A DNA stretch of 64,000 nt from an uncultured Spirochaetota bacterium (GCA_963734495.1 CAVTHK010000007.1:288001-352000); one strand, 5' to 3'. Shown: positions 1-64,000, numbered from the stretch's first letter. The notes: a model not told the origin generated them from the sequence alone. Numbers and translations: made by a program.

Positions 1-1432
1 CTGCCGCGAGCGGTCCCCAGGTCGCGACGGGGGTCGACCCCGGCTTGCGGAGGACGAGGATCTGGATCGCGAAGTACATGCCCCACAGCACCGCGAGCCA
101 GCCCGGCTCCTGGTAAGCGCCCAGCGACGGGAGCTTGCGGAGAAAGTTGATGCTGTGGGCGATCGTGATGTGCACGGCGCCGATGACGAAGCAGATCGCC
201 ATCAGGATCGGGGTCGTGTTGACGCCGCCGAGCGGGTAACTCGCGATCGAGTTGACCGTCAGGGCGCGCAGGGGCGGCAGGTTCGCCAGCGCCTCGGAGC
301 CGAACCAGGTCCCCGTGATGGCACCGTAGACCACGGTCAGCGTGCTCGTGGCGATGAGGAGCTGGAAAAAGTCGGGGGGGAACTTCGGAAAGCGGGACTT
401 CGCCCAGATCGAGAGCCCCAGGTACACCAGCCCGTAGCCCGCATCTCCCACGATCATGGCCCAGAACAGGCTGAAGAACATCAGGAACCAGGGGCTGATG
501 TCATACTCGCCGTAGCCGGGCACGGTGCCCAGGAAGTCGATGACCGGCTTGATGGGCCTGAGCCACCCGGGGTACGCGATCAGCGTGGGGACGGGGTCGT
601 CTTCGCCGGGCTCCTCCACGAGCATCGCCCAGCCGCCGCGCGCCGAGGCCTTTTCGACCTCCTCGACACGGTCGCGCGGGACGAACCCGGTGAGCGTGAC
701 CAGCGGCCCCTCGCGGCCCATGGCGAGCGCCACACGCTCGAACTCCAGCCCGCGGTCGACATCGGCCAGCTTGCGGCGCAGTGCGTTTTCGTGGCACGCC
801 AGGCCGGCCCGCTCGAGGCGCAGCCGCCGCGCCTCGGCGTCGAGGCGCGCCAGCGCGGCCCGCGCCGCCTCGAGCCCCATCTCGGGAAGCGGCTGGGTCG
901 TCCCCGGCAGGCTCCCCTCGCCCGCCGCGTCGCGCGAAACGACGGCGAGCCTCGTGCGCCCCTTGGCCTGTCCCAGAGTAAGCGTCACGACGCCTTGCGG
1001 GAGCCGGCTCGCTTCCGCGGCGGTGACGGTGATCAGCCGGACCGACACGCCCTTTTCCTCGAGCGCCCTGAGAGCCGCGGGGTCGAAATCGCCCCAGGGC
1101 TCGAGCGTCTCCGCCAGCCGGGCGAGCCGCGCGCTTTCCTGGACGGCTGCCTGCTCCTTCTCGTAGGAGGCGTCGACCGCGCGAGCGATCGCCAGCGGAT
1201 CAGCCGCCGCCTCCGCCGGAGCTTCCCCGCCGCCTTGCTCGGCCTCGAGAAGGGCGAGGGCGCGCGCGACCAGCGAGCGCTGCTCGCGCAGATCCTCCAC
1301 GCGGCTGTCGCCGGCTCCGACGCCGGGGGCGACCTCGACGTGCATGACCCCGACGCGGCGCAGCTCCCGCAGCGAGTCGGCCCGGTGGCGTTCGAGCACC
1401 ACCAGCGAAACCTTCCGCATGGGCACGATCAT
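1..1432 (-). CDS. atpI: V/A-type ATP synthase subunit I (runs off left edge of window)
   Basis: ATG at 1432 gives MIVPMRKVSLVVL; C-terminal membrane part reads PVIDFLGTVPGYGEYDISPWFLMFFSLFWAMIVGDAGYG, typical of subunit I; follows atpD. Confidence 0.92.
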   Translation of the reverse strand, partial: MIVPMRKVSLVVLERHRADSLRELRRVGVMHVEVAPGVGAGDSRVEDLREQRSLVARALALLEAEQGGGEAPAEAAADPLAIARAVDASYEKEQAAVQESARLARLAETLEPWGDFDPAALRALEEKGVSVRLITVTAAEASRLPQGVVTLTLGQAKGRTRLAVVSRDAAGEGSLPGTTQPLPEMGLEAARAALARLDAEARRLRLERAGLACHENALRRKLADVDRGLEFERVALAMGREGPLVTLTGFVPRDRVEEVEKASARGGWAMLVEEPGEDDPVPTLIAYPGWLRPIKPVIDFLGTVPGYGEYDISPWFLMFFSLFWAMIVGDAGYGLVYLGLSIWAKSRFPKFPPDFFQLLIATSTLTVVYGAITGTWFGSEALANLPPLRALTVNSIASYPLGGVNTTPILMAICFVIGAVHITIAHSINFLRKLPSLGAYQEPGWLAVLWGMYFAIQILVLRKPGSTPVATWGPLAA

Positions 1433-1433
1433 G

Positions 1434-2030
1434 CTATCCCGCCCCCACGAGCTTGCCCTTGGAGATCTTGCCGCGGACGACGGCCGCGGTCTGTTGATCG
1501 CCGAGGTAGATGCCGATCCGCCTGATGCTCTCGCGCGTCTCGGGGATCTTGATCTTCTCGAACAGGTTGACTCTCTGGCTGGTGATCCGCAGCTCCCGGG
1601 CGAGTCGCCGCTGCTGCTCCTCGAGGACGATGATCTCGGCCTCCAGCTTCAGGATCGCGGCGATCGCCGCCAGCGCGGCATCGACCCACAGCGGGGTCGT
1701 GAACAGGTCATAGGCCGCCACGACGACCTCGAGGTCCTGGAACAGCGGTATGTCGATGCCCGCGATGTTGCCCAGCCTCACCCTCAGCCTCAAGTCCTCG
1801 ATCAGCGCCTCGAGCCCGACCTTCTCGCCGAGCAGCCCCACCCAGCTCCGCAGCGCCTCGAGCTCGCGCGCGATCCGCGCCCTCCGCTCCGCCTGCTCGC
1901 CCTGCACCCGCAGGATCTCGACCTGCAGCTGCTGCTTCTTCAGCATAAGGGTCGGGAGGTAGCGGTTGAAGCGCTTGAGCGCGTCTTTCTGCCGCTTGAG
2001 CTCGGTCTTGGTCAGCCGCACCTTGGCCAT
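1434..2030 (-). CDS. atpD: V/A-type ATP synthase subunit D
   Basis: MAKVRLTKTELKRQKDALKRFNRYLPTLMLKKQQL...SQRVNLFEKIKIP; C-terminal part of ORF 1434..4772. Confidence 0.95.
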   Translation of the reverse strand: MAKVRLTKTELKRQKDALKRFNRYLPTLMLKKQQLQVEILRVQGEQAERRARIARELEALRSWVGLLGEKVGLEALIEDLRLRVRLGNIAGIDIPLFQDLEVVVAAYDLFTTPLWVDAALAAIAAILKLEAEIIVLEEQQRRLARELRITSQRVNLFEKIKIPETRESIRRIGIYLGDQQTAAVVRGKISKGKLVGAG

Positions 2031-2053
2031 CGCGCCGCTCCGTTCGTCCGCCG

Positions 2054-3355
2054 CTACGCCGTCTTCCGCGGCCAGAACTGCCGGATCAGCTCCGTGCGCA
2101 ACCCCGTCTCCTCGGGCGTGAAGCACTCGGCAAGGATGCGCCAGCCGCTGTCGAGCGCCTGCTCGAGCGGGATGTTGACCGCCAGGTCCATGAGCTCGCG
2201 CTCGAAGAGCCCGCCGTACCGCAGGAGCTTCTCGTCCCACGGGGAGAGCTGGAAGCCCATCGACTTCTTCTCGAGCGTCTCCTTGTAGCCGGCGTAGAGC
2301 TGGATCATGCCGTCCATCAGAGACCGGTGATCGTCGCGCGTCTTCTTGTTGACCAGCTGCTTCAGGCGCGACAGCGAGCCGAACGGCTCGATGCGGCCGT
2401 TGCGCAGGTAGAACTGCCCCTCCGTGATGTAGCCGGTGTTGTCGGGCACCGGGTGCGTCACGTCGTCGCCGGGCATCGTCGTGACGGCCAGGATCGTGAT
2501 CGAGCCGGCGCCCTCGAAATCGACCGCCTTCTCGTAGCGGGCCGCGAGCTGGCTGTACAGGTCGCCGGGGTATCCGCGGTTGGACGGCACCTGCTCCATC
2601 GTGATCGCGATCTCCTTGAGGGCGTCGGAAAAGTTGGTCATGTCCGTGAGCAGCACGAGGACGCGGCGCCCCTTGAGGGCGAACCGCTCGGCGACGGCGA
2701 GGGAGATGTCCGGCACCTGGAGGCTCTCGACGACCGGGTCGGCAGCGGTGTGGACGAAGAAGATGGTGCGCGGCAGCGCGCCCCCTTCTTCGAGCGTGTC
2801 CCGGAAGTACAGGTAGTCGTCGTACTTGAGCCCGCACCCCCCGAGGATGATCATGTCGACCTCGGCCTGCAGCGCGATCCTCGCGAGCACCTCGTTGTAG
2901 GGCTCGCCCGAGACGGAGAAGATCGGCAGCTTCTGGCTCTCGACCAGAGTGTTGAACACGTCGATCATCGGGATGCCGGTCCGGATCATTCTGCGCGGGA
3001 TGATGCGCCTGGCCGGGTTCACGGCGGGTCCGCCGATCTCGATCATGTTTTCGGCGAGCTCCGGCCCGCCGTCGCGCGGCCTGCCGCGGCCGTCGAAGAT
3101 GCGGCCGAGCAGGTTGTCGGAAAAGGAGACCTGCATGGGGTGGCCGAGGAAGCGGACCTCGTCGCCCGTCGACACGCCACGGCCGCCGGCGAAGACCTGC
3201 AGAGACACGCGCTCGCCGTCCAGGCGGATCACCTCGGCCAGGGACGTCCCCGCCGCGGAGCGCACTTCGGCGAGCTCGCCGTAGCGCACGTCCGCGGCGT
3301 CGACGGTGATCACGTTGCCCGCGATCCTCTCGATCCTGCTGTAGACCTTTCGCAT
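2054..3355 (-). CDS. atpB: V/A-type ATP synthase subunit B
   Basis: [51 protein letters not shown] motifs. Confidence 0.97.
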
Positions 3356-3373
3356 GAGTCGACTCCGTGAGCG

Positions 3374-5134
3374 TCAGCGGACGGCCGCGGCTTCGGCGGG
3401 GGCGGCGACGCCGCGCGATGCGACCATCCCGTCGATTTCCTTTTCGAGGCGCCGGAAGTCGTCGCTCTCCCACTCGGCGCCGTTCAAATCGAGAAACCTC
3501 TGCCGCAGCTGCGCGAAGAACGTGCGCGCCTCGTCCTTGCCCTTCAGGGCGATCGGCGCCCGCAGGACCCGCAGCAGGATCCCGAAGACGTAGCGCTGCC
3601 GATCGGCAGCCGTCGCCGCGTCGACCGGGTCGAAGGCGTTCTGCTGCAGGTACACCGAGTCGAGGAACTCGCTCTTGAGGTAGACGAGGTAGTCGTCCTG
3701 GGACGTGCCCTCCTCGCCGACGACCTTCATCATCTGGTTGACCTCGTTGCCGCGGAACAGCACGTCGCGCGCCTCCGCCACGCTCGCGGAATCCACGACG
3801 CCCTGGTACTTGCTCCAGCTCTCCAGCGGGTGGATCGCGGGATAGCGGCGGGCGTCCGAGCGCTCGCGCGAGAGCCCGAGAAAGGCCCCGACGACCTTGA
3901 GCGTCGCCTGCGTCACCGGCTCCTCGAAGTTGCCGCCGGCCGGGCTCACAGCCCCCCCGATGGTCACGCTGCCCTGGCTGCCGTCTGCGAGCTTCACGAT
4001 CCCGGCCCTCTCGTAGAAGGCCGCGATCACGCTCTCCAGGTAGGCGGGGAAGGCCTCCTCCCCCGGGATCTCCTCGAGGCGGCCGGACATCTCGCGCATC
4101 GCCTGAGCCCAGCGCGAGGTCGAGTCCGCGAGCAGGAGCACGTCGAGGCCCATCTGCCGGTAGTACTCCGCCATGGTCACCGCCGTGTAGACCGAGGCCT
4201 CGCGGGCCGCGACCGGCATGGAGCTCGTGTTGCAGACGATGATCGTGCGCTCCATGAGCGACTTGCCGGTCCGCGGATCGATGAGCTCGGGGAACTCGCG
4301 CAGCGTCTCGACGACCTCGCCGGCGCGCTCGCCGCAGGCCGCGATGATCACGATGTCGACCTCCGCGTAGCGGCTGGTGAGCTGCTGCAGAACGGTCTTG
4401 CCCGCGCCGAACGGCCCGGGGATGCAGTAGGTCCCGCCGCGCGCCACGGGGAAGAACGTGTCGATGATGCGCACCCTGGTCACGAGCGTTCCCGAAGGCT
4501 TCAGGCGCTCGACGAACGCCGTGACCGGCCGCTTGACCGGCCAGTCGAAGCTCATCGAGAGGTCCCGCGTCGCGCCCCTGCCGTCCTCGACCGTGGCGAC
4601 GACGTCGTCGACTGAGTACTCTCCCGCGGCCGCGATCTTCCGCACCACGCAGCTCTCGCGCATCGAGAACGGCACCATGACGCGGTGCGTGAATATGCCC
4701 TCCGGAACCGTTCCGAGGACGGAAGCGGCTTTGACCGTGTCGCCGACCTTTGCGACCGGCGTAAAAGCCCACTTGCGCTGCGCGGGCAGCGCCGGGAAGT
4801 AGACGCCCCGCTCGAGGAAGAACCCGTGGCGCTCGGCGAGGAGCGGCAGCGGGTTCTGGAGACCGTCGAAGATCTGCCCGAGCAGGCCCGGCCCGAGGCG
4901 GACGGCGAGCATCTCGTGCGTGAACTCTACAGGGTCGCCGATCCCGATGCCCCGGGTCTGCTCGAATACCTGCACCTCGGCCCGGTTGCCGTTGACGCGG
5001 ATCACCTCGCTCTTGAGCCTCTTCTCGCCCAGCGCGATGTAAGCCACCTCGTTCATGAGCACGGCGCCCTCGAACTCCACGGAGACCATGTTGCCGTTGA
5101 CGCCGACGACCCTGCCCTTCGACCCTTTATCCAT
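3374..5134 (-). CDS. atpA: V/A-type ATP synthase subunit A
   Basis: P-loop GPFGAGKT, CGERAGE, MPVAAREASVYT, GRLEEIPGEEAFPAYL. Confidence 0.97.
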   Translation of the reverse strand: MDKGSKGRVVGVNGNMVSVEFEGAVLMNEVAYIALGEKRLKSEVIRVNGNRAEVQVFEQTRGIGIGDPVEFTHEMLAVRLGPGLLGQIFDGLQNPLPLLAERHGFFLERGVYFPALPAQRKWAFTPVAKVGDTVKAASVLGTVPEGIFTHRVMVPFSMRESCVVRKIAAAGEYSVDDVVATVEDGRGATRDLSMSFDWPVKRPVTAFVERLKPSGTLVTRVRIIDTFFPVARGGTYCIPGPFGAGKTVLQQLTSRYAEVDIVIIAACGERAGEVVETLREFPELIDPRTGKSLMERTIIVCNTSSMPVAAREASVYTAVTMAEYYRQMGLDVLLLADSTSRWAQAMREMSGRLEEIPGEEAFPAYLESVIAAFYERAGIVKLADGSQGSVTIGGAVSPAGGNFEEPVTQATLKVVGAFLGLSRERSDARRYPAIHPLESWSKYQGVVDSASVAEARDVLFRGNEVNQMMKVVGEEGTSQDDYLVYLKSEFLDSVYLQQNAFDPVDAATAADRQRYVFGILLRVLRAPIALKGKDEARTFFAQLRQRFLDLNGAEWESDDFRRLEKEIDGMVASRGVAAPAEAAAVR

Positions 5135-5714
5135 TGAAGGCTTCCCCCGCTCTGATCTTCTGCCCGGCCGCGCCCCGGATATGCTCGAGAGTCTCGCGTC
5201 CCCTCGCTTCGGTCGCGCGCGACCGGCGCTCGAGAATCTGGAGCTTGAGCGACCGCGCGATCACGACGTCCAGCGCGAACGGATGGCCCAGCTCGAGGCT
5301 GTCGAGCAGCACCCAGCGCGCCCGGTCGAGGATCTCCTCGCCCGCGAGCGGCGTCGGAGCGGACGCGGCCGCGCGCGCCACCGCCTCGCACTCGACGGTG
5401 TCCGCTCCCCCGTTCTCGAACGAAAGCCTCGGAATCGGCTTCAGGTATCGCTCGGCGTCGACCCCGCGGGCGGCTGCCCTCGCCCGGGCAAGCGCGTTCC
5501 TGAGGCTGATCTCCCAGCGGTACCACCGCACCACGGCCGGGTGCGACCCGGGCTCGGCGTTCCACACGTCGAGCCTCGCCCGGGAAAACGCTTCGGCGTC
5601 GGCGGCGCCCAGAACCCCTTCGCAGTAGTACCGCAGCTTCTCGCTGCTCATCGGCGGCGGAGCGTCGAACAGCAGCGTCGGCAGCGACGCGACCAGCGCG
5701 TGATACTGGCTCAA
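5127..5714 (-). CDS. DUF2764 family protein (putative V/A-ATPase subunit C)
   Basis: TTG start overlapping the atpE stop; YHALVASLPTL N-terminus, WEISLRNALARARA, ARSLKLQILERR; sits between atpE and atpA. Confidence 0.8.
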   Translation of the reverse strand: MSQYHALVASLPTLLFDAPPPMSSEKLRYYCEGVLGAADAEAFSRARLDVWNAEPGSHPAVVRWYRWEISLRNALARARAAARGVDAERYLKPIPRLSFENGGADTVECEAVARAAASAPTPLAGEEILDRARWVLLDSLELGHPFALDVVIARSLKLQILERRSRATEARGRETLEHIRGAAGQKIRAGEAFNG

Positions 5715-6320
5715 CCCGCCTTCTCCTCGAGGCACGCCGCCAGCCGGGGATTGAGGTGCTCCATCAGGTACTCGGCGAGGGCCGAATCCGTGAAGTCGAA
5801 GTAGGCGGCCCCGTTCTTTTCCGAGACGCGGAACCCCGCGAGGATCGAGGACGAAGGCTTGATGGCGAGCCCGCGCCGGACCTGATCGGCGACGGCCGCG
5901 AGGAGCGAATCGCGCATGGCGTCCCAGGCGGCGGACGGAACCAGCACGTCGTAGGCGACCTCGGAGTCGCTGCGCCAGTTGCGGAACAGGGACGCGAGCG
6001 CCTCCTTGACCGCGTCGCCCTGGAGCGCACCGGTGACGCGGGCGCGGAGGATCGCGGTAAAGGTGCGCTCGAGCTCTTTGCGGAGACCGAGGATGACGTC
6101 GCGGGCCGCCTGCCGGACGCCCTCGCGACCGGTCTGCTCGAACCGAAGCGCCTCCGCCTTCGCCCGCTCGACGAGGGACTCCGCGCGGGCGCGAGCTTCC
6201 GCGACGATGCCGGACTGCCTGCTCTTCGGCCTTGCGCCTGACGCTTGCAGCCTCCTGCTCGGCCGCCTCGAGCCCTTCTTTTTTGATCTTCTCTATCAGC
6301 TCTTTCAGCTGAGCACTCAT
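5711..6320 (-). CDS. atpE: V/A-type ATP synthase subunit E (frameshift near 6210)
   Basis: N-terminus MSAQLKELIEKIKKEGLEAAEQEA; C-terminus AGFRVSEKNGAAYFDFTDSALAEYLMEHLNPRL in another frame; span of 610 nt is not a multiple of 3. Confidence 0.88.
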
Positions 6321-6453
6321 GAGCACCTCTTTGTCGTATGGACGATTGCGGAAAGGCGGTGCGCCAGCCGTGAGATATTAGCGGATGACATCGCCCTTAG
6401 CAAGCGGAAGGAGGTCAAAGCTGAAGGTGCGCGCGCCGCTCGAGGCCGCCCCT

Positions 6454-6828
6454 TCAGGCGGACGGCGCGCGCACGAGGTGCTGCCGCACGTACGAGGCCA
6501 CTTTCGCGATCTTCCGCTCGACCAGCGCTCGCACCACCGGGTCGAACCCGCCGCACTTGATGCGGTCGGCGAGCCGCGCGCGCACGCCGGCGAGCAGGTC
6601 CTCGAGGGCGGCATAGCTCTCAGCCCGCACCTCCGCGAGGCACGCGCCGACCGCCGCGACCCCGTGACGCTCCCGCTCGAGCACCGCGACATTCTCCCGC
6701 AGCACGTAGTCCGTGATCTCGCCCGTCGCGCCGCGGCCGCGGGTGTGCTCCTCCAGCGCCGCGATGTCCTCCGCGAGGTCGTCGATCTCGATGCGGAGGA
6801 TCTCCAGGAACTTGCGCTTCTCGTCCAC
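6454..6828 (-). CDS. hypothetical protein (helical)
   Basis: 124 aa ORF with protein-like composition, in line between neighbouring minus-strand genes. Confidence 0.7.
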   Translation of the reverse strand: MDEKRKFLEILRIEIDDLAEDIAALEEHTRGRGATGEITDYVLRENVAVLERERHGVAAVGACLAEVRAESYAALEDLLAGVRARLADRIKCGGFDPVVRALVERKIAKVASYVRQHLVRAPSA

Positions 6829-6852
6829 GACGAACCTCCGCAGCGCCCTGCC

Positions 6853-8024
6853 TTACTCCCCCTTGAGCGCGACCGAGATCGCAGAGACGTCTTTCCTCAC
6901 GGCGGCGGCCAGGTCGGCGGAGATCGCGCGGAGCACGTCCTCGGCCGCCTTCTGCTCGGTGCCCCCCTGACCGTGGGTCCCCTTTGCGTGCGCCCGCTCG
7001 ACGCTCGTCTGGTACATGATCTTGCCGTCGGCCTTGCGCAGGACGCGCAGCGTCGCGCGAGCGTCGGACACGAAGAGGTTGTACTTCCGCCCGGCCAGCT
7101 CGAGCTGGCGGATGCTCGAGCAGTCGTTGAGCACCACGACGAGATAGGAGACGTTGGTCTCCAGACCGATGGCGCCGATGGAAGCGAGGTCGCCCTCGTA
7201 CACGCGCGTGAACGCCTGCGGGGACAGGGAGCCGTTGAAGAGGCTCCAGTCGTACGGGATCGCCTTGAGCTCCTGGAACACGGGATTGACCACAAAGGGA
7301 TCCGAGGAGACTCCGAGCCGCGAGCGCTCGAGCACGAGGAGCGTCGCCCGCCTGAGGGGCGGAGCGTACACGAAGTCGCGCTCGACCCCCTTGAACGCGT
7401 AGGTGTAGCCGCGCACCTTGAACACGAGCGACGCCCGCACGATCTGCTCGGCGTTCGGGTTGTCGAAGCTCGCGATCGCGCAGTTGGCCTGCCCGAAGTC
7501 GTTGGTGTTGACGGTGCCGGCGAGCACGCCCCCGCCTTTGGCAAAGGCGAACAGCACCGGCGCGTTGGAGACGAGGGAGCGGCCGCCGGACTGCTTGATC
7601 GTGAGGATGACGCTGGGCATGAGCCGCTGGGTCTCGAGCGTCTGGCCGGTGACCTGGTTGTTCGCCGCGTCGAGCCACGCGGTGTCGGCCTCGAGGGCAA
7701 GGGCGGACCCCAGCTTGGCGAGCTCCGTGTCGGCCCTCGAGCGCGATCTCGTCAGCCTCGCGCGGCGGCGAGGCAGAGCTGCTGCCGCTCCGCGAGCACG
7801 GAGACGAGCTGCTTGATCCCGTCCGCGACCAGGCCCTGATCGATGCGGTCGAGCCCGGCCGCGAGGAACTCCTTCATCCTCGCCACCTCAGCGGCGCCGG
7901 CCGCCGGCGCGGCCGGAGCGCCGGCCGGCGCGGGCGCGGACACCGCGGTCGGGGCCGGGCCCGGGGTCGTGGCGCACGACGCCAGCAGGACGAGAACGGC
8001 GAGCACAGGCAGGACGCGGGACAA
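6853..8024 (-). CDS. hypothetical lipoprotein (frameshift near 7750)
   Basis: SD GAGGAGG then TTG at 8024: MSRVLPVLAVLVLLASC (lipobox LASC) with Pro/Ala tether; continues into ORF 6853..7620. Confidence 0.65.
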
Positions 8025-8154
8025 CGGGAGCCTCCTCTTGGCGCCGGGTTCGTGGCTCAGTATACCATGCGAAGGTCGCTGTCGCTTGCCCGTCCGACGA
8101 ACATCCGTGTACACTGCCAGGCCTCGCGACCGGGGTTCGCGTCGGAGGTGACCG

Positions 8155-9651
8155 TTGCCGCCAGTCTGGAGCGGCCGCATGGCCCGTGGGCCTGACGCTC
8201 TCGTGCTCGAATACTGCTCGGGTCGCGACGTCGCAGCGCTTCCCATGGCGGACGAGCTTCTTCTCCCGTACGACATCTGGGGGACGGAAGCGCACGACAT
8301 CATGCTGTACGAGCGCGGCGTTCTCGCGAAGGGCGACGTGCGCCCCATCCTCGCGAGCCTGCGCGCGCTTCGCGGGCGCGCGGAGACCGGCGACTTCAAG
8401 CTCGACCCGCAGAAGGAAGACGTCCACATGAACGTGGAGGCCTGGGTCACGGACCGCTGCGGGCCCGAGGTCGGCCGCAAGGTGCACACGGGCCGCAGCC
8501 GCAACGACCAGGCCGCGACGGACATGCGGCTGTACGTGCGCGAGCGCCTGCTCGAGACCGCGGACGACCTCGCGGCGCTGGTCGCCACGCTGCTCCAGCG
8601 CGGCCGCGCCGAGGCGGCCAGCGCGATGCCGGGCTACTCGCACACGCGCCACGCCACGATCTCGTCGTTCGGCCACCTGCTCGTCTCGTACGCCCAGGCC
8701 CTGCTGCGCGACCTCGAGCGCCTCGGCTTCGCCTACAGCCTCGCGAACCAGAGCCCCCTCGGCGCGGCCGCCGGGTTCGGCACCTCCTGGCCGATCGACC
8801 GGGAGCGCACGGCGGAGCTCCTCGGCTTCGACGGGGTGCAGCTGAACACCATCGACTGCGTGTCGTCGCGCTGGGAGACCGAGGCGGAGACGGCGGCTGC
8901 CTTCAGCTTTCTCATGAGCCACCTCGCGCTCGCCGCGCAGGACCTGATCTTCCTCTCGACCTCGGAGGCCCGCATGGTACGCCTGGACGACGGCGTCGTG
9001 CAGGGCAGCTCGATCATGCCGCAGAAGCGCAACCCCGATCCGCTGGAGGTCACGCGCGCCAAGGCCGTCCTCGCCCACTCGACGTTCCAGGCGCTGGTCG
9101 GGATCGCGCGCGGCGGGCTCTCGGGCTACAATCGCGACCTCCAGTACACCAAGTACCTCGTCATCGACCTGCTGCGCGAGTGCGGAAAGGCGCCCGCCGT
9201 GATGCGGCGGGTCGTGGAAGGGCTCGAGCCCGACCGCGCGCGGATGAAGGACCTCGCCGGCCGCGACTTCCTCAACGCCGTCGACGTGGCGGACACCCTC
9301 GCCCGCTCGCTCGGGCTGCCGTTCCGCCAGGCCTACGACGTGGTCGCCGATGCGGTGCACGCGTGCGAGGCCCAGGGGAGGCTCACCCCCGCGGCCGTCA
9401 ACGCCGCTCTTTCCCGGGCGGGCGTGTCCGGCCGCCTCGGCGAAACCGAGTTCCGCGCCCTCGATGACCCGGCCGCGCTGCTGGAGTCGCGCGGCCACCT
9501 CGGCGGGCCCGCGCCCCGGGCCCTCGAGTCGACCGCGGCCGCGCTCGAGCAGCGGCTCGAGCGGCTGCGGGCCGACGTCCGCGGCCGCAGGGATCGCCTC
9601 GCCGCGGCGTGGAAGGCCAAGGAAGAGGCGGCTTCGCTGCTGCTCGCATGA
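8155..9651 (+). CDS. argH: argininosuccinate lyase
   Basis: EDVHMNVE, HTGRSRNDQ, GSSIMPQKRNPD, SGYNRDLQ motifs. Confidence 0.95.
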   Translation: MPPVWSGRMARGPDALVLEYCSGRDVAALPMADELLLPYDIWGTEAHDIMLYERGVLAKGDVRPILASLRALRGRAETGDFKLDPQKEDVHMNVEAWVTDRCGPEVGRKVHTGRSRNDQAATDMRLYVRERLLETADDLAALVATLLQRGRAEAASAMPGYSHTRHATISSFGHLLVSYAQALLRDLERLGFAYSLANQSPLGAAAGFGTSWPIDRERTAELLGFDGVQLNTIDCVSSRWETEAETAAAFSFLMSHLALAAQDLIFLSTSEARMVRLDDGVVQGSSIMPQKRNPDPLEVTRAKAVLAHSTFQALVGIARGGLSGYNRDLQYTKYLVIDLLRECGKAPAVMRRVVEGLEPDRARMKDLAGRDFLNAVDVADTLARSLGLPFRQAYDVVADAVHACEAQGRLTPAAVNAALSRAGVSGRLGETEFRALDDPAALLESRGHLGGPAPRALESTAAALEQRLERLRADVRGRRDRLAAAWKAKEEAASLLLA

Positions 9652-10583
9652 AACGCGCCGCCTTTGTCCTGCTCGCGCTCCTGCTGCCCCTCGTCGTCTT
9701 TGCGCGCGGCAGCCGCGAGCCGGACCTCGTCGTCGCCGCGGTCCAGATCCGCGTCGATGCTTCGCTCCTGCGCACGCCCGTCGTCTACGAGCGCGCCCTC
9801 CGCGACGCCGCCGCGGCCGCGGGCCGCGGCGGGCACGCGGACCTGATCGTGTTTCCCGAGTACACGGCCGCCTTTTTCGCCCTCGCCGGCATCGGCGAGG
9901 AGCTCGCGCGCGCTTCCACCTCCGAGGAACTGCTGGCCGCCGTGCGCCGCACCGACCCGACGATCAGGACCCCCGCCGACTTCTTTGCCGCGCACGCGGA
10001 CGAGGCGCAGGGATGGGCCACGCAGGTCTTTGGCGAGATCGCCCGCGAGCAGCGCGCCTGGGTCGTCGCCGGGACGTGGTTCGCGCCCGACGGAGCGGGA
10101 GGGCTGAGGAACCGGGCCCTCGTGATGTCCCCCGACGGCGCGGTGGCCTACACGCAGGACAAGGTCTTCCTGACCGAGATCGAGGAGCAGATGCTCAGGA
10201 TGAGCCCGGGCTCGGTGCAGGCTGCCCACGGGGTGAGCATCCGCGGCCGCGACGTCAGGCTCACGATCTGCCGCGACACCTTCGAACGTGACTGGGAAGC
10301 TCAGCACCGGGGCGCGGACCTCTGGATTGACATCAAGGCGAACGGCGCGGCCTTTACCGGCGAGGAGCGGGCCTCCTTTGCCCGCGCGCTGCCCGCGAGG
10401 CTCGCGCCCGCTCGCGTCTCCTACGGGCTGACGGTCTGCCTGACGGGCTCGCTGCTGGAGTTCCTCTGGGAAGGCGAGTCGTCGTTCATACGCGCCGACC
10501 CCGCCGGCGGCACCGTGACGCTGCAGGCCGCGCGGTCGGCCGCGGCTTCCGAGGTCATGGTCGTGAGGGTCCCGAGGAGGTAG
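9648..10583 (+). CDS. carbon-nitrogen hydrolase (nitrilase superfamily) with signal peptide
   Basis: ATGA overlap with argH; MKRAAFVLLALLLPLVVFARGSRE; triad-like FPEY / QDKVFL / ICRD. Confidence 0.8.
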   Translation: MKRAAFVLLALLLPLVVFARGSREPDLVVAAVQIRVDASLLRTPVVYERALRDAAAAAGRGGHADLIVFPEYTAAFFALAGIGEELARASTSEELLAAVRRTDPTIRTPADFFAAHADEAQGWATQVFGEIAREQRAWVVAGTWFAPDGAGGLRNRALVMSPDGAVAYTQDKVFLTEIEEQMLRMSPGSVQAAHGVSIRGRDVRLTICRDTFERDWEAQHRGADLWIDIKANGAAFTGEERASFARALPARLAPARVSYGLTVCLTGSLLEFLWEGESSFIRADPAGGTVTLQAARSAAASEVMVVRVPRR

Positions 10584-10589
10584 AGCGGC

Positions 10590-13500
10590 ATGCCGCCCTT
10601 CGATCCCCTGGTCGAGCGCTGGTTCCAGGACGAAGTCGGCCCCCCGACTCCGCTGCAGCGAAGGGCCTGGGATGCGATCGCAGGCGGAGCCCACGCCCTC
10701 GTCACGGCGCCCACGGGGTCCGGCAAGACGCTGGCCGCGTTCCTCTCGGCGCTCGACCGCCTGGTCACCGGCGCCTGGCCCGCGGGGACGACGCGTGTCC
10801 TCTACGTTTCCCCGCTCCGTGCGCTCAACAACGACATCCGCGAGAACCTCCTCGCGCCGCTCGCCGGCCTCGAGCGCCGTTTCCTCGCGTCGGGCCGCGC
10901 CTGGCCCGGGCCCCGCGTCGCCGTGCGCAGCGGCGACACCCCGCCTTCGGAGCGCCGCGCCCAGATCCGCCGCCCCGCCGAGATCCTGATCACCACGCCC
11001 GAGAGCCTCGCCATCCTGCTGTCGACGGTCGACGGGAGGGAAATGATGAAGGGGCTCCGCACGGTGATCCTCGACGAAATCCACGCGGTGGCGGGGTCGC
11101 GGCGGGGCGTGCACCTCCTGTCGTCGCTCGAGCGCATCACGCTGCTCGCGGGCGAGGTGCAGCGCATCGCGCTCTCGGCCACGGTCCGGCCGCTCGAACG
11201 GGTGGCCGCGTTCGTCGGCGGCTTCCTCCCCGACGGCGCCGCCCGCCGCGTCGAGATCGTCTCAGACCCTTCGGCCAAGCAGATCCGCCTCTCGGTGCAC
11301 GTGGCGACGCCGCGCGGTCCGACCGCGACGATCTGGGACGCCCTCTGCGAGGAGCTCCGAGGGCCGATCGCCGCCAACCGCTCGACCCTCGTCTTCGCCA
11401 ATTCGCGGCGGGCCGCGGAGAAGCTCGCACGCCTCCTGAACGACGCGGGCAGGGAGCCGGTCGCCTACTCCCACCATGGCAGCCTCTCGCGCGAGATCCG
11501 CGCCGTGGTCGAGCGGAGGATGAAGGAAGGCTCGCTCCCCGCCATCGTCGCCACCAACTCCCTCGAGCTCGGCATCGACATCGGCGCCCTCGACGAGGTG
11601 ATCCTCGTGCAGACGCCGCCTTCGGTCGCCTCGGCCCTGCAGCGCATCGGCCGCGCGGGCCACCGCATCGGGCAGGAGAGCCGGGCGCGCCTCTACCCGC
11701 TGCACGGCAGGGACCTGCTCGAGGCGGCGGCGATGGCGGACGCGGTCCGCGAGCAGGACATCGAAGAAGTCCGCATCCCCGCGAGCCCGCTCGACGTGGC
11801 CGCGCAGGTCGTCCTTTCCGCGTGCGCGGTCGAGACCTGGCGCATCGACGAGCTGTACGCGTTCCTCCGCAGGATCGCCCCGTTCCGCGACCTCACGCGC
11901 GAAGCCTTCGCGTCCGTGCTGGACATGCTCTCGGGAAGGGTCGGGCCGCGCCGCGTCCGCGACCTCCCGGTGCGCCTCGTCGTCGACGAAGCCGAAGGCA
12001 CCGCGCGCGCCGCCGACGGGGTCGCGCCGCTGCTGCGCATCTCCGGCGGAACGATCCCGGACCGCGGCCTCTTCACGCTGCGCCTCGAAGGCAGCGGGAC
12101 CAGGATCGGCGACCTCGACGAGGAGTTCGTCTGGGAGCGGAAGGCCGGCGACACCTTCGGGCTCGGCGCCCAGAGCTGGGTGATCCGGCGCATCGACGAT
12201 CAGCAGGTGTTCGTGGCGCCGGCGCCCGAAAAGGCCGGCTTCTCGCCGTTCTGGCGCGCCGACCCGCTCGGCCGCGACTTTCGATTCGCCGAGCGGGTCG
12301 CGCGCCTGCTCGAGTCGCTCAACGGCCGGCTCGAAGACCCGGCAACGGCCGGCAGAGATGGCTGAGCGGATGGGCGGCTCGCGCGAGGCGGCCGAAGCGC
12401 TGCTCGCCACGCTGCGCCTGCAGCGGCAGGTCACCGGGTGCGACCTCCCTCACAGGCGGCACCTCGTGCTCGAGCACGTGGCCGACCCCGCGGGCTACGA
12501 GAAGCGCGGCAGGCCGTCGGGCGTCACGTCGGTCACGGTGATCCACACCTTCTGGGGCGGCCGGGTGAACCGGACGCTCGCGTTCCTGCTCGCCGACGCG
12601 CTGGAGGAGCGGCTCGGCGCGAGGGTGACCGTCTACCACGACGAGGCCGCGGTGATGGTCGGCGTCCCCGCCGGGATGCTCTCCTTTGGCAGCGACGAGC
12701 TCCTGGCGCTCGCGCGGCCCGAGGAGGTCGAGCGGCGCGTCACGACGCGCCTCCTGGCGAGCGGCCTCTTCGGCGCGCGCTTCCGAGAGGCCGCGCAGAT
12801 CGCGCTCCTCCTGCCGCGGCCGGGTCCGCAGACGCCGGATGCCGCTGTGGCTGAACCGCCTTCGCGCGCGCCGGCTGCTCGAGGCGGTGCGCGACGCGGG
12901 CGCCTTCCCTCTCGTGACCGAGGCGCTGCGAGGCTGCCGGGACCAGGACTGCGACCTCGCCACGCTCAGGGACCTGCTGCAGGAGCTGCAGGGCGGCGAG
13001 ATCAGGCTGAGCGAGGTGCGGACCGCCTCCGCCTCGCCCTTCGCCTCCGGGCTCGCGTGGCAGCAGACCGGGACGTTCATGTACCAGGACGACACGCCCT
13101 GGCGCCCTCCGGAGGCTTCCATCTACAGGGAGGTCATCGAGTCGTCGGACCTCCGCCCGTCGCTCGACCCGGGGCTCGTGGCGAGCTTCGAGGAGCGCCT
13201 GCGGCGCCTCGCCCCCGGATACGCGCCCGCTGATGCGCGGGAGCTCGAAGACTGGGCGGCCGAGCGCCTGCTGGTCCCGCAGGCGGAATGGGAGAGCCTG
13301 CTCGCGGCGTGCGAGCGCGACGGGGCCGGGCCCCGGGATCGCTGCTGGCGCAGGCCGGCCCCGACCTCGCGCTGCTTGCGCTGGGCGGGGAGCGATTCGT
13401 CCTCGCGCGGCGCTCGATCCCGCGCCTGCGCAGGGCGCTCGGACCGATCGCGCCCGCGCCGCTCGAGGCCGCGAGCCCGCGGATCGATGCGTCCGGGCCG

Positions 13501-15029
13501 GCCGGCAACGAAGAGGACTTCCTCGCCTTTGTCGAGGAATGGATCGCGTTCTCCGGCCCGTTCCCGCCGGCGATGCTCGCGGCCGCGGCCGGGCGGCGCG
13601 GCCTGTCCGCCGAGGAGCTGGTGGACCGGCTGGTGGAGCGCGACTCGGCGGTGGCCGGCGCCCTGGTCCGCGGCGGACCGGCCGTCCTCGTGTGCGACCG
13701 CACGAACCTCGAGCGGCTGCTCGCGCTCGCCCGCCGCGCCGCCCGGCCGCTCGATCGCCCCCCAGCCCGCGAAGCGGCTGCAGCTCTTCGTGGCGGCGAT
13801 GCAGGGGCTCGCGCGGCCGGGAAGCCGCGCGGCGGCCCGCCGCCGGCCCGGCGCCCGCGCCGGAGCGCGCCGTCGCCGCGGCCCTCGACCCGCTCTTCGG
13901 CTACCCGCTGCCGGCGGACCTGTGGGAGACGGCGGTGCTGCCGGCCCGCGTGCCCGGCTACCGGCCGGCCTGGCTCGATGCCCTGCTGCACGACACCGAC
14001 CTCATCTGGCTGGGGGTGAAGAAGAGCCGGCTCGACCTTCTGCCTCGAGCAGGAGCGATCGCTCTGGTCGCGCGCGAAGGCCGCTCGGAGACGCTGTTCC
14101 CCGACCCCCAGGCTCGCTACGCGTTCTGGGAGCTCGCCGAGAGGACCGGGCCTCGCGAGCGCCGAGCTCACGCGCCGTCTCTGGGCGCTCGCCTGGGAAG
14201 GGCCTCGCGACGACCGACAGCTTCGCGGCGGTGCGCCGCGGCGCCGCCGTCGGGTTCGAGGCGGAGGCCGCCGTGGAGCCGGGAGGCGAGCCGGGGCCGG
14301 CGGCAGCCCGTCGCGGCCGCAGGCTCGGCTTCGACCGCTGGCTCACGTCGCGGCCGGCCGACGGCGCCTGGCGCTCCCTGCCGCCGCCCCGCAGCCGCGG
14401 GACGCGGTGGACGAGGCCGAGCGGGACGACGATCTGATCTACCAGATCCTCGATCGCTATGGTATCGTGTTCCGCGCGCTGCTCGCGTGGGAGCTGCCCG
14501 CACGTCAGGTGGGGCCGCCTCTTCCGGCAGGCTGCGCGTGCTCGAGCTGGCGGGCGAGGTCGTCGGGGGCGTCTTCTTCGAGGGGATCGAGGGGCCCCAG
14601 TTCGTCTCGCCGGCCGGCCTGCGCGCCCTGGGCGAGGGGCTGCCCGAGGGAGCCTTCTACTGGATGAGCGCCGCGGACCCTGCGTCGCTGTGCGGCGTCC
14701 GCGTGGCCGGGCTCGCGCTGCCGCGCCGCCTGGCGGGCACGCTGCTCGCGTACGCGGGCGCGCGACCTGGTGCTCGTCGCGCGGCGCGAGGGCGCCGACG
14801 TCGACGTCATGGTCGATCCGGACGACCCGCGGCTCGCGGGAGCGCTGGCCGCCCTCGGCGGGATCGTCGCGCGCGAGGTGCGGCCCGTGCGCCTCCTGAG
14901 GATCGAGCGGATCAACGGGGCGGGCGCCGGCGCGAGCCCGTACAAGGCCGCGCTGCGTGGCTGCCGGGATTCCGCGACGAGGGCCGCGCCCTGAGCCTCA
15001 GGCCCGAGCTGTTGTGGAACCGAAGATAA
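10590..15029 (+). CDS. lhr: Lhr-family ATP-dependent helicase, long form (multiple frameshifts)
   Basis: APTGSGKT, DEIH, LSAT, HHGSLSRE, SLELGIDIG, LQRIGRAGH, SGGTIPDRG; downstream fragments (HTFWGGRVN, ILDRYGIVFR, SAADPASLCG) in several frames. Confidence 0.85.
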
Positions 15030-15048
15030 GATAGGGACGAGAGGAAAA

Positions 15049-16443
15049 ATGCCGCACCCGCACCGCACTTCGATCTGGATGGCTTTCGTCATGGGCCTGG
15101 CGTTCTTCGCGATGATCGTCGCCGACGTCGACGCGTGGACACTCTTCGTGGACGACGGGCGCCGCGCGCTCGCCGTGAGCCTGCTGGGCACCGAGGTCGG
15201 CGGCGCGCACGACCGCGCCTACCTCGACGAGCTGCTGGAGCTGCTGCTCCCGTCGGTCGGCTCGACTCCCGACGAGACCAGCGGATGGGTTACCACGCGG
15301 GAGGCTCCCGCTCAAGGAGAGCGTCTTCGAGCTCCACGCCCGGCTGCGCGCGCACCTCGAGGAGCTGCTCACGACGCACGAGGCGGGCTTCGCGGTCATG
15401 GTGGGCGGGGAGCCCGTCGTGACGGTCGCGAGCGCGGGCGATGCCCGCGAGGTGGTGACCGGATCTCATCAACCGCTTCACGCCGCAGGCCGGCCGAAGG
15501 CGAGACGATCCAGGGACCTCGACGTGCGGACCGCGGAGCGGCTCGCGGTGGAGCCGGCCCTCACGGCCGCGGGCGGCGGTGATGTCGGCCGCCGACGCCC
15601 TCGCCTACCTGCTCGCCGGCACGCGCGAGCGGCGGGTCTACCAGGTCGAGCGCGGCGAGGTGCTGAGCACGATCGCGGCGCGCAACTCGATGAGCATCGA
15701 CGAGGTCGTGCGGGCGAACCCCGGCCTCGATCCCGACCGGATCTACCCGGGGCAGGTCATCAACCTCATCGTGCCGAAGCCGCTCGTGAACGTCGAGGCG
15801 CACTACGTGCGCGTCTACCGCCGCGCCATCCCGTTTCCCGTGTCGGTGACCTGGAACGCGGCATGTACCGCACCGACCGCCGCGTCGACAGGGCCGGCAC
15901 CGTCGGGGAGAAGGAGATCACCGAGGACGTCGTGACCGGGAACGGGGAGGTGGCGAGCGACCAGGGTCCTGAAAGACGTCGTGCTCCGCTGGCCGCAGAC
16001 CCAGTTCATGACGATCGGAACGAAGCGCACGCCCGAGGACGTTCTGGGCGACACGATCGCCGACGGCGAGGTCGCGATGCTCACGAGCGAGTTCGGCCGG
16101 CGCTGGGGCCGCATCCATGCCGGGGTGGACTGGGCGATGCGCGCCCGGCACGCCCGTGCACGCCTGGCGCGACGGGACGGTCAAGTTCGAAGGGCTCGTA
16201 GTCGGCTACGGCCGGCTCATCATCGTCGAGCACCCGGGCGACTACGTCACCTACTATGCGCACCTCAGCCGGTTCAACACGACCGTCGGCGCCACCGTGA
16301 GCGCGGGCCAGGTCATCGCGTTCTCGGGCAACACGGGCAACAGCACCGGTCCCCACCTGCATTTCGAGATCCGGCAGGACGGCCGCCTCCTCGACCCGAT
16401 CGCGGTCCTGTCCAAGGAGCAGCCGGCCGTCGGAGGCCCGTAG
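15049..16443 (+). CDS. LysM/M23 peptidoglycan endopeptidase (multiple frameshifts)
   Basis: LysM-like YQVERGEVLSTIA...VRANPGLDPDRIYPGQ; M23 motifs HAGVD, YYAHLS, SGNTGNSTGPHLHFEIR. Confidence 0.82.
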
Positions 16444-16446
16444 GCG

Positions 16447-19372
16447 CTACACGGGCACCGGCGTCGAGCGAGCGAGCAGGGCGCCGAGCGCGCGCCTCCT
16501 CGCGGGCCGCGGCTTCGACGGCTTCGCGGCTGGACATGACCACGGTGCCGGCCCCTCCGAGAGCCGCGAGCAGACGGCCGGCCGCCGCCGCCACCCCCGC
16601 GGCCGTCACGCGAAAGAGGGCATCGCGCCGGGCCTGGCGGAGCTCGTCGTTGACGCCGAAGAGCACCCTGCTCAGGCTGGCCATCCCTTTGTCCCCCGGC
16701 GCCATCGGGCGCGAGTCCCTGCCCACGCAGCCGATGACCGCCTCGCGTGTCTCCGCTTCCCCGGCGGCCCCGGAGGCGACGCTCTCGAGCGCGCCGCGAA
16801 AGGCGCGCAGCGTCGCCACGATGTTGGGGTCCCGGTACGTGGAAAAGGTGAAGAGACGGTCCAGGCCGCTCGCCGAGGCCGACGCGCCGTAGGCGCCTCC
16901 GCGCGTCCTGATCGCCTCCCACAGCGCTCCCGTGGACAGCAGGTGGGCGACCACGGACTCTTGCGCGTTCTCGGGGGTCCCGAAGGGCGCGGCTTCGAGC
17001 GACTGCGCGACGTAGCCCACGGATGCCGGGATGATCAGCGACTCGTGCGTCGCCCCGGCGCGATCCGGCTTCGGACACGGCCGGCGCCGGCCCCGCTTTC
17101 CCGCCGGCCGCGCGGGCGCGTCCGAACCGGTCGATCAGCGGCACGACCTCCTCGAGCCCCTCGCCCGTGAGGCCGGCGGCGGCCGGGCCTCGCAGCACCG
17201 CCGACCGCAGCTCACCGAGCGCGCCGCGGATGCCTTCAATTTGACTCTCAGGGTCGAGGCCGAGCTGGAACAGGACCTGCGAGATCCCTTCCCACTCCTC
17301 CTCCAGCGCGAGGGAAGGCCGCATGCGCGAGCCCGCGCGCAGCGCCGCATAGCGGCTGCCTCCCGGGATCACCGAAGCGCGCAAGCGGTTCCGGCTCTCG
17401 CGGACGAGATCCGTGAGCCGCGCGGTGTCGAGCGAGGTCGGCCCGCTGGACGAGCGCCGCGGCCAGGTCGACCGCGGCCGCGAGGTTCGGCCGCAGCGCC
17501 TTGAGCCGGAAGACCAGGTAACTGCCGACGCGGCCGTCCACCGACAGGCCCGTGTCGACGCGCGCGGAGAAGCCCTCCCGACACCAGCGCCAGGTCCCGC
17601 GCGACGAGGTCGTACGGACCGCCCGGGCAGCCCCATCCCCGTCACCGCGCGGGCGAGCAGCGGGACGAAGGGCCGGACGGCGGGCGGGATCGCCGCGAGC
17701 GCGTACACGAGGTCGAGGTAGACGATGCCTCCGGCGAACAGCCCGTGCCTGTGCAGGCTGCCGCCGCCGGGCAGGGCCGACGTCTCGCGCGGGACGCGCT
17801 CGACCTCCCGCGGGAGATCGGAGATCTCCAGGCGCGGGAGCGACGCGAGGGCCTCCGGCGAGTCGGGCGCCTGCTGGAAACGCGCGAGCCGCTCGGCGCT
17901 CTGCCGCACGCGCCGCATCTCGTCCGGGGCCCATGGCCGCCGCGGTCGCGCGCAGGCGCGCCGCGTGCTCCTCCTGCTCGCGCTCGACCCCGCCGGGCTC
18001 GGGGCTGACGACGAGCGTCGAGCGGTGCGGGTTCTCGATGAGCCACGAGCGGATCAGGCCTTCGAGGTAGCCTTCGGGGGCGCGCCTGCGGACTTCGCGG
18101 ATCCACGGGTCGAACGCCAGCGTCGTCTCCGGCCCGGCCCCGTGCAGCCACCCGCGCAGCGCGCGCCTCATCAGCTCGAGGGCGTGCGGCCCGCCCGAGC
18201 GCCGGATCTCGCGGTTGCGGAACTCGGCCCTCTGCAGCGCGGCCTCCAGGCCGTCGCGCGGTATCCCCGCGGCGAGGTGATCGAGGCTCTCGAGGACGAG
18301 GGCCTCGATGGCGGCGCGCCGGTCGGTCTCGGTGCCCCGCAGGCCGGCGGAAAAGACCGGCCACCGGAGCTCGGTGTCGAGCCCCGAGGCGGGCGAGAGG
18401 TCCTCGCCGAGCCGCGACTCGACGAGCGCCTTTCGCAGCGGCGAGCCGGCGTTGCCGAGCAGAAGCTCCTCGATGACCTCGAACGCGGCCACCGCCTGCC
18501 CGTCGGTGGCCTCGGCGAGCCGCCAGTTCAGCACGACCGAAGTCCTCCGGGCGGTCGGGTCCGATGCCCCGACGGGAAAGGTCTTTGCGATCACGCGCGG
18601 CGCGTCCCACGCCGCAGGCGCGTCCACCTCCGAATCGGTCGGCGCGCGGTCGAAGCCCGCGAGGAGCTCCGCGTCGATGAACGCGAGCAGCTTCTCGGTC
18701 GGGACCGGGCCATGGAGAAAGATGCGCGCGTTCGACGGATGATAGAACCTGCGGTGATAGTCGAGAAACTCCTCGTAGGAGAGCCGCGGGATGAAGGCCG
18801 GGTCTCCGCCGGAATCGCGGCCGTAGGTCGCGTCGGGGAAGAGGGTGCGGTGCACCCAGCGGCCGACCGCCGCCTCGGGGTTGGAGTAGACGCCGCGCAT
18901 CTCGTTGTAGACCACTCCCACGAGCCTGAGGCCGGAATCGCCTTCGGGCTCGAGCCTGTGCGCCTCCTGGTCGAAGACCTCGCGGGTCAGCCGCGGCGCG
19001 AACACGGCGTCGCCGTAGACCTTGAACAGGTTGAAGAAGTCCTTCTCGACGGTGCTGGCGCCCGGGTAGACGGTTTTGTCGGGAAAGGTCCAGGCGTTGA
19101 GGTAGGTGCTCATGCTGCCCTTGAGCAGCTGCACGAAGGGGTCCTTGAGCGGGGAAGCGCTTCGAGCCGCAGAGCACCGAGTGCTCGATGATGTGCGAGG
19201 TCCCCTTGTCGTCGAGCGCGGGCGTGCGGAAGACGATGGCGAAGGTGCTCTCCTCGTCGTCGGCGGCGAGGTGCACGAGATCGAGCCCCGTGCGCTCGTG
19301 CTCGTAGCGGCGGAGGACCGACCGGTGCTCGGCGAGCTCGATTTCAGAGACGGGCGAGAATCCGTGCGGCAT
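16447..19372 (-). CDS. insulinase (M16C, presequence protease-like) metallopeptidase (multiple frameshifts)
   Basis: inverted zinc motif HIIEHSVLCGS, LNAWTFPDKTVYP, GVVYNEMRG, LWEAIRTRGGAYG, TYRDPN; end position approximate. Confidence 0.87.
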
Positions 19373-19482
19373 GGGCGCCTCCGTGGGTGCTTTGACCCGG
19401 TGTACTCACCGGGCTCCAATATGCCCACACGGGGCGGCGGGTGCAAACCGCGCCGGGCGGCGCCGCCCGGCCCCGCCCGGCC

Positions 19483-20661
19483 TCAGGTGTAGCCGGGCAT
19501 CACGATGCGGAACTCGGTGCCGCGGCCGATCTCGCTCGACACCGTGACGTTGCCTTCGTGCGCTTCGACGATGCTCTTGACGATGGACATCCCGAGCCCG
19601 GTGCCCCCGCCGCTCGAAGCGGAGAAGAACGGCTCGAAGATCCGCTCCCTGATCTCCCGGCTCATCCCGACCCCCGTGTCGCGCACCGCGAGCACGTAGG
19701 AGCCGCCGTGCTGCTCGACGCTGATCGCGAGGGTGCCGCCTTCGGGCATGGCCTTGCGGGCGTTCTCCGCGAGATTGTGCAGGGCGCGCAGCATCCTCTC
19801 GCGGTCGAGGAGGACCGGGCCGCGGTAGCCGACCTTCGTTTCGAGGCTGATGCCCCGGGCGCGGAGCTTCTCCCCGAACTCCTCCGCCACCTCGGCCACG
19901 AGGTCGCCGAGGTCCACGATCTGGAGATTCAGCCGAATGTCGCCGCGGGAGTAGTCGAGCAGGTCGCCCGCGATGCGGTTGAGCCTGTCCGCTTCGCCGA
20001 TGATCCGCTTCGCGTCTCGCACGATCCGCTCGCGGTCCTCGGGGTGGTTGAGCATCATCTCGGCATAGCCGCGCACCACGGAGACCGGATTGCGTATGTC
20101 GTGCAGGATCAGCGAGGCGAGCTTGCCGATGGTGGAGAGGCGCTCGGCGCGCAACAGCTCCCCCTGCGCGCTCTTGAGCTCGCGATAGGCGACCTCGAGG
20201 TCGCGGCTGCGCGCGTGCAGGTTCTCGACGAAGCTCTCGTTGCTCCGCCTGACCATGAGAGAGAGGCTCTTGAGCACGGAGATCGCGATCGGGCTGTTCT
20301 CGTGGATGATGCGGTGAAAGTCGTCGCGCTCCATGGACAGCAGGCGGGTGGTCCCGCGCGCTCTCACCGTCGCGCTGCGCGGCAGGTCGTCGACGAGGGC
20401 CATCTCCCCGAACAGGTGCCCGCGGCCCCTCACCGCCAGGAGGTCGCCCGCCTCTTCCGCGCGTGCCTGAAAGTCCTTCCAGATCTCGACCTCGCCGTCG
20501 AGGACGATGCAGAAGCGGCTGCCGCGCTCGCCCTCGCGAAAGACGATCTCCCCGTCGGCGTAGCTTACCTCGGTGCACGCCTCGCCGATCTGCCCGATCT
20601 CCTCGGGGCTGAGGTCGCTGAAGAAATACACTTTCTTGAGGAACTCGAAGTATCGGCTCAT
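19483..20661 (-). CDS. cyclic-nucleotide-binding domain sensor histidine kinase
   Basis: cNMP cassette FGEMALVDDLPRSATVRA; H-box ILHDIRNP; N-box NLAENA, G1 DTGVGM, G2 GTGLGM. Confidence 0.92.
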   Translation of the reverse strand: MSRYFEFLKKVYFFSDLSPEEIGQIGEACTEVSYADGEIVFREGERGSRFCIVLDGEVEIWKDFQARAEEAGDLLAVRGRGHLFGEMALVDDLPRSATVRARGTTRLLSMERDDFHRIIHENSPIAISVLKSLSLMVRRSNESFVENLHARSRDLEVAYRELKSAQGELLRAERLSTIGKLASLILHDIRNPVSVVRGYAEMMLNHPEDRERIVRDAKRIIGEADRLNRIAGDLLDYSRGDIRLNLQIVDLGDLVAEVAEEFGEKLRARGISLETKVGYRGPVLLDRERMLRALHNLAENARKAMPEGGTLAISVEQHGGSYVLAVRDTGVGMSREIRERIFEPFFSASSGGGTGLGMSIVKSIVEAHEGNVTVSSEIGRGTEFRIVMPGYT

Positions 20662-21044
20662 GAATGGCGGCGACCGTACAGCTCTTCGATGTACTGCTTG
20701 GTGTTGTCGATCCTCGTGTGCGATATCGTGCAGCGGCCCTCGAGCACGACGCCGTCCTGGATGATGAGCTCGGGCGTCTTGATGTCGCCGAGGACCCTCG
20801 CGGTCGCGAGCAGCAGGACCCTGCGGCTGGCGCTGATGTTGCCGATCACCACGCCTTCGATGACGACGCTGGTGGCGGTGATGCTGGTCTTGACGCGCGC
20901 CCGGGGTCCCACCGCGAGCTGGTCGACCAGGAGCGCTTCGCCCTCGAAGCGGCCGTCGATCTTGAGGTTGCCCCTCACCGCGAAGCGGCCTTCGAAAGCC
21001 GAGCTCTCCCCGATCGTCGAACCGGTCTCGACCGGAATCTGCAC
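20658..21044 (-). CDS. bactofilin (polymer-forming cytoskeletal protein)
   Basis: STIGESSAFEG...LKIDGRFEG...VIEGVVIGNISA...VLGDIKTPELIIQDGVVLEGRC beta-helix pattern. Confidence 0.9.
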   Translation of the reverse strand: MQIPVETGSTIGESSAFEGRFAVRGNLKIDGRFEGEALLVDQLAVGPRARVKTSITATSVVIEGVVIGNISASRRVLLLATARVLGDIKTPELIIQDGVVLEGRCTISHTRIDNTKQYIEELYGRRHS

Positions 21045-21048
21045 CGCC

Positions 21049-21822
21049 CTACTCCTGCGCCTCGAACTCGGGGATATTGAGGAAATCGATGACCTCGGAC
21101 GCGTAGCCGCGCATCTGCTTGAGGGCGTCCACCACCCGCACTCCGTCGAGGTGACGCCTGCCTTCGACCGCTTCGAAGCGCACGGTGGTCGTGCCGTTGA
21201 GGCACTTGAACCCGTCCGTCTCGACGTCCTCGATCAGGTCGCTCGCGAAGGCGACGATGGCCTTGAAGAAACGATGAGCCTCGACCGCCACGCTGCGGTG
21301 CATCTTGAAGGCGCGCCTGTGCGCCTCCTCGCGCAGCTCGGGGCGGTGCTCCCCGCGCTCGTTCTTCAGCATCTCCTGCCTGAGGTCCTCGAGCTTCCGT
21401 TGCAGGTCCTGATAGCGCCCGTAGAAGCCGTCGCGCTCGAGCGAATACTTGAAATCGAGCTTGAGCTGCCGCTCGCTGAGCAGGACCAGGTACTCGGCCC
21501 CGAAGCAGCGCAGGTAGGTCGTGAGGGCGGCGGTCTCCCGGTCCGACCCGTCGGCGGGACCGCAGAGGCTGCTGGCCAGGGCCAGGTAGGAGTAGCGCTC
21601 GAGGGGGTCCGGCGCCGCCTCGGGCTCCCCCGCATCCTGCTGCCCGCCGAGCTCGAAGGTCCTGCGCAGCCTGTCCCGATAGAGGCGCAGGGACTTCAGC
21701 TTCTCGAAGACGCGGCCCTGCTGAGCGGGATCGACGGCGGTTCGGAGAACCCCTTCGTACTGCCTGATGACCCGTTCGAGCTTCGCGAGCTCCTCCTGGG
21801 GGTTGCCGAGGTCATCCGCCAT
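21049..21822 (-). CDS. hypothetical protein
   Basis: 257 aa helical ORF, 4 nt upstream of the bactofilin gene. Confidence 0.75.
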   Translation of the reverse strand: MADDLGNPQEELAKLERVIRQYEGVLRTAVDPAQQGRVFEKLKSLRLYRDRLRRTFELGGQQDAGEPEAAPDPLERYSYLALASSLCGPADGSDRETAALTTYLRCFGAEYLVLLSERQLKLDFKYSLERDGFYGRYQDLQRKLEDLRQEMLKNERGEHRPELREEAHRRAFKMHRSVAVEAHRFFKAIVAFASDLIEDVETDGFKCLNGTTTVRFEAVEGRRHLDGVRVVDALKQMRGYASEVIDFLNIPEFEAQE

Positions 21823-21829
21823 GGGCGTC

Positions 21830-21860
21830 AAAAAAAGCCCTCACGGAGGCGAGGGCTTTC
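21830..21860 (-). terminator. intrinsic terminator after flaA
   Basis: minus strand GAAAGCCCTC-GCCTCCGT-GAGGGCTTTTTTT: hairpin followed by a U-tract. Confidence 0.85.
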
Positions 21861-21884
21861 GGTCGGTGAAGCCCGCGCCTGGGC

Positions 21885-22610
21885 TCACCAGATGTCCTGC
21901 ATATCATCCTGGTCCCGGTCCTTCTCCAGGAACAGATCGCTCACGACGCTCAGGTCGTCGAAGTACATGTAGTAGCGGCCGTAGGACTCGTCGAGGTCGC
22001 AGTCGATCCTGAAGCCGAGGAACTGCAGGCCGTTCCTGGCCGCGTAGTGATAGTCCGCTTGCTTGATCGTCGGCGGGATGGCCACGGTCATGCGCTTCCA
22101 GCCCAGAAAGTTGAGCTTGCCGACCGTGACCTCCATCTTGGCGCCCGCGGCGTCCGCGAGCAGGACCTTGAGCGTGTGGTTAAAGTTGCGCCCGACGACC
22201 CAGACCGACAGCGTCTTGGTGATCCCTTCGATGGCGAGCGGCCGCAGCGGATACACCGCGAACCAGTCCTTGCCCCTCCTGATGAAGTCGACCTTGACGC
22301 CGAGGACGGACATGCCGGCGGGGATGCCGACCTCTTTCTCCATCGCGAGGCGGTCGGCGTCGAGCGTCGTTTTCTGGCCCGGCGTTCCGACCAGACGCCG
22401 GATCTGGATGACGCCCTGGTCGGACGGCATGAAAGCGCTCCAGAACGACGCGTCCTCGAACTGGGACACCGTGATCGGGCTCAGGTTCTGCTGCGCCGCG
22501 TCGATGCCCGTCCTCGAGGGAGTGGGCTCCCCGACCGGCGCGCCGTACGACTGCGCGAAGATGGGTGCGATCGCCAGCGCCAGCACGGCCGCGGCAGCTA
22601 CAGTCTTCAT
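21885..22610 (-). CDS. flaA: flagellar filament outer-layer (sheath) protein FlaA
   Basis: signal peptide; VLGVKVDFIRRG, LSVWVVGRNFNH, GKLNFLGWKRM, YMYFDDL. Confidence 0.9.
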   Translation of the reverse strand: MKTVAAAAVLALAIAPIFAQSYGAPVGEPTPSRTGIDAAQQNLSPITVSQFEDASFWSAFMPSDQGVIQIRRLVGTPGQKTTLDADRLAMEKEVGIPAGMSVLGVKVDFIRRGKDWFAVYPLRPLAIEGITKTLSVWVVGRNFNHTLKVLLADAAGAKMEVTVGKLNFLGWKRMTVAIPPTIKQADYHYAARNGLQFLGFRIDCDLDESYGRYYMYFDDLSVVSDLFLEKDRDQDDMQDIW

Positions 22611-22622
22611 CCGATTCGCTCC

Positions 22623-23439
22623 TTACCGGTCCCAGGTCGTGCCCCAGACCTTCTGGAGGGTCTGCGGATCCTCCAGCTCGTCTCCGTCGTACCGGGATTC
22701 GTACAGATCGGTCAGCACCTTGAGGTGGTCGAAGTAGACGTAGAAATCGTCGACCCGCTCCTCCGGCCTCGTCCAGAGCGTGAACTTGGTCAGCCTCAGG
22801 TTGCGGAAGCGCGGCACGGTGGCCGCGGACTGCGACAGATAGGCGGGGATCTCGATCCTCAGATCCTTCCACCCGAAGAAGTTGAGGTCCCCCATCTTGA
22901 TCACGTAGTCGATGCCGCGCCAGTCTTCGAGGTGCACGTCGAGGTAGTACTTGAGGTTTGAGCCCCAGACCCACAGGTCGAGGTAGAAGACCTTGCCGGG
23001 CAGCTCGATCGGCCGCGAAACGTACTTCTTTCCGCTCGAGATGTCCTGGTAGACAATCGTCGACGGGTCGGCGTCGGCGGGCGCCTCGCCCGCGGGCACG
23101 ATCTCGATAAAGTTGTATCCGCGGCGATCGAACTTGCCGTGGATGCCCAACGTGCCGCGGTCCTGCTTGTCTCCGGAGCGGCCGAAAAGGGCGAGCGGAT
23201 AGCCCGGGCACGGCGGCGGTGACCGGGTACATCCGCGTGGCCTTGCCGTTCTGGTCCCTCTCGATGGTCGTGAACTTGCTGCCGCGCGCGATCCAGCGGC
23301 TCGTCGGATTGGAGTCGAAATCCTCGATGACTCGGGACTCGAGGTTGGCTGTGGGCAGGCCCTGTGCGCCCGCGATGTACGCGGCGGCTGCGAATATCTG
23401 CACGAACAAGCATCTCGCGAACCTTGTGCCGGCTGCCAT
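22623..23439 (-). CDS. flaA: flagellar filament outer-layer protein FlaA (frameshift near 23200)
   Basis: N-terminus with LESRVIEDFD...WIARGSKF; C-terminus FDRRGYNFIEI, LDLWVWGSN, GDLNFFGWKDL, FYVYFDHLK. Confidence 0.87.
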
Positions 23440-23515
23440 CCCTCTCTCCTTGTCAGGCCATCAGACCTCTCGGTCCAGCGAAGAGGTGATCGAGCATTAC
23501 CTCATTCAACGAGGA

Positions 23516-23543
23516 ATTATACTCCGGGTCCGGGCTTTGTCAA
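23516..23543 (-). promoter_or_regulatory. sigma70-type promoter for the flaA pair
   Basis: TTGACA-N16-TATAAT, both hexamers match consensus exactly, about 75 nt upstream of flaA. Confidence 0.8.
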
Positions 23544-23596
23544 ACAATTTTCCCTGTCGCGCGTCGCGCGCGCGAAAAACCGTGCACCGCTTGCGC

Positions 23597-24499
23597 CTAA
23601 CAGCTATCACGGCGGCGCGGGCCGTACGCGGCTGACCCGGCTCGCGCGGCGCACGGCCAGGCAGCGCCGTGAGCGAGCCTGCGCGCAACGACCAGTCGCC
23701 CCGGAAGACGGATCTCTCGCGAAGCCCGCCACTCCGCTGCGGGTGCGAGCGCCGCTTCGACCGCGGCGCTCCAGTCCGGCTCCACCGTGGCGAGAACGAC
23801 GGTCGCGAACGCCGCGCTCGTCTCCTGTCCTTCGACGATAGCAAGACGCCGCGCCCCTCGAGCATCTCCAGGCACTGCGGAGTGGCCGACCGCAGCGCCA
23901 CGAGAAAAAGCCGCACGCCCTGGGCGAACAGGTCGTCGACCGCGCGGCGCAGCTCGGTCCGATCCGAGGACGCGGCGATCGTCCGCTCGCGAAGGCGGGC
24001 AGGCGCGCCGGTGCTGAGGAATCCCTCGCGGAACGCCGACGCCGCTCCGCTCGCGGCGGGGGCGAGCACGCCGACCACGCAGTCCGGCCCCGCCGCGGCC
24101 GCGCGCCGGCCCGCCTCGGCGAACGCCTCCTCGGGCGAGTAGCGCAGGACCGCGACGTTGGCCGCCCGCGCGCCCTGCACGGGCCCGGCGACGAGCACCA
24201 GCGTGCCCGGCAGCGCCGACGCGATCGCTGCGGCAGAGGGGGCCGCGGGCGGGCCCGCGAGGAGAAGCGCCGGAGGCCGGCGCCGCAATGCCTCGGGCAC
24301 GCTCGCGTCCGTAGGGGTGACGACCTCGAGCCCGAGACCGTGCGCGCTTGCGACGCGCGCGAGAGCGCGGCTCGACGGACGCGCCCGCGGCCTCCCACCA
24401 CAGCGGATCGGCCAGCACGGCGATGCGTCGGCCGGCCCCGCAGCCGGAAACCGCGAGCACCGCGAGCGTCACGAGCGCGGCGAGAATCCACCGCCGCAC
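23597..24499 (-). CDS. hypothetical lipoprotein, possibly periplasmic-binding-like (frameshifted)
   Basis: GTG start MRRWILAALVTLAVLAVSGC (lipobox); protein-like text continues through several frames; end approximate. Confidence 0.55.
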   Translation of the reverse strand: MRRWILAALVTLAVLAVSGCGAGRRIAVLADPLWWEAAGASVEPRSRARRKRARSRARGRHPYGRERARGIAAPASGASPRGPARGPLCRSDRVGAAGHAGARRRARAGRAGGQRRGPALLARGGVRRGGPARGRGGAGLRGRRARPRRERSGVGVPRGIPQHRRACPPSRADDRRVLGSDRAAPRGRRPVRPGRAAFSRGAAVGHSAVPGDARGARRLAIVEGQETSAAFATVVLATVEPDWSAAVEAALAPAAEWRASREIRLPGRLVVARRLAHGAAWPCAARAGSAAYGPRRRDSC

Positions 24500-24510
24500 G
24501 GGGGCGGCCC

Positions 24511-25158
24511 TCAGAAGAGCTCCTTCCGCGCCCATGCGACAGCCGATAGCGACGCGAGCCCGGCCGCTACCGCAAGCGCGGCGATCGTGTAGTGCGTGCG
24601 CTCCAGGCACGTTGCCACGCCGGCGGCAAAAGGAAGCGCGACGTACGCCGCCGCGTAAGCGACACGGAAGAACCCGTAGGATTCGAAGTACACGACCATC
24701 AGCAGAGACGAAAGCAGGAGCATCACGAGGCGCAGCACCGGAAGCAGCAGCGCCGCGTACATGTCCGGCTCCCGCCACTGCCCGAGCATGAGCGCCACCG
24801 CCACCATCGTGTAGAAGCCGGAGGAGAAACTGAAGAAGTCGTCCCACCGGCGCCGGCCCGCCTCGTTCTCGAGCGTGCCGTAGCCGCGGATCAGGAGCCA
24901 GCCCGCGGTCACGGCCGCGTGCAGCCCGAGGTGGTCCACCGCCGTCAGCTCCAGGTAGTGGGGGAAAGCGCGATAAGTCTCGGGGAGAGCGGCACGGAGG
25001 ATCGCCGGCACGAGCAGCGAGGGGACCGCGACCGCCGCCCCCTGCAGCGCCCGGCCCAGCCCCGCGCGTGAGCGACGCTCGTCGCCGAGAGACATGAGGA
25101 TGAAATAGGCCGCAGGCACCGACAGGACGAGGAAGAGGTACACGCCTTCAGACGCCAC
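24511..25158 (-). CDS. hypothetical multi-pass membrane protein
   Basis: several hydrophobic segments in ORF 24511..25218; start uncertain. Confidence 0.7.
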   Translation of the reverse strand: MASEGVYLFLVLSVPAAYFILMSLGDERRSRAGLGRALQGAAVAVPSLLVPAILRAALPETYRAFPHYLELTAVDHLGLHAAVTAGWLLIRGYGTLENEAGRRRWDDFFSFSSGFYTMVAVALMLGQWREPDMYAALLLPVLRLVMLLLSSLLMVVYFESYGFFRVAYAAAYVALPFAAGVATCLERTHYTIAALAVAAGLASLSAVAWARKELF

Positions 25159-25457
25159 CGGAAGGTTCGCGATGATGACCGACAGCCGCCGCCGGGGGCG
25201 TGCCGGCGGTCCGCTCACGAAGGCCGACCGCAGCCTCCGCAGCGGCAGGCTCCATACACCGTTTCACGGCGCGGAGGATAGCACACGGGTCGTCTCCGGT
25301 CAAAGCAAGGTGCCCGCGGTTTCTGCGGTCCGCGGGGGTGCCGCGGCCGGCGGGCTCGGCGCACCGCCGCCGCGCGCGAGCCGGGCGCGGGTGGCCTGAC
25401 GCCATCGTCAGGTTGACACTGCAGCGGGGCGCAGCTACGCTTTCGGCTGGAAAAACC

Positions 25458-28400
25458 GTGAGTCCGAGAACGTACTCGCCGGGGAGAAAGACGGTCGTCT
25501 CGCTTCTCAAGAGCTACTACGACGAGGAGATATTCTCCCTCCTCATCCGGGAGTTCTATTCGGCGGACCGGGCCGTGAGCCTGGAGGCTATCGAGAGCTC
25601 CGCTTCGCTCGGCAACGAGCTCGCGGTCCCGCACCTCTACCGCATCCTCGAGGCGGGAAGCCTGGAGCAGAAGATCGCGGCGGCGCGGGCGCTCGCCGAG
25701 ATCAGGGCGCCGTCTTCGGTCGAGCACCTGATCCGCTACTACTCGCTGTTCTCCGAGACCGCGCTCAAGCGCGAGCTGCTCGCCGCCGCCAACCGCATCG
25801 CGGCGCACGAGGAGGCCGTTCAGGAGCTCGACCGCAACGTGCTGCAGACGCCGGGAGTCGACGCGGATCTGGCCGCCGAGGCTCTCGCCGGGCTCATCGA
25901 CGCGGGCCGGGCGGACGTCGCGCGGACGCACCTCGCCTCGGCGCCGACGGCGGCGCAGCTCGCCGCGCTGCGGCGGCTGGCGGAGCTCGACGGCGAGCGC
26001 AGCCCCGGCCTCCTCGACGCGTTCCGCGAGCGCCTGGATGCGCTCGCGCCCGAGGTGCTCGGCCGCACGATCGCCGTCATCGCCGTCCGCGACGTGCCGG
26101 CTCTCCACGCGCAGCTCGTCGACCGGCTGAGGCGCGCGCAGCCGCACGTCACGCGGGCCTTTCTCGCGGCCCTCACCGAGGCGCCGGCCCCCCTTCCCCA
26201 CCCCAAGCACATGTTCCGCCTCGCGCTCGTCGCTCCGCACGTGGACTTCGAGACCGAGGCGGTCGTAGGCGGCCTCGTGCAGCGGATCGTCCGGGAGGCG
26301 ACGTCCGCGCCGGTCGGCGCCCCTCTCGTATTTCTGCTTTACGGTCTCGACGCTCCTCGACAGCGTGTTCGCCCGCGTGCGCAAGGACTTCCTCTCGATC
26401 AGGGGGGTCAAGGGGCGCAGCAGCCTTCTCGTCGTCGTCCTCGCGAAGCTCATCGAGCGCTACGCTTCGCCGCGGCTGCTGCAGCGGGCGCAGAGCCACT
26501 TCCAGGGCAGCCTCCGCGCGAGCGCCGAGGATCTCGCGCGGGAGCTCGAAGCGGCCATGGCCGACGCGCCCGAGGAGGACCACAACCAGAGGCGCGCGGC
26601 CGACTCCCTGTTCGCGGCGCGCAGCCCGAGGCTGCGCATCCTGATCTCGTCGCAGCTTGCGTGCGTCAACCTCGACCGGCCCAACCTGATCCGCAGGCTC
26701 AACCGCCTCGTGCGGGTCGCCGGGCTGCTCCGGGCCAGGGCGACGGCCGCACGGGTCGCCGAGATCCTGGAGTTCGCCCGCGACGAGCGGATCGGCTTCC
26801 TCGAGGAGACGAGCGTCGTCACGCTCTGTCAGCTCGCGCACCGCAAGACCCTCGAAGGCCTGAGGGAGTCGCTCGAACGATCCTGAGAGGGCCGCCACGA
26901 CCGTCCGCGGCTACATCCGGGGCGCGCGCTGGCTGGCGCCCCGCCCCCTGCTTCCGACGATGGCGCGCCTGCTCGCGAGGCCGGATCTCTCGAGCGCCGC
27001 CAGGGCGCTTGCGCTGGAGACGCTCGAGGCCTGGGATCTCTCGCGCGAGCCGGCGACGCTCGGGACGCTCTTCGGCGTCCTCGACCGCGGGACGCTCGCC
27101 GACGGCGAGGCGCAGCGGCTGGGCGACCTGCTGGCCCGCAGCGCGCTGCCGTCGAACGCCGCGCTGCTCATCGACATGAGCCGCAGCGGCGACGCCGTCG
27201 TCAAACGCGCCGCGGCGCGCGCCCTGCGCAACATCGCGGGCCGGGAGGAGCTCGCGGAGCGCGATCTGCTCACCAACGCGCTGTACGCGCTGCTCGACAG
27301 CCACCGGCTGGACGATCGAGGTGCCCGCGCTGCTCGGGCTCGTCAAGCTGGGCGACGACTACGCGCGGCAGGTCCTCACGGAGAACCTGCGCCGGGCGAG
27401 ACGAAGACTACCTGCTCGCGTTCCTGCCCGAGATCGGGGACGAGATCGAACCCGAAATGGTGCCGGAGATCCTCGGTCTGCTCGCCCACCCGGGCCCCCA
27501 GGTGCAGGCGCGGCTGGGCGATGCGCTCGCCCGGCTCGCGGCGGGACGGCTGGCCGAGCAGATACGGGCGGGCCTCATCCGGGCCCTCAAGGGCACAGCG
27601 CGGCCCGCGGCCGAGGCCGCGCCCGCGTGACCACGCCCCCGCTGGCGGACCGGGCCAAGAGCGAGTACCGGTTCCGACGCGAGAACGTCCAGGTGCTGAC
27701 GGTCCTCTTCGTCGACATGGTCGGGTACACCGAGCGCACCGCTGCGTCGGACACGACCTCGCTCCTGAGCACCATCCAGGCGTTCGAGGATGTGGTCCTC
27801 CCGCAGATCGACGCCTACGACGGCCGGCTCATCAAGAAGATGGGCGACGGAGTGCTTGCCGTCTTCAAGCACCCGCTCAAGGCGGCCCTGGCGGCCCTGG
27901 CGCTCCAGGGGAGGATCCGCTCCCACAACGAGTTCCGGCTGGAGCGCGAGAAGCTCCTCGTCCGTGTCGGGCTGAACACGGGGCTGGTCGTCCGCAAGGG
28001 CGGCGACGTTTTCGGAGACGTGGTGAACGTCGCGGCCCGCATGCAGGCTTCGGCCAACCCGGGCGAGATCCTCCTCACCCATGAGACCTACCAGGAGATC
28101 CGCGAGCTCGTGGTCTGCACGCCGCTCGGCGCGATCCAGGTCAAGGGCAAGAAGGAGCCGATCATGGCGTACTCCGCGACGGAGGTGCTCGGCGGCGCCG
28201 AAGGCATGATCGGGAGCCTCGGCACCGGCACCGAGCGGCAGCTGGCGGAGCTCATGCTCACCGAGACGATCGTCGAGCCCGCGTACGTCTTTCCTTCGGG
28301 CGCTCCCGTGGAGGATGGAGTGGCGGAGACGCTCAGCGGTATCTTCCAGGACATCACGCGCGCGGGAGAAGAGCTCACACGCGACTATCACGAGGAAGGC

Positions 28401-28469
28401 GCGTTCAAGAGATACCTGCAGGAGAAGTGGGACGAGCTGGTGCATCGGATCGGCCGTGATGCGCCGTGA
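25458..28469 (+). CDS. HEAT-like repeat protein with C-terminal class III adenylate/guanylate cyclase domain (frameshifted)
   Basis: HEAT-like AVPHLYRIL..KIAAARALAEI and VKRAAARALRNI; cyclase VLFVDMVGYT, IKKMGDGVLAVF, RVGLNTG, DVFGDVVNVAARMQ. Confidence 0.82.
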
Positions 28470-28488
28470 CACGCCGTGATGCGCCCCT

Positions 28489-28517
28489 TTGACTAACAGC
28501 CGAGGTGCTGCTATAAT
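28489..28517 (+). promoter_or_regulatory. sigma70-type promoter of the infC operon
   Basis: TTGACT-N17-TATAAT with extended -10 TG. Confidence 0.8.
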
Positions 28518-28591
28518 CTTGCGTCATACTGCGAGCGGACCGCGCCCCGGGCGCGCGGCGCGCGCGACATAACGGGGGCAGAGGGAACAGG

Positions 28592-29110
28592 TTGGCAGGC
28601 AAGGAATTACGGATCAACCACATGATCCGCGTGCGGGAGGTCAGGCTCATCGACGGAGAGGGTGGCCAGCGGGGGGTTGTCCCCATCGCCGAAGCCCTTC
28701 GCCTGGCGGGCGAGGCGGGGCTGGACCTGGTCGAGGTTTCACCGACCGCACAGCCGCCGGTGTGCAAGCTGCTGGATTACGGGAAGTTCAAGTACGAGCA
28801 GGAGAAGAAGACCAAGGAGTCCAACAAGCGCCAGAAGCAGCTGCGGCTCAAGGAAGTCCGCATGCAGCCCAAGATCGACGGGCATGACCTGGCGTTCAAG
28901 ACCAAGCACATCCAGGGCTTTCTCGAAGAGGGCAGCAAGGTAAAGGTCACGGTCCGATTCCGGGGCCGTGAGCTCGCGCACACCGAGCTGGGGCGCGAGG
29001 TTCTCGAGAAGGTTCTCGGCCTCCTGTCGATCCCGCACACCGTCGAGCGGGCACCGATGATGGAAGGCCGGTTCATGTCGATGTTCGTCGGCCCCAAGGC
29101 CAAGAAGTAG
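28592..29110 (+). CDS. infC: translation initiation factor IF-3
   Basis: [48 protein letters not shown]; non-ATG (TTG) start. Confidence 0.97.
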
Positions 29111-29193
29111 AGGCGGCCGAAGACCGCCGTCAAGAGAGGCGGCGGACGCCGCGAACCCCGCGGCAGCGATTTGCCGCGATGCAGGAGCACTCG

Positions 29194-29391
29194 ATGCCAA
29201 AGATGAAGACTCACAAGAGCGCCGCGAAGCGGTACAAGATCACCGCGACCGGCAAGGTCAAGTACAAGAAGCAGGGACTGCGGCACATCCTCACCAAGAA
29301 GACGACGAAGCGCAAGAGGAAGCTGAGGCACAGCGGCATCCTCAACGCCGTCGAGGCTCGCCGCGCCAGAACTCTGCTTCCCTACGGCTAG
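29194..29391 (+). CDS. rpmI: 50S ribosomal protein L35
   Basis: [21 protein letters not shown]...HILTKK. Confidence 0.97.
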
Positions 29392-29400
29392 GAGGACAAG

Positions 29401-29757
29401 ATGCCGCGTGCCGTAGACGGAACGCACCACAAGGACATCCGCAAGAAGGTCCTCAGACAGGCCAAGGGATTCTGGGGACGCCGCAGCAAGACCTACCGCG
29501 CGGCCAAGGACGCGGTCGCCAAGGCGCTCGCCTACGCGTATCGCGACCGGCGCGCGCGCAAGCGCGAGTTCCGCAACCTGTGGATCGCCCGCATCTCCGC
29601 GGCCTGCCGCAGGGACGGCATGACCTACTCGCGGTTCATCAAGGGTCTCTCGACGGCGGGGGTCCAGATCAACCGCAAGGCGCTGTCCAACATGGCGATC
29701 GAGGATCCGTCGGCGTTTGCCGCCCTCGTCGCCCGCGCCCGCGAGTCGGTCGGCTGA
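29401..29757 (+). CDS. rplT: 50S ribosomal protein L20
   Basis: AYRDRRARKREFRNLWIARI, INRKALSNMAIED. Confidence 0.97.
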   Translation: MPRAVDGTHHKDIRKKVLRQAKGFWGRRSKTYRAAKDAVAKALAYAYRDRRARKREFRNLWIARISAACRRDGMTYSRFIKGLSTAGVQINRKALSNMAIEDPSAFAALVARARESVG

Positions 29758-29762
29758 ACGCG

Positions 29763-30155
29763 ATGGTGAGCCTCGATCAGATCCGCCAGCTCGAAGACAA
29801 GGTCAACCGCGCCGTCGAGATCATCCGGGTTCTGAAAGAAGAAAACCGGACCCTGAGGCGGACGGTCGAGGGCTCCCGGGCGCGCATGAAGGAGCTCGAG
29901 GACCTGGTGCGCGTGTTCAAGAACGACCAGGCCGAAATCGAGCGCGGCCTGGTGAGCGCCATCCGCAAGCTGGACCAGCTCGAGGACGGGCTGGACGCCG
30001 CGCGCCGGCCGGCGCCGGAGCCATCGGCCGCGTCGCAGCCGGTGCCGCCGGTGCCGGACCCGCCGGCTGCGGAGCGGGCGGCGGCCGCGGAGGATGCGCC
30101 GCGATCGGCGGCTGAAGCCGCCGGCGCCGGCCCGGGACAGCTCGACATCTTCTAG
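29763..30155 (+). CDS. zapB: cell division protein ZapB-like coiled-coil protein
   Basis: MVSLDQIRQLEDKVNRAVEIIRVLKEEN coiled coil, upstream of zapA; ends QLDIF. Confidence 0.7.
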   Translation: MVSLDQIRQLEDKVNRAVEIIRVLKEENRTLRRTVEGSRARMKELEDLVRVFKNDQAEIERGLVSAIRKLDQLEDGLDAARRPAPEPSAASQPVPPVPDPPAAERAAAAEDAPRSAAEAAGAGPGQLDIF

Positions 30156-30245
30156 CGGCGTGTCGAATTTTGCGCGAGCCGTTGCTCAAGAAGCAACGGG
30201 GTGGCAGGCCGCGGCGCACCGCGGCCGGTCTGAACGGGGCGCCTG

Positions 30246-30545
30246 ATGGAGACGAGCCGCCTCAAGGTGGACATGCTCGGGACCTCTTTCCAGATCCGGG
30301 CAAACGAAGATTCCGCCTACCTGAAAGGCGTGCTCGACTACCTGCGCGAAAAGGTCGACGAGGTTCGCACCGCCGTCGGGCCGGCGGACCCGCTGAAGAT
30401 CGCGCTGCTGGCCGCCCTCAACCTCGTGGACGAGCTCTTCAAGGAAAAGCAGAGGGGCCTCGGAGTGCGCCCGGGCGAGTACGCCGAGATCGGGCGCATC
30501 ACCGAGAGCCTCATCGCGCGCATCGACCGCAGCCTCGGAGAGTGA
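30246..30545 (+). CDS. zapA: cell division protein ZapA
   Basis: KVDMLGTSFQI...YLKGVLDYL...KIALLAALNLVDELFK. Confidence 0.88.
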   Translation: METSRLKVDMLGTSFQIRANEDSAYLKGVLDYLREKVDEVRTAVGPADPLKIALLAALNLVDELFKEKQRGLGVRPGEYAEIGRITESLIARIDRSLGE

Positions 30546-30557
30546 CGGGGGCCCCCG

Positions 30558-31538
30558 TCAGCAATCGGCCAGCACGGCTTCCCGGTCCATCTGCTCGAGG
30601 CTGCAGCCTTCGACGCTCACGACGGCGGCGCCGATGCTGTTGGCGATGCGGCTGCAGTGGGCCGTCGACCTTCCGATGAGCAGGCCGTAGAGGAAGCCGG
30701 CGGCGAAGAAATCGCCCGCGCCGATCGTGTCGACGACCTTTGCCGGTTTTGCCGGGGTCGCGATGATCTCGCCCCGGTGATTGACGACGCAGCCATCGGC
30801 CCCGGTCTTCATCACCACCAGAGGAGCGAGCTCCCCCGCGCGGGCCGCGAGCTCGCGATCGCTGCCCTGCTCGCCCACGAGCAGAGTGATCTCCTGCCGG
30901 TTGCCGAACAGCAGATCGACCCGCCCCGGAATCCACTCCAGGAACGCGTCGCGATACCGCCGCACGGCGAAGGGGTCGGCGACGTCGAACGCCACCGGAA
31001 CGCCCCGCCGGCGCGCCTCGGCGGCCCGGCCCTCGACCGCGGTCCGCTGGTTCCCGGTGTCCCACATGTAGCCGGTGACGTAGAGCCACCGCGCGTCCGG
31101 GAACGGCTCGTCGCAATCCGCAGGCCCGAAGCTGCGGCTCGCGGCGAGGCAGGTGAACATCGTCCGCTCGTGGTCCGGCGTGACTATGATCGTGGAGGTC
31201 CCCGTGGCGCCGGCCTTGCGCACGAGGCGCGGCTCTACCCCGAGGACACGGAGCTGACGCTCGTACAGACCTCCGATCTCGTCCCGGCCGATGGCCCCGG
31301 CATACAACGGCTGATCGATCGTGCCGCCGCTGAGCCACGCCAGCCCCCGCAGCGTGTTGGCCGCGCTCCCGCCCGGAACCATCTTCGCGACCGTCACCTG
31401 CTCGAGGAGACGCGCCCTCGTCGGCTCGTCAATGAGGTTCATCGTGCCCGCGGTGGCGCCCAGGGCAGCGAGGACGTCGAACCCTGCGTACACCACCATG
31501 TCCATGAGCGGGTTGCAGATGCCATATACGGAATACAA
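30558..31538 (-). CDS. PfkB-family carbohydrate/adenosine kinase
   Basis: GGSAANT, DLLFGNRQE, C-terminal DTIGAGDFFAAGFL signature. Confidence 0.9.
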   Translation of the reverse strand: MYSVYGICNPLMDMVVYAGFDVLAALGATAGTMNLIDEPTRARLLEQVTVAKMVPGGSAANTLRGLAWLSGGTIDQPLYAGAIGRDEIGGLYERQLRVLGVEPRLVRKAGATGTSTIIVTPDHERTMFTCLAASRSFGPADCDEPFPDARWLYVTGYMWDTGNQRTAVEGRAAEARRRGVPVAFDVADPFAVRRYRDAFLEWIPGRVDLLFGNRQEITLLVGEQGSDRELAARAGELAPLVVMKTGADGCVVNHRGEIIATPAKPAKVVDTIGAGDFFAAGFLYGLLIGRSTAHCSRIANSIGAAVVSVEGCSLEQMDREAVLADC

Positions 31539-31627
31539 TCGAATCTCCCGGCGCTGGATTACGACCCGAAGTCATATAACGGCGGCCGCCGCTAGTCAAC
31601 GCGGTCGGCCGGGGGAAATTCCGGGGC

Positions 31628-31654
31628 TCAAGTTTATGGGGGGGCCGTCGATAG
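31628..31654 (+). promoter_or_regulatory. sigma28 (FliA)-type promoter of flaB
   Basis: TCAAGTTT-N11-GTCGATAG versus consensus TAAAGTTT-N11-GCCGATAA, upstream of flagellin. Confidence 0.78.
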
Positions 31655-31801
31655 TTTGATCGGGGGGAATGGGCTGCGCGCCGTCCGGGCGCGGGCCCCG
31701 CCTCCCCCGTATCTATTATCGGACGAAGTGGAAGCGAGGCTTAGGCCCGACTTTCCCGAAGGAGGCAGGCGGACAGGAGATTTCCCCCATTCCCCGACCG
31801 A

Positions 31802-31815
31802 GGGCAGGGACGCCC
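31802..31815 (+). promoter_or_regulatory. putative CsrA-binding hairpin in first flaB leader
   Basis: GGGC-AGGGAC-GCCC, GGA in loop, upstream of SD CAAGGAGG. Confidence 0.6.
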
Positions 31816-31846
31816 CGGCAAGCATCGAATTTCAAGGAGGAAACAC

Positions 31847-32707
31847 GTGATCATCAACCACAACATGAGCGCGATCTTCGCGCAGCGCCAGCTCAAGCTC
31901 AACGACCTGGCGACGAACAAGGACATCGAGAAGCTGTCGAGCGGCATGCGGATCAACCGCGCCGGCGACGACGCTTCGGGACTGGCGGTGTCCGAGAAGA
32001 TGAGATCCCAGATCCGGGGCCTGCGTCAGGCGGAAAAGAACGCCGAGAACGGGATTTCCTTTATCCAGGTGACGGAGGGGTTCCTCCAGGAGACCCAGGA
32101 CGTGCTGCAGCGCATCCGCGAGCTGGCCGTCCAGTCGTCCAACGGCATCTATACGCCCGAGGACCGGATGCAGATCCAGGTCGAGGTCTCCCAGCTCATC
32201 GACGAGATCGACCGCGTGGCTTCGCACGGCCAGTTCAACGGCATGACGCTGCTCACGGGACGCTTCGCGCGGGAAGAGGGCCAGAACGTCATCACGGCTT
32301 CGATGTACTTCCACATCGGCGCCAACATGGACCAGAGGGAGCGCGTGTTCATCGGCACGATGACTTCCGACGCCCTCGGAGTGCGCGACATCGCCAGCCG
32401 GCAGATCATCACCCTCTCGACGCCGGACGGCTCCAACCGCTCCATCGGCATCGTCGACGAGGCCCTCAAGCGCGTCAACAAGCAGCGCGCGGACCTCGGG
32501 GCCTACCAGAACCGCCTCGAGATGGCCGCGCAGGGCATCGCGATCGGCGCCGAGAACCTCCAGGCGGCCGAGTCCGGCATCCGGGACGCCAACATGGCCG
32601 AGCAGATGGTGAACTTCACCAAGAACACGATTCTCGTGCAGTCGGCGACGGCCATGCTGGCGCATGCGAACGTGAAGACCCAGTCCGTGTTGCAACTGCT
32701 CGGGTGA
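31847..32707 (+). CDS. flaB: flagellar filament core protein FlaB (flagellin)
   Basis: [46 protein letters not shown]. Confidence 0.97.
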
Positions 32708-32889
32708 GGTAGTAGACTTCAGGTTGCGGTGACGGCTCTTTGACATAAGGCCCTCCTCGGGTGCCACGGGCAAAGGGGTGCTCCGACCGTCGCGGCCGGA
32801 GTCATCTCTGTGCCTGCAAGGGGTGGAGAGCGGGAACGGTCGGGGTCCGAAGGCGCGACGAGGGGCCCCGTCCTCCCCTGATGGCGCAG

Positions 32890-32911
32890 CGGGGCATAAG
32901 GATGTGCCCCG
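32890..32911 (+). promoter_or_regulatory. putative CsrA-binding hairpin in second flaB leader
   Basis: CGGGGCA-TAAGGATG-TGCCCCG, ANGGA in loop, upstream of SD CAAGGAGG. Confidence 0.7.
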
Positions 32912-32935
32912 AGAGACTTTCTCAAGGAGGGCCTG

Positions 32936-33775
32936 ATGATTATCAATCACAACTTGAGCTCCATGTACGCGAACCGGGTGCTCAAGTACCGTGAGGTGGG
33001 CCTGAACAAGGACATCGAGAAGCTGTCGAGCGGCATGCGGATCAACCGCGCCGGCGACGACGCCTCGGGCCTGGCGGTCTCCGAGAAGCTGCGGTCGCAG
33101 ATCCGGGGCCTCAACCAGGCGGAGCGGAACATCGGCAACGCGGTGTCCTTTATCCAGACCACCGAGGGCTACCTGCAGGAGAGCCAGGACATCCTTCACA
33201 GGGTCCGGGAGCTCGCGGTGCAGTCGGCCAACGGTATCTACACGCAGGAAGACCGGATGCAGATCCAGGTTGAGGTCTCGCAGCTGGTCGACGAAGTGAA
33301 CCGGATCGCCTCCCACGCGCAGTTCAATGGGATGAACCTGCTGACGGGCCTGTTCGCAAGAGCGGGCACGCTCGGCGGGGTGCAGTTCCAGGTGGGAGCC
33401 AACATGGACCAGAACGAGAAGGCGTTCATCGGAACGATGACCGCCCGTGCCCTCGGGCTCGAGGCTCCCGAGCCGATCGCGATCACGAGCCCCGATTCCG
33501 CGAACCGGGCCATAGGGACGGTCGACAAGGCGCTGCAGGTCGTATCGAAGCAGCGCGCGGACCTGGGTGCGTACCAGAACCGCTTCGAGATGGCTGCTCA
33601 GGGTGTTGCCGTGGCTGCGGAGAACCTGCAGGCCGCGGAGTCCCAGATCAGGGACACGGACATGGCCTCTCAGATGGTCGAGTTCGTGAAAGACAGCATC
33701 CTGATGCAGTCCGGAACGGCGATGCTGGCGCACTCCAACGTCAAGACGCAGTCCGTTCTGCAGTTGCTGGGGTAG
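32936..33775 (+). CDS. flaB: flagellar filament core protein FlaB (flagellin), second paralogue
   Basis: same flagellin N- and C-terminal motifs, shorter variable centre. Confidence 0.97.
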
Positions 33776-33943
33776 AGCGGATCCGCAGTTCGGAATCCGT
33801 TCCCGGTAAAGAGGTCCCTGGACGTCACCTCTTTACGAAGCTCCCGAGCATAGGGGGGACAGCCCCCTGAGCGGAGGGGGCTGTGCGCCGAAGGCGAGAG
33901 GGAGGTCGCGCCCTTCCTCTTGTCACTTCCCTGGAGGAAAGCG

Positions 33944-34288
33944 ATGAGCATGCAGATACCCGCAAATCTCAGCCGCGGAGCTCCGGACCCGCGGATGTTC
34001 GAGGGCAGGCCGCCGAAGGCCGCGGTCGTGGAGAGGCCGCAGCGGGCCGAAAGCCGGCGGCAGTCCGAGCTCGACCTGAAGGCGGCCATGGAGGGCCTGG
34101 AGAAGCAGATCACCCGGTTCAACCGCCGGTTCGAGTTCAGGCTGGACCAGCAGATCAACCGGGTCGTCGTCAAGGTCATCGACAGGGACACCGATAAACT
34201 CATCAAGGAGATCCCGCCCGAGGAGATCCAGCATCTGATCGCCCGGCTGCGCGAGACGATGGGTCTCCTCGTCGACGAGAAGATCTAG
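33944..34288 (+). CDS. flaG: flagellar protein FlaG
   Basis: FEFRLDQQINRVVVKVIDRDTDKLIKEIPPEE...GLLVDEKI. Confidence 0.92.
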   Translation: MSMQIPANLSRGAPDPRMFEGRPPKAAVVERPQRAESRRQSELDLKAAMEGLEKQITRFNRRFEFRLDQQINRVVVKVIDRDTDKLIKEIPPEEIQHLIARLRETMGLLVDEKI

Positions 34289-34332
34289 TCCCGGGCGGCG
34301 GCCGCTGCGTCCTCTCCCGAACGGCACACGAC

Positions 34333-36354
34333 ATGTCGGATTTGTCCATACCAGGCGTCAAGAGCGGCATCGACACCAAGGCCATGGTGGACGCCGTCAT
34401 GGAGCCGGACCGTGCGCGCCTCAAGAGGCAGGAGCAGGACCTCCAGAAGATCCGGGATCAGAAGACGATCTGGCAGGACGTGCGCCAGCGCATGTCCCAG
34501 GTGGAGACGAGCGCGCGGGGTCTCTACAGCTTCCAGAACCCCTTCCGCGAGAAGACCGCGGCCTCCAGCGACGCGGCAGTCCTCACCGCGACGGCCACCC
34601 GCGACGCGGGCATCGAGAGCCACACGGTCCGCGTCGTCCAGACGGCGACGGCGGACCGATTCCAGTCCGACCCGCTCGATCGCGACTTCCGCGCGCCGGC
34701 GGGGACGTACCGTTTCCGCGTCGGCGAAGAGGAAGCGAAGGTAAGCTTTCGGGGAGGCAGCCTCGGGGAGTTGGTGGACGCCATCAACCGCGGGGCCGGC
34801 CGCCTTGTCGAGGCGCGGGTCGTGCGGGTGACCGACACTTCGCAGGTCCTCGTGATCGAGGCGAAGAAGACCGGCTCGGCGAACCCGCTTTCGCTGCTGG
34901 ACGCGGCAGCGGAGCTCGGCGTGAGGATCGGGGTGCTCACCCCTTCCGGCCGGCAGATCTCGACCCCTCCCCTCGCGCCCGAGAGCCTCGCCGCGCCGGT
35001 GAGCCCGGACAAGGTGTCGTTCAGCAACGGAACGCTCGACCTCAAGCCTGGCGGCGAGGCGACCCTGCCCTTCCCGGGCGGCCGGTCACTCGCCCCCGAG
35101 ATCCAGCTCGAGGTGCGCCTGCGCGTGATTGACCTGGCCGAGGAGGCCTTCAGGTCGCCCGCGCCTCCGCCGGGGCCGCAGGTGGCGAGCTCGGGCCGCG
35201 GCGAGTTCCAGGGCGCCACGGTCCCGAACGAGCCCTCCGAGCCGCTCGCGCCGCCGTGGAAGCCGCCGGAGCCGCCGCGCAGAGTCGATGACCTGCGGGT
35301 GATCAGCGCGCAGTCGGGCGGCCGCTCGATCGAGCTGCCGCCGCTCGAGGCGCGAGAGGGCGAGCAGACGTACCGCGTCGGCCTCGGCGCGCTGACGAAC
35401 AGCCTCGACGCGCTCGCGTTCAGCAACCGCAACACGAACCGCGAGATCCTCATCGAAGAGGTCCGTCTCGTGGACCCCACCGCGCGCGGTGAGTACAAGC
35501 CCAAGAACGCAGTCACGCAGGCGCGCGACGCCGTCGTCGAGATGGACGGCATCAGGATCACGCGCGGCGCCAACCAGATCGACGACCTCCTGCCGGGAGT
35601 GAGCCTGACGCTGCGGAGCGCCAGCGAGAAGCCGGTGACTCTCGACGTCAAGACCAACACCGAGGCGGTCAAGAACGCGGTCATCCAGTTCGTCGGCTAT
35701 TACAACCAGCTCCTCGGCCGCATCGACGTGCTCACGCGCAGCGACGACCAGGTGGTGGCCGACCTGTCCTACCTCAGCGACGAGGAGAAGAAGAAGGCGC
35801 GGGAGGAGCTCGGCGCGCTGCAGGGCGATCTGGCGCTCAACCAGATCAAGAACCGCCTGCGCGAGACGGTGGCTGCCCCCTACCCCACGAGCGCGGGCCG
35901 GGAGCTCACGCTCCTCGTCCAGATCGGCGTGGGGACCGACACCGGACGCCCGGGCGGCTCCGCCGGCGTCGACAAGTCGCGTCTCCGCGGCTACCTCGAG
36001 ATCGACGAGGCGAAGCTGGAAAAGGCCATCGACAGCAGGATCGACGCGGTTCGCGAGCTCTTCGGCAACGACACCGACGGCGACTTCGCCGTGAACACAG
36101 GCGTGGCCTTCGCGGTGGCCGAGAACATCAGGCCTTACACCCAGCCCGGCGGCGTCGTCGGGAACCGGATCGCGGCGGTCGACGACACCGCCGGCCGCCG
36201 CGAGCGCGACATCGCGACGCTCACGAGGCAGCTCGCGGACAAGGAGGCCCGCCTCAAGAGGGAGTACGCCACAATGGAAGGGGCGCTGGGCACGCTCAAC
36301 CGCAGCTCGCGCGCCCTGGAGAACTTCAACAACAACCAGGGCGGTCAGCGATAG
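34333..36354 (+). CDS. fliD: flagellar filament cap protein FliD
   Basis: IPGVKSGIDTKAMVDAVM N-terminus; GYLEIDEAKL; C-terminal LKREYATMEGALGTLN. Confidence 0.93.
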   Translation: MSDLSIPGVKSGIDTKAMVDAVMEPDRARLKRQEQDLQKIRDQKTIWQDVRQRMSQVETSARGLYSFQNPFREKTAASSDAAVLTATATRDAGIESHTVRVVQTATADRFQSDPLDRDFRAPAGTYRFRVGEEEAKVSFRGGSLGELVDAINRGAGRLVEARVVRVTDTSQVLVIEAKKTGSANPLSLLDAAAELGVRIGVLTPSGRQISTPPLAPESLAAPVSPDKVSFSNGTLDLKPGGEATLPFPGGRSLAPEIQLEVRLRVIDLAEEAFRSPAPPPGPQVASSGRGEFQGATVPNEPSEPLAPPWKPPEPPRRVDDLRVISAQSGGRSIELPPLEAREGEQTYRVGLGALTNSLDALAFSNRNTNREILIEEVRLVDPTARGEYKPKNAVTQARDAVVEMDGIRITRGANQIDDLLPGVSLTLRSASEKPVTLDVKTNTEAVKNAVIQFVGYYNQLLGRIDVLTRSDDQVVADLSYLSDEEKKKAREELGALQGDLALNQIKNRLRETVAAPYPTSAGRELTLLVQIGVGTDTGRPGGSAGVDKSRLRGYLEIDEAKLEKAIDSRIDAVRELFGNDTDGDFAVNTGVAFAVAENIRPYTQPGGVVGNRIAAVDDTAGRRERDIATLTRQLADKEARLKREYATMEGALGTLNRSSRALENFNNNQGGQR

Positions 36355-36362
36355 GAGCGGCG

Positions 36363-37271
36363 GTGCAAGTCGTCATCAACGGCGATCCGATCGACTACAC
36401 GCTCGAAGGCGAGCGGCTGCTCGGCGAGGTCGTCGGCGCCATCGAGAAATGGCTCAACAGCGCCGGGGCGGTGGTCACTTCCGTGCGCCTCGGTGAGCGC
36501 GAGCTCGCCTCCGCGCCCGAACCGGAATGGGCGCAAATGCCCGTCGAAGGCATCGCCCGGCTGGACATCACCGCCCGCTCGCTGGCGGAGCTCGAGCGCG
36601 AGCAGGTCGCGGTCGTCGGTTCGTACCTGGAGCAGCTGGAAGGCGGCATCGCCGGCACGCGCCCGCTGGCGGCGGAAGCGGTCGCCGACGTCGCGGCTCT
36701 CGCCGCGACCGCCCGCGGGAGGCTCGGCCTGTCCGGGGATTCCGAGCGGGCGCTCGGCGATCTGGAGCAGCTCCTGAGGGGGGCCACGCCCGAGTCGGTC
36801 CGGGCCTGGCCGGAGGGCATCCGCGCGCGGGCCCTGGGCGCGGTCGCGCTCCTCAGCGCGACGGTCCGCGCCCGATCCATCGAGATCGCGCACCCGGAGG
36901 AAGCGCTGCACGCGGCCGCCTCGGAGCTGGCCGGGAGCTCGCGCGACCTCGCCGAGGTCTCGCTTCTGCTGCAGACGGGCCAGGACGCGAAGGCGATGGC
37001 GCACATCGGTCGATTCACCGAGCTGCTGCAGTCCCTCCTGCGGATGGTGGGCCGCCTGGGCGGGGAAGCGCGCCGGGAGGCGCCGGGCGGCCCAACCGGC
37101 GCCGGGCTGAAAGAGGCCTTCGAGGATTTGAACGGAGTCCTGGCCCAGTCAGTCGAGGCCCTCGCCTCGCGCGACACCGTCCTTCTGGGCGACCTGCTCG
37201 AATACGAGGTGGCACCCCGCCTGGCGACCCTCTCAGGGCTCCTCGCGAAGACCGAGGCAAAGCCGCTATGA
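36363..37271 (+). CDS. hypothetical protein
   Basis: 302 aa ORF with SD after fliD; C-terminal DTVLLGDLLEYEVAPRL. Confidence 0.75.
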   Translation: MQVVINGDPIDYTLEGERLLGEVVGAIEKWLNSAGAVVTSVRLGERELASAPEPEWAQMPVEGIARLDITARSLAELEREQVAVVGSYLEQLEGGIAGTRPLAAEAVADVAALAATARGRLGLSGDSERALGDLEQLLRGATPESVRAWPEGIRARALGAVALLSATVRARSIEIAHPEEALHAAASELAGSSRDLAEVSLLLQTGQDAKAMAHIGRFTELLQSLLRMVGRLGGEARREAPGGPTGAGLKEAFEDLNGVLAQSVEALASRDTVLLGDLLEYEVAPRLATLSGLLAKTEAKPL

Positions 37272-38413
37272 TCTTGAGCCCGGCCACCATGCTCCTGCAG
37301 ACCACGTTCATCAAGCAGCAGGACACGAGCGCGGTCATCGTGGTGGTCGCGATCATCCTGGGCCTGGCCCTCGCCCTGATCATTGCCGGCGCCCTGGCGG
37401 GGAGCGGCCGGCAGCGCGCCTCGCGGCGCTCCGCACGCTACAGCCGCAACGCGTTCCGCCGCACGGCGGCGGCGCACGGGCTCTCGCGGATGCACATCGA
37501 GGCGCTCGAGGACCTGGTTGCCGCGACGCGCATCGGGCAGCCCATGCTGCTCTTCACGAGCCAGAGCCTCCTCGACGAGACGCTGCGAAAGGGGATCTAC
37601 TCGATCACCGCCAACCAGGAGCTCGCCGAGGAAGAGCGCCAGGCCAGGCTCGCCCGTCTGCTTCAGATCAAGCAGCTCGTCGAGAAGAACTCCCGGCGCG
37701 AGAGCGGCGCGGCATCGACGGCCACGCTGCGGCCGGGGCAGGACCTGGGGGTGACGTTCCCCGACGGGAGCGGCATCCAGACCAGGGTGACGCACAACCT
37801 CCGCAGGATGCTGGCCTGCGAGATCCCCGAAGGCTTCGACCGCAACAAGTGGCGGAAGGGCACGCCGGTGCGGGCGATGCTCTGGCGCCACGGGGACTCG
37901 GGCTACGCGTTCCAGACCAAGATCCTGGCCTTCGACAACATCGGCGGGCGGCCCGTGTTCCTCCTGCAGCACACGAAGACCATGCGGCGGAGCCAGCGCC
38001 GCGCCAACAGGCGCAGGGACATCGGCCGCAACTGCTTCTTCTACCCGGTGACGATCCTCGAGACGGGCCACGGGCGGCTTGCGCGCCGCGAGGCCGTGGT
38101 CCAGCAGAGCTTCCGCCACCTCGGCGTGCTGCAGGACGTCTCGGCCGGCGGCTGCGCGATCGTCACCCAGGGGCCCCTCGCGCGCGGCAAGCTCCTGCGC
38201 GTGGACTTCGAGCTCGGCGCCCACCACCGCATCGTCGCGTACGGGAAGGTCCAGCGCGTCGGCGGCGGCGGCGACGGCCGCCGCAACACGATGCACATCA
38301 TGTTCACGCGCGTGTCGAGCCGCCACATGAACGAGATCCTGGCGTACGTCTACGATTTCGACGCGGCGACGATGGGCCAGCGGAGCGTCGGCGGACAACC
38401 GAGGTCCCGTTGA
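37268..38413 (+). CDS. membrane-anchored PilZ-domain (flagellar brake-like) protein
   Basis: N-terminal TM segment; RxxxR in QRRANRRR and DxSxGG in DVSAGG. Confidence 0.85.
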   Translation: MILSPATMLLQTTFIKQQDTSAVIVVVAIILGLALALIIAGALAGSGRQRASRRSARYSRNAFRRTAAAHGLSRMHIEALEDLVAATRIGQPMLLFTSQSLLDETLRKGIYSITANQELAEEERQARLARLLQIKQLVEKNSRRESGAASTATLRPGQDLGVTFPDGSGIQTRVTHNLRRMLACEIPEGFDRNKWRKGTPVRAMLWRHGDSGYAFQTKILAFDNIGGRPVFLLQHTKTMRRSQRRANRRRDIGRNCFFYPVTILETGHGRLARREAVVQQSFRHLGVLQDVSAGGCAIVTQGPLARGKLLRVDFELGAHHRIVAYGKVQRVGGGGDGRRNTMHIMFTRVSSRHMNEILAYVYDFDAATMGQRSVGGQPRSR

Positions 38414-38438
38414 CCCGCGCGGGGGCGCACGATAGACT
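38410..38438 (+). promoter_or_regulatory. possible sigma70 promoter for tsaE
   Basis: TTGACC-N17-TAGACT just upstream of tsaE. Confidence 0.5.
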
Positions 38439-38450
38439 CCCCGCTCGTAC

Positions 38451-38870
38451 ATGACGCGCCTTGAGAGCACCTCCGCCGAGCAGACGGTCGAGATCGGAAG
38501 ACGCCTCGGCCGCGTGCTGCGCGCGGGAGCCGTCGTCTCGCTGGAGGGACCGCTCGGCGCCGGCAAAACGACGCTCGTCAAGGGGATCGCCCGCGCTCTC
38601 GGCGTCGAGGAGCCCGTGACGAGCCCGAGCTTCACCCTGATCTCGTCCTACCATGGGGCGACCGACCTTCACCATGTCGATCTCTACAGGCTGGAGGCTC
38701 TCGCGGAGATCGAAGACCTGGGGCTCGAGGAGCTGATGGCCGGCGGGGGCGTCACCGTCATCGAGTGGGGCGAGAAGGCGGAGGCCCTGCTCCCCGCCGG
38801 CGCGATCCGCGTGCGCGTGGCGATCGACGGCGGCGCGCGCGCGGTGAGCATCGAGGGGGCGGCGCCGTGA
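38451..38870 (+). CDS. tsaE: tRNA threonylcarbamoyladenosine biosynthesis ATPase TsaE
   Basis: GPLGAGKTTL, VTSPSFTL, HVDLYRL, VIEW. Confidence 0.95.
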   Translation: MTRLESTSAEQTVEIGRRLGRVLRAGAVVSLEGPLGAGKTTLVKGIARALGVEEPVTSPSFTLISSYHGATDLHHVDLYRLEALAEIEDLGLEELMAGGGVTVIEWGEKAEALLPAGAIRVRVAIDGGARAVSIEGAAP

Positions 38871-39514
38871 ACGTCCTCGCGCTGGACACCGCGACCGAGG
38901 CGGCGGCGATGGGCTTGCGCGCCGGCGACCGCCTGTACGCGCGGGTTGCGCGCGAAGGGCTGCGCCACGCCCAGACGCTCGTGCCGCAGATCGAGCAGCT
39001 GCTCGCGCAGGCGTCGCTCGCGGCCGCGGCCCTGGACCTCGTCGTCGTGGGGGTCGGCCCGGGATCGTTCACGGGGCTGCGGATCGCGCTCGCGACAGCG
39101 AGGGGAGTGGCGCGGGGCGCCTCGTGCGCCCTGGTCGGGGTGGCCACCCTGGACGTCCTGGCCCGGCCGCTGCGGGCGTGGCCGGGCCTCGTCGTCCCGG
39201 TCATCGACGCGAAGAAGGACCGCGTCTACGCCGCGGCGTACCGCGGCGGCGAACGCGTGTCGGAGTTCCTCGACGTGGCGGCGGCCGATCTCGAGGCCGC
39301 GGTCGGCGGGGGGCCGGCGCTCCTCACCGGCCCGTTCGCGGCCGAAGCGGCGCGGCGCGCCGGCCTCGCGGCCTGGACGCTCGACCTTTCGCACGGGTTT
39401 CCCGACCCCGTCGCGCTGCTCGAGCTCGGCGAGGCCGCGGGCGCTCGCGGCGAAGGCGCGGACCCCGCGCCGGTCTACCTGAGGAAGAGCGAGGCGGAGT
39501 ACAAAATCAGATGA
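38867..39514 (+). CDS. tsaB: tRNA threonylcarbamoyladenosine biosynthesis protein TsaB
   Basis: VLALDTAT, GPGSFTGLRI, IDAKK, PVYLRKSEAE. Confidence 0.95.
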   Translation: MNVLALDTATEAAAMGLRAGDRLYARVAREGLRHAQTLVPQIEQLLAQASLAAAALDLVVVGVGPGSFTGLRIALATARGVARGASCALVGVATLDVLARPLRAWPGLVVPVIDAKKDRVYAAAYRGGERVSEFLDVAAADLEAAVGGGPALLTGPFAAEAARRAGLAAWTLDLSHGFPDPVALLELGEAAGARGEGADPAPVYLRKSEAEYKIR

Positions 39515-40620
39515 GCAACGGGAACGGCGGCGAGCCGGTCGGCGACCTCGAGCCGGCCGAGGACAGGCACGAGGGGGCTCCGGAGGCCGCACAGCCGGTC
39601 GAGGCGGCGGCGGCCGATCAGTACCGGGCGCTGCTGGAGCACCCGTCCGCGTCGACGTGGACTCGCTGCTACTGGGACAGCGCCGTGCCCGTCGTGCTCC
39701 TGAGCACCGGGCTCCGCATCATGTGGACCAACCGGTCGTTCCAGGTCGTCTTCGGCGACATGGGGGCCTACTACGGGCAAAGCGTCGGCCGTTTCTTCGA
39801 AGGCTCGTTCGACGACGCGCGGCGCGGCGAGCTGCTCTCCTCGGTGGCTTCGGCGGAGCGCTCCTACAGCTGGAGAGGGCTCGTGAGCCGCAAGAACAGG
39901 AGCGCCCTGAGCATCGTCGCGCACCTGCTGATCCTCCCCCTGTATCATTCGCCCCGGGACACGGGCGTGCCCATGGCCTACGTGATGCTCGTCGACGACA
40001 TCAGCGAGTACCACAAGCAGATGCTCCGCGACACGTTCAAGAGCCTGCTCGAGGCCTCCATGCTCAAGGACCAGGACACCGGGCACCACATCCAGCGGGT
40101 GAACGCCTACACGCGCGCGCTCTGCGGCCGGCTTCTCGGCCACCCCCTGTACCCGCAGATCGACCGGCAGTACATGGAGGACATCGCGTTTCTCGCGGCG
40201 ATGCACGACGTCGGCAAGATCGGCATCTCCGACAACATCCTCAACAAGACCGGTCCGCTCGACGATTGGGAGTGGGCGCTGATGAAGGAGCACACGATCA
40301 ACGGCGCGTTCCTTCTGTCGACCTACCCGAACCGCATGGCGCGCGACATCGCGCTCTTCCACCACGAGTGGTGGGACGGGTCGGGCTATCCGTACGGCCT
40401 CGGCTCGGACATGATCCCGCTCGCGGCGCGCCTGGTCGCCATCGCGGACGTCTACGACGCGCTTCGGATGCGGCGCAGCTACAAAGAAGCCCTCGACCAC
40501 GAGCACACCACGGCCATCATCGCCCAGAACGCGGGCAGCCACTTCGACCCGGCGCTCGTCACCCACTTCGATGCGGTCAACCGCGAGTTCCGCGAGATCT
40601 TCGTGAGCCTGAGAGACTGA
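39511..40620 (+). CDS. HD-GYP domain phosphodiesterase with PAS-like N-terminus
   Basis: MHDVGKIGI, HHEWWDGSGYPYGL, IADVYDAL. Confidence 0.9.
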   Translation: MSNGNGGEPVGDLEPAEDRHEGAPEAAQPVEAAAADQYRALLEHPSASTWTRCYWDSAVPVVLLSTGLRIMWTNRSFQVVFGDMGAYYGQSVGRFFEGSFDDARRGELLSSVASAERSYSWRGLVSRKNRSALSIVAHLLILPLYHSPRDTGVPMAYVMLVDDISEYHKQMLRDTFKSLLEASMLKDQDTGHHIQRVNAYTRALCGRLLGHPLYPQIDRQYMEDIAFLAAMHDVGKIGISDNILNKTGPLDDWEWALMKEHTINGAFLLSTYPNRMARDIALFHHEWWDGSGYPYGLGSDMIPLAARLVAIADVYDALRMRRSYKEALDHEHTTAIIAQNAGSHFDPALVTHFDAVNREFREIFVSLRD

Positions 40621-40641
40621 CAGGTCGAAGGCGGCCGCCGC

Positions 40642-40896
40642 CTACTTGTCGGCTGCCGGGGGCTTGCCGCCCTTGCGCAGGTACTCGTCCAGGGGCGGAA
40701 GGTCTCTCGGCGGGGCGCTGGCCGCGGCGACGTTCTCCTGCTGGATCGCGCGGTAGACTTCCTGCCGGTAGACCTTGACGTTCGAGGGCGCCTTGATCCC
40801 GATCTTGACCTGCTCCCCGCGGATGTCCACGATCGAGACCTCGATCTGGTCGCCGATCATGATGGATTCGTTGACCTTGCGCGCCAGGATCAGCAT
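40642..40896 (-). CDS. csrA: carbon storage regulator CsrA
   Basis: [20 protein letters not shown]...VKIGIKAP...VYRQEVY. Confidence 0.95.
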
Positions 40897-40901
40897 CGCC
40901 G

Positions 40902-41342
40902 TCAGCGCTCCACCGCCGACAGCTCCTTGATGATCGGGTGGCGGACCTTCCATCGAGGATCGAGGCTGATGCTCTGGCGGCCCACGCGGGTCGCCCTGTT
41001 GATCACGATCGGCCCCTGCAGGTTCGCCGTCATCTCGGCCGGGTCCTCCGGAATCGTGACGATGGCAAAGTCGAGCGCGTCCGCCGCCGACTGGATCCCG
41101 ATCTCCGCGAGCTCGCCCGGGTCCACTGCCAGCGCGTAGTCGGGGCGGAAGACGCGCGGGTCGATCAGCGGAAACGCGACCTCGGGCCGCTCGGTCGACT
41201 GCAGCCAGTAGAATGGCGGCTGGGCGGCGTCCAGCAGCACATAACTCCTGAGCGGTTCGAACCCGAGGATCCCGTAGGGGAAGAAGATCTTCTGCCGTTC
41301 GTCGACGTCGACCGCGCCGAACGGCTTGGTATTGACGGTCAT
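40902..41342 (-). CDS. fliW: flagellar assembly factor FliW
   Basis: [27 protein letters not shown]. Confidence 0.94.
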
Positions 41343-41344
41343 GG

Positions 41345-42613
41345 CTACCTCAGGAAGTCCATCAGCGTCGGCCGCAGGATGCGCGCGGCGGTGCCGAGAG
41401 CCGCCTGGTGCGTGTAGTCGAGCATCTTGAGGTCCGTGATCGCGCGTGACAGGTCCAGGTCGGTCTCCTGGGAGAGCAGCCCGGTGACCTCCGGGATCTC
41501 GTACTGGAGCCTCCCCGAGATCATCCCCAACCGCTCATCCCTGGCCCCGAGGTCCGCCAGCGTCGCGGTCAGGCTCTCGATCGCCTGGTGGATGCCCTGC
41601 AGCGCCGAGCCGCCCACCTCGGCGGAGTCTCCCGCGAACAGGCGGTCGCGCAGGTGGATCACCATGTCGAAGACCGAGCCGCCGAAGGCACGCGCGGACG
41701 GCGCGAGGTTCGTGCCGGGGGCGCCGGGAGCACCGGGGGCGCCCGGCGTCCCGCCCCGCAGCAGCCCCAGGTCCTGCAGCACGGTGCCGCCGCCGAGGTC
41801 CTCGAGCCAGATCTGGTGCGGCCGCGTGCTCGCGATGACGAGCGAGTTCTGCACGGGGTCGAGCGATGCCCGCACGGGTGCCGCGGAGTCATTGATCTTG
41901 GCGATGATGGCGGCGGCGTTGTCGCCCACCGCGAGCTTGATCTCGACGCCGTCTATCCGGATGGAGGAGTCCTGCTGCACCCGGTACGTCGTGGCGTCCA
42001 CGGCCGCGTAGACCTGCTGGTTCTCCGCCCAGAACGCGACGTTGCCGGGCAGCGCGGCCTGCATAAAGGCGCCCTGGTCCACCTCGGCGGTGTTGACCCC
42101 GACGTTCCCGGTGTAGTCGACGGCCACGATCCTCTCCACGCCGCTGCCGGCCACGGGCCCGAGCCTGGTGCGGAACGCGTCCATGTTCACCTGGGTTCCG
42201 GCGAAGATGGTGTTGCCTTCCTCGGAGCGGGCGTTGCCGAGCTGGACCAGCTCCTTGAGGAGCTGGTCGACCTCCTCGCCCATCGAGGCGAGCTGCTCCC
42301 GGCTGTAGATCCCGTTGGCGCCCTGCACGGCGAGCTCGTTCGCGCGCTGCAGGATGTCGATCGCCTCGCGCGTGTAGCCCTCCGTGACCGCCAGGTTGCC
42401 CCGCACGATCTCGATGTTGCGGTCGAAGCGGCTCATGCGCCGCACGCCCGAGTCGAAGCGGACCGCGCGGCCGGCGCCGAGAGGATCGTCGCGCAGGCTC
42501 TTGATCCGCTGCTGGGACGCCATCTTTTCCTGCAGCTCGTTCATGTGGAACTCGCGCAGCCGCAGATGATACTGCATGTCGTCGCTGGGCATGGCCGAGC
42601 TGATGCGCCTCAT
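41345..42613 (-). CDS. flgL: flagellar hook-associated protein FlgL
   Basis: [19 protein letters not shown]-terminal [20 protein letters not shown]. Confidence 0.94.
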
Positions 42614-42614
42614 G

Positions 42615-44483
42615 CTAGACCCCCATCCGGTTGATGACCGTGTCGAGCAGCGTGTCCCACTGCGCGATAAAGCGCGCCGCGGCGTTGAAGCCGTGCTGGA
42701 TCTTGACCATGTTGGCCATTTCCTCGTCGAGGTTCACGCCCGAGACGGAGCTCTTCATGTCGTTGAGCTCCTTCATCACGAGGTTCTGCGTTTGCAGCGC
42801 CTGGTCCGCCTGCTCTCCCTTGAGCCCGATCTGCGCCACGGCGGCTGCGAAGAAGTCGTCGAACGTCGCGATGTCGCCGCCCAGCACCCGCGTGGTGCGT
42901 AGCTGCGCGACGGCGAGCGCGGCCGCCCCGTCGCCCGGCCCGCCCAGGGTCTCGTCGAAGGAGGTGGCCACGCGGCCCGGGTCCGCGGCCAGGACCGGGT
43001 TGATCGTGATCCACCCGGCCGGGTGCGCGACCGGCGCGACCGCAAACACGGCGCCCGGCGCCAGCTGCGCGGTCGCCCCCGCCTGCCCTCCGTCGTAAGC
43101 GCCGGCCGCTCCGGGCGCCCGCAGGAGCCCCGCGTAGCCGGTGAGGAACTCGCCATCGTCCTGGATCGTGCGCAGCACGAAGTCCGGGTTGGCGGCGTCC
43201 GCCGCCGTCGTCGCCCGTATGGTGAGGGCGCCTTCGCGGTTCAGGCGCGCCGTCACCTCGGCGCCGGATCGGTTGATGCGCTCGATCAGGTCCCCGACGG
43301 TGTCCGTCGGAAAGTACTCCACGCGCACCGGGTCGATCGGGCCGGCCATCGTGAGGGTGCCCCGAAGCCCGATCTGCGCCTTGGGATCGAGGGCGTTCGC
43401 GCCGGTCAGGCGGAAGAGGCGGGTCGAATCGAACGCGCCGTCGCCGTTCGCGTCGTAGTTGCCGAGCGGGTTGTCGACAAAGGGCTGCTCGACGAAGAAA
43501 TCGAGGCCCCTCTGCCGCGTCGTGCCGTAGCCGCTGCGGTGGATCTCGTTGACCAGGTCGACGAGGTTGATGGTCATGGTGTCGAGCTTCTGGATCTCGT
43601 CGCGGACGTCACCGTCCCGCATCTCGATGAGAGCGGCGACCTTGCCCCCGCGAAAGAACATCTCGCGCTGGCCGCCCGCCCAGAGGATCCGCGAGTACCC
43701 CTCGTTCCGGTTGTCGGGCACGGTCGCGAGCTCCTCGAAGTGCTTGCCCTGCACCAGGTGGTAGCCGCCGCTGTACACGGTGTACTCGTCCGGGTCGCGG
43801 TCGTCGACCGTGATGTCGATCAGGGTCGAGAGCCGGTTGATGAGGAGGTCGCGCCGGTCCATGTAGTCGTTGGGGTTGTCGCCCATCGCCTTGACCTTGA
43901 GGATCTGGTCGTTGAGGGCGGCGATCTGCTTGGTGAGGTCGTTGACCTGCTTGACCGAGCCGACGACGTCGTCGTCGAGCATGTTGCGGATGCCCTTGAA
44001 GCGCTCGAACCGCGCGTGGATCGCGTCGATGAGGGTCTCGCCGCGCTGCAGCACGGCCTCGCGCGCGCCGGCCTCGTTCGGCCTCACCGAGAGCTCCTGC
44101 CAGCTCTCCCAGAAGTGGTCCAGCATCGTGCGGACCGAGTGCTCGGTGGGCTCGTTGTGGACCTGCTCCACCATCTGAATGTACTTGTCCCGCGACTCCC
44201 AGTAGCCCTGGCCGTTCGCCTCGGCCACGATCCGCTGCTCCAGCAGCATGTCCTTGATCCTTTCGATGCGCTCGGCCTGCATGCCCTGGCCGAGCTGCCC
44301 GGCCCTCTCGGCGCGGTTCAAGGCGGGGTCGTAGATGGGCGGGAACGGCTCCATCTCGACCCGCTGCCGGCTGTAGCCCTCCACGTCGGCGTTGCTGACG
44401 TTGTGGCCCACCGTGTCCATGGCGAGCGTGTGCCCGATGAGGCTCCGCTTGCCGATCTCTATCCCGCCAAAGGTCGAGCCCAT
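42615..44483 (-). CDS. flgK: flagellar hook-associated protein FlgK
   Basis: GHNVSNADVEGYSRQRV, SVSGVNLDEEMANM. Confidence 0.95.
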   Translation of the reverse strand: MGSTFGGIEIGKRSLIGHTLAMDTVGHNVSNADVEGYSRQRVEMEPFPPIYDPALNRAERAGQLGQGMQAERIERIKDMLLEQRIVAEANGQGYWESRDKYIQMVEQVHNEPTEHSVRTMLDHFWESWQELSVRPNEAGAREAVLQRGETLIDAIHARFERFKGIRNMLDDDVVGSVKQVNDLTKQIAALNDQILKVKAMGDNPNDYMDRRDLLINRLSTLIDITVDDRDPDEYTVYSGGYHLVQGKHFEELATVPDNRNEGYSRILWAGGQREMFFRGGKVAALIEMRDGDVRDEIQKLDTMTINLVDLVNEIHRSGYGTTRQRGLDFFVEQPFVDNPLGNYDANGDGAFDSTRLFRLTGANALDPKAQIGLRGTLTMAGPIDPVRVEYFPTDTVGDLIERINRSGAEVTARLNREGALTIRATTAADAANPDFVLRTIQDDGEFLTGYAGLLRAPGAAGAYDGGQAGATAQLAPGAVFAVAPVAHPAGWITINPVLAADPGRVATSFDETLGGPGDGAAALAVAQLRTTRVLGGDIATFDDFFAAAVAQIGLKGEQADQALQTQNLVMKELNDMKSSVSGVNLDEEMANMVKIQHGFNAAARFIAQWDTLLDTVINRMGV

Positions 44484-44492
44484 GATGCTCTC

Positions 44493-44993
44493 CTACAAGC
44501 TGCGGTTGATCACGACCGGGTCCGCCCCCGCCTCAGCGGGCCGGCCGGCGCGCGAGTAGATCCGCCCCCTGCGGTGGGGGAAGGCCTCGACGAGGATCTG
44601 CTCCACCGATTCCTTGATGTAGCGGAAGTAGTACGCGAGGCTCGACGACAGCGTCCTCACCCGTGCGACGGCGCTCCGCAGCTCCTCGTGGCACGCGGCC
44701 AGGCGGCCGCGCAAAGGCTCGGGGATGCGGGAGACCACCAGGGCGAAGCCGGCGCGGTCGCCGACGCCAAGCTGCTGCTTGAGCTCCTGGAACCGCCGGT
44801 GACGAACCTGCTCCGCGGCCTCGATCTCGCCCGCGAGCCGGTCGAGGTCCGCGAGGGACTGCTCGAGCCTCTGCCAGTCACGCTCCTGCACGACCCGGGT
44901 CAGGCCCGCCTCTTTTTCGGTGAACCGGAGGAAAAGCCCCTTCTCGTCGGCCATGGCGCGCGCGAGCAGAGCCGCCGTAGAATCATGTCCCAT
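44493..44993 (-). CDS. flgN: flagellar export chaperone FlgN
   Basis: helical 166 aa protein directly upstream of flgK with C-terminal IYSRAG...VINRSL. Confidence 0.75.
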   Translation of the reverse strand: MGHDSTAALLARAMADEKGLFLRFTEKEAGLTRVVQERDWQRLEQSLADLDRLAGEIEAAEQVRHRRFQELKQQLGVGDRAGFALVVSRIPEPLRGRLAACHEELRSAVARVRTLSSSLAYYFRYIKESVEQILVEAFPHRRGRIYSRAGRPAEAGADPVVINRSL

Positions 44994-45015
44994 GGGTATA
45001 CACTCCCTGCTCTCA

Positions 45016-45042
45016 TTGTCGGAGGGCGGGAGGGGGGCCTGA
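45016..45042 (-). promoter_or_regulatory. sigma28-like promoter of flgN-flgK-flgL-fliW-csrA
   Basis: TCAGGCCC-N11-TCCGACAA on the minus strand. Confidence 0.55.
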
Positions 45043-45118
45043 AGGTCACGGCGGAGCAGGAGAAGGCTGAAGGGCGCCACGCGGCCGCCGGGCGGCAGGG
45101 GGGCGCGGGCGGGGGACC

Positions 45119-46120
45119 TCAGCAGCGGATCGGCAGAGGCCGGCCGCAGGACGCGCAGCGGCCTTCGCGGAGGCCGACGACCGCGGCCCGGTAGCCGGTG
45201 CGGCGCACCACGACCGCCCCGCAGCCCGGGCACACGGTGTTGGTCTCCCGCGGCCCCGCGTTGCCGACGTAGACCCAGTGCAGCCGGCGCCGCGCCGTCT
45301 CGGCGAGCCGAAGCACCGTCTCCACCGGCGTGGGAGGGATCGCGTAACGGTAGGTGGGGTAGTAGCAGGAGAGATGGTAGGGAATATCCGGGTCGAGGCC
45401 GGCGAGAAAGGCCGCGATCCCGTCGATCTGCGACGGATCGTCGTTCTTCGTCGGGATGACGAGCGTCGTCACCTCCAGGTGGATGCGCGGCGCCGCCTGC
45501 TCGAGGAAGCGGCAGACTTCGCGCAGGTCCCCCCCGATCTCCTCGCCGTAGAACCCGGAGTCCCACCCCTTGAGGTCGATGTTGGCGGCGTCGAGGAGGC
45601 CGAGCAGCTCATCGGCAGGCTCGGGCCGCACGAACCCGTTCGACACCAGGACGTTGGCGAGGCCGCGGCCGCGGGCGAGCCGCGCGGTCTCCAGGACGTA
45701 CTCGAAATGCACCAGCGGCTCGGAGTACGTGTAGGCGATCCCGATCGAGCCCTGCGCCAGCGCCGCCTCGACCAGCTCCCGCGGGCTCATCTCGCGCGTC
45801 GGGGCCCTGTTGGTCTGGCTGATCTCGTGATTCTGGCAGAACGGGCAGCGGAAGTTGCAGCCGACAAAGCCCACCGACAGGATCGCGGACCCGGGATGGA
45901 AGTGGTACAGCGGCTTCTTCTCGATCGGGTCCATCGCGACCGCGGTGACGCGGCCCGCGAACGGGATCTCTCCCCTGCCCCCGCGGTTGGCCCGCACGCG
46001 GCAGCGCCCGTACCCGCCCGGCGCGATCACGCACTCGTGCGGGCAGAGGCGGCAGCGGACGCGATCGCCGCCGGCCGCCTCGAAGAACCGCGGCGCGAGG
46101 CCCGGCTGCTCCCGTTCTAC
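45119..46120 (-). CDS. amrS: AmmeMemoRadiSam-type radical SAM enzyme (start codon unclear)
   Basis: CRLCPHEC...[51 protein letters not shown]. Confidence 0.88.
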
Positions 46121-47259
46121 CCCGCGGCTCGTTTGAGCTCCTCCGCCTTGTCGGTGCGCTCCCAGGAGAACCCCGGACGGCCGAAATGGCCGTACACCGA
46201 CGTGGCGCTGAAGATCGGCTTCCGCAGATCGAGGGTCTCGATGATCGCCCGCGGCGTCAGGTCGAACACCTTGCGGACCGCCTGCGCCAGCCGGGAGTCC
46301 GGCAGCTTGCCCGTCCCCATGGTGTCCACGAGCAGCGACACGGGCTCCGCGACGCCGATTGCGTAGGCGACCTGAAGCTCGCAGCGCTCGGCGAGCCCGG
46401 CTGCGACGACGTTCTTGGCCACGTACCGCATCATGTAGGCCGCCGACCGGTCGACCTTGCTCGGGTCCTTGCCCGAGAAGGCCCCGCCCCCGTGCCTCGC
46501 CATGCCGCCGTAGGTGTCCACGATGATCTTGCGGCCCGTGAGGCCGCTGTCGCCGTAGGGTCCACCGACGACGAAGCGTCCCGTGGGGTTGATCAGGTAG
46601 GTCACGTTGCCGGAGAGCAGCCCCGCCGGCAGCGTCTTCTTGATGATCTCCTCGATGAGGCTCTCCTTGAGATCGTCGTAGGTCACCTCCTCGGAATGCT
46701 GGTGCGAGAGGACGACCGTGGCGACCCGCGCGGGCTTCCAGTCGCGGTACTCCACCGTGACCTGGCACTTGCCGTCGGGCCTGAGGAACGGCAGCTTGCC
46801 CTTCTTGCGCACGTCGGCGGCGGTCCGCATGATCTGGTGCGCGAACAGGATCGGCGCCGGCATCAGCTCCGGCGTGTCCTTGCACGCGTAGCCGAACATC
46901 ATCCCCTGGTCGCCCGCGCCCCCGGTGTCCACGCCCTGGGCGATGTCGGGCGACTGGTCGTGGATCGTGCTCAGCACCGCGCAGGATTCGTAGTCGATCC
47001 CGTACGAAGGGTTGTCGTACCCGATGGACTTGAGCACCCCCCGCGCCGTCCGCTGGACGTCGACGTACGACCGCGTCGTGATCTCGCCGCCGACGAGCAC
47101 CATCCCCGTCGTCACGAAGCACTCGCACGCCACGCGCGAGGCCGAGTCGCGGCCGATCGCCTCATCGAGGACGGCGTCCGAGATCTGGTCGCAGATCTTG
47201 TCGGGGTGCCCCTCGCCCACGCTCTCCGATGTGAATATGAAGTCTCCGCCTGCGTTCAA
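46117..47259 (-). CDS. metK: S-adenosylmethionine synthetase
   Basis: [46 protein letters not shown]. Confidence 0.97.
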
Positions 47260-47296
47260 GACGTCCTCCCGTCCTTATACAATCTCGCGGGCCGCC

Positions 47297-47650
47297 TCAG
47301 CGCCCGCCGTGCAGCGTAAAGTCCTGGATCGTGTCGGCCACGACGAACGGCTCGTAGCGCAGCCCGAGGGAGCCCTTCCTCACCCAGAGCCGCACCATGG
47401 GGAGCGTCTCGCCCCCCTCGGTCACGAGGCTCGGGAGCTCGTCGACGTGCGCCACATCCTGCAGCCTGAACTCGTAGAACATCGTCTGCGCGCTGAAGGG
47501 ATCGCAGATGAGGATCAGCTTGTCGGCGTCGTACGGGTGCTTGCGCGGCGCGCCGGTGAAGCCGACGTTGTCCGCGGCGCGGCCCCCGCGCGCCGAGTAG
47601 CGCGCCACCTCGTGCAGCGGCTCCGTGCCCAGGTACTTGCGGATGCTCAC
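47297..47650 (-). CDS. small hypothetical protein
   Basis: GTG start overlapping the pfk stop; GAPRKHPYD..KLILICDPF...FYEF...YEPFVV. Confidence 0.75.
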   Translation of the reverse strand: MSIRKYLGTEPLHEVARYSARGGRAADNVGFTGAPRKHPYDADKLILICDPFSAQTMFYEFRLQDVAHVDELPSLVTEGGETLPMVRLWVRKGSLGLRYEPFVVADTIQDFTLHGGR

Positions 47651-49038
47651 TCGCCGGCCCTCGCCTTCCGTTTCGCGGGCAGCCCGCGCCCCTCGCCCGC
47701 GCCGGCGCGCATCTTTGCCGGCTGCCCGGTGGCGAACAGCACGTTCAGCCACAGCGGGTCCTCGGGCGAAAGCGTGTTGCGCTTGGAGATCGCCAGCTTG
47801 AGGGGCACGTGCGTGAAGAAGTCGTTCCAGCTTCCCACCAGCATGCCCGTCTTGCCCGCCAGGGCGGCATGAGCCGCGTTCTGCGCGAGCTGGATGCAGT
47901 AGATCGCGTCGTGGGCGTTCGCCGGCGCGGCGCGCACCATGTAGCTCGGGTCGATGTACTTGAGGCTCACGCGGTGGCCTGTGCTCCTGAAGTGCTCGAT
48001 GAGGGCGTCGCGGAGAAAGACGCCGATGTCGGCCAGGACCGGGTTGCCGGAGGGGTCGCGGCGGGCGAGATCGCAGTTGAGGTGCTCCTGTCCTGCGCCT
48101 TCCGCCACGGCGATGACCGCGTGGTTCTTGCGCTGGAACCGGCGCTCGAGAGCGGCGAAGAGGCCGTCCGGCCCCTCGAGGTCGAAGGGCACCTCGGGGA
48201 TGAGGACGAAATTCACCTCGTTGAGGGCCAGGGCCGCGTTCGCGGCGATGAACCCGGAAAGCCGGCCCATGACCTTGACCAGGCCGAGGCCGTACGGGGC
48301 GCCTTTCGCCTCTACGTGCGCGGAGCGGATCGCCTGCCCCGCGATGGAAAACGCGGTCTCCAGGCCGAAGGTTTTCTGGACGTAGGCAATGTCGTTGTCG
48401 ATCGTCTTGGGGACCCCGACGACCGCGATCTTGAGGCCGCGCCTCGTGACCTCCTCGTAGATCTCGTGGGCGGCCCGCAGCGTGCCGTCACCGCCGATGG
48501 TGAACAGCATCGAGATGTTCATCCTCTCCAGGCAGTCGACGATGTCTTCGGTCGACTGCTCGCCCCGCGACGAAGCGAGCACGCTTCCGCCCTGCTCGTG
48601 GATCTCGTCGACCACGTCGGGATCGAGCATCACGGGCTCGTGGCCGTAGCGCGGGACGAACCCCTCGAAGCCGTAAGGGATGCCGAAGATCGTCCGCACG
48701 TCGTAGGCGAGGAACAGCGTGCGCACCAGCTCGCGGATGACGTTGTTGATCCCGGGACAGAGGCCGCCGCAGGTCACGATCGCGGCGCGCGCTTTCGACG
48801 GGTCGAAGTAGATCCTGCCGCGGGGGCCGGCCTTCTCGAACGCGGGAGGGCTCCCGCCCGCCCGCAACTGCGCCGCGATCTGGCCGCGATCGTGCTGCAT
48901 CAGCACGGTGTGGCCGTCCTCGACGTAGTCGGCGAGCGCGTCGCCGAACACCTTTGAGAGGCCGAGCGGCGAGTCGACCCTGGGCTCGCCCAGCGTGGGC
49001 ACGCGAAGAGCTTCGTCTCCGAGGTCCGGAATCACCAT
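47647..49038 (-). CDS. pfkA: ATP-dependent 6-phosphofructokinase (long type)
   Basis: TCGGLCPGINNVIR, IGGDGT (ATP-type Gly), PKTIDND, MGRLSG, YIDPSYMVR. Confidence 0.9.
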   Translation of the reverse strand: MVIPDLGDEALRVPTLGEPRVDSPLGLSKVFGDALADYVEDGHTVLMQHDRGQIAAQLRAGGSPPAFEKAGPRGRIYFDPSKARAAIVTCGGLCPGINNVIRELVRTLFLAYDVRTIFGIPYGFEGFVPRYGHEPVMLDPDVVDEIHEQGGSVLASSRGEQSTEDIVDCLERMNISMLFTIGGDGTLRAAHEIYEEVTRRGLKIAVVGVPKTIDNDIAYVQKTFGLETAFSIAGQAIRSAHVEAKGAPYGLGLVKVMGRLSGFIAANAALALNEVNFVLIPEVPFDLEGPDGLFAALERRFQRKNHAVIAVAEGAGQEHLNCDLARRDPSGNPVLADIGVFLRDALIEHFRSTGHRVSLKYIDPSYMVRAAPANAHDAIYCIQLAQNAAHAALAGKTGMLVGSWNDFFTHVPLKLAISKRNTLSPEDPLWLNVLFATGQPAKMRAGAGEGRGLPAKRKARAGE

Positions 49039-49094
49039 GAGCCCATTGCGGCCCCTCGACGGGCCTCCCCCCCTCTGGCGGCGTATGGTGCGCG

Positions 49095-49123
49095 ATTCTA
49101 GGAAAATCCACAGCCGGTGTCAA
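49095..49123 (-). promoter_or_regulatory. sigma70-type promoter of pfk-metK unit
   Basis: TTGACA-N17-TAGAAT on the minus strand. Confidence 0.7.
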
Positions 49124-49204
49124 GTTTAATCAAGTTTGCCCCGTTCCGCGAAGCGCCGCCGGCCGTGCTATCATGCGGTCTCGACTGCGAGGAGGAGGCG
49201 CTCG

Positions 49205-49894
49205 ATGGCAGTGAGCAAAAAGACGCTCGACATCTTCAGGTCGGTGCGGACCTCGGACGTCACGGATGCGCTCGACTCCATGGGCCTGCAGCAGCGTTAC
49301 GAGATGGACCCGGCGATGCGTCCCCTGTTCGCCGGCATCCGCTTCGCGGGGATCGCGCACACCGCCGAGTACCGCGCGATCGACAGGCCGCTCCGCGCGA
49401 TGACGTACGAGGAGTTCGACGAGCTGCAGTACAAGCGCGGACCCGAGGGCCTGTGGCACGAGGCCGGCGTCTGGGGCGCGCCCGACGAAGTCCTCGTGAT
49501 CGACGCGAAGCGGACCCGCGCCGGGATCCTCGGCTCCAACAACACGCTCGGCGGGCGGGCCCGGGGCGTCCTCGGCTTCGTGATCGACGGCACCTGCCGC
49601 GATTCCGGCGAGTGCATCGTCCAGAAGACCCCGGTCTTCTCCACCGTCCGATCGCCGGCGCACCCGATGGGGCGCATCGGCGCGGTGACGGACAGCCAGC
49701 CGATCGTCTGCGCCGGGGTGGTCGTGCGGCCGGGCGACGTAGTCATCGCCGACGACGACGGCGTGGTCGTGGTGCCGCAGGAGATCGCCGACGAAGCGGC
49801 GCGGCGCGCGCATCTGATCCAGGCCAAGGACCGCCCAGGCCGCAGGGCCGGCTACGAGGCGCTCGGCCTGCCGCTCGACGACACGGTCGGATAG
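49205..49894 (+). CDS. RraA family protein (HMG/CHA aldolase-like)
   Basis: SDVTDALD, FVIDGTCRD, VRPGDVVIADDDGVVVVP. Confidence 0.87.
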   Translation: MAVSKKTLDIFRSVRTSDVTDALDSMGLQQRYEMDPAMRPLFAGIRFAGIAHTAEYRAIDRPLRAMTYEEFDELQYKRGPEGLWHEAGVWGAPDEVLVIDAKRTRAGILGSNNTLGGRARGVLGFVIDGTCRDSGECIVQKTPVFSTVRSPAHPMGRIGAVTDSQPIVCAGVVVRPGDVVIADDDGVVVVPQEIADEAARRAHLIQAKDRPGRRAGYEALGLPLDDTVG

Positions 49895-49948
49895 CCGCCG
49901 CCGATCCGGGGCCGCCGCTGGACAGCGGGCAAACGGGTGCGTTATGAT

Positions 49949-49962
49949 CGCGTTATAACGCG
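49949..49962. promoter_or_regulatory. palindromic putative operator upstream of gntR
   Basis: perfect 14-bp palindrome CGCGTTATAACGCG directly after a TATGAT -10-like box. Confidence 0.5.
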
Positions 49963-50013
49963 GCGCCGGTCCCGGACAGACAAAAATTGAAGGCGCGTGC
50001 GCCGGTCAACTCG

Positions 50014-50655
50014 ATGGTGAAAAGCGACACGCAGACAGCGACTGAACGCGCGTACGTCGCGATCAGGGACGCCATCCTCGAATGCTCCCTGCAGCCGAGC
50101 ACGCGATTGACGGTGCGCGCGATGGCGGAGCTGACCGGCGTCAGCGTCATCCCCGTCATCCAGGCGCTCCACCGGCTCGAAGAGGAAGGGCTGATCGAGA
50201 CCTTCCCGCGCTGGGGCTCGCGGGTCATCACGCTGGACAACGAAACGATCCGGGACCGCTACCTGCTGCGCGAGGCCGTGGAGTGCCAGGTCGCGCGCAT
50301 CCTCGCGACGAGCCACTCCGCGGACCAGGCCGAGCAGCTCACGCGCATGGCGGTGCGCCTCGACGAGCTCGTTGCCGCGCGGGACCTGGAGGCGGAATTC
50401 CTCGCCAAGGACCACGAGATCCATTCGAAGATGGCCGAGTTCACGGGGAGCAAATCGCTGATGCGCGCCCTCGCGCGCATCAACCTCTTCCGCCTGATGC
50501 AGAAGACGCGCGAGCACATCATCCTCAGGCGCGTCGGGCTGCCGAACGACCTCCACGGCCGGCTCGTCCGCGCCATCCTCGCCAGCGACCCCGACGCCGC
50601 GGAGAAACAGATGCGGGAGCACATCTTCCAGCCCGGGGTGGGCGTGCACCGATAG
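50014..50655 (+). CDS. GntR/FadR (FCD) family transcriptional regulator
   Basis: wHTH AYVAIRDAI...GVSVIPVIQALHRLEEEGLI; FCD-like C-terminus LREAVE...DHEIH...AAEKQMREHI. Confidence 0.88.
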   Translation: MVKSDTQTATERAYVAIRDAILECSLQPSTRLTVRAMAELTGVSVIPVIQALHRLEEEGLIETFPRWGSRVITLDNETIRDRYLLREAVECQVARILATSHSADQAEQLTRMAVRLDELVAARDLEAEFLAKDHEIHSKMAEFTGSKSLMRALARINLFRLMQKTREHIILRRVGLPNDLHGRLVRAILASDPDAAEKQMREHIFQPGVGVHR

Positions 50656-50671
50656 GGCGGGCGCGCCCGCC

Positions 50672-51910
50672 TCAGAAGGGGCGCAGGCGGCCCGCCTCGT
50701 CGAACGCCGGTGAGGCGGTCGCGTCCACGCGCGAGACGTTCGGCCGCGATCCCATCACGCGCCACAGCGGCTCGGACGCCTGGAACTCGCCGATGGCGAG
50801 CGTGTTGCGGACGCGCAGGACGCGCAGGTCCTCCAGCTCCACGGGCCCGCAGGCGCGGATCGCCCACTCGTAGGCCTCACGGTCCGTCGGCGCCACCAGG
50901 GGCATCTTGCCCCGCTCGAGGAACGTGCTGGTGATCACGTTCTGGGCGACGGAGGCGAGGTCCACCTTCTCGTAGAGCCGCCGCGTGATGACGTCGGCGA
51001 GCCCCATCCCGAGCGCGTTGCCGTGCGAAGCCTCCGTGAGGTCGCAGACGACGATTGCCTTGATCCGGGGCGACTCCGGCTCCGGGTCCCCCTTGATGTA
51101 GATGCGGCCGATGATGTTCGTGTCCAGCCCGGTCCCGCTCACGTCCTTGCCGAGCTCGTCGACGATGAGGATGTCGATGTCGTCGGCGGGCAGGCGCGGC
51201 ATGAGGCCGCGCGCCGCCGCGAGCAGGGCGCGGTCGGCGTCGATGAGCTCGCGCGGCCGGGCGGCGCGCACCTCCGCCAGGTCGTGGCGCGCGTTCTCGA
51301 CGAGCCCGACGCCCAGCAGGATGTTGCCGTCGGCCAGCACCCGGCGCGCGACCAGCGGGATGAACTCGCGCAGCCCGCGCGTGCCGTGCCGGTGCACCTC
51401 GAGGGCCTGGGCGTGCTTGCCCAGGCCGATCACGGCCATCTTGACCAGCCCGCTCTCGTGCTCGCCGTGGTAGTCGGTGTGGGGCTTCACGCGGTTGACG
51501 AGGATCGTGCCGCGCGCCTCCGACGCGAGCCGGTCCATGAAGACGCGGCACGGCGCGTCGCCGCGCGGGAGCTCGACGACCTCCATCGAGGAGCGGATGG
51601 GCGCGCCGACTTCGGCCTCCGTGATGCCGTAGCTGGCGAGCACCTCGCGCTGGCCTTCGGCGGTGGCGCCCCCGTGGCTCCCCATGGCCGGGATCACGAA
51701 GGGCTCGCCCCCGCGCTCCCGCACGGCGGCGACCGTCGCGCGCACGACTTCCTGCAGCCGGGCGATGCCGCGGCTTCCGACCGCGATCGCGATCGGGTCG
51801 CCCCTGCCTATGGCGGGGTTGCAGCGCGCGATCTCCTCGCGCACGCGCGAGGCCACGTCGACGATATGTTCCGAGGGGAAGGACTGCCTTCCCCGGATCA
51901 GTCGCAGCAT
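50672..51910 (-). CDS. lactate racemase (LarA) N-terminal-like / DUF2088 family protein
   Basis: AIAVGSRGI, PAMGSHGGAT, NRVKPHTDY, ESGLVKM..IGLGKH, GKDVSGTGLDTNIIGR. Confidence 0.8.
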   Translation of the reverse strand: MLRLIRGRQSFPSEHIVDVASRVREEIARCNPAIGRGDPIAIAVGSRGIARLQEVVRATVAAVRERGGEPFVIPAMGSHGGATAEGQREVLASYGITEAEVGAPIRSSMEVVELPRGDAPCRVFMDRLASEARGTILVNRVKPHTDYHGEHESGLVKMAVIGLGKHAQALEVHRHGTRGLREFIPLVARRVLADGNILLGVGLVENARHDLAEVRAARPRELIDADRALLAAARGLMPRLPADDIDILIVDELGKDVSGTGLDTNIIGRIYIKGDPEPESPRIKAIVVCDLTEASHGNALGMGLADVITRRLYEKVDLASVAQNVITSTFLERGKMPLVAPTDREAYEWAIRACGPVELEDLRVLRVRNTLAIGEFQASEPLWRVMGSRPNVSRVDATASPAFDEAGRLRPF

Positions 51911-51943
51911 GCCGCTATCTTGAGCCGGAAAGGCGCCCCGCTG

Positions 51944-54784
51944 TCAATCGAACTCCCGCGGCCCCTTCCACATCAGCCCCTCCCCCTCGACCCGCCGGGG
52001 CCGGATCCGCGGCGCAATCGCCGCGGCGGCGAGAAAGGCCACCTCGAGCGCGCAGGCGACGGCGACCGCGGCGCCGCCGCCCGGGAGAAAGCCGTACGAG
52101 TGGAGACCGACGCGCATCAGGTTGACGCCGATCCACGAGAACATCACCGCGAGGGAGAGGGCTGCGGCGGCCCCCGCCGTGACGGCCGGGCGGAACAGCC
52201 GCGCGCGGGACGAGTGCAGGATCGCGGCGATCCAGAGGATCACGATCAAGGCGCCGTTTTCTTTGGGGTCCCAGTCCCAGAAGCGGCCCCAGGCGATGTC
52301 GGCCCAGGCCGCGCCCGCGAAGGTCCCGGCGACGGTCAGCAGCAGGGCCGGGCCGAGGGCCGCCCGGAGCGCGGCGTGCAGGCGATCCAGCCCCGCGACG
52401 TCGTCGGGGCGCAGCCAGCGGCGGGCGAGCCACGCGTGACCCAGCGCGGCCGCGGCGAGCGACGCCGCGTACCCGAGGCTCATCAGCCCGGCGTGAGCCG
52501 CCAGCCAGAGGTTCGTGTCCAGGGCAGCGGGGAGCACGGCGAACTCGTCGCCGGAGGCGGCGAGCACCCGGCCGACCACGGCCAGCAGCAGGGCCGCACC
52601 GCACCCTACCGCCAGCGCCGCGCGGCGCCGGCGAGCGACGTACGCGGCGAGCCCCGCCAGCGACAGCGCCCACGCGGCGAGCACGAACGTCTGCGCCAGC
52701 GTCGCGGCCGGCACCCTCGCGGTGATGAGGACCTGCAGCACCAGCCCCACGGAGAATGCGAGCAGGCCGAGCGCCAGCGCCGAGAGCGAGATCAGCTTCG
52801 CGCGCCTTTGCCGGTCGCCGGCCGCGAGGAGGAGCAGCCCGAGGCAATGCATGACGATCCCGACCGCGAACGGCCGCAGCCTGTCGTACAGCAGCTCCAG
52901 CCTCACGGCGCGCAGGCGGTCGGCCCCGCCGGCCGCTCGGGTGACCGACGCGTCCAGCTCGGAGAGCGCTCCCCTCATCGCGCGCCAGTCCCCGGCCGCG
53001 TAGGCGTCGGCGGCCCGCCCGAGCGCCGCGGACGCGCCCGAGTCGTCCGCGCCCGACGCGAGCGCCGCCACCGGGTTCGTCCAGCCCGCGGGGAGCGGGA
53101 TGATCGCCGGCACGACGGCACTGTAGTCGTCGGCCCAGCGCGCGAGCGCGTTGCGGAGCCTGCGCGCCGCGGCTGCGTCGACGCGCTCGTCCCACGGGCC
53201 GGCGAGCCGGTCGCTCACAGCCGCGACCTCGCGCAGGGAATGGCGTCCCGGCGAGAGGCCCAGGCGGGCGGAAACCGGGCCCGCGGGCACCGTAAAATCC
53301 GCATGCGGCCGCAGGTAGTCCGCCGACGCCACCAGGCGCGTGAACAGCGCCATGCGGCTCATCAGCGAGAGGATCTCCTCGTCCGCGGGCTGCGGGTCCT
53401 TGCGCGAGGAAAGCCTGCCGGCGAGCTCCTGCAGCCGCGCCTCGGCCGGCTCGAGCTGGTCGAAGCTCACGCGGCCCGCCGACACGCCGTCGAGGCGCAG
53501 CCTGCCGGGCGTCTCGCGCCGGCGCACCGCGAACACAGGGTCGGCCAGGGCCGTGTCGGGGGCAAAGAGCACCCGCGCCATCCAGGAGAGCGCCGACTCC
53601 CCCTTGAGTCCCGCCGAACCGGAAAGCTCGCGCAGGGTGAGCCTCGCGTAGGTTTCCAGGGGCATCAGCCGCCCGTCGGAGAGAACGGCGACGCGCCCGA
53701 GCGCGTCGAGCGGGGGAAGCCCCCTCGCTCCGGCGGGCCCAGGCGCGAGAAGCGAGAGCGCAAGCAGGGCGGCCAGGGGAGTCAGGCGCAGCCCGAGGTG
53801 CAGAGCCAACCCGAGCACGGTGAGGCCGAAGGCCGCATAAAGCGGTACGGGGCTGCGGCTCACGCCGAGGACGAGCACCCGCTTGCCCGCCTCATCGGTC
53901 CGCACTGAGCTCACGTAGACATTCAAGCCGGCCCGGCGCAAAGGCCGGTTCATGCCGAGCAGGGCCTCGGCGGACGACCCCGCGCCCTCGACCATGACCC
54001 TCGCGGCGACCGCCTGCAGCGTCTCGGTCTGCGGGTAGTAGGAGATCTGCAGGTCCTTGAGCGTCATCGCGAACGGCAGCCGCTCCTCGCGCCTGGCGAG
54101 CTTCGCCGTGAGCGAGGGGGCCGCGCCCGTCACGGCGGCCGTCCGCCCCGCCCAGACCACGGTCGGCGCCGTCCGCCCGCCCGAAGACGGCCGGAGGATC
54201 ACACCGGGTCGGTTCTCCGCCGGGTCCGCTTCGGGCCGCAGCGGCGCGAGGCTCGTGAGCGCGTCGCCCGAGGGCCCCACGAGGGGACGGCTGTTTGCCA
54301 GGTGCTGCTCCACGACCACCGAGGGCTCCCCCGGGACGTTCGATCCATCCCGGAGACGCTCGAAGGGCACGGCTATGCCTGCCGGGTCCAGGACCAGGTC
54401 CCAGGCGCCCGGGTCCAGCGAGGTCTCCACCCTCGCGCCCTCGCGCAGCGCGACGAACGAAAGGTCCGACGAAGCGGGCGCGGCGGCGGCCGCGCCGACC
54501 AGCACGACGACCGCGGCCACGAGCCCGGCGTGCACCAGCCCCAAGCCAAGCTGCCGGGGCCGCGGGCGCCGACGACGCAGGAAGGCAAAGAGCAGGTTCA
54601 CCCCGGCCGCAGTCGCGAGGAGCCTGAGCCCGGGCACGGGCAGGGGCCCGACCATCGTCCCCCAGGAGTCGAAGAACCGCCTGTGCACGGCCGCGACCCC
54701 ATGCGCGGGCGCGGCGAGCGTGCCCGTGAACAGGACGAGGATCGCGAGGAGGAGCAGCGCGGTCGTCACCCTGAGCGATCCCAT
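51944..54784 (-). CDS. fused ResB/CcsA (CcsBA) system II cytochrome c biogenesis protein
   Basis: WWD motif WADIAWGRFWDWDPKENGAL, WLAAH, GLHSYG; N-terminal ResB-like LVHAGL and MNRPLR. Confidence 0.87.
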   Translation of the reverse strand: MGSLRVTTALLLLAILVLFTGTLAAPAHGVAAVHRRFFDSWGTMVGPLPVPGLRLLATAAGVNLLFAFLRRRRPRPRQLGLGLVHAGLVAAVVVLVGAAAAAPASSDLSFVALREGARVETSLDPGAWDLVLDPAGIAVPFERLRDGSNVPGEPSVVVEQHLANSRPLVGPSGDALTSLAPLRPEADPAENRPGVILRPSSGGRTAPTVVWAGRTAAVTGAAPSLTAKLARREERLPFAMTLKDLQISYYPQTETLQAVAARVMVEGAGSSAEALLGMNRPLRRAGLNVYVSSVRTDEAGKRVLVLGVSRSPVPLYAAFGLTVLGLALHLGLRLTPLAALLALSLLAPGPAGARGLPPLDALGRVAVLSDGRLMPLETYARLTLRELSGSAGLKGESALSWMARVLFAPDTALADPVFAVRRRETPGRLRLDGVSAGRVSFDQLEPAEARLQELAGRLSSRKDPQPADEEILSLMSRMALFTRLVASADYLRPHADFTVPAGPVSARLGLSPGRHSLREVAAVSDRLAGPWDERVDAAAARRLRNALARWADDYSAVVPAIIPLPAGWTNPVAALASGADDSGASAALGRAADAYAAGDWRAMRGALSELDASVTRAAGGADRLRAVRLELLYDRLRPFAVGIVMHCLGLLLLAAGDRQRRAKLISLSALALGLLAFSVGLVLQVLITARVPAATLAQTFVLAAWALSLAGLAAYVARRRRAALAVGCGAALLLAVVGRVLAASGDEFAVLPAALDTNLWLAAHAGLMSLGYAASLAAAALGHAWLARRWLRPDDVAGLDRLHAALRAALGPALLLTVAGTFAGAAWADIAWGRFWDWDPKENGALIVILWIAAILHSSRARLFRPAVTAGAAAALSLAVMFSWIGVNLMRVGLHSYGFLPGGGAAVAVACALEVAFLAAAAIAPRIRPRRVEGEGLMWKGPREFD

Positions 54785-54825
54785 GGTCCGCACAGGGTGG
54801 CGCAGGAGCAGCCCCAGGACCCCCC

Positions 54826-55779
54826 TCACGGCTCGAATTGCGTCCCGGTCCGGCCGGCGAGGGCGCGGCCGAGGTTTTCCGGGCTCGTGATGAATCCCCG
54901 GCCGCCGCGGTCCTCGAGGAACTCGATCATGGCGCGCACTTTGGGCCCCATGCTCCCCGCCAGGAAGTGCCCCGCAGCGAGGTACCGCCGAGCCTCCGCC
55001 GCGGTCACGCGGTCGAGCGGGCGCTGACGGCTCGTGTTGTACTCGAGGGCGACTTTCTCGACGGCCGTCGAGATCACGAACAGGTCCGCGCCGACCGCGC
55101 GCGCGAGCAGGCTCGACGCGAGGTCCTTGTCGATGACCGCTTCGACGCCTTCCAGGGACCCGTCGGCGCGGCGCACCACCGGGATGCCGCCGCCGCCGCA
55201 CGCGATCACCGTGAAGCCCTGCCTGAGGAGCGCAAGGATGGCGTCCAGCTCGACGATCTCGCGGGGCGCGGGGGACGGGACCACGCGGCGCCAGCCCCGG
55301 CCGGCATCCTCGCGCACGGTCCAACCCTGCTCGGCGGCTATCCGCCTCGCGCGCTCCTCGCTCATGTGCGAGCCGATCGGCTTGCTCGGGTCCGCGAACG
55401 CGGGATCGTCGGCGTCGACGAGGACCTCGGTGACGAGGGTGATCGCGCGGCCGCCGAGGCCGCGCCTCAGGAACTCGTTGTGGAAGGCCTTCTGGAACAT
55501 GTAGCCCGCCGCGCCCTGGACGTCGGCTCCCGCGTAGTCCATCGGGACGGGCGGCACCTCGCCCATGGCGAGCTCCGAGCGCCTCAGCGCGAAGCCCACC
55601 TGCGGCCCGTTGCCGTGGGTGAGGACGACACGCCAGCCTTCGACAATGAGATCGACGACGTGACGGATGGTCTCTCGGGCGGCTTCGTACTGGTCGGGGA
55701 TCGACTGACGCTGAGGGCCCTTGATCAGCGAGTTGCCGCCGACGGCCACGACGGCGATCCTACCCTCCCCGCCAGCCAC
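54826..55779 (-). CDS. arcC: carbamate kinase
   Basis: AVGGNSL, THGNGPQVG, PSKPIG, GWRRVVPSP, GGGGIPV, EAVIDKD, GSMGPKV. Confidence 0.95.
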   Translation of the reverse strand: MAGGEGRIAVVAVGGNSLIKGPQRQSIPDQYEAARETIRHVVDLIVEGWRVVLTHGNGPQVGFALRRSELAMGEVPPVPMDYAGADVQGAAGYMFQKAFHNEFLRRGLGGRAITLVTEVLVDADDPAFADPSKPIGSHMSEERARRIAAEQGWTVREDAGRGWRRVVPSPAPREIVELDAILALLRQGFTVIACGGGGIPVVRRADGSLEGVEAVIDKDLASSLLARAVGADLFVISTAVEKVALEYNTSRQRPLDRVTAAEARRYLAAGHFLAGSMGPKVRAMIEFLEDRGGRGFITSPENLGRALAGRTGTQFEP

Positions 55780-55833
55780 GCGTCGCCTCCCTTCACCAAT
55801 AATAACACCGTGTCGGGGAGGCGGCCTCCCGGC

Positions 55834-56898
55834 TCAATCCCTGACGCGGGCCAGGGCGAGAGCGCGAAGGATCAAGGCGGGCAGCGGCCGTCCGGGATCG
55901 CGGCGGCGGAGGTCGAGGTACAGGCCCAGGCGCTTCGCGATCGGCACCTTGTGTGTCTCGACGAACTCGATGAGCGTGCCGTCGGGATCTTCGATGTAGG
56001 CAAAGTGGCCGGCCGCATCCCCCATCTCGAACGACGAGGAGCTGTCCACGGTGAAGGGGAACCCCGCGGCCGCGCAGCGTTCCCGCAGCTCCGCCATTCC
56101 GCGGATGTCGAAGCAGAGATGGATAAAGCCGAGGTCGCCCCAGTAACGGCCCTCGAAGAGCCGCCGGCCCGGCGCTTCGAGCGGCTGAATGAGCTCGAGA
56201 CGGCTCGAGCCGAACAGGCGGCTGAACGCGCCCCGGCGCGGGGCGGCGTGTCCGAGGAGCACGCGGCGGACCCGCCTGCGCCCGCCGGGGAGGCTCTCCA
56301 GGTCCGCGAACGTACCCTCGCGATCGTAGATCACCGTGTCATAGCCGACGATGTCGCGGTAGACCCGCAGGCTCGATTCCACGCTGCTCACCCCGAGGAC
56401 GCAGCCGCACGGTCCCCCGGTCGGGTGACGGCCTCCCGCGAACCAGTCGCGGCCCTCGACGACCTCGAAGAGCCTGCCCCAGGGGTCGCGCAGGTAGAAG
56501 TGGCGCGAGCCGGCCGGGTCGGGCACGACGTCGGTCAGAAGGTCGGCTCCCCTGCCCGCGAGAAAGGCGCGGGCGGCCGCCACGTCCCTCGCCTTGATGC
56601 GCGCCGCAAGAATGCCCAGGTCGCCGACGCCGGCTTGAGGCGCGAGCGGGCTCGGCTTGCGGCTGGTGTACTGCCAGATCTCGAAGCCGGAGCCGCCCTG
56701 CAGGTTCGCGGCGAGCACCGCGCGCCTCGACTGGACGACTCCGCCGGTGTAGCGGACCATGAACGGGGCTTCGCCGGCGTCATCGAACACCGGGACGTCG
56801 GTGCCGAAGCTGCGGCGGTACCAGCGGAAGGCCTCTTCGAGGTCCGCGACGCCGATGCCGATCTGCTGGATGCCGCTGACGAGGTACCCGGCGGCCAT
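55834..56898 (-). CDS. two-domain VOC (glyoxalase-like) protein
   Basis: IQQIGIGV, FEIWQ, IHLCFD, YIEDPDGTLIEFVE. Confidence 0.87.
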   Translation of the reverse strand: MAAGYLVSGIQQIGIGVADLEEAFRWYRRSFGTDVPVFDDAGEAPFMVRYTGGVVQSRRAVLAANLQGGSGFEIWQYTSRKPSPLAPQAGVGDLGILAARIKARDVAAARAFLAGRGADLLTDVVPDPAGSRHFYLRDPWGRLFEVVEGRDWFAGGRHPTGGPCGCVLGVSSVESSLRVYRDIVGYDTVIYDREGTFADLESLPGGRRRVRRVLLGHAAPRRGAFSRLFGSSRLELIQPLEAPGRRLFEGRYWGDLGFIHLCFDIRGMAELRERCAAAGFPFTVDSSSSFEMGDAAGHFAYIEDPDGTLIEFVETHKVPIAKRLGLYLDLRRRDPGRPLPALILRALALARVRD

Positions 56899-57689
56899 CA
56901 GCGTTTGCGGGGGACCGCGCGGGTGTTGCCGGTCGTGATCCCGCCGTCGACCAGCACCATCTGGCCGTGCACGTAGCGCGACGCGTCGGATGCGAGAAAG
57001 ACCACCGTACCGTCGAGGTCATCCGGCTTGCCGGGCCTGCCGAGCGGGATCTTCTCCACGAGGTACGACACCCACTCCTGGTCTTCGTAGAGGACCTTGT
57101 TCTGCTCCGTGCGGAACCAGCCCGGCGCGAGGCAGTTGACGTTGATCCCGAAGGGCCCCCACTCCGATGCCAGGGCCTTGGTCATCTGCAGCACGCCCCC
57201 GCGGCTCGCGGAATACGGCACGATACCCGCGTAGCCGAAGACGCAGGTGACCGAGCCGATGTTGATGATCTTGCCGTACTTCCTCTCGATCATCCCGGGG
57301 GCGATCGCACGGGCCACGAAGAAGGCGCCCTTGAGGTTGGTGTCGACGACCGCGTCCCAGTCCTCCCAGGTCACGTCCACCGACGCCTTGCGGATGTTGC
57401 ACCCGGCGTTGTTCACGAGGACGTCAACCGCCGGGACGTCGCGCCTCAGCGCGCGGCCGAGCTCCTCGATGCTTTCCTTGACCCTTACGTCCAGCGAGTA
57501 CGCGCGCGCCTGCCGTCCGAGGGCCCTGAGCTCGGCGACGGTGGCGTCGCAGTCCGCGGCGGCGCGCGCAGTCACGACGACGTCGGCGCCGGCGCGCGCC
57601 AGGGCGAGCGCCATGTACCGGCCGAGGCCGCGGCTTCCTCCGGTGACGAGGGCGAGGCGGCCGGAGAGATCGAAGGGGTCAGGGGCCAC
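56898..57689 (-). CDS. SDR oxidoreductase (gluconate 5-dehydrogenase/KduD-like)
   Basis: TGGSRGLG, NNAG, YSASR, NCLAPGWF, FLASDAS.YV.GQ. Confidence 0.87.
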   Translation of the reverse strand: MAPDPFDLSGRLALVTGGSRGLGRYMALALARAGADVVVTARAAADCDATVAELRALGRQARAYSLDVRVKESIEELGRALRRDVPAVDVLVNNAGCNIRKASVDVTWEDWDAVVDTNLKGAFFVARAIAPGMIERKYGKIINIGSVTCVFGYAGIVPYSASRGGVLQMTKALASEWGPFGINVNCLAPGWFRTEQNKVLYEDQEWVSYLVEKIPLGRPGKPDDLDGTVVFLASDASRYVHGQMVLVDGGITTGNTRAVPRKR

Positions 57690-57758
57690 GGGAATCTCCT
57701 TTCGGTGCAGCGGCGGGTACGCCGGGCCACAGCACGGCGGCGGGGCGCGCGCCCGCGA

Positions 57759-58790
57759 TCAGGGCTTGAGGATGACCTTGAAGAGCCGCTCCTTGCCTTC
57801 GTGCAGAAGATGGAACCAGTGCGGCGCCTCCTCGAGCGGAACGACCTTGCTGATGAGGCTCTGTACGTCCAGGCGGCCCGATGCGATCAGGGTGAGGCAG
57901 GCCGGGTACTCGCCCGCGGACGCCACCGTTCCGCGCACGTCGAGCTCCCGCTGCACCACGACCTGGAGCGGGAACTCGCCTTTCGGGGTGAGGTTCCCGA
58001 TCATCACGCACCGGCCCCCCTTGCGGACGCAGCGCACGGCCAGGTCGACGGTCGGCGCGAACCCCACCGCCTCGAGGCTCACGTCCGCGCCTTCGCCCGC
58101 GGTGAGCGCCCGGATCGCTTCGACGGCGTCGGTCTTTTTCGGGTTGATCGCGTGGTCGGCCCCCAGGCGGCGCGCCTCCTCGAGCTTGTAGTCGACGAGG
58201 TCCACCGCGATCACCTGGCCGGCGCCGGCCAGGCGCGCCGCCTGGATCGTCAGCAGGCCGATGATCCCGCAGCCGATGACGACGACGTTGTCGCCGAGGT
58301 GGATGCCCGCGCGCTCGACCGCGTGCACGGCGATCGATACCGGCTCCACCATCGCCGCCTTCTCGAACGCGAGCCCCTCGGGCAGCGGGACCACGATGTG
58401 CTCGGGAACGACGACAAAGTCGGCCATCGCCCCGTCCTGGCGATACTCGTCGCAGGAGACTCCGAGCACCTTGCGGTTCGAGCAGAGGTTGGGCTTGCCC
58501 GTGAGGCAGTAGCGGCAGCGGTTGCAGTAGATCGTCGAGTCGAACGTGATCCGGTCGCCCGGCTTGAAGCGGGTCACCGCGGCGCCGACGGCCTCCACGA
58601 CTCCCGCGGCCTCGTGGCCCATCACGATCGGCGGGATCCGCCGGCCGGTCTGTCCCGTCATGCCGTGGACATCGCTCCCGCAGATGCCGACCGAATCGAC
58701 GCGCACCAGGAGCTCATCGGCCCCGTGCTTCGGGACCGCGCGCTCCTCCATCTGGAACGTGAGGGGTTTCGTGTGGACCAGCGCTTTCAT
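57759..58790 (-). CDS. zinc-dependent polyol/sugar alcohol dehydrogenase (MDR)
   Basis: GICGSD, GHE, CNRCRYC...C structural zinc site, GCGIIG. Confidence 0.9.
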   Translation of the reverse strand: MKALVHTKPLTFQMEERAVPKHGADELLVRVDSVGICGSDVHGMTGQTGRRIPPIVMGHEAAGVVEAVGAAVTRFKPGDRITFDSTIYCNRCRYCLTGKPNLCSNRKVLGVSCDEYRQDGAMADFVVVPEHIVVPLPEGLAFEKAAMVEPVSIAVHAVERAGIHLGDNVVVIGCGIIGLLTIQAARLAGAGQVIAVDLVDYKLEEARRLGADHAINPKKTDAVEAIRALTAGEGADVSLEAVGFAPTVDLAVRCVRKGGRCVMIGNLTPKGEFPLQVVVQRELDVRGTVASAGEYPACLTLIASGRLDVQSLISKVVPLEEAPHWFHLLHEGKERLFKVILKP

Positions 58791-58824
58791 CGCGGGGCAT
58801 TATGAGGCACGCGCCGCCCGCGGG

Positions 58825-60159
58825 TCAATCTTCGAGGATGATGATCTCGACGCGCCGGTTGAGCGCCATGCCCTCGGGCGTGTCGTTGGAGGCAACGGGT
58901 TCGGAGGCCCCGCGCCCTTCGTAGACAAAGCGCCCCGCCTCCAGCCCCGACGCCACGAAGAAGTCGACGACGGCCCTCGCGCGCTCGACCGACAGGGCCT
59001 TCTGACCGGCCTCGGTGCCGGCACGAGCCGTGTGTCCGATGACGCGGAAAGTGCGGCCCTGGATCTTCTTGAGCGCGCGCGCCACCGCCTCAAGGCGCGG
59101 CCTTTCCTCAGGCAGCACGACCGCCTGGTCGGCGACGAAGCGGATGTCGCTGATCTCGAGCTTCACCCCGGCTTCGGTCTCGCTGACCTTGACGCCGGGC
59201 GTGCCGCCCGGTTCGCTCGAAAGGCTGCCGGCCACTTCGCCCGCGCCGCCGCCGGTCTGTCGCTCGCCGCCTCCGGCACCCGGAGACCCGGGACCGGCGC
59301 CGGCGGGCGAGGCTCCGATCCGCGGCGCCGGACGCTCGCGCGCGAGCTCCGGCCCGAGCGCCTTCTTCACGTCCTCGGCGATGAGGCCGCGATCCATGGC
59401 GGCGATGCCTTCGTACCAGGTGAGCATGAAACCCTTGAAGCCCACCGACTTCCCGCCCTCGAGGGCGTACGTCTCGTCCACCATGGTCTCGACAAAGACC
59501 GGCCGGCGGGCGCCTTCATCATAATAAATCTTCGCGGAGTGGCTGCCGCTGATCGACCGTATGCGCGAGTCGCCGAGCGGATCGTCGCCGCCCTTGTAGC
59601 GCAGGGCGTAGCGCGCCGCGACCAGCTGCAGGTTCCGGCCGTTGCGCACGACCGGCCCCTGGTACTCATATCCGGCGTAGATGCGCACCCGCGTGTGCTT
59701 GCCGTCGCGGAACGGCTCCACGACCCGCGCACCGAACGCTTCCCAGCGATCGCGGGGGGCGAGGTCGCGGGTCGGAAAGACCGGGAAGCTGCGCAGGGCG
59801 GGATAGGCCTGGTCCGCGGGCACGTCGTAAGTGCCGTCCGCTCGGATGGAAAACCGCACGGGCACGACGTCGTCGATGCGCTTGGCGACGAGCCTCGAGT
59901 CCCGCCTGGTCTCCTCGAAGACGTAGAACGAGCCCTCGACGTCGGCTCCGCTCTCCGCGCCGCGGACGTCGAGCACGCCACGCACCTCGCGGTACGAGAG
60001 GCCGACGAACTTACCGTCCTCGTAGCGGCGGAGGTCGCTGCGCTCGGTGATCTTGAACTTGTCCCCCGCAGCGTACGCGACCTCGAAACGCACGCCGTCG
60101 GCGGTCATCGGCTGCGCGGCCAGGAGGAGGAAGGCAAGGAGCGCGGCGGCGGACGTCAA
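58825..60159 (-). CDS. OmpA-domain (peptidoglycan-binding) exported protein
   Basis: TTG start overlapping upstream stop; signal-like N-terminus; C-terminal IGHTA...LSVERARAV...NRRVEI. Confidence 0.87.
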   Translation of the reverse strand: MTSAAALLAFLLLAAQPMTADGVRFEVAYAAGDKFKITERSDLRRYEDGKFVGLSYREVRGVLDVRGAESGADVEGSFYVFEETRRDSRLVAKRIDDVVPVRFSIRADGTYDVPADQAYPALRSFPVFPTRDLAPRDRWEAFGARVVEPFRDGKHTRVRIYAGYEYQGPVVRNGRNLQLVAARYALRYKGGDDPLGDSRIRSISGSHSAKIYYDEGARRPVFVETMVDETYALEGGKSVGFKGFMLTWYEGIAAMDRGLIAEDVKKALGPELARERPAPRIGASPAGAGPGSPGAGGGERQTGGGAGEVAGSLSSEPGGTPGVKVSETEAGVKLEISDIRFVADQAVVLPEERPRLEAVARALKKIQGRTFRVIGHTARAGTEAGQKALSVERARAVVDFFVASGLEAGRFVYEGRGASEPVASNDTPEGMALNRRVEIIILED

Positions 60160-61418
60160 CCCGGCGTGATCCCCAGCTTGCGCCCGGCTTCGCCCGCGAT
60201 CTCGAGGATCCGGTCGAGGTCCTGGTCGGTGTGCGTCGCCATGTACGACGTGCGGATCAGGCAGCGGTTCGGCGGCGTGGCGGGAGGCACGACCGGATTG
60301 GTGTACACCCCGCCATCCAGGAACGCGCGCCAGAGCGCAAAGGTCTTGTCCATGGGGCCGACGATCAGGGGGATGATGGGCGTCTCGGCGACGCCGATGT
60401 CGTAGCCGAGATCCTTGAACCCCTTGAGCATCTTGCGGCCGATCGCCTGAAGCCGCTGCACGTGGTGCGGCTCCCGCTCGATGATGTCGAGGCTGGCCAT
60501 CACGGAGGCGATGTTCGCCGGGGGCATGCTTGCGGTAAAGATGAGCGCCCGCGCGAAGTGCTTGATGTAGTCGACGATCATGGCGTCGCCCGCAACGAAC
60601 CCGCCGATGCTGGCGAAGGACTTGGAGAACGTGCACATCAGCAGGTCCGTGAGGCGCTTGTCGCCGTAGTGCTCCGTGGTGCCGCGGCCCGTCTTGCCGA
60701 TCGTGCCGATCGCGTGCGCCTCGTCGAGGTACACGGCGGCGCCGTGCTTTTCCGCCAGCGCCTTGAGCTCCGGCAGCTTGACGATGTCGCCCTCCATGCT
60801 GAAGACGCCGTCGGTCACGATCAGGATGGGCTCCCCCTGCGTGATGCCTTCGAGTTGCTGCTCCAGGTCCTCCATGTTGTTGTGCTTGTAGCGGTGCATC
60901 TTGACGTCCCGGTTCAGCCCCACGCTCAGGAGGATGCCGTCCACGATCGAGGCATGGTTGTACCGGTCGGTCATCACGTGCTCCTGCTTGCCGAGCAGGG
61001 CCTGGATGGAGCCGAGGTTGGTCTGGTAGCCCGTGGTAAAGCAGAGCGCCGCCTCGCGGCCGACGAACGCGGCGAGCCTGGCCTCGAGCTCCTCATGCAG
61101 CGTGAGGGTCCCGTTGATGAACCGCGATCCCGAGCAGCTCGTGCCGTGCTCGGCGATGGCCCGGCGCGCCGCCTCGATCACGCGCGGGTCGTGGGCCAGC
61201 CCGAGGTAGTTGTTCGACCCCGCCATGACCAGATCCCGGCCGCCCATGACCACGTGGCTGCCGTGGTTCTCCTGGATCGGGCGGAAGAACGGGTAGATGC
61301 CGGCTTCGCGCGCGTCGCGCGCGTCGGTGAAGTTGTAGCACTTCGCGAAGACGTAGGGCTGGCCGGCAGGCTTCCTGACGTGAGTCTTCTCGCGCACCGC
61401 TGTCTTCCTGGGCGTCAT
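60156..61418 (-). CDS. spt: serine palmitoyltransferase-like alpha-oxoamine synthase (PLP)
   Basis: GIYPFFR, GSNNYLGL, GSRFINGTL, NHASIVDG, DEAH, PLP lysine motif TFSKSFASIGGF. Confidence 0.75.
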   Translation of the reverse strand: MTPRKTAVREKTHVRKPAGQPYVFAKCYNFTDARDAREAGIYPFFRPIQENHGSHVVMGGRDLVMAGSNNYLGLAHDPRVIEAARRAIAEHGTSCSGSRFINGTLTLHEELEARLAAFVGREAALCFTTGYQTNLGSIQALLGKQEHVMTDRYNHASIVDGILLSVGLNRDVKMHRYKHNNMEDLEQQLEGITQGEPILIVTDGVFSMEGDIVKLPELKALAEKHGAAVYLDEAHAIGTIGKTGRGTTEHYGDKRLTDLLMCTFSKSFASIGGFVAGDAMIVDYIKHFARALIFTASMPPANIASVMASLDIIEREPHHVQRLQAIGRKMLKGFKDLGYDIGVAETPIIPLIVGPMDKTFALWRAFLDGGVYTNPVVPPATPPNRCLIRTSYMATHTDQDLDRILEIAGEAGRKLGITPG

Positions 61419-62248
61419 CTGGAGATCTCCTTGGCTTTTCGTTTGCGCGCCTTTCCCGCGTCGGAATCCATGACGGCGTAGACGAGGCGAGGCGCTATTC
61501 TGTGGACGAAATCGGTGAGCCGGCTCATGAAACCGCAGAACACGAAGGTGCGGTTCCCGCGCAGGCCGCGGATCAGGGAGCGGGCGACCTGCTCCGGGCT
61601 GTAGGTCCCCGCCGTCCCCTCGACCGCGTGCGTTTCGGCGGGCTTGTTGACGTTCTCCCGGTCGAGCCCGGGCGTGGCCGTGTTCGGCGGGCAGAGCACC
61701 ACCACGCGGATCTTCCACGGGGCGAGCTCGTTGCGGAGGGCCTCCGAAAATCCCACCACGCCGAACTTGGTGGCGCAGTACGCGGTCGCGCCGAAGTAGC
61801 CGACGAGGCCGCCGACGGACGCCACGTTCACGATCGTGCCGCCGCCCCGGGCTTTCATGTGCGGGAGGACAGCGCGGACGGTGTGGAAGCAGCCGAAAAG
61901 GTTGGTCGCGGTCATGTCGCGCAGGTGGGCTTCGGTCACGTTCTCGAAATAGTCGATATAGGCGAAACCCGCGTTGTTGACGAGCAGGTCGGGAGCCCCG
62001 ACGTCCCGGACGAGGCCGTCGAGGACGCGGCTCACCGCGGCGGGGTCGGCCACGTCGCAGGCGGCCCCCACGACCCGCTGCCCCTCGGAGAGCCGCAGGG
62101 ACTGCAGGTGCGCCGCCGCGGCATCGAGCCGCGAGCGGTCGCGCGCGATGATTGCCACGCTGGCGCCCGTCCGGACGAGCTCGGTAGCGACCGCGAAGCC
62201 GATGCCGCTCGACCCGCCGGTCACATAGCAAGTCTTGAACTCTCTCAA
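61415..62248 (-). CDS. SDR oxidoreductase, 3-ketodihydrosphingosine reductase (KDSR/Tsc10)-like
   Basis: TGGSSGIG, YCATK, and PPNTATPGLDRENVNKPAET...SPEQVA segment. Confidence 0.72.
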   Translation of the reverse strand: MREFKTCYVTGGSSGIGFAVATELVRTGASVAIIARDRSRLDAAAAHLQSLRLSEGQRVVGAACDVADPAAVSRVLDGLVRDVGAPDLLVNNAGFAYIDYFENVTEAHLRDMTATNLFGCFHTVRAVLPHMKARGGGTIVNVASVGGLVGYFGATAYCATKFGVVGFSEALRNELAPWKIRVVVLCPPNTATPGLDRENVNKPAETHAVEGTAGTYSPEQVARSLIRGLRGNRTFVFCGFMSRLTDFVHRIAPRLVYAVMDSDAGKARKRKAKEISR

Positions 62249-62297
62249 TTATCCCCGCCTGCGTAGCCGTCCGGGCGCGACCCGGCGAAGTCCGTGA

Positions 62298-62326
62298 AGC
62301 GTACAATCTATGCCCCACGCTGTCAA
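62298..62326 (-). promoter_or_regulatory. possible sigma70 promoter of SDR-spt-ompA unit
   Basis: TTGACA-N17-TACGCT on the minus strand about 50 nt upstream of the SDR start. Confidence 0.55.
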
Positions 62327-62451
62327 GTTTTGGGCAGCGGCGTGGCAGCCGCGTGGGCAGCCGCGTTTCGAGGCGCCGGGCGCCCCCCGCCGTGTCGCCG
62401 GCGCGAACAGTCGCTTGCAGTCCCCGAGGCGTTTCGGTACCTTCTTCTCGT

Positions 62452-63948
62452 ATGGCCCGCAAGGTCTACCAGTTCAACATGGGCCACGTTCGCACGCGGC
62501 TTGTCGACACGCTCAAGAGCCGGCGCGAGGGTGCCACCATCGCCGACCTCGTCGCGGCCACCGGCCTCCCCGCGGTGCAGGTGCAGCAGGGCATCCGCGA
62601 GGTCGCGGACGAATACGACGGGCACCTGCGCGTCACCGAATCGGGCGAGGTCCTCTACCACTTCCCCAACGGGATGCGCAGCCGCAAGCGCGGCGCGGCC
62701 GCCGTCGCCAGGCGCGTTGTGGGACGGGCGGCGAAAGCGACCGGCCGGGTCCTCAAGTGGCTCTTCAAGGCCTGGATCACGGTCATGCTCGTCGGCTACT
62801 TCGCCCTGTTCGTCGCGATCGTCGTTCTCGCGGCCCTCGCGTCGATGGCCATGTCGGCGGCGAGCCGCAGCGACGGCCGCAGGGACGGCGGAGGGGGCGG
62901 CTTCTTTTCCTTCTACCTCGCCGCCAGGATGTTCGAGCTGTTCCTCTGGCTCTGGTTCGCGCGCGGCCCGCGCGCGACGCGCTCGCGGGGCAGGCCTCTG
63001 CGCCAGTCCGTCTTTGCGTACGTGTTCGGGGAGCCGGACCCGAACGCGCGTTGGGAGGAGACCGAGCGCCGAGCGATCGTGCACTTCCTGCGCTCGAACA
63101 AGGGGCTGATCACCGCGGAGGAGCTGATGGCGCTCACAGGTGCATCGCCCGAAGAGGCTCAAGCGAAGATCAACCGTCTCCTCCTCGAGCTCGAGGGCGA
63201 GCCGGAAGTCACGGACGAGGGGACGATCGTCTTCAGGTTCGAAAACCTCCTCCGCAGCCGCGCCGAAGAGCTGCGCGCCGAGAGCCGCGAGCGGCTGCCG
63301 CACAAGCGCCTCGTCCCGTTCAACCGGAACGAGCGCTCGCGAAACGGCTGGATCACCGTCTTCAATCTGGCGAACGCCGGCTTCGGCACCTATTTCGCCG
63401 CGCTGGCGGCGGCCAAACCGACGGAGGTCTTCACGACGCTCGCGAACGGGACGCGGCTGACGCAGATCGACGGCGCATACCTGTACCACTTCGTGATCAG
63501 AGCGGCGACGGCGCTCGGCGCCCTGAAGCCCGAGTCCCTCATATACGTCGCGCTCGGCGTCGTGCCGCTGACGTTCTCCGCGTTCTTCTTCCTGGTGCCC
63601 TTCGTCAGGCGCCTGCGCGAACGGGCCGCCAACGAGGCGACGCGCCGCGAGAACCTGCGCAGGCTCGTCTACGCCCGCGTGCTCGCCGACCCGACGCTCG
63701 TCGACCCCCGCGACATCCGGCCGACCGCCCCCGAGGAAACCACGCGCAACGCGCAGGCCGATGTCGAGCGCCTGCTCAAGGAGCTCGCCGCGACCCGCGG
63801 CGGGGAGCCCGTACAGGCGGCCGACGGCGCGTGGGTCTGGCGTTTCCCGGAGCTCGAGCGCGAGCGACAGGACGTCGAGCGCACGAGGATCGCCACCAGC
63901 ACAGCGCAGTACGACGTCGGCGGGACGGTGTTCGACTCGGACAGTTAG
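62452..63948 (+). CDS. hypothetical membrane protein with wHTH-like repeats
   Basis: ATG at 62452; ATIADLVAATGL...GHLRVTESGEVLYHFP, a second copy GEPEVTDEGTIVFRF, several TM segments. Confidence 0.8.
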   Translation: MARKVYQFNMGHVRTRLVDTLKSRREGATIADLVAATGLPAVQVQQGIREVADEYDGHLRVTESGEVLYHFPNGMRSRKRGAAAVARRVVGRAAKATGRVLKWLFKAWITVMLVGYFALFVAIVVLAALASMAMSAASRSDGRRDGGGGGFFSFYLAARMFELFLWLWFARGPRATRSRGRPLRQSVFAYVFGEPDPNARWEETERRAIVHFLRSNKGLITAEELMALTGASPEEAQAKINRLLLELEGEPEVTDEGTIVFRFENLLRSRAEELRAESRERLPHKRLVPFNRNERSRNGWITVFNLANAGFGTYFAALAAAKPTEVFTTLANGTRLTQIDGAYLYHFVIRAATALGALKPESLIYVALGVVPLTFSAFFFLVPFVRRLRERAANEATRRENLRRLVYARVLADPTLVDPRDIRPTAPEETTRNAQADVERLLKELAATRGGEPVQAADGAWVWRFPELERERQDVERTRIATSTAQYDVGGTVFDSDS

Positions 63949-64000
63949 CAGTCACCGGCAGCCGCAGTCAGCCCTCGCGGCGGCGCCTGGACGCCCGCCG

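Follow-up and report, generated by a model that had tools for sequence, protein, structure and literature searches.

The stretch of DNA analysed here, termed the window, spans 64,000 nucleotides from an uncultured Spirochaetota bacterium and carries an overlapping gene pair followed by a third, co-oriented gene. The relevant features, with positions counted from the first letter of the window, are as follows:

62298-62326, minus strand: candidate promoter, found by eye (TTGACA 62326-62321, 17-nt spacer, TACGCT 62303-62298)
61415-62248, minus strand: classical SDR, 277 aa, TTG start; proposed 3-keto reductase of a sphingoid-base pathway
61415-61418, minus strand: ATGA overlap of the SDR stop (TGA) with the synthase ATG; TCAT on the plus strand
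60156-61418, minus strand: PLP α-oxoamine synthase resembling serine palmitoyltransferase (SPT), 420 aa, ATG start
58825-60159, minus strand: gene for an OmpA-domain protein, 444 aa, TTG start, co-oriented with the pair

The ORF reading places both genes of the pair on the minus strand, with the SDR running from 62248 to 61415 and the synthase (gene Spt) from 61418 to 60156—bearing out the overlapping pair and the ATGA at 61415-61418 described in the first-pass annotation. This overlap of stop and start codons suggests translational coupling, and the ORF coordinates of four other loci (L023, L029, L030 and L034) reveal a similar 4-nt SDR/Spt overlap. The synthase stop codon in turn overlaps the TTG start of the third gene (TTGA, 60156-60159), the product of which combines a signal-peptide-like N-terminus with a C-terminal OmpA peptidoglycan-binding domain. 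This third gene is probably co-transcribed with SDR and Spt here; its product had zero homologues across 80 related loci at E≤1e-5, and the gene is outside the conserved SDR-Spt module. The σ70-like promoter claimed upstream of the SDR was missed by a σ70 consensus scan of positions 58600-62600, which returned a single match (58828-58799, before a different gene) and no site upstream of the SDR; the candidate found by eye has a perfect -35 element (TTGACA) but a weak -10 element (TACGCT, 3/6 against TATAAT). Contigs from four sequencing runs were fragments, mostly with 88-97% likeness to the window, and the best run contained at most 0.16 of the sampled words. A soil RNA-library run, in which DNA may be present, yielded short contigs that cover portions of Spt (60609-61151) as well as the 5' end of the SDR gene (62069-62276).

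The synthase matched Aminotran_1_2 in Pfam (169.6 bits), and its top NCBIfam model was SerpalmtaseCFB (NF047600, the SPT of Bacteroidota; 487.5 bits)—ahead of BioF by 127 bits, with scores of 362.7 for SPT-beta, 360.7 for BioF, 335.9 for Kbl, 231.8 for ALAS and 214.1 for the CqsA-type model. The protein nonetheless scored under every SPT equivalog cut-off (NF047600, 487.5 vs 640; NF047599, 362.7 vs 500; NF047603, 295.8 vs 670), and five Spt homologues adjoining bCerS or CerR genes in other phyla likewise missed the 640 cut-off, at 503-571 bits; the Bacteroides (700.5) and Parabacteroides (683.8) enzymes exceeded it. The synthase was also under the cut-offs for Kbl (335.9 vs 460 and 282.2 vs 493) and BioF (360.7 vs 426.45), and a separate, true Kbl is encoded elsewhere in the genome (599.5 bits, above the 493 cut-off). 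Two further models considered as possible ceramide-pathway models, NF047601 and NF047602, turned out to be MscS channel models. Among the sequences of solved structures, the best match was the SPT of Sphingobacterium multivorum (390 bits), with Sphingomonas-type SPT at 257-266 bits, Kbl at 247.8, cysteate acyltransferase at 223.9, BioF at 206.9 and CqsA at 124.5.

All four synthase motifs quoted in the first-pass annotation are present in the translation, i.e., GIYPFFR (residues 40-46), GSRFINGT (97-104), NHASIVDG (154-161) and TFSKSFASIGG (263-273), the last containing the PLP lysine K266 (codon 60621-60623), the aligned counterpart of Lys244 in S. multivorum SPT. Sixteen active-site residues have been named for the latter enzyme (PMC10196870), and 14 of these are identical in the alignment with the synthase (N69, Y71, G97, S98, F100, H155, S207, D232, A234, H235, T263, S265, K266 and F294). 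The two that differ are A79, replaced by S96, and M271, replaced by I293; according to the same source, M271 makes its contact via the main chain, and A79 touches the substrate side chain through water. Ser or Thr occupies position 96 in 75 of the 81 rows of the bCerS/CerR-linked Spt clade. Moreover, residues 378-382 read PPATP, a loop motif described as SPT-specific (PMC3794620) that is found in Sphingomonas SPT, whereas S. multivorum SPT has SPAVP. At positions 98, 102, 265 and 380, the synthase carries S, N, S and A, where Kbl carries V, C, G and V.

Phylogenetic placement by quick maximum-likelihood trees with SH-aLRT support pointed in the same direction. The reference set comprised the BioF and Kbl of E. 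coli, plus sequences of Bacteroidales, Roseomonas, Bacillales and Ralstonia that were taken from plasmid-labelled records and verified by model score. In an 84-row tree, a split with an SH-aLRT of 99 set the 81 Spt-like rows apart from the BioF and Kbl of E. coli and from the Kbl encoded in this genome; the synthase of the window fell within a 48-row spirochaete clade (SH-aLRT 99). In a 56-row tree, the Bacteroides finegoldii, Parabacteroides distasonis and Roseomonas SPTs shared the side of the window synthase in a 98-supported split from five BioF/Kbl rows; these Bacteroidales and Roseomonas references owe their SPT label to model score (B. finegoldii, 700.5 and P. distasonis, 683.8, cut-off 640; Roseomonas, 639.2, cut-off 500). 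The trees hence group the synthase with model-verified SPTs and away from BioF and Kbl (98-99), with characterised SPTs, ALAS, CqsA and cysteate acyltransferase lying outside the reference set. The orthologue in a named, cultured organism, Spirochaeta thermophila DSM 6578, is 64% identical. Since model scores, solved-structure sequences, active-site residues, trees and the gene neighbourhood of relatives all agree, the assignment of the PLP enzyme as nearer to bacterial SPT than to BioF, Kbl, ALAS, CqsA or cysteate acyltransferase is supported, in keeping with the SPT-like character that had been proposed for it.

The partner protein matched adh_short in Pfam (184.6 bits) and has the hallmarks of a classical SDR: it carries a Gly-rich dinucleotide motif (TGGSSGIG, residues 10-17), NNAG (91-94) and the catalytic residues Ser144 and Tyr157/Lys161, the last two within YCATK. 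Because the Rossmann motif begins at residue 10, there is no room for a signal peptide, and the enzyme is predicted to be cytoplasmic for this reason. The first-pass annotation had called the protein KDSR-like. A sequence search of the PDB failed to set KDSR apart from the remaining SDRs: TSC10 (8jat) ranked 14th with 97.3 bits, and the top match was a hydroxybutyrate dehydrogenase (110.3 bits). Automatic names, which serve as leads only, read 3-dehydrosphinganine reductase for 17 of 23 JGI-named homologues and for the two top Atlas clusters. The alternative that this SDR is CerR itself, an NDUFA9-like extended SDR of ~330 aa, was rejected, as the protein matches adh_short and not Epimerase and clusters apart from the CerR-like genes; the CerR-like Spt neighbours at other loci match PF01370. 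What does support a role as the 3-keto reductase of the pathway is the conserved position next to Spt, often with a 4-nt overlap, in several lineages of spirochaetes, together with the bCerS-SDR-Spt operons described below; that part of the earlier proposal stands, and the specific KDSR identity is putative.

To place the pair in its genomic context, we examined the synteny of 80 related loci (47 from spirochaetes and 33 from other organisms) and a sample of 400 Spirochaetota genomes. Of the 47 spirochaete loci, 18 have the SDR gene immediately upstream of Spt, as against none of the 33 others; the same arrangement was found in genomes G030, G094, G230, G183 and G258. At the non-spirochaete Spt loci, a bCerS-like GNAT gene occurs within 7 kb in 30 of 33 cases and a CerR-like epimerase-family gene in 16 of 33, and in two spirochaete loci (L022 and L027) bCerS and CerR both adjoin Spt. 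Three lineages, represented by L013, G183 and G258, carry bCerS, SDR and Spt in a row. Across the phylum, 64 of the 400 genomes gave an Spt-like match scoring 383 bits or more; the SDR (E≤1e-38) was present in 21 of these, a CerR-like gene (E≤1e-35) in 13, both in none and neither in 30, a zero overlap that is not a statistical test, given surveys with single-protein queries in related genomes. The sensitivity of the CerR search is limited, its query being one protein with identities of 30-37%. In the genome of the window, the best CerR-like tblastn match reached ~100 bits, with nothing at E≤1e-35. A search for ceramide synthase in the same genome recovered four bCerS-like GNAT paralogues, all unlinked to the pair; whichever of the Spt-linked bCerS queries was used, C13:52657-53781 came out as the best match among them (summed 162-312 bits). 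All four are split over two or three reading frames. As the essential gene PPDK is split likewise, assembly indels are the likely cause, and pseudogenes are possible. Finally, a single bCerS query found no match in the SDR-Spt genomes G030, G094 and G230, where the product may be other than a ceramide.

From these features, it appears probable that SDR and Spt form a sphingoid-base module, in which SPT acts first and the SDR then reduces free 3-ketosphinganine before N-acylation. We infer the substrates, the order of steps, the final lipid and its location from the sequences: the PLP enzyme would be a soluble, homodimer-type SPT of the bacterial kind, forming 3-ketosphinganine by condensation of L-serine and a long-chain acyl thioester, and the translationally coupled SDR would use NAD(P)H to reduce the 3-keto group in the cytoplasm. 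The SDR substrate would most likely be free 3-ketosphinganine, yielding sphinganine, in the order of eukaryotes and Bacteroides. One of the four unlinked bCerS-like GNATs—with C13:52657-53781 as the best candidate—would then N-acylate the base to ceramide. In these spirochaetes, the SDR would stand in for the NDUFA9-like reductase CerR that belongs to the canonical bacterial cluster.

The order of the last two steps could be reversed, such that bCerS N-acylates 3-ketosphinganine and the SDR reduces the resulting oxo-ceramide as a cytoplasmic replacement for CerR in a Caulobacter-type order. The published bacterial model indeed has acylation before reduction (PMC11087976), and both the mutual exclusion of SDR and CerR-like genes in the sample and the bCerS-SDR-Spt operons would fit. 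We consider this unlikely all the same: CerR is reported to be periplasmic, as opposed to an SDR without a signal peptide; the automatic names, as leads, favour the KDSR family; and reduction of the free base is the better fit for G030, G094 and G230, since no bCerS-like match accompanies SDR-Spt there. Alternatively, the synthase could build a sphingoid-like base on an amino acid other than serine, be it alanine or glycine (1-deoxy bases), cysteate (sulfonolipid/capnine-type) or yet another, with the SDR reducing the keto-amine; the lipid would then be sphingolipid-like and not derived from sphinganine. Cysteate pathways likewise pair an α-oxoamine synthase with a reductase, the synthase scores under the SPT equivalog cut-off, and Ser at position 96 replaces the Ala with a water-mediated side-chain contact. 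Abundant 1-deoxy and other unusual sphingolipids have been reported from anaerobic bacteria (PMC11334938). Against this option, which we regard as improbable, the 14 conserved SPT residues include N69, which helps to keep the hydroxyl of serine in place, as well as the backbone position S265; Ser or Thr at position 96 is the rule across the bCerS/CerR-linked clade; and the solved cysteate acyltransferase falls well behind SPT as a match (223.9 vs 390 bits), and cysteate enzymes are described as a separate clade whose pocket has been remodelled (PMC13692747).

It is very improbable that the product of the pair is a small amino- or hydroxy-ketone serving as a signal or secondary metabolite, in the manner of CqsA/LqsA or PigH, in place of a membrane lipid: one homologue cluster bears the source name 'PigH' and autoinducer synthases do occur within the α-oxoamine synthase family, but the CqsA-type model and the solved CqsA score far below SPT (214.1 vs 487.5, and 124.5 bits), the synthase clade is associated with bCerS and CerR genes, and its distribution within a phylum-wide clade is wide and vertical. 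We give next to no credence to a housekeeping Kbl or BioF misread as SPT, a reading prompted by the JGI automatic name '8-amino-7-oxononanoate synthase' of homologues and by a Zn-dependent dehydrogenase gene 1.4 kb downstream, and opposed by the sub-cut-off scores for both models, the true Kbl elsewhere, the tree split and the four residues that differ from Kbl. That dehydrogenase, which has a promoter-like site of its own, was itself rejected as a threonine dehydrogenase partner (218.1 bits vs a cut-off of 380).

Returning to the sphingoid-base module, the pair, judged by sequence, most likely encodes the enzymes for the two opening steps of sphingolipid synthesis, a pathway not experimentally documented in Spirochaetota. 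An outer-membrane role for the lipid is speculation that fits the absence of LpxA, LpxB and LpxC matches in this genome; such matches are also absent in a complete-genome family carrying the same pair. A more far-reaching idea, which we think doubtful, holds that in lipid-A-less Spirochaetia the coupled, cytoplasmic KDSR-type SDR-Spt pair displaced the periplasmic CerR, with reduction first and acylation later or never, and that sphingolipids replace outer-membrane LPS. Pair carriers without detectable bCerS would, under that displaced-CerR idea, contain free or otherwise modified long-chain bases. In Sphingomonas, sphingolipids serve as outer-membrane lipids in place of LPS.

Spt-like genes in one further phylum are no surprise in themselves: a 2024 survey inferred them in 38 phyla of one water column and 40 in all (PMC11334938), such that the novelty attached to spirochaete sphingolipid genes in the first-pass annotation was overstated. 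Spirochaetes are unnamed in the main text of that survey, its supplements may list Spirochaetota, and our literature search returned no report on spirochaete sphingolipids, Spt, bCerS or ceramide polar lipids of Spirochaeta. If the proposal is true, free-living spirochaetes, several of which lack lipid A genes and one of which is S. thermophila DSM 6578, would join the sphingolipid producers, with a bearing on the outer-leaflet content of diderm envelopes devoid of LPS. The coupling of SDR and Spt touches, in addition, an open dispute on whether the long-chain base is reduced before or after N-acylation in bacteria, as it joins to Spt a reductase that lacks an export signal and never occurs with CerR-like genes in the sampled genomes.

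Like S. multivorum SPT (3a2b/8guh; NF047600), with which it shares roughly half of its residues across 378 aligned positions, the synthase is a stand-alone enzyme of ~400 aa; unlike it, the synthase has a 20-residue basic N-terminal extension, and it belongs to a phylum-wide spirochaete clade of its own. With Kbl and BioF it shares the fold-type I α-oxoamine synthase superfamily, the PLP lysine and overall length, but differs in model scores, clade and substrate-pocket residues. The SDR has in common with yeast TSC10, human FVT1 and BT_0972 of Bacteroides thetaiotaomicron (PMC9278070) the classical SDR fold class, the Gly-rich NAD(P) motif and YxxxK. Its genomic coupling to Spt implies a shared step with these KDSRs, although solved TSC10 is no closer to it than unrelated SDRs. 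BT_0972 is presumably not adjacent to the Bacteroides spt gene, whereas SDR and Spt overlap in the window. Finally, members of the same Spt clade adjoin bCerS- and CerR-like genes in other loci, as in the Caulobacter-type Spt-bCerS-CerR cluster (PMC11087976); here, by contrast, Spt is coupled to a classical SDR that lacks a signal peptide, no CerR-like gene was found at E≤1e-35 and bCerS is unlinked.

The two genes singled out by the first-pass annotation as a candidate sphinganine biosynthesis pair, a short-chain dehydrogenase/reductase (SDR) and an alpha-oxoamine synthase (Spt), have intact reading frames in the window and are followed by a third, co-oriented gene.

Gene pair and flanking features in the window, from ORF reading
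62326-62321, minus strand: perfect TTGACA, then a 17-nt spacer and TACGCT, upstream of the SDR
62248 (TTG start) to 61415-61417 (TGA stop), minus strand: SDR, 277 aa
61418 (ATG start) to 60156-60158 (stop), minus strand: synthase, 420 aa
58825-60159, minus strand: 444-aa protein, OmpA domain at the C-terminus; the TTG start and the synthase stop overlap in TTGA

The SDR stop and the synthase start overlap as originally described, in a coding-strand ATGA that reads TCAT on the plus strand (61415-61418). All four motifs quoted for the PLP enzyme were located in the 420-aa protein—GIYPFFR (residues 40-46), GSRFINGT (97-104), NHASIVDG (154-161) and TFSKSFASIGG (263-273). Pfam assigned the SDR to adh_short (184.6 bits) and the synthase to Aminotran_1_2 (169.6 bits). 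The sole element of the earlier description that failed was a sigma70-like promoter upstream of the SDR: a consensus scan of positions 58600-62600 returned no site there, where the TTGACA/TACGCT arrangement is all that stands. The only sigma-70-like site of the scanned region (58828-58799) precedes a downstream minus-strand unit (55834-58790), separate from the pair, that encodes a Zn-dependent polyol-type dehydrogenase, a gluconate-5-dehydrogenase-like SDR and a tandem glyoxalase-fold protein. The OmpA-domain protein has a signal-peptide-like N-terminus followed by ~320 residues matching no family; its link to Spt is lineage-specific, since no homologue was found near Spt in any of 80 related loci. 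A divergently transcribed gene (62452-63948, plus strand) encodes a 498-aa protein that falls in no NCBIfam family and shows just a weak transmembrane match of the PspC type; at the related locus L005, a homologue with 47% identity is encoded ~4 kb away from Spt.

Relatives of Spt were collected by scanning a single genome for each species, which gave 594 confirmed relatives. The best 80 were analysed, comprising 47 Spirochaetota loci (L005-L051, 57-70% identity) and 33 loci (L052-L084, 48-53% identity) from Myxococcota, Elusimicrobiota, Eisenbacteria, Balneolota, Rhodothermota, Bacteroidota and others. All ORFs within 7 kb were clustered and representatives annotated. Two neighbours recurred. 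One, of ~377 aa, carries a GNAT domain at its C-terminus, as the bacterial ceramide synthase (bCerS) would; the other, of ~327 aa, belongs to the NAD-dependent epimerase family, as would the ceramide reductase (CerR) of the canonical Spt-bCerS-CerR cluster. Within this best-80 set, a bCerS-like gene lay within 7 kb in 30 of the 33 non-spirochaete loci and a CerR-like gene in 16, with an SDR of the window's type directly upstream of Spt in none. The corresponding counts for the 47 spirochaete loci were four (L013, L018, L022 and L027), two (L022 and L027) and 18. These 18 SDRs share the strand of Spt and are 35-47% identical to that of the window; at 25 spirochaete loci at least 850 nt upstream of Spt was present without a window-type SDR, and four were too short to tell. 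SDR and CerR occurred together in none of the best 80 loci. The gene order at L013 is bCerS-SDR-Spt, and the 4-nt overlap of SDR and Spt seen in the window recurs at L023, L029, L030 and L034.

We also queried 400 genomes sampled from the phylum with single proteins; given such queries and the relatedness of these genomes, the outcome is read as a pattern rather than a test. An Spt-like match scoring 383 bits or more (45-64% identity) was found in 64 genomes, an SDR match (E ≤ 1e-38) in 69 and a CerR-like match (E ≤ 1e-35) in 22. At these thresholds, the 64 Spt-like genomes included 21 with the SDR, 13 with a CerR-like match, 30 with neither and none with both; indeed, no genome of the 400 combined an SDR with a CerR-like match. 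Large families resembling host-associated lineages had no Spt-like match, or just Kbl-like matches at 36-37% identity (0/75 genomes in family f20, 0/38 in f25 and 0/8 in f5). The pair itself, which the first-pass annotation had suggested looking for across Spirochaetota, was recovered with the SDR directly upstream of Spt in genomes G030, G094, G230, G183 and G258. Both G183 and G258 carry bCerS-SDR-Spt in a row; G030, G094 and G230, which are 99-100% complete, gave no bCerS-like match with the one query used, and in G030 the pair is isolated, flanked by TRAP-transporter genes and a chorismate-mutase-like gene. Spirochaeta thermophila DSM 6578, a species that is both named and in culture, also has an orthologue of the synthase (P0111, 64% identity); no bCerS-like match came from complete genomes of its kind. 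A different arrangement was seen at L094 (G208:C56:65000-79000) and in ~14 genomes of family f41, another spirochaete family. There the gene after that of an AMP-binding acyl-activating enzyme encodes an alpha-oxoamine synthase with 39-42% identity to that of the window, and a divergently oriented SDR paralogue (37-40%) lies ~3.5 kb away; this cluster may represent a separate long-chain-base-type pathway.

A genome-wide tblastn search of the host assembly with Spt-linked bCerS queries took up the accompanying question of a ceramide synthase, returning four bCerS-like GNAT paralogues (C13:52657-53781, C9:253072-254204, C13:399065-400199 and C11:269152-270247). The first was the top match for every bCerS query (summed 162-312 bits), also when the query came from a bCerS-SDR-Spt operon. 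Each of the four is broken up across two or three frames, as a result of either assembly error or pseudogene formation. Assembly error is the likelier cause, because the pyruvate phosphate dikinase gene just past the window end (C7, about 353900-356700) is likewise split, over three frames. The assembly (5.38 Mb, 18 contigs, 68% G+C; the window is C7:288001-352000) thus probably carries indel errors, the alternative being genuinely broken genes; such errors would also fit a completeness of 83% in just 18 contigs. Its relatives among the collected genomes place the assembly in class Spirochaetia of Spirochaetota. No CerR-like gene was found in this genome with a single-protein query, the best tblastn match reaching about 100 bits and nothing passing E ≤ 1e-35.

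The SDR displays the motifs of a classical SDR (TGGSSGIG at residues 10-17, NNAG at 91-94, S144 and Y157/K161). Comparison with solved structures did not establish kinship to characterised 3-ketosphinganine reductase (KDSR), with TSC10 ranking 14th at 97.3 bits and a hydroxybutyrate dehydrogenase scoring 110.3. The automatic label '3-dehydrosphinganine reductase', borne by 17 of 23 JGI-named homologues and by both of the closest Atlas clusters that have a name, is consistent with a KDSR function but serves as a lead only. We propose that the SDR is the 3-keto reductase of the pathway, mainly because its coupling to Spt and bCerS is conserved and it is complementary to CerR. Spt would join serine to a long-chain acyl thioester, forming 3-ketosphinganine; the cytoplasmic SDR coupled to it would reduce the 3-keto group, and a bCerS-like acyltransferase would N-acylate the base. 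A live rival is that the SDR is an analogue of CerR, with reduction following acylation—an order with which the bCerS-SDR-Spt rows would also be compatible. Reduction of the free base is nevertheless favoured, because the SDR has no signal peptide and some genomes with the SDR-Spt pair have no detectable bCerS.

A second rival is that the synthase uses a substrate other than serine. It reached none of the NCBIfam curated cut-offs, its top model being the Bacteroidota-type serine palmitoyltransferase (SPT) NF047600 (487.5 bits, against the 640 needed). However, five Spt homologues with bCerS as a neighbour, and in some cases CerR too (L013, where the SDR is present as well, L022, L052, L073 and L061), and that of L058 score 503-571 bits, so the value in the window is typical of the wider Spt clade and gives no sign of a different function. 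When the active-site residues of Sphingobacterium multivorum SPT named in PMC10196870 were mapped through pairwise and 84-row alignments, 14 of 16 were identical. The differences were Ala79 to Ser96 and Met271 to Ile293, and Met271 is described there as a main-chain contact. The loop motif PPATP, a conserved SPT motif according to PMC3794620, occupies residues 378-382.

A Kbl or BioF function is unlikely. After NF047600, the models score in the order SPT-beta (362.7 bits), BioF (360.7), Kbl (335.9), SPT-alpha (295.8) and ALAS (231.8). Among solved structures, S. multivorum SPT scores 390 bits and Sphingomonas-type SPTs 257-266, followed by Kbl (247.8), cysteate-C-fatty acyltransferase (223.9) and BioF (206.9). 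Positions 98/102/265/380 read S,N,S,A in the synthase, V,C,G,V in the two Kbl sequences and S,S,G,T in E. coli BioF. The host genome also encodes a bona fide Kbl (C1:104284-105552; L086:4284-5552, minus strand; 599.5 bits, cut-off 493), and Kbl function is therefore already covered; this gene adjoins an enolase-superfamily sugar-acid dehydratase rather than threonine dehydrogenase. An autoinducer-type function is likewise unlikely, the CqsA-type model scoring 214.1 bits.

Quick IQ-TREE phylogenies with SH-aLRT were anchored by E. coli BioF and Kbl, by cut-off-passing sequences from plasmid-labelled public records and by gene neighbourhood. The SPT references were Bacteroides finegoldii (700.5 bits) and Parabacteroides distasonis (683.8) for SPT-CFB and Roseomonas (639.2), with an ACP gene directly upstream, for SPT-beta; a Bacillales BioF (478.3) and a Ralstonia Kbl (709.9) completed the set. 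In an 84-row tree, 81 Spt-like proteins separated from the BioF/Kbl rows (SH-aLRT 99), and the 47 Spirochaetota proteins and that of the window formed a single clade (SH-aLRT 99). A 56-row tree with named references set five BioF/Kbl rows apart from 51 rows (SH-aLRT 98) that hold the Bacteroidales and Roseomonas SPTs and a 28-row spirochaete clade (support 100). Of the phylogeny envisaged in the first-pass annotation, these trees cover BioF, Kbl and SPTs verified by model score, with ALAS, CqsA and cysteate acyltransferases outside the rows. Model scores, solved structures, pocket residues and trees agree that the enzyme is more SPT-like than BioF- or Kbl-like, as first read. Two reference records filed as 'plasmids', L095 (NZ_OY725929.1, Bacteroides) and L096 (NZ_OY725812.1, Parabacteroides), contain housekeeping aspS and lon and look like chromosomal pieces; in both, the SPT gene lies beside a diacylglycerol-kinase-family gene.

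The LpxC, LpxB and LpxA models found nothing above cut-off in the host genome, G030 or G230; the bCerS-SDR-Spt carriers G183 and G258 have true LpxC, LpxB and LpxA genes. Diderms naturally without lipid A include spirochaetes such as Borrelia and Treponema as well as Sphingomonas, which bears sphingolipids on its surface (PMC9393093). Given these precedents and the missing Lpx matches, an outer-membrane role for the lipids of the SDR-Spt pair is plausible by analogy.

The view that sphingolipid synthesis would be new to spirochaetes stands insofar as our search of a literature collection found no paper linking them to Spt, bCerS or sphingolipid synthesis. It is tempered by PMC11334938, in which MAGs of 38 phyla are inferred to encode Spt-like proteins, for 40 phyla in all, and many of these are reported to lie apart from bCerS or CerR; its main text does not mention spirochaetes, though its supplements may list them. 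The variant feature that deserves attention is the apparent coupling of a KDSR-type SDR to Spt in place of CerR: whereas CerR of Caulobacter is reported to be periplasmic (PMC11087976), the SDR of the window carries no signal peptide.
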